Below are positions 1 to 15,249 of a stretch of DNA of 15,249 nucleotides, in pieces; the stretch's first letter is position 1, and each line of letters begins with the position of its first letter. Both the position numbers and the translations under genes were made by a program. The DNA lies in NCBI RefSeq assembly GCF_006345805.1, contig NW_021825667.1, positions 1 to 15,249 of the forward strand, read 5' to 3'. This stretch comes from Octopus sinensis. Lineage: Eukaryota. The notes beneath the pieces were generated by a model. The model was not told the DNA's origin, searched no databases, and saw only the letters and a program-made list of their open reading frames with translations.

Positions 1-292
1 CTGGAGTAGCTTGGCTTAATAGCTTCAATGATTATTCACGTTTGAAAACTGACAGAATTTCAAGCGAAATAAATTCACTGATATACGAAATTAGAAATTT
101 CATTTCTAAATCTCTAATTTCATTGAGAAATTTAAAAATACAATATTTTAATTAGATATATATATCACGTTTACATTTATATAGTAATATGCGTAATGTT
201 TCTACATATGTATTATTTGTATATACTACCATATTAATACACACATCATACATGTTTGTACATACATATGCAAGCACATATTGAATGTGTGC

Positions 293-340
293 ATATATAT
301 ATATATTATATATATTATATATATATATATAATATTATAT

Positions 341-406
<66 letters not shown>

Positions 407-418
407 CGACAGACAGAC

Positions 419-450
<32 letters not shown>

Positions 451-510
451 GGTTAGATAGATAGACAGAGAGATAGATAGACATACAAATACACACACAC
501 ACACATATAT
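293..510. repeat. Compound microsatellite (TA)n-(GA)n-(GACA)n-(GATA)n-(CA)n
   Basis: Tandem di- and tetranucleotide tracts read directly. Confidence 0.95.
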
Positions 511-935
511 TCTTTTATTTTTCTGCTTGTTTCAGTCATTTGACTGCGGCCATGCTGGAGCACCACCTTTAGTCGAACAAATCGATCCCAGGACTTATTC
601 TTCGTAAGCCTAGTACTTATTGTATCGGTCTGTTTTGCCGAAACACTAAGTAACGGGGTCGTAAACACACCAACGTCGGTTGTCAAGCGATGTTGGAGGG
701 ACAAACACAGATACACAAGCACACACACACACACACAAATACATACATATATATATATATATACATATATACGACGGGCTTCTTTCAGTTTCCGTCTACC
801 AAATCCACTCACGGGGCCTTGGTCGGCCCGAGGCTATAGTAGACGACACTTGCCCAAGGTGCCACGCAGTGGGACTGAACCGGGAACCATGTGGTTGGTT
901 AGCAAGCTACTTACCACACAGCCACTCCTACGCCT
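511..935 (-). mobile_element. tRNA-derived SINE, OK-like (family A), full length
   Basis: Minus strand begins AGGCGTAGGAGTGGCTGTGTGGTAAG (A box), has GGTTCAGTCCC (B box), a central TA/TG microsatellite and a ...TGACTGAAACAAG tail. About 11 homologues occur in the window. Family name recalled from octopus SINE literature. Confidence 0.88.
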
Positions 936-939
936 ATAT

Positions 940-1110
940 ATGTCAAAACACAGATATACAAACACAGATATATGTGTATACATATATATATATACATACT
1001 AATATATGTATATATATATATATATAAACGTACACGCACACATCTCTCTCTCTCTCTCTATCTGTCTGTGCTTATACATATACATACATACATACATACA
1101 TACACACAAC
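940..1110. repeat. Mixed (TA)/(CA)/(CT)/(TACA) microsatellite
   Basis: Direct reading. Confidence 0.9.
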
Positions 1111-1392
1111 ACGCGTTTTTCAACTTGTTTTGCAAGAGTTTGCAACCGACACCGTATGTTCAAACCGTTAACGCGACACGTTCGGTGGGTCACAATGCCA
1201 ACAAACATACTCATTGGCTACGGTTCACTTCAGTCTGCTCGGTGCGTCTTGAGAACACAGTCAGCATCAACCACAACTTTTCAATGATTACGGTTATGTA
1301 ATATTACAACATTTGTTTGGTGTAAATCAAGTGATTCATAAGAAACGAGTGTGTTTTTTAACACCACGCTTCTCCCAGGGCCTCTCCTTAGC

Positions 1393-1423
1393 ATATATAT
1401 ATGTGCGTGTGTGTATGTTTATG

Positions 1424-1460
<37 letters not shown>

Positions 1461-1753
1461 TGCATGTATGTATATATATATATATATATGAGTGTATGTA
1501 TATGTATTTATATATATGTGTGTGTGTATATATATGTATACGTGTGTGTGTTTCTGTGTGTATATAAATGTATATATATATGTGGTGTATGTATATATAT
1601 ATGTGTCGTGTATCTATATGTATATATGCGTGCGTGTGTGTGCAAATATATATATATATATATATGTATGTGTATATATATGCGTATGTATGTATATGTA
1701 TGTAAACACCTATATATATATATTCGCCTTTATATTTTGCCCGTGTATGTTTG

Positions 1754-1796
<43 letters not shown>

Positions 1797-1803
1797 ATAT
1801 ATA
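1393..1803. repeat. Long mixed (TA)n/(TG)n microsatellite
   Basis: Direct reading. Confidence 0.95.
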
Positions 1804-1986
1804 CAGTTCAATTTGAAAACTCCACCAGAATGGACGAAAGCGCTAATATATGATATATAAGTTATATGATGTATAAAAACATGTAATATACAAATAAATT
1901 TCTGTAAATATAAAACCATCCGATTTTCTGAGTACCTCATTTCTTCTAATATAAAATATCTGTACATCATCTCCAAACCTTCCAAT

Positions 1987-2472
1987 ATCATCATCATCAT
2001 CATCGTATAACGTCCGTTCTTCATGCTAGCATGGGTTGGGCGGTTCGACCGGGGATCTGGGAAGCCAGAAGGCTGCTCCAGGCTCCAGTCTTATCTGGCA
2101 ATGTTTCTACAGCTGATGCCCTCCTAACGCCAACCACTCCGTGAGTGTAGTGGGTGCTTTTTACGTGCCACCTGCACAGGTGCCAGGCGAGGCTGGCAAC
2201 GGCCACGGTCGGATTGGTGTATTTTATGTGCCACCGGCACGGAGCCAGTCGAGGCGGCACTGGCATCGGCCACTCGTCGGATGGTGCTTTTTACGTACCA
2301 CCTACCATGGATCCTGGCTGGTTCAATCGATTTCGCTTTCGCTTGCCCCAACATGTCTTCGCAAGCAAAGGGGGTTGGCATGGGTGCTGTCGTACGGTCG
2401 GATTGGTGTATTTTACGTGCCACCGGCACGGAAGCCAGTGGAGGCGGCGCTGGCATCGGCCACGAGTCGGAT
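1987..2472 (-). mobile_element. Retroposon (family E) 3' region with (GAT)n tail and internal ~65-bp repeats
   Basis: (ATC)n at 1987-2004, then CTACAGCTGATGCCCTCCTAACGCCAACCAC. Homologous copy at 3801-3962. Internal GGTG(C/T)(T/A)TTTTACGTGCCACC-type units start at 2153, 2216, 2283 and 2405. Confidence 0.7.
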
Positions 2473-2703
2473 ATATGTGTATATGTGTGTTTGTGTGTCT
2501 GTGTTTGTCCCTCCAAGATCGCTTGACGACCGATGGTGGTGTGTTTACGTCCCCGTAACTTAGCAGTTCGGCAAAAGAGACTGGTAGAATAAGTACTAGG
2601 CTTCCAAAGAATAAGTCCTGGGGGTCGATTTGCTCGACTAAAGGCGGTGCTCCAGCATGGCCACAGTCAAATGACTGAAACAAGTAAGAGAGAGAGAAAA
2701 AGA
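2473..2703 (+). mobile_element. OK-like SINE, 3' half only (left arm of a palindrome)
   Basis: Reverse complement of 2715-2945; ends in the TGACTGAAACAAGTAAGAGAG tail. Confidence 0.88.
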
Positions 2704-2715
2704 GTACATAAGTCC

Positions 2716-3160
2716 TTTTTTTCTCTCTCTCTACTTGTTTCAGTCATTTGACTGTGGCCATACTGCAGCACCGCCTTTAGTCGAGCAAATCGACCCCCAG
2801 GACTTATTCTTTGGAAGCCTAGTACTTATTCTACCAGTCTCTTTTGCCGAACTGCTAAGTTACGGGGACGTAAACACACCACCATCGGTTGTCAAGCGAT
2901 CTTGGAGGGACAAACACAGACACACAAACACACATATACACACACACAATATATATATAGATATATATATATATATATATATTATATACATATATACGAC
3001 GGGCTTCTTTCTGTTTCCGTCTACCAAATCCACCCACAAGGATTTGGTCGGCCCGAGGCTATAGCAGAAGACACTTGCCCAAGGTGCCACGCAGTAGGAC
3101 TGAACTCGGAACCAAGTGGTTGCTAATCAAGCTACTTACCACACAGCCACTCCTACGCCT
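2716..3160 (-). mobile_element. OK-like SINE, full length
   Basis: Colinear with 511-935. Confidence 0.9.
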
Positions 3161-3317
3161 ATATTTTTTTAATTAAATTTATTTTAACATTTATTAATTT
3201 AATCTGAGTATACATGTTTGTTTCCTTCTAACAAAAGTTAATTTTGATTTAAGGTTTCTTTCGATTTTACATAATAGGATTTTTAAATCGTAATTTTAAA
3301 TTTTTTGCATATCTTAT

Positions 3318-3731
3318 GCAGGTGTGGCTGTGTGGTAAGTAGCTTCCTAACCAACCACATGGTTCCGGGTTCAGTCCCACTGCGTGGCACCTTGGGCAAG
3401 TGTCTTCTGCTATAGCCCCGGGCCGACCAAAGCCTTGTGAGTGGATTTGGTAGACGGAAACTGAAAGAAGCCTGTCGTATATATGTATTATATATATGTG
3501 TGTGTATGTATTTGTGTGTCTTGTGTTTGTCCCCCTAGCATTGCTTGACAACCGATGCTGGTGTGTTTATGTCCCCGTTACTTAGCGGTTCGGCAAAAAG
3601 AGACCGATAAAATAAGTACTGGGCTTACAAAAAAGAATAAGTCCCGGGGTCGATTTGCTCGACTAAAAAAGGCGGGTGCTCCAGCATGGCCGCAGTCAAA
3701 TGACTGAAACAAGTAAAAGAGTAAAAGAGTA
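3318..3731 (+). mobile_element. OK-like SINE, near full length
   Basis: GCAGGTGTGGCTGTGTGGTAAG...GGTTCAGTCCC... through the GAAACAAGTAAAAGAGTAAAAGAG tail. Confidence 0.9.
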
Positions 3732-3800
3732 TCACCGGTTCTTCAAAGGGGCCGTCAGTTGAAAGGATTAATGAACCGAAGCCAATTTCAAATGTGTATC

Positions 3801-3962
3801 TCATCATCATCAGATCGCCTCCGTTGTCCTGGCTGGGTTGGACGGTTCGACCGGGTTGGCACGCTGGAAGGCTGCGCCAAAAGCCAGTCTCGTTCGGCAT
3901 GGGTTTCTACGGCTGGATGCCCTTCCTAACGCCAACCACTCTGAGAGTGTAATGGATGCTTT
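3801..3962 (-). mobile_element. Family E retroposon 3' fragment
   Basis: (TCA)n tail and CTACGGCTGGATGCCCTTCCTAACGCCAACCACTC; homologous to 1987-2160. Confidence 0.7.
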
Positions 3963-3965
3963 AAA

Positions 3966-4127
3966 GAGTTCAAATTCCGCCGAGGTCGACTTTGCCTTTC
4001 ATCCTTTCGGGGTCGATAAATTAAGTACCAGTTACGCACTGGGGTCAATGTAATCGACTTAATCCCTTTGTCTGTCCTTGTTTGTCCTCTCTTTGTTTAG
4101 CCCCTTGTGGGTAGTAAAGAAATAGGT
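3966..4127 (+). mobile_element. Family B (MetaSINE-like) SINE, 5'-truncated
   Basis: Starts at the B box GAGTTCAAATTCC, contains GCCTTTCATCCTTTCGGGGTCGATAAA (resembles the Meta domain as I recall it), ends AAGAAATAGGT. Confidence 0.85.
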
Positions 4128-4204
4128 CTTCCCACAGGACCCACTAGTTTATAACTATTATTAGTATCCAAAACAGGATCAAAAATTAAAATGGACTTAG
4201 TATA

Positions 4205-5089
4205 TGTTTCTTTACTACCCACAAGGGGCTAAACATAGAGGGGACAAATAAGGACAGACAAACGGATTAAGTCGAGTACATCGACCCCCAGTGCGTAACT
4301 GGTACTTATTTAATCGACCCCGAAAGGATGAAAGGCAAAGTCGACCTCGGCGGAATTTGAACTCAGAACGTAGCGGCAGACAAAATACCTATTTCTTTAC
4401 TACCCACAAGGGGCTAAACACAGAGGGGACAAACAAGGACAGACAAACGGATTAAGTCGATTACATCGACCCCAGTGCGTAACTGGTACTTAATTTATCG
4501 ACCCCGAAAGGATGAAAGGCAAAGTCGACCTCGGCGGAATTTGAACTCAGAACGAAATGGCAGACGAAATACCTATTTCTTTACTACCCACAAGGGGCTA
4601 GACACAGAGGGGACAAACAAGGACAGACAAACGGATTAAGTCGATTGCATCGACCCAAGTATTCATCTGGTACTTAATTTATCGACCCCGAAAGGATGAA
4701 AGGCAAAGTCGATCTCGGCGGAATTTGAACTCAGAACGTAATGGCAGACGAAATACCTATTTCTTTACTACCCATAAGGGGCTAAACATAGAGATAACAA
4801 ACAAGGACAGACAAATGGATTATGTCGATTACATCGACCCCAGTGCGTAACTGGTACTTAATTTATCGACCCCGAAAGGATGAAAGGCAATGTCGACCTC
4901 GGCGGAATTTGAACTCAGAATGTAACGGCAGACGAAATACCTATTCCTTTACTACCCACAAGGGGCTAAACACAGAGAGGACAAACAAGGACAAACAAAC
5001 GGATTAAGTCGATTACATCGACCACAGTGCGTAACTGGTACATAATTTATCGACCCCCGAAGGGACAAAAGGCAAAGTCGACCTCGGCG
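4205..5089 (-). mobile_element. Tandem array of ~4.8 family B SINE units (184-bp period) inside one 17-bp TSD
   Basis: Units start at 4205, 4390, 4574, 4758 and 4942. Flanks are AAAATGGACTTAGTATA (4188-4204) and AAAATGGACTTCGTATA (5090-5106). Confidence 0.93.
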
Positions 5090-5402
5090 AAAATGGACTT
5101 CGTATAAGCGATCCAATATATTTATCAAGATGGCAGACAACTAAAAATATCAAAGAGACAACGTCACACTATTTAGATCGGTTTATCTTCTTCTTCCGGT
5201 GTGATAAATAATCACTGTATTCTATTTACTCCACGTTGCTAAACATCCCTCCCGTCTGCCGTATCAGTTTCCATTGTTTTAACTCTGACTTCCTATGTCT
5301 CATCCTCATTTTTATCATTTATTTCTGTTTTTGATGATATCATTCTCCATATTTCGTAAACACAATAACTGAAAACGCCTCAAATATTTCACTAAACTAT
5401 CT

Positions 5403-5405
<3 letters not shown>

Positions 5406-5439
<34 letters not shown>

Positions 5440-5441
5440 TC
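5406..5441. repeat. (CT)n microsatellite
   Basis: Direct reading. Confidence 0.9.
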
Positions 5442-5451
5442 GTTTAGTCAT

Positions 5452-5674
5452 ACTTACTCTTTACTCTTTACTCCTTATTCTTTTACTTGTTTCAGGCATT
5501 TGACTGCGGCCACGCTGGAGCACTGCCTTTAGTCGAGCAAATCGACCCCCCCCCCAGGACTAATTCTTTTGTAAGCCCAGTACTATCCTATCGTCCCTTT
5601 TGCCGAACCGCTAAGTGACGGGGACGTAAACACACCAGCATCGGTTGTCAAGCAATGCTAGGGGGACAAACACA
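5452..5674 (-). mobile_element. OK-like SINE, 3' half, abutting the full copy
   Basis: Matches 5675-5871; ends at GGACAAACACA where the central microsatellite starts. Confidence 0.88.
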
Positions 5675-6095
5675 TTCTTTTACTTGTTTCAGTCATTTCA
5701 CTGCGGCCATGCTGGAGCACCGCCTTTAGTCGAGCAAAACGACCCCCCAGGACTTATTCTTTTGTAAGCCCAGTACTTATTCTATCGGCCCCTTTCTGCC
5801 GAACCGCTAAGTTACGGGGACGTAAACACACCAGCATCGGTTGTCAAGCGATGTTGGGGGACAAACACAGACACACAAACATACACACGCACGCACACAC
5901 AAACACACACACACACACACGCAGACATATATATATAGACGACGGGCTTCTTTCAGTTTCCGTCTACCATATCCACTTACAAGGCTTTGTTTGGCCCGAG
6001 GCTATAGTAGAAGACACCCAAGGTGGCACGCAGTGGGACTGAACCCGGAACCATGTGATTCGTAAGGAAGCTACTTACCACACAGCCACTCCTAC
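5675..6095 (-). mobile_element. OK-like SINE, near full length
   Basis: Colinear with the other copies. Confidence 0.9.
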
Positions 6096-6112
6096 TTCTG
6101 GATTATTCATGA

Positions 6113-6622
6113 CTAGCAGTATCGCCCGGCGTTGCTCGGGTTTGTAAGGGAAATAACTATATAAGCATTTTTAGAGAGTTACTTCCCTTATAGATGCCAA
6201 TTCGGGCTTTCTTAGCCATTTCTGTTTGGTGTCTTCAAGCCATGAAGTCGTTGTTCTAAAAGAACGCTGGTCTCCTTGACAACGCTTACGACGTTGATTT
6301 CCTTACACTCCCTTCCCACAGCTTCACGAGGGAGGGAAGAAGGGGGAGAAGCAAACAGGTGCAGGTGTGACCATGGACGCCAACTCCGCCGCCATCGACA
6401 CACGAAAAATTATGCATTAAAATGGAATAAAAAATTATGTTAAATTATTTTTAAAATCGTAGACTCATCGTAGACGCGCGCTAATACCCAGACGGGCTCG
6501 ATATGAATCACGACTATAAGATACACGAATTTGGTTAAACTGCACCGCAAAATGTGAGAGTAGTTAGGAATCTAAATCGAAGGGGACAGACACTCACACA
6601 ACTACAGTTTTATATATATAGA
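6113..6622 (-). mobile_element. Non-autonomous Helitron
   Basis: Minus strand reads A|TCTATATATATAAAACTG...CCCGAGCAACGCCGGGCGATACTGCTAG|T: 5' TC, 3' CTAG, subterminal hairpin at 6125-6140, A|T insertion site, no TSD. Confidence 0.8.
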
Positions 6623-6790
6623 TAAACTATCTGACCCTTTCTCTCATTAATACAATCTTCATTTTCAAAACCATTACACACGTCCTCCTTTTTGATATGT
6701 AACTAAATCTCATTTCCTCCCTTCTATAAATATCTTTCATTAATTATTGTCTTCCCTTACATTAATATTTCGAAGACGACTTTTAGTACA

Positions 6791-7784
6791 CTCTTTACTC
6801 TCTTTTACTTGTTTCAGTCATTTGACTGCGGCCATGCTGGAGCACCGCCTTTAATCGAGCAAATCGACCCCGGGACTTATTCTTTGTAAACCCAGTACTT
6901 ATTCTATCGGTCTCTTTTGCCGAACCGCCAAGTGACGGGGACGTAAACACACCAGCATCGGTTGTCAAGCGATCTTGGAGGGACAAACACAGACACAAAC
7001 ACACACACGCATATATATATCCCGAAGGATCTTCCAGGATATATATATATATATATGTCTTCGGAAGATCCTCAACATCAGCTGGGAGACAGAAGAACTA
7101 ACGTCAGCGTGCTACAAGAAGCAAAAATGACCAGCATCAAAGCCTATGTCATCAAGGCCAACTAAGATGGAGCGGGCCCACGTGGTTAGAATGACTGCCG
7201 AACGACTTCCCAACACATCATCTTCTCTCCCAACTCAAAGACGGCAAGCGTACAAAAGGAGGCCAGAAGAAACGCTACAAGGACTCCTGAAATCGAACCT
7301 CGAAAAGTGGTGACATTGACTTCACCAACTGGAGGAAACGGCAAAAAACAGACCACTCTGGAAAACCACCATCCATGAGGGAACGGCGAATTTCGAGTCG
7401 AAAAGGTCTGCAGCTGGAGGAGAAAAGACGACGACGGAAGGAGCGCCACAACAAACCACGTGCGACTCTCCCTTCCGGCACTAGATGTCCGCACTGTGAC
7501 CGATCTTTTCGAGCAAGAATTGGTCTTATCAGTCACCTGCGGACTCACCAATAAATTTGCGCGAAGACCATCATCCTCGACCTTGAGGGATTGCCATAGT
7601 AGTATATATGTACATATATACGACGGGCTTCTTTCAGTTTCCGTCTACCAAATCCACTGACAAGGCTTTGGTCGGCCCGAGGCTATAGTAGAAGACACTT
7701 GCCCAAGGTGCCACGCAGTGGGACTGGACCTGAAACCATGTGGTTGGTAAACAAGCTACTTACCACACAACCACTCTTGCGCCT
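6791..7784 (-). mobile_element. OK-like SINE interrupted in its central (TA)n by an RTE LINE fragment
   Basis: 3' half at 6791-7020 and 5' half at 7604-7784, colinear across the insertion. Confidence 0.88.
7056..7603 (+). pseudogene. Decayed 3' end of an RTE-clade LINE ORF (post-RT region, C-terminal C2H2 finger), short 3' UTR and (TAG)n tail
   Basis: Translation across frameshifts: CLRKILNISW.DRRTNVSVLQEA..LRWSG.HVVRM..ERLP..GGQKKRYKD..CPHCDRSFRARIGLISHLRTHQ*, stop at 7552-7554. These motifs are typical of RTE ORF C-termini. Confidence 0.88.
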
Positions 7785-7918
7785 ATAGTATGTATATATT
7801 GAATTGAAGAATGAATGTAACCCTGATATTGAATGGATCTGATGAGCTAGCCTTATATAACTGTATTAGCTTGTAAAATGTACGAAGTACTATGTATATG
7901 TTATAAATATATATGTTA

Positions 7919-8763
7919 GTTCCTTCTCGAGTCACGCTTGGCTCATTAGGGCCGGTTTCCCGGTTTCCTTGGCGTATAGGTTCCCCACCTTGACGGGACG
8001 CCGGTCCGTCGCAGGTGAGCTGCAAGATGCAGGAGGAAAGAGTGAGAGAAAATTGTGGCAAAAGAGTCAGCAGAAGTTTCGCCATTACCTTCTGCCGGAG
8101 CCGCATGGAGCTTAGGTGTTTTCGCTCATAAACAGACACATCGTCCGGTCTGAGATTTGAACCCGCGATCCCTCGACCGCGAGTCCGCTGCTCTAACCAC
8201 TAGGCCATGTGCCTCCACAATGTTCCTTCTCGAGGCATGCCTGGCTCTTAAAGGCCGGTTTCCCGGTTCCCTTGGCGTATAGGTTCCCCACCTGGACGGG
8301 ACGCCAGTCCATCGCAGGTAAGCTGCAAGATGCAGGAGGAAAGAGTGAGAGAAAGTTGTGGCGAAAGAGTCAGCAGAAGTTTCGCCATTACCTTCTGCCG
8401 GGGCCACGTGGAACTTGGGTGTTTTGCGCATAAACACACATATCGCCTGGTCTGAGATTCGAACCCGCGATCCCTCGACCGCGAGTCCGCTGCTCTAACC
8501 ACTAGGCCATGTGCCTTCACAATGTTCCTTCTCGAGCCATGCCTGGCTCATAAGGGCCGGTTTCCCGGTTTCCTTGCCGTATAGGTTCCCCACCTGGACA
8601 GGACGCCGGTCCGTCGCAGGTGAGATGCAAGATGCAGGAAGAAAGAGTGAGAGAAAGTTGTGGCTAAAGAGTCAGCAGAAGTTTCGCCATTACCTTCTGC
8701 CGGAGCAGCGTGGAGCTGAGGTTTTTTTTCGCTCATGAACACACACATCGTCCGGTCAGATTC
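7919..8763 (-). mobile_element. Head-to-tail trimer of an OR2-like tRNA-derived SINE (~302-bp period)
   Basis: Units start at 7919, 8222 and 8524. Head is TGTGGAGGCACATGGCCTAGTGGTTAGAGCAGCGGACTCGCGG...GGTTC(A/G)AATC; has a V-SINE-like CCTGCGACGGACCGGCGTCCCGTC segment. The third unit is 5'-truncated in the B box. Confidence 0.88.
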
Positions 8764-9270
8764 TTTTATCACGGTTTCGGAGAATATGCCCTCGCTTGAT
8801 TATTCGCTTAATCAGTGGCAAGACGGATGTGGCTTCTCCATCGTTTAAGGATCCAAAACAATTCCCCCGCAATCTTGGCGATGCTGGGAATTTCTTGCAG
8901 GAATAGTTCACAGAACGAACATCCTACGCCGAGACGCAGACACATGGCTTTATTCCGTTAAAGATTTTTGTCTTCTTCTTTTGAGTTTCTCGGCCACCAC
9001 CAGCCGTATTATGTTACACTTAATAAAGAAGTGGGAATATATAAATATATATATATTTGAATATACAGTAGTTTTATGAAGGTTTTCGATGAATGCGCCC
9101 TCGCTTGATATTTCGTCTAAACATTATCCGGACGGATGTGGCTTCCCCGTCGTTTAAGGATCCAAAACATTTCCCCCGCAGACTTGGCGATGCTAGGTAT
9201 TTCTTGCAGCACAGGTTCACAGAACTAACAACCTACGTTGACACGCTGACACATGACTTCTTTATTCCGT
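8764..9270. repeat. Diverged direct repeat of a ~195-bp unassigned sequence (8764-8959 and 9072-9270)
   Basis: Manual alignment gives roughly 80% identity. Shared cores include GCCCTCGCTTGAT, GACGGATGTGGCTTC, TCGTTTAAGGATCCAAAACA and TATTCCGT. Confidence 0.85.
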
Positions 9271-9288
9271 ATAGAATTATTCATTAGT

Positions 9289-9679
9289 TGTGTGGAGGCG
9301 CAATGGCCCAGTGGTTAGGGCAGCGGACTCGCGGTCATAGAATCGCGGTTTCGATTCCCAGACCGGGCGTTGTGAGTGTTTATTGAGCGGAAACACCTAA
9401 AAGCTCCACGATGCTCCGGCAGGGGATGGTGGTGATCCCTGCTGTACTCTTTCACCACAACTTTCTCTCACTCTTACTTCCTGTTTCTGTTGTACCTGTA
9501 TTTGAAGGGTCCGGCCTTGTCACTCTCTGTGTCACGCTGAATATCCCCGAGAACTACATTAAGGGTACACGTGTCTGTGGAGTGCTCAGCCACTTACACG
9601 TTAATTTCACGAGCAGGCTGTTCCGTTGATTCGGATCAACCGGAACCCTCATCGTCGTAACCGACGGAGTGCTTCCCAC
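9289..9679 (+). mobile_element. OR1-like tRNA-derived SINE (~390 bp)
   Basis: TGGCCCAGTGGTTAG A box and GGTTTCGATTCC B box. The 5' ~190 bp is homologous to the OR2-like units; the 3' half differs. Confidence 0.82.
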
Positions 9680-9748
9680 TGTTTAAACCATGTTTGTGTT
9701 CTCCCAGTGAACAGCCTTATCATTACTGGTACTTTAAACTCTTCGGTT

Positions 9749-10135
9749 ACTCTTTTACTCTTTTACTTGTTTCAGTCAGTTGACTGCCGCCATGCTGGAG
9801 CACCGCCTTTAAGTCAAGCAAATCGACCCCAGGACTTATTCTTTGTAAGCCCAGTACTTATTCTATCGGTCTCTTTTGCCGAACTGCTAAGTGACGGGGG
9901 ACATAAACACACCAGCATCGGTTGTCAAACAATGCTTCGGGGACAAACACACACATATATATACAATATACGGCGGGCTTCTTTCAATTTCCGTCTACCA
10001 AATCCACTCACAAGGCTATGGTCGGCCCGAGGCTATAGTAGAAGACACTTGCCCAAGATGCCACGCAATGGGACTGAACCCGGAACCATGTGGTTGGTAA
10101 GCAAGCTACTTACCGCACAGCCACTCCTGCGCCTA
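9749..10135 (-). mobile_element. OK-like SINE, full length, with TSD
   Basis: Flanked by TAAACTCTTCGGTT at 9735-9748 and 10141-10154 (19 bp with one mismatch if extended). Confidence 0.92.
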
Positions 10136-10386
10136 TACTCTAAACTCTTCGGTTGCATATTTGTGTGAATAAAATCGTTTTTCTTTGGAATAGAAAAAAA
10201 AGGCTATCTCCATTTCTTCTTTTGCTGGTGTCTCAAATTTAGGTTAAATCAGTGTTTCTCAAAGGGGAGGCCTAAGGGACGGTCGGACGAGTTGTTTCGA
10301 GAAGATTTGACAACTCAGCACCGTCTATTGGACGGAGGGGGACGTTTTGCTCGTATATATATATATAGATATATATATATATATAC

Positions 10387-10627
10387 ACAAGATAAGAAAA
10401 TGGAGAAATACTTGTATTTATATTCTCTTTTTTATATATTCTAATTATTATACAACATTACTCTTTTATGTACACTTTTTTATGTACATTCCTTTATGTA
10501 CACTGATTTGTTCTGCTTTTTATATCTAACCCTACAGTCTCTTATGTGGTGGTTTATAAAGTATGTGATTGAGTATTATCTGATATTGATATTTGATTTA
10601 GATGTATTCTCCATTTTCTTATCTTGT
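10387..10627. repeat. ~24-bp inverted repeat (10387-10411 / 10604-10627) in an AT-rich segment
   Basis: ACAAGATAAGAAAATGGAGAAATAC versus GTATTCTCCATTTTCTTATCTTGT. Confidence 0.8.
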
Positions 10628-10794
10628 ATTATTAATTGTGGTAACATTTTACTTTGCCCACCTAATACAGTAAATGAATTAATTGCATCGCAATCCTTAA
10701 CATTTATGTATTAACTTTGTTGGGTACCTCACTAGCAGTATATTGGATATATGGTATCCCATAGAGGGTTGCATTTACAACCCCTATCTCAATT

Positions 10795-10838
<44 letters not shown>

Positions 10839-10933
10839 CTACTATTTGCGGTTGGAGCCCTGGCTGCTATTTCTAGTGGGTCGATTGTAGCCGTTCCTCA
10901 ATTGTTGTTAAATATATATATATATATATATAT

Positions 10934-11078
10934 AAAGGGAGAATTCACGAAAAAAACAAAAGACGAAGACAGGTGGTGTAGAAAACAAATAGATGCATTA
11001 GTATAACGCTCGAGAATTGAAAAAGTCTTTTATGTTTCGAGCTTCTGCTCTTCCACAGAAAGGAACACAGAAAGAAAC
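10934..11078 (-). mobile_element. Penelope-like element fragment with a degenerate minimal hammerhead motif
   Basis: Minus strand 11062-11027: CTTT CTGTGGA A GAGC AGAA GCTC GAAAC ATA AAAG; lies between (TA)n tracts. Confidence 0.55.
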
Positions 11079-11113
11079 CGATCTATCATGGTGACATATA
11101 TAAATATATATAT

Positions 11114-11154
<41 letters not shown>

Positions 11155-11155
<1 letters not shown>

Positions 11156-11296
11156 AAAAGGAAATGAAGAAAATGCTGACAAAATAATTTAAGTAATTTA
11201 AGTAATTTAATTAGGTGAAGTTCTTTCGGTAAAAAGCACTTTCACCTAATTAAATTACTTAAATTATTTTGTCAGCATTTTCTTCATTTCCTTTTT
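11155..11296. repeat. ~140-bp fold-back palindrome
   Basis: Arms 11155-11219 and 11241-11296 are perfectly complementary except one extra GTAATTTAA on the left. Confidence 0.92.
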
Positions 11297-11390
11297 TATA
11301 TCTCAAACTCGTGTTCCACATCTCCTTTTTTAAATAATATATATATATATATTATTATAATATATATATATATTATATATATATATATAT

Positions 11391-11422
<32 letters not shown>

Positions 11423-11424
<2 letters not shown>

Positions 11425-11588
11425 CGACGGGCTTCTTTCAGTTTCCCTCTACCAGATCCACTCAAAAGGCTTTGGTCGGCCCGAGGCAATAGTAGAAGAC
11501 CCTTGCCCAAGATGCCACGCAGTGGGATTGAACCTGGAACCATGTTGTTGGTAAGCAAGCTACTTATCACACAGCCACTCCTACGCCT
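11423..11588 (-). mobile_element. OK-like SINE 5' half; a further small fragment at 11611-11648
   Basis: GACGGGCTTCTTTCAG...GCCACTCCTACGCCT, preceded by (GA)n/(TA)n. Confidence 0.85.
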
Positions 11589-11659
11589 ATATATGTGGTG
11601 TGTGTGTGTGGCGGGCTTCTTTCAGTGTCCGTGTACCAAATCCATTCATAATGGTTTAT

Positions 11660-12361
11660 AAATATATGTATGTATGTATGTGTGTATGTATGTATGTATG
11701 TATGTATGTGTGTATGTGTCTAATGTGCGTGTAAGGAAACACAAACAGACACACACGCAAACAGACCCACACACACATTCATAGCACGCACACGCACATA
11801 CACATACGCACACAATTCTATTTTTAATCGGCAGAAATTCCTTAAAATGACTCGAATTACGACAGTTCCGTTCATGATACTTGTTAAGGAGAAAAGACAC
11901 GGAAACATAGGAACGCAAACACACACACACACATACACACACACATGCACACATATACACATACACATACAAAGACATACACAAACACACACACACACGC
12001 ACACATATACACACACAGACACACACACACACACATACACACATACACACGCACACACACACGCACACACACACACACACGCACACATATACACATACAC
12101 ACACGCACACGTATACACACACACATACACACACATATACACACACAAATACACACACATACACACACACATATATACACACACACATACGCATATACAC
12201 ACATATATACACATATACACACATATATACACATACATACACACACATACACACACATACACACACACATACACACACACGCACACATACACACACACAC
12301 ACACACACCGCACACACACACACACACACATACACACACACACACACACACGTGCACACAT
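11660..12361. repeat. (TATG)n and long degenerate (CA)n microsatellite with a short unique island
   Basis: Direct reading; source of the long V/C/Y and T/H ORFs. Confidence 0.92.
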
Positions 12362-12426
12362 GTTTTCGGAAAATATTTCCTTTCTTGTTAATGCGAGAGG
12401 AAGTCCTGGAATTTAGGTTTCACACA

Positions 12427-12471
12427 AACAAGGATGTGGTCAACAAGGATGTGGTCAACAAGGATGTGGTC
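12427..12471. repeat. Three perfect copies of 15-bp AACAAGGATGTGGTC
   Basis: Direct reading. Confidence 0.95.
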
Positions 12472-12629
12472 ATCTCAAACTTTCTTAAAAGTCGGTCACG
12501 GCTAAACAAGGCAAGAAGACAGACAAACGTTCTGACTCCGTGAAGTTCCTATCCAATACATCATCGCAGCTTGCTTTCAAAAATATTTGACATCGGGTCA
12601 CGTAGACCGCCTAGCTCTCGGTTCTTGGC

Positions 12630-12752
12630 GTCCAATATAGTATTATTGGACGCTCAGGAAAGAAGGAGGGTTTAACGTTTCGAGCGGAGCTCTTCGTCGG
12701 AAACATAGGAGAAGGAAAGATCCAGAGAAGGGAAGACATAGGGAAAAAATAT
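12630..12752 (-). mobile_element. Penelope-like fragment (family F) containing a minimal hammerhead motif
   Basis: Homologous to about 13659-13775; hammerhead-like motif at 12704-12670. Confidence 0.65.
12670..12704 (-). ncRNA. Putative minimal type I hammerhead ribozyme (variant core)
   Basis: GUUU-CCGACGA-A-GAGC(UCC)GCUC-GAAA-CGU-U-AAAC: stem I GUUU/AAAC, stem II GAGC/GCUC, palindromic ACGU stem III. Core has U4->C relative to CUGANGA. Confidence 0.55.
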
Positions 12753-12983
12753 GGCGGCGAGCTGGTAGAAACGTTAGCACGTCGGGCGAAATGCGTAGCC
12801 GTATTTCGTCTGCCGTTGCCTTCTGAGTTCAAATTCCGCCGAGGTCGACTTTGCCTTTCATTCTTTCGGGGTCGATTAAATAAGTACCAGTTACGCGCTG
12901 GGGTCGATATAATCGACTTAATCCGTTTGTCTGTCCCTGTTTGTCCTCTCTGTGTTTAGCCCCTTGTGGGTAATAAAGAAATA
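12753..12983 (+). mobile_element. Family B SINE, full-length monomer
   Basis: GGCGGCGAGCTGGTAGAAACGTTAGCAC (A-box-like), GAGTTCAAATTCC (B box), tail ...AAAGAAATA. Confidence 0.9.
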
Positions 12984-13081
12984 GGTTCTTGGCAAAGGAA
13001 TTCGGAAAAATCATCGATTAGAAAAAAAAAATTTTAACCAGATTCCGGGTTCAGTCCCACTGCATGGCACCTTCTACTATA

Positions 13082-13490
13082 TATTTCTTTACTACCCACA
13101 AGGGGCTAAACATAGAGGGGACAAACAAAGGGATTAAGTCGATTATATCGACCCCAGTGCGTAACTGGTACTTAATTTATCGACTCCGAAAGGATGAAAG
13201 ACAAAGACGACCTCGGCGGAATTTGAACCCAGAACACGTGACAGCAGACGAAATACCTATTTCTTTATTGCCCACAAGGGGCTAAACACAGAGAGGACAA
13301 ACAAGGACAGACAAAGGGATTAAGTCGATTACATCGATCCCAGTGCGTAACTGGTACTTAATTTATCGACCCCGAAAGGATGAAAGGCAAAGTCGACCTC
13401 GGCGGAATTTGAACCCAGAACACGTGACAGCAGACGAAATACGGCTACGCATTTCACCCCGCGTGCTAACGATTCTGCCAGCTCGCCGCC
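13082..13490 (-). mobile_element. Family B SINE dimer (full-length unit plus headless unit) with TSD
   Basis: Units 13082-13257 and 13258-13490; CCTTCTACTATA at 13070-13081 and 13489-13500. Confidence 0.92.
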
Positions 13491-13599
13491 TTCTACTATA
13501 GCCTCGGGCCGACCAAAGCCTTGTGAGTGGATTTGGTAGACGGAAACTGAAAGAAGCCCGTCGTATATATGTATATATATATATGTATATATATATATG

Positions 13600-13810
13600 T
13601 AAAGTTAATCCAAACAAGAAAGCACAAAAAAAACACAACAACTCGAGGACGTGGAACAAATATAGTATTATTGGACGCTCAGGAAATAAGGAGGATTTAA
13701 CGTTTCGAGCGGAGATCTTCGTCGGAAACATAGGAGAAGGAAAGATCCAGAGAAGGGAAGACAGAGAAAAGAAATCGCGAACGGTACACACGAGGTCACA
13801 TTTTGAAAGG
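13600..13810 (-). mobile_element. Penelope-like fragment (family F), second copy
   Basis: Homologous to 12636-12750; hammerhead-like motif at 13729-13695 with mismatches in stems I and II; inserted next to (TA)n. Confidence 0.65.
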
Positions 13811-13814
13811 ATAT

Positions 13815-14024
13815 ATCTTTTCTACTCTAGGCACAAGGCCCGAAATTTTGGGGGGATGGGGCCAGTCGATTAGATCGACCCCAGTATGCAACTGGCACTT
13901 TATTTATCGACCTTGAAAGAATGAAAAGCCAAGTTGACCTCGGCGGAATTTGAACTCAGAACGTAAAGACAAACGAAATACCGCTAAGCATTTCGCCCGG
14001 TGTGCTAACGTTTCTGTGAAGCTC

Positions 14025-14027
<3 letters not shown>
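13815..14027 (-). mobile_element. Family B-related SINE with an alternative 3' tail
   Basis: Same head and core as family B, but the tail is ...GGCCTTGTGCCTAGAGTAGAAAAGA instead of ...GCCCCTTGTGGGTAGTAAAGAAATA. Confidence 0.85.
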
Positions 14028-14100
<73 letters not shown>

Positions 14101-14426
14101 TCTTCCCTCAATCATCGGTTGTCAACCAATGCTGGTGTGTGTTACGTCCGTCCCCGTAACTTACGGTTCGGCAAAGAGACCGATAGAATAAGTACTAGGA
14201 TTACAAAATAAGTCCTGGGGTCGATTTGCTCGACTAAAGGCGGTGCTCCAGCATGGTCACAATCAAATGACTGAAACAAGTAAAAGAGTAAAAGAGAGGG
14301 TCAAATAAACCTGGTTTTGCATTGACCATTCTTTCCTCTGTTCTCTTTGACTCACAGACGGTGAGTTTCGCATCGCCTTCATTTGATTTTTGGTTTTAGG
14401 AAATATTTCAAAAGCCTTGGATTAAA

Positions 14427-14934
14427 TCTCTCTCTATATAAACGGCAGTTTGTCTGTCTGTGTGTCTGTCAGGTTGTACCCTCACCCTGACCACGGCTTT
14501 CAACCGATTCTGATGAAACTTGACACACACACATATCCCAATGTCATAATTCAAAACTAACGCAGCGAAAATTTTGAAAAGTTCCCCCAGTTCTGAAAAA
14601 ATTGATAAATTCGACATGGGGTCGAGAATCTAAGCATCTTATATGCAACACATTTTCTGTTGTAGTTTTCGCAACTTGCAATCGATTTTCACCAAACTCA
14701 TGGTGAAGCTTAATGTTACCCTAAGAAGCTTAATTCTGACGTTAGTTTTCCATGCAATACCTTACCATCAGAAAAAAATCGATAAATTCATGCCATTTTG
14801 GGAAATCGCGTTCAAATTCAAGATGACATATTTTCGACAATATCTTTCATAAATTGGTAGGAATTTTTTTAAAAATTCACAGCGAGCATCATGTCTGCTC
14901 CAGGGGCTCTTACATACCCGGGCTATGCTGCTAG
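14427..14934 (+). mobile_element. Non-autonomous Helitron (second family)
   Basis: A|TCTCTCTCTATATAAACGGCAGTTTGTCTGTCTG...CCCGGGCTATGCTGCTAG|T. Termini resemble those of 6113-6622; subterminal hairpin is degenerate. Confidence 0.65.
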
Positions 14935-14961
14935 TACTCAATAATTTGTATTTACATTTTT

Positions 14962-15166
14962 CGACTTCACACAACAATATGTTTTGGGTTTCATTTCCAC
15001 TACGCGGCCCTTTGGGCGAGTGTCTTCTACCATTATATATGTGTGCGTGTGCATGTGTGTTTGCGTGCGTGCGTGTGTGTGTGTGCGTGTGTGTGTGTGT
15101 GTGTGCGTGTTTGTGCGTGTGTGTGTGTGTTTGTGCGTGTGTGTGTGTGTTTGTGCGTGTGTGTGT

Positions 15167-15209
<43 letters not shown>

Positions 15210-15249
15210 GCGTGTGTGTTTGTGACTGTTTGTCCCCTAGCCACCGTCT
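14962..15249 (+). mobile_element. Old, degenerate OK-like SINE with expanded (TG)n, cut by the window edge
   Basis: TTGGGCGAGTGTCTTCTAC and TGTTTGTCCCC flank the microsatellite. Confidence 0.6.

Follow-up and report, generated by a model that had tools for sequence, protein, structure and literature searches.

How does a short interspersed element (SINE) come to stand in tandem? The question is raised by positions 4188..5106 of a 15,249-nt stretch of the Octopus sinensis genome (the whole of which is called the window below), where five head-to-tail SINE units lie inside a single pair of target site duplications (TSDs). The origin of SINE multimers is an open question more generally: in rodents, up to half of the B2 and Dip copies are found in multimers of up to eight units, and the authors, in the sections of their paper available to us, leave the origin of B2 dimers open and cannot separate insertion into the tail of another copy from copying of a dimer (PMC8466645); studies of reptiles and a clam, again as far as the available sections go, fall back on DNA recombination (PMC10702118, PMC11481361).

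Positions 4207-5089 form a tandem repeat with a period of 184, 4.8 copies and 92% matches, bounded by one TSD pair (AAAATGGACTTAGTATA at 4188-4204 and AAAATGGACTTCGTATA at 5090-5106) that is identical at 16 of 17 positions; in a control for chance, none of 2,000 random 30-mers gave 17 nt with one mismatch, the best being 14. The first-pass annotation, which had described about 4.8 headless 184-bp units in a single 17-bp TSD, was thus right about the basic structure. With the full-length monomer of the window (12753-12986, 234 nt) as the coordinate reference, the SINE lies on the minus strand, four of the units begin at position 49, and the A box is absent from all of them; the B box is mostly absent as well from the 5′-most unit, which starts at about position 82. 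Read in the sense of the SINE, the joint is GAAATAG/GTATTT in all four cases (Table 1 and 4572/4573, 4756/4757 and 4940/4941), in agreement with the claim that all units are joined at the same position, and by direct reading it is self-complementary (GAAATA-GG-TATTTC). The statement that the sense strand holds no T4 run is correct for the family majority and incorrect for the array, which has two (plus-strand 4382-4385 and 5067-5070), both produced by C>T changes that are rare in the family.

Table 1. Features discussed in the text; coordinates refer to the window unless a locus is named, and monomer positions refer to the 234-nt reference.
Feature	Coordinates	Strand	Remarks
TSD copy, SINE 3′ end	4188..4204	+	16/17 identity to 5090-5106; chance control
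3′-most unit	4205..4388	-	monomer 49-231; LINE-like tail at end
Tail-to-position-49 joint	4381..4398	-	one of four; contains TATTT
Fourth unit	4389..4572	-	2 differences only from family majority
Middle unit	4573..4756	-	dispersed lineage, ATGAATA at monomer 139-145 (window 4659-4666)
Second unit	4757..4940	-	monomer 49-232
5′-most unit	4941..5089	-	truncated at monomer position ~82-85
TSD copy, SINE 5′ end	5090..5106	+	boundary spanned by X1 and X6 contigs
5′-truncated copy of the array's family	3966..4127	+	tail-to-tail with array
Full-length monomer	12753..12986	+	tRNA-like head, A and B boxes
Dimer	13082..13490	-	one TSD around both units; rare-lineage monomer with foreign stretch and joint inside
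Sister-family copy	13815..14015	-	shares positions 15-166, different tail; type often last in arrays
Near full-length LINE	L121:5365-9015	-	endonuclease (just under Pfam cut-off), RT (RVT_1), zf-RVT

That the array might be an assembly artefact is countered at its right boundary, which is spanned by short-read contigs of run X1 (5040-5231) and run X6 (5043-5400). Organisms A and C both have this boundary in their contigs, the latter with 12 differences and 4 gaps in 358 bases, so the site was occupied before their split. Read support concerns the right boundary only: the left flank (4131-4184) is without contig cover in X1, X2 and X6 and patchy in X8, which proves nothing, and the raw reads of X23 and X24, sampled at ~3%, did not reach the flank. 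In the species' own assembly, the right flank has no allelic counterpart (best other match, 69%), and hence no empty site can be read there; nor did any orthologous allele come to light that was empty or shorter. Small shares of the window's words also occur in runs X16-X18, which are insect or invertebrate metatranscriptomes.

The window holds several other repeats. The truncated copy next to the array (3966-4130) lies 77 bp from array positions 4207-4290, and a transcript across the two would fold into a long hairpin; the Rfam hits to microRNA families of plants, all far below gathering scores, reflect this inverted SINE pair (3966-4290) and were rejected. An unrelated repeat forms a tandem array at 7817-8757 (2.8 copies, period 302, 90% matches), and another SINE family forms an inverted repeat of 211 nt (2476-2686 and 2732-2942, 99% complementary, 45 nt apart) whose two copies are unusually alike for neighbors.

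The family has the marks of a tRNA-derived SINE, i.e., a tRNA-like head (GGCGGCGAGCTGG...GAGTTCAAATTCC, the ends of which pair in the fold), dispersed TSD-flanked copies and a tail shared with a LINE, and transcription by Pol III is predicted. The A and B boxes of the head are labeled after the general consensus, and ARAGORN found no tRNA gene. Genome-wide, the 23-nt joint motif has 30,625 exact matches and the head, at the corresponding position, 41,414; the joint matches are spread along contig C1 (the window lies on the small contig C2138), and tail-to-body joints are present in contigs of all four organisms examined. To describe the joints, we parsed 303 elements from 136 loci and the window, dropping five loci that overlapped others as well as elements interrupted by the end of a locus and keeping 11 loci picked by the position-15 pattern out of the statistics; many of the loci were chosen around joints. 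Among 179 joints that follow a tail, 155 resume at positions 48-51 and 13 at 14-16, and bases are added or lost in almost none of 162 joints. The position-15 class has 3,137 exact matches genome-wide when its motif is taken in the form read from the loci (a guessed form gave 11). The fixed joint is therefore a family-wide trait. Unit numbers rest on 55 stretches not selected for joints, in which 37 elements are free of joints, 12 have one joint, 3 have two, 1 has three and 1 has four (i.e., 17 of 54 carry at least one). Of 99 array starts, 76 have the full head, 12 begin inside it and 11 beyond it. A TSD was identified for 33 of 64 monomers and for 28 of 55 multimers, with a median length of 16-17 nt. 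A sister family with another tail often supplies the last unit of an array, and none of 11 joints after its tail resumes at position 49; at two further loci (L074, minus strand, 3026-3600, and L037, minus strand, 3203-3855), sister-family tandems are split by pieces of flank or TSD, in a TSD-(SINE-TSD)n arrangement.

The units of a short array are scarcely more alike than units drawn at random. In arrays of up to five units, neighbors are 9.5% apart and random pairs 10.6%; 60 of 83 neighbor pairs have no rare variant in common, seven of the 83 share at least two, and allele concordance between successive units is significant at no site (phi -0.13 to 0.24, 83 pairs). In the array at 4188..5106, variants below 4% frequency are common to no pair of units, and one CpG change at 5% frequency is common to two. 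The three middle units are 3.4-11.7% apart without a common rare variant, the 3′-most unit is a distinct haplotype (64C, 125T, 128A, 200A), and the 5′-most unit is the most diverged (8 uncommon changes in ~150 nt), with unit ages that are not significantly unequal (p = 0.07-0.15). Some variants cited earlier as recurring in independent copies do recur, but they are common dimorphisms in the sampled units (125T/128A at 42-44%, 195T at 38%) and are for that reason weak evidence alone. A better marker is ATGAATA in the middle unit, which is present in 14 of the 19 loci retrieved with a looser motif, on several contigs; the units that carry it are monomers (2), first units or middle units, with varied neighbors. 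The array is a mosaic, with units from at least three lineages, and such an array cannot be made by copying one RNA round and round or by duplication in place. It should be noted that ATGAATA recurs inside one array in 5 of 12 arrays, which is explained equally well by repeated use of one RNA. Where neighbors do share variants, sharing peaks beside the joint (13 of 64 at positions 59-66, 4.4 expected) and fades by ~130, with no significance beyond position 131. A variant common to L057 and L060 was considered as the mark of a dispersed source lineage and rejected, having only two copies.

Longer arrays have another history. In L051, L064 and L065, private variants are common to the units of an array and many pairs differ by 0-3%, and these arrays are local expansions. 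L064, L065 and L028, with 7-10 or more near-identical or alternating units, are candidate young satellites.

How the joint arises is seen most directly where a new copy has landed in an old one, a process that the first-pass annotation had missed. A full head directly after positions 50-60 has 122 matches (including repeats within one locus), compared with 7 after positions 130-140 as a control, and for the position-15 class a full head after positions 16-26 has 21. In 14 of 24 distinct loci read, the resident runs to about position 62; next come a short run of A's and an entire new copy, and after the standard joint the resident body continues from position 49, so that the insert is flanked by a 13-16-nt duplication inside the resident (48 to ~62 doubled); the joint thus forms anew on each such landing. 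At 6 of the 14 loci, the resident is far older than the insert, with 73-82% identity to the reference compared with 85-93%. The dimer in the window combines a head and a last unit of one rare lineage with a foreign stretch between them, and positions 49-74 of the resident are duplicated. Outside the window, 18 of 19 loci of this rare lineage are plain monomers, and a further full-length copy lies next to the remaining one. The 19 loci L194-L212 form a young monomer lineage whose haplotype is clean and which prefers TATAT as its target; many of them have a 10-bp deletion. Visible nested insertions amount to ~0.4% of joints (122 vs. 30,625), and the clean majority therefore needs further, inferred steps.

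Age gradients along arrays point in the same direction. In 59 arrays, from which five with signs of local duplication had been left out, divergence at positions 67-136 is 3.5% in the first unit and 6.3% in the last, the last unit being older in 42 and younger in 12 (p = 4e-5). This polarity is due in part to the greater age of the 219C lineage (219C monomers 6.7%, 219T monomers 3.6%), and the array at 4188..5106 runs against it. A young head with an old last unit is what one would expect if transcription starts at the new internal head and continues across the older body. One outer TSD surrounds a whole composite at four loci (L144, L146, L148 and L158), which supports the earlier suggestion that multimers are read through and copied. 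In arrays made of a head, a B unit and a C unit, heads are 7.1% diverged compared with 15% in C monomers, TSD mismatches are 11 of 196 compared with 9 of 87, and TSDs were found in 12 of 19 compared with 5 of 19; such young heads and TSDs, which go with old last units, fit re-copying or template switching and do not fit growth in place. Head age is not significantly correlated with the age of the last or first unit (rho 0.24 and 0.23), and head-age correlation and TSD ages together fail to separate growth in place from re-copying. At L146, L148 and L153 (~1200-1750), a full copy is preceded by repeats of a 65-bp unit, which consists of positions 1-63 of the SINE head and AA, and the head(1-63)+AA joint recurs on many contigs.

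The choice of target follows the lineage of the tail. The position-49 joint is preceded by a 219T tail in 148 of 157 cases, and at free ends of this lineage GGT, which makes up 1% of genomic trinucleotides, follows in 24 of 64; 219C tails precede the position-15 joint in 10 of 13 cases, and at the free ends of this second lineage the next bases are AGA in 17 of 41 and GGT in none of 41 (p about 1e-6). This points to priming by the read-through end of the RNA, and a lineage-specific endonuclease preference could be an added contributor. Position 48 is C in about a third of heads yet in only 2 of 162 joints, so the G of the joint is likely to come from the RNA. The enzyme is likely supplied by a LINE with a SINE-like tail, to judge from the tail of the near full-length LINE at L121, which is identical to the SINE tail at 34 of 42 positions (81%). 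Its order of endonuclease, RVT_1 and zf-RVT is compatible with the L1/Tx1 group. All seven ends of L121-type LINEs that were read are followed by TATCT-like (TATC) repeats and not by GGTAT, and this lineage is therefore probably not the exact partner. At L010 (600-1660), the 3′ end of a related LINE is joined to an old SINE copy at 47/48, and further units with both joint classes follow; among 6 loci with a protein match, this is the one at which a LINE end lies at SINE 47/48.

Taken together, we think it probable that the stack was built unit by unit through insertion at 48/49 of resident copies and that composites were re-copied by read-through. Pol III would continue beyond the tail and transcribe the start of the next unit (GGUAUUU...), and the 3′ extension of the RNA would pair with the same sequence in a resident head and prime reverse transcription by the partner LINE enzyme; the family's own head would be the commonest perfect match for an RNA ending in GGUAUUU. 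Both short extensions and read-through are plausible, since the family majority lacks T4 and TATTT is a partial terminator, at which Pol III stopped in 42% of cases in transfected mammalian cells according to the part of that study available (PMC8466645). At the 5′ end, the outcome may be a full-length nested copy, whose head would start a clean transcript of head, unit and resident body, or a switch back onto homology in the resident, which would leave exactly one headless unit within the TSD of the resident. Arrays with at least six units have mostly gained their length afterwards, by local duplication of DNA. At 4188..5106, the founding event was a 5′-truncated retro-insertion, and arrival of five units in one step and growth in place appear about equally likely. 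More tentatively, and with considerable doubt, we suggest a form of RNA-guided homing, in which a read-through transcript would pair with a resident over tens to more than 100 bases, prime there and switch back to resident DNA, adding one headless unit per round inside the old TSD; the target choice of a lineage would be inherited from the sequence 3′ of its source copy, so that self-targeting would reinforce itself and could seed tens of thousands of proto-satellites.

The main rival to stepwise insertion is template switching in a single event, in which the reverse transcriptase hops between co-bound SINE RNAs, guided by the GGUAUUU overlap at the joint or by longer homology inside the units, and the product is inserted whole. 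It accounts for mosaic units, for the single TSD, for the young heads and TSDs of the head, B and C arrays and for the recurrence of a rare marker within one array; roughly half of 37 last units are of type B at 61-64 but of type C at 139-157, as it would lead one to expect, and the partial Pol III stop at TATTT makes RNAs ending there plausible. We nonetheless consider it unlikely, as it leaves unexplained both the 13-16-nt duplications around inserts in old residents and the LINE at the same SINE position in L010, leads to an age polarity only if old copies usually serve as the first template, and would have to produce joints almost without added or lost bases (n = 162), unlike end-to-end jumps. 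The dimer at 13.3 kb would in addition need two switches, the second back to the same rare lineage. Transcription through a few multimeric masters, copied whole and shortened by 5′ truncation or priming at an internal tail, would give an invariant joint and agrees with the missing T4, with composites re-copied in one TSD and with the spread over many contigs of the joint between head(1-63)+AA and a copy. It is quite improbable given the lack of concordance between successive units, the differing positions and neighbors of marked units, and a candidate sibling motif that has only 2 matches, 150 kb apart; so many sources would be needed that the question of their own origin returns.

Two further explanations, slippage or unequal exchange from one inserted copy and a circular RNA, fare worse. 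Local duplication holds for L051, L064 and L065, might apply to the seven short-array pairs that share at least two rare variants, and has been proposed for squamate and bivalve arrays in the available parts of those reports (PMC10702118, PMC11481361). A truncated monomer, however, has no repeat from which to make the joint, and the five units at 4188..5106, without a common rare variant and with a middle unit of a dispersed lineage, make it highly improbable here; for this array it is largely refuted by the lineage marker, as the first-pass annotation had proposed in denying simple local duplication. The same annotation had also offered a retrozyme-like rolling-circle process on a circular RNA, which for these units would be a headless circle of 184 nt reverse-transcribed round after round. 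The fixed and self-complementary joint and the headless array at 4188..5106 suit such a circle, and the unit length falls within the 170-400 nt of metazoan retrozymes (PMC7229834, in the part seen), but most arrays keep the head, for which a headless circle fails to account, and units differ by lineage. The hammerhead core (CTGANGA) is absent from both strands, none of the eight Rfam matches is to a ribozyme family, and fold stability is not unusual for the monomer (z = -1.22) or for the joint region (z = +0.30); we regard this as the least credible explanation.

Among known systems, and judging from the parts of each source at hand, blood clam arrays and squamate sSats appear closest in shape and crocodilian SINEU/Tx1-Mar closest in mechanism. 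In the clam Scapharca broughtonii, TSD1-(SINE)n-TSD1 arrays of 4-15 units, for which unequal recombination was suggested, likewise have one TSD pair, a first SINE with a full head and later units cut at the same head position (PMC11481361, in part). First and middle units there also lose the 3′ tail, whereas here every unit keeps it; arrays make up ~3% of copies, compared with joints in about a third of the elements in our stretches not selected for joints; and mosaic units and nested insertions at the joint are found here. Squamate sSat1-3 share tandem units shorter than the SINE, a longer terminal unit and the tendency of long arrays to be homogeneous and short ones variable, but are described, in the passages available, as subtelomeric, mainly due to unequal recombination and without true dimeric SINEs (PMC10702118), whereas arrays here are short, dispersed, TSD-bound and joined at a fixed position. 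As in sSats, the units at 4188..5106 derive from part of a SINE; of the at least four homogenized middle monomers that define sSats, this array has three middle units, while L064 and L065 have the full number. In crocodilians, SINEU and a Tx1 LINE share a target in another repeat, tandems arise by sequential insertion, and co-transcription with the target can strengthen targeting; there the target is a Mariner transposon and not the SINE itself, and each tandem copy is full-length and separated from the next by a TSD (PMC4494074, in the portion available). Rodent multimers, in the same limited view, consist of full-length units with A-tail joints and are driven by L1 (PMC8466645), in contrast to the headless units and internal head joint found here. 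Metazoan non-LTR retrozymes resemble the present arrays in their short tandem units of similar length and differ in that the octopus units lack a hammerhead, belong to an element with a tRNA-like head and are mosaic (PMC7229834, in part). Two cephalopod repeat surveys, in the main text of one (PMC13282606) and selected passages of the other (PMC8967140), make no mention of such arrays; three further cephalopod or SINE papers gave no family name for this SINE in the parts available (PMC4824008, PMC5804259, PMC5786205); and a literature search, the scope of which excluded most subscription journals and repeat databases, returned no report of a SINE with its own head as target.

This family, which offers over 30,000 identical joints, two classes of joint that go with two tail lineages, nested intermediates and lineage markers, makes the origin of SINE multimers testable at scale. 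SINEs constitute 11.6% of the Octopus vulgaris genome (PMC13282606), and arrays that mix units of different ages would distort repeat landscapes where SINEs exceed a tenth of the DNA. If the 3′ extension of the RNA does steer integration, the family would be a natural example of a LINE enzyme whose integration site is chosen by RNA. The link from SINE to tandem repeat proposed at the outset is borne out, and self-insertion followed by re-copying would lead directly from a mobile element to tandem repeats.
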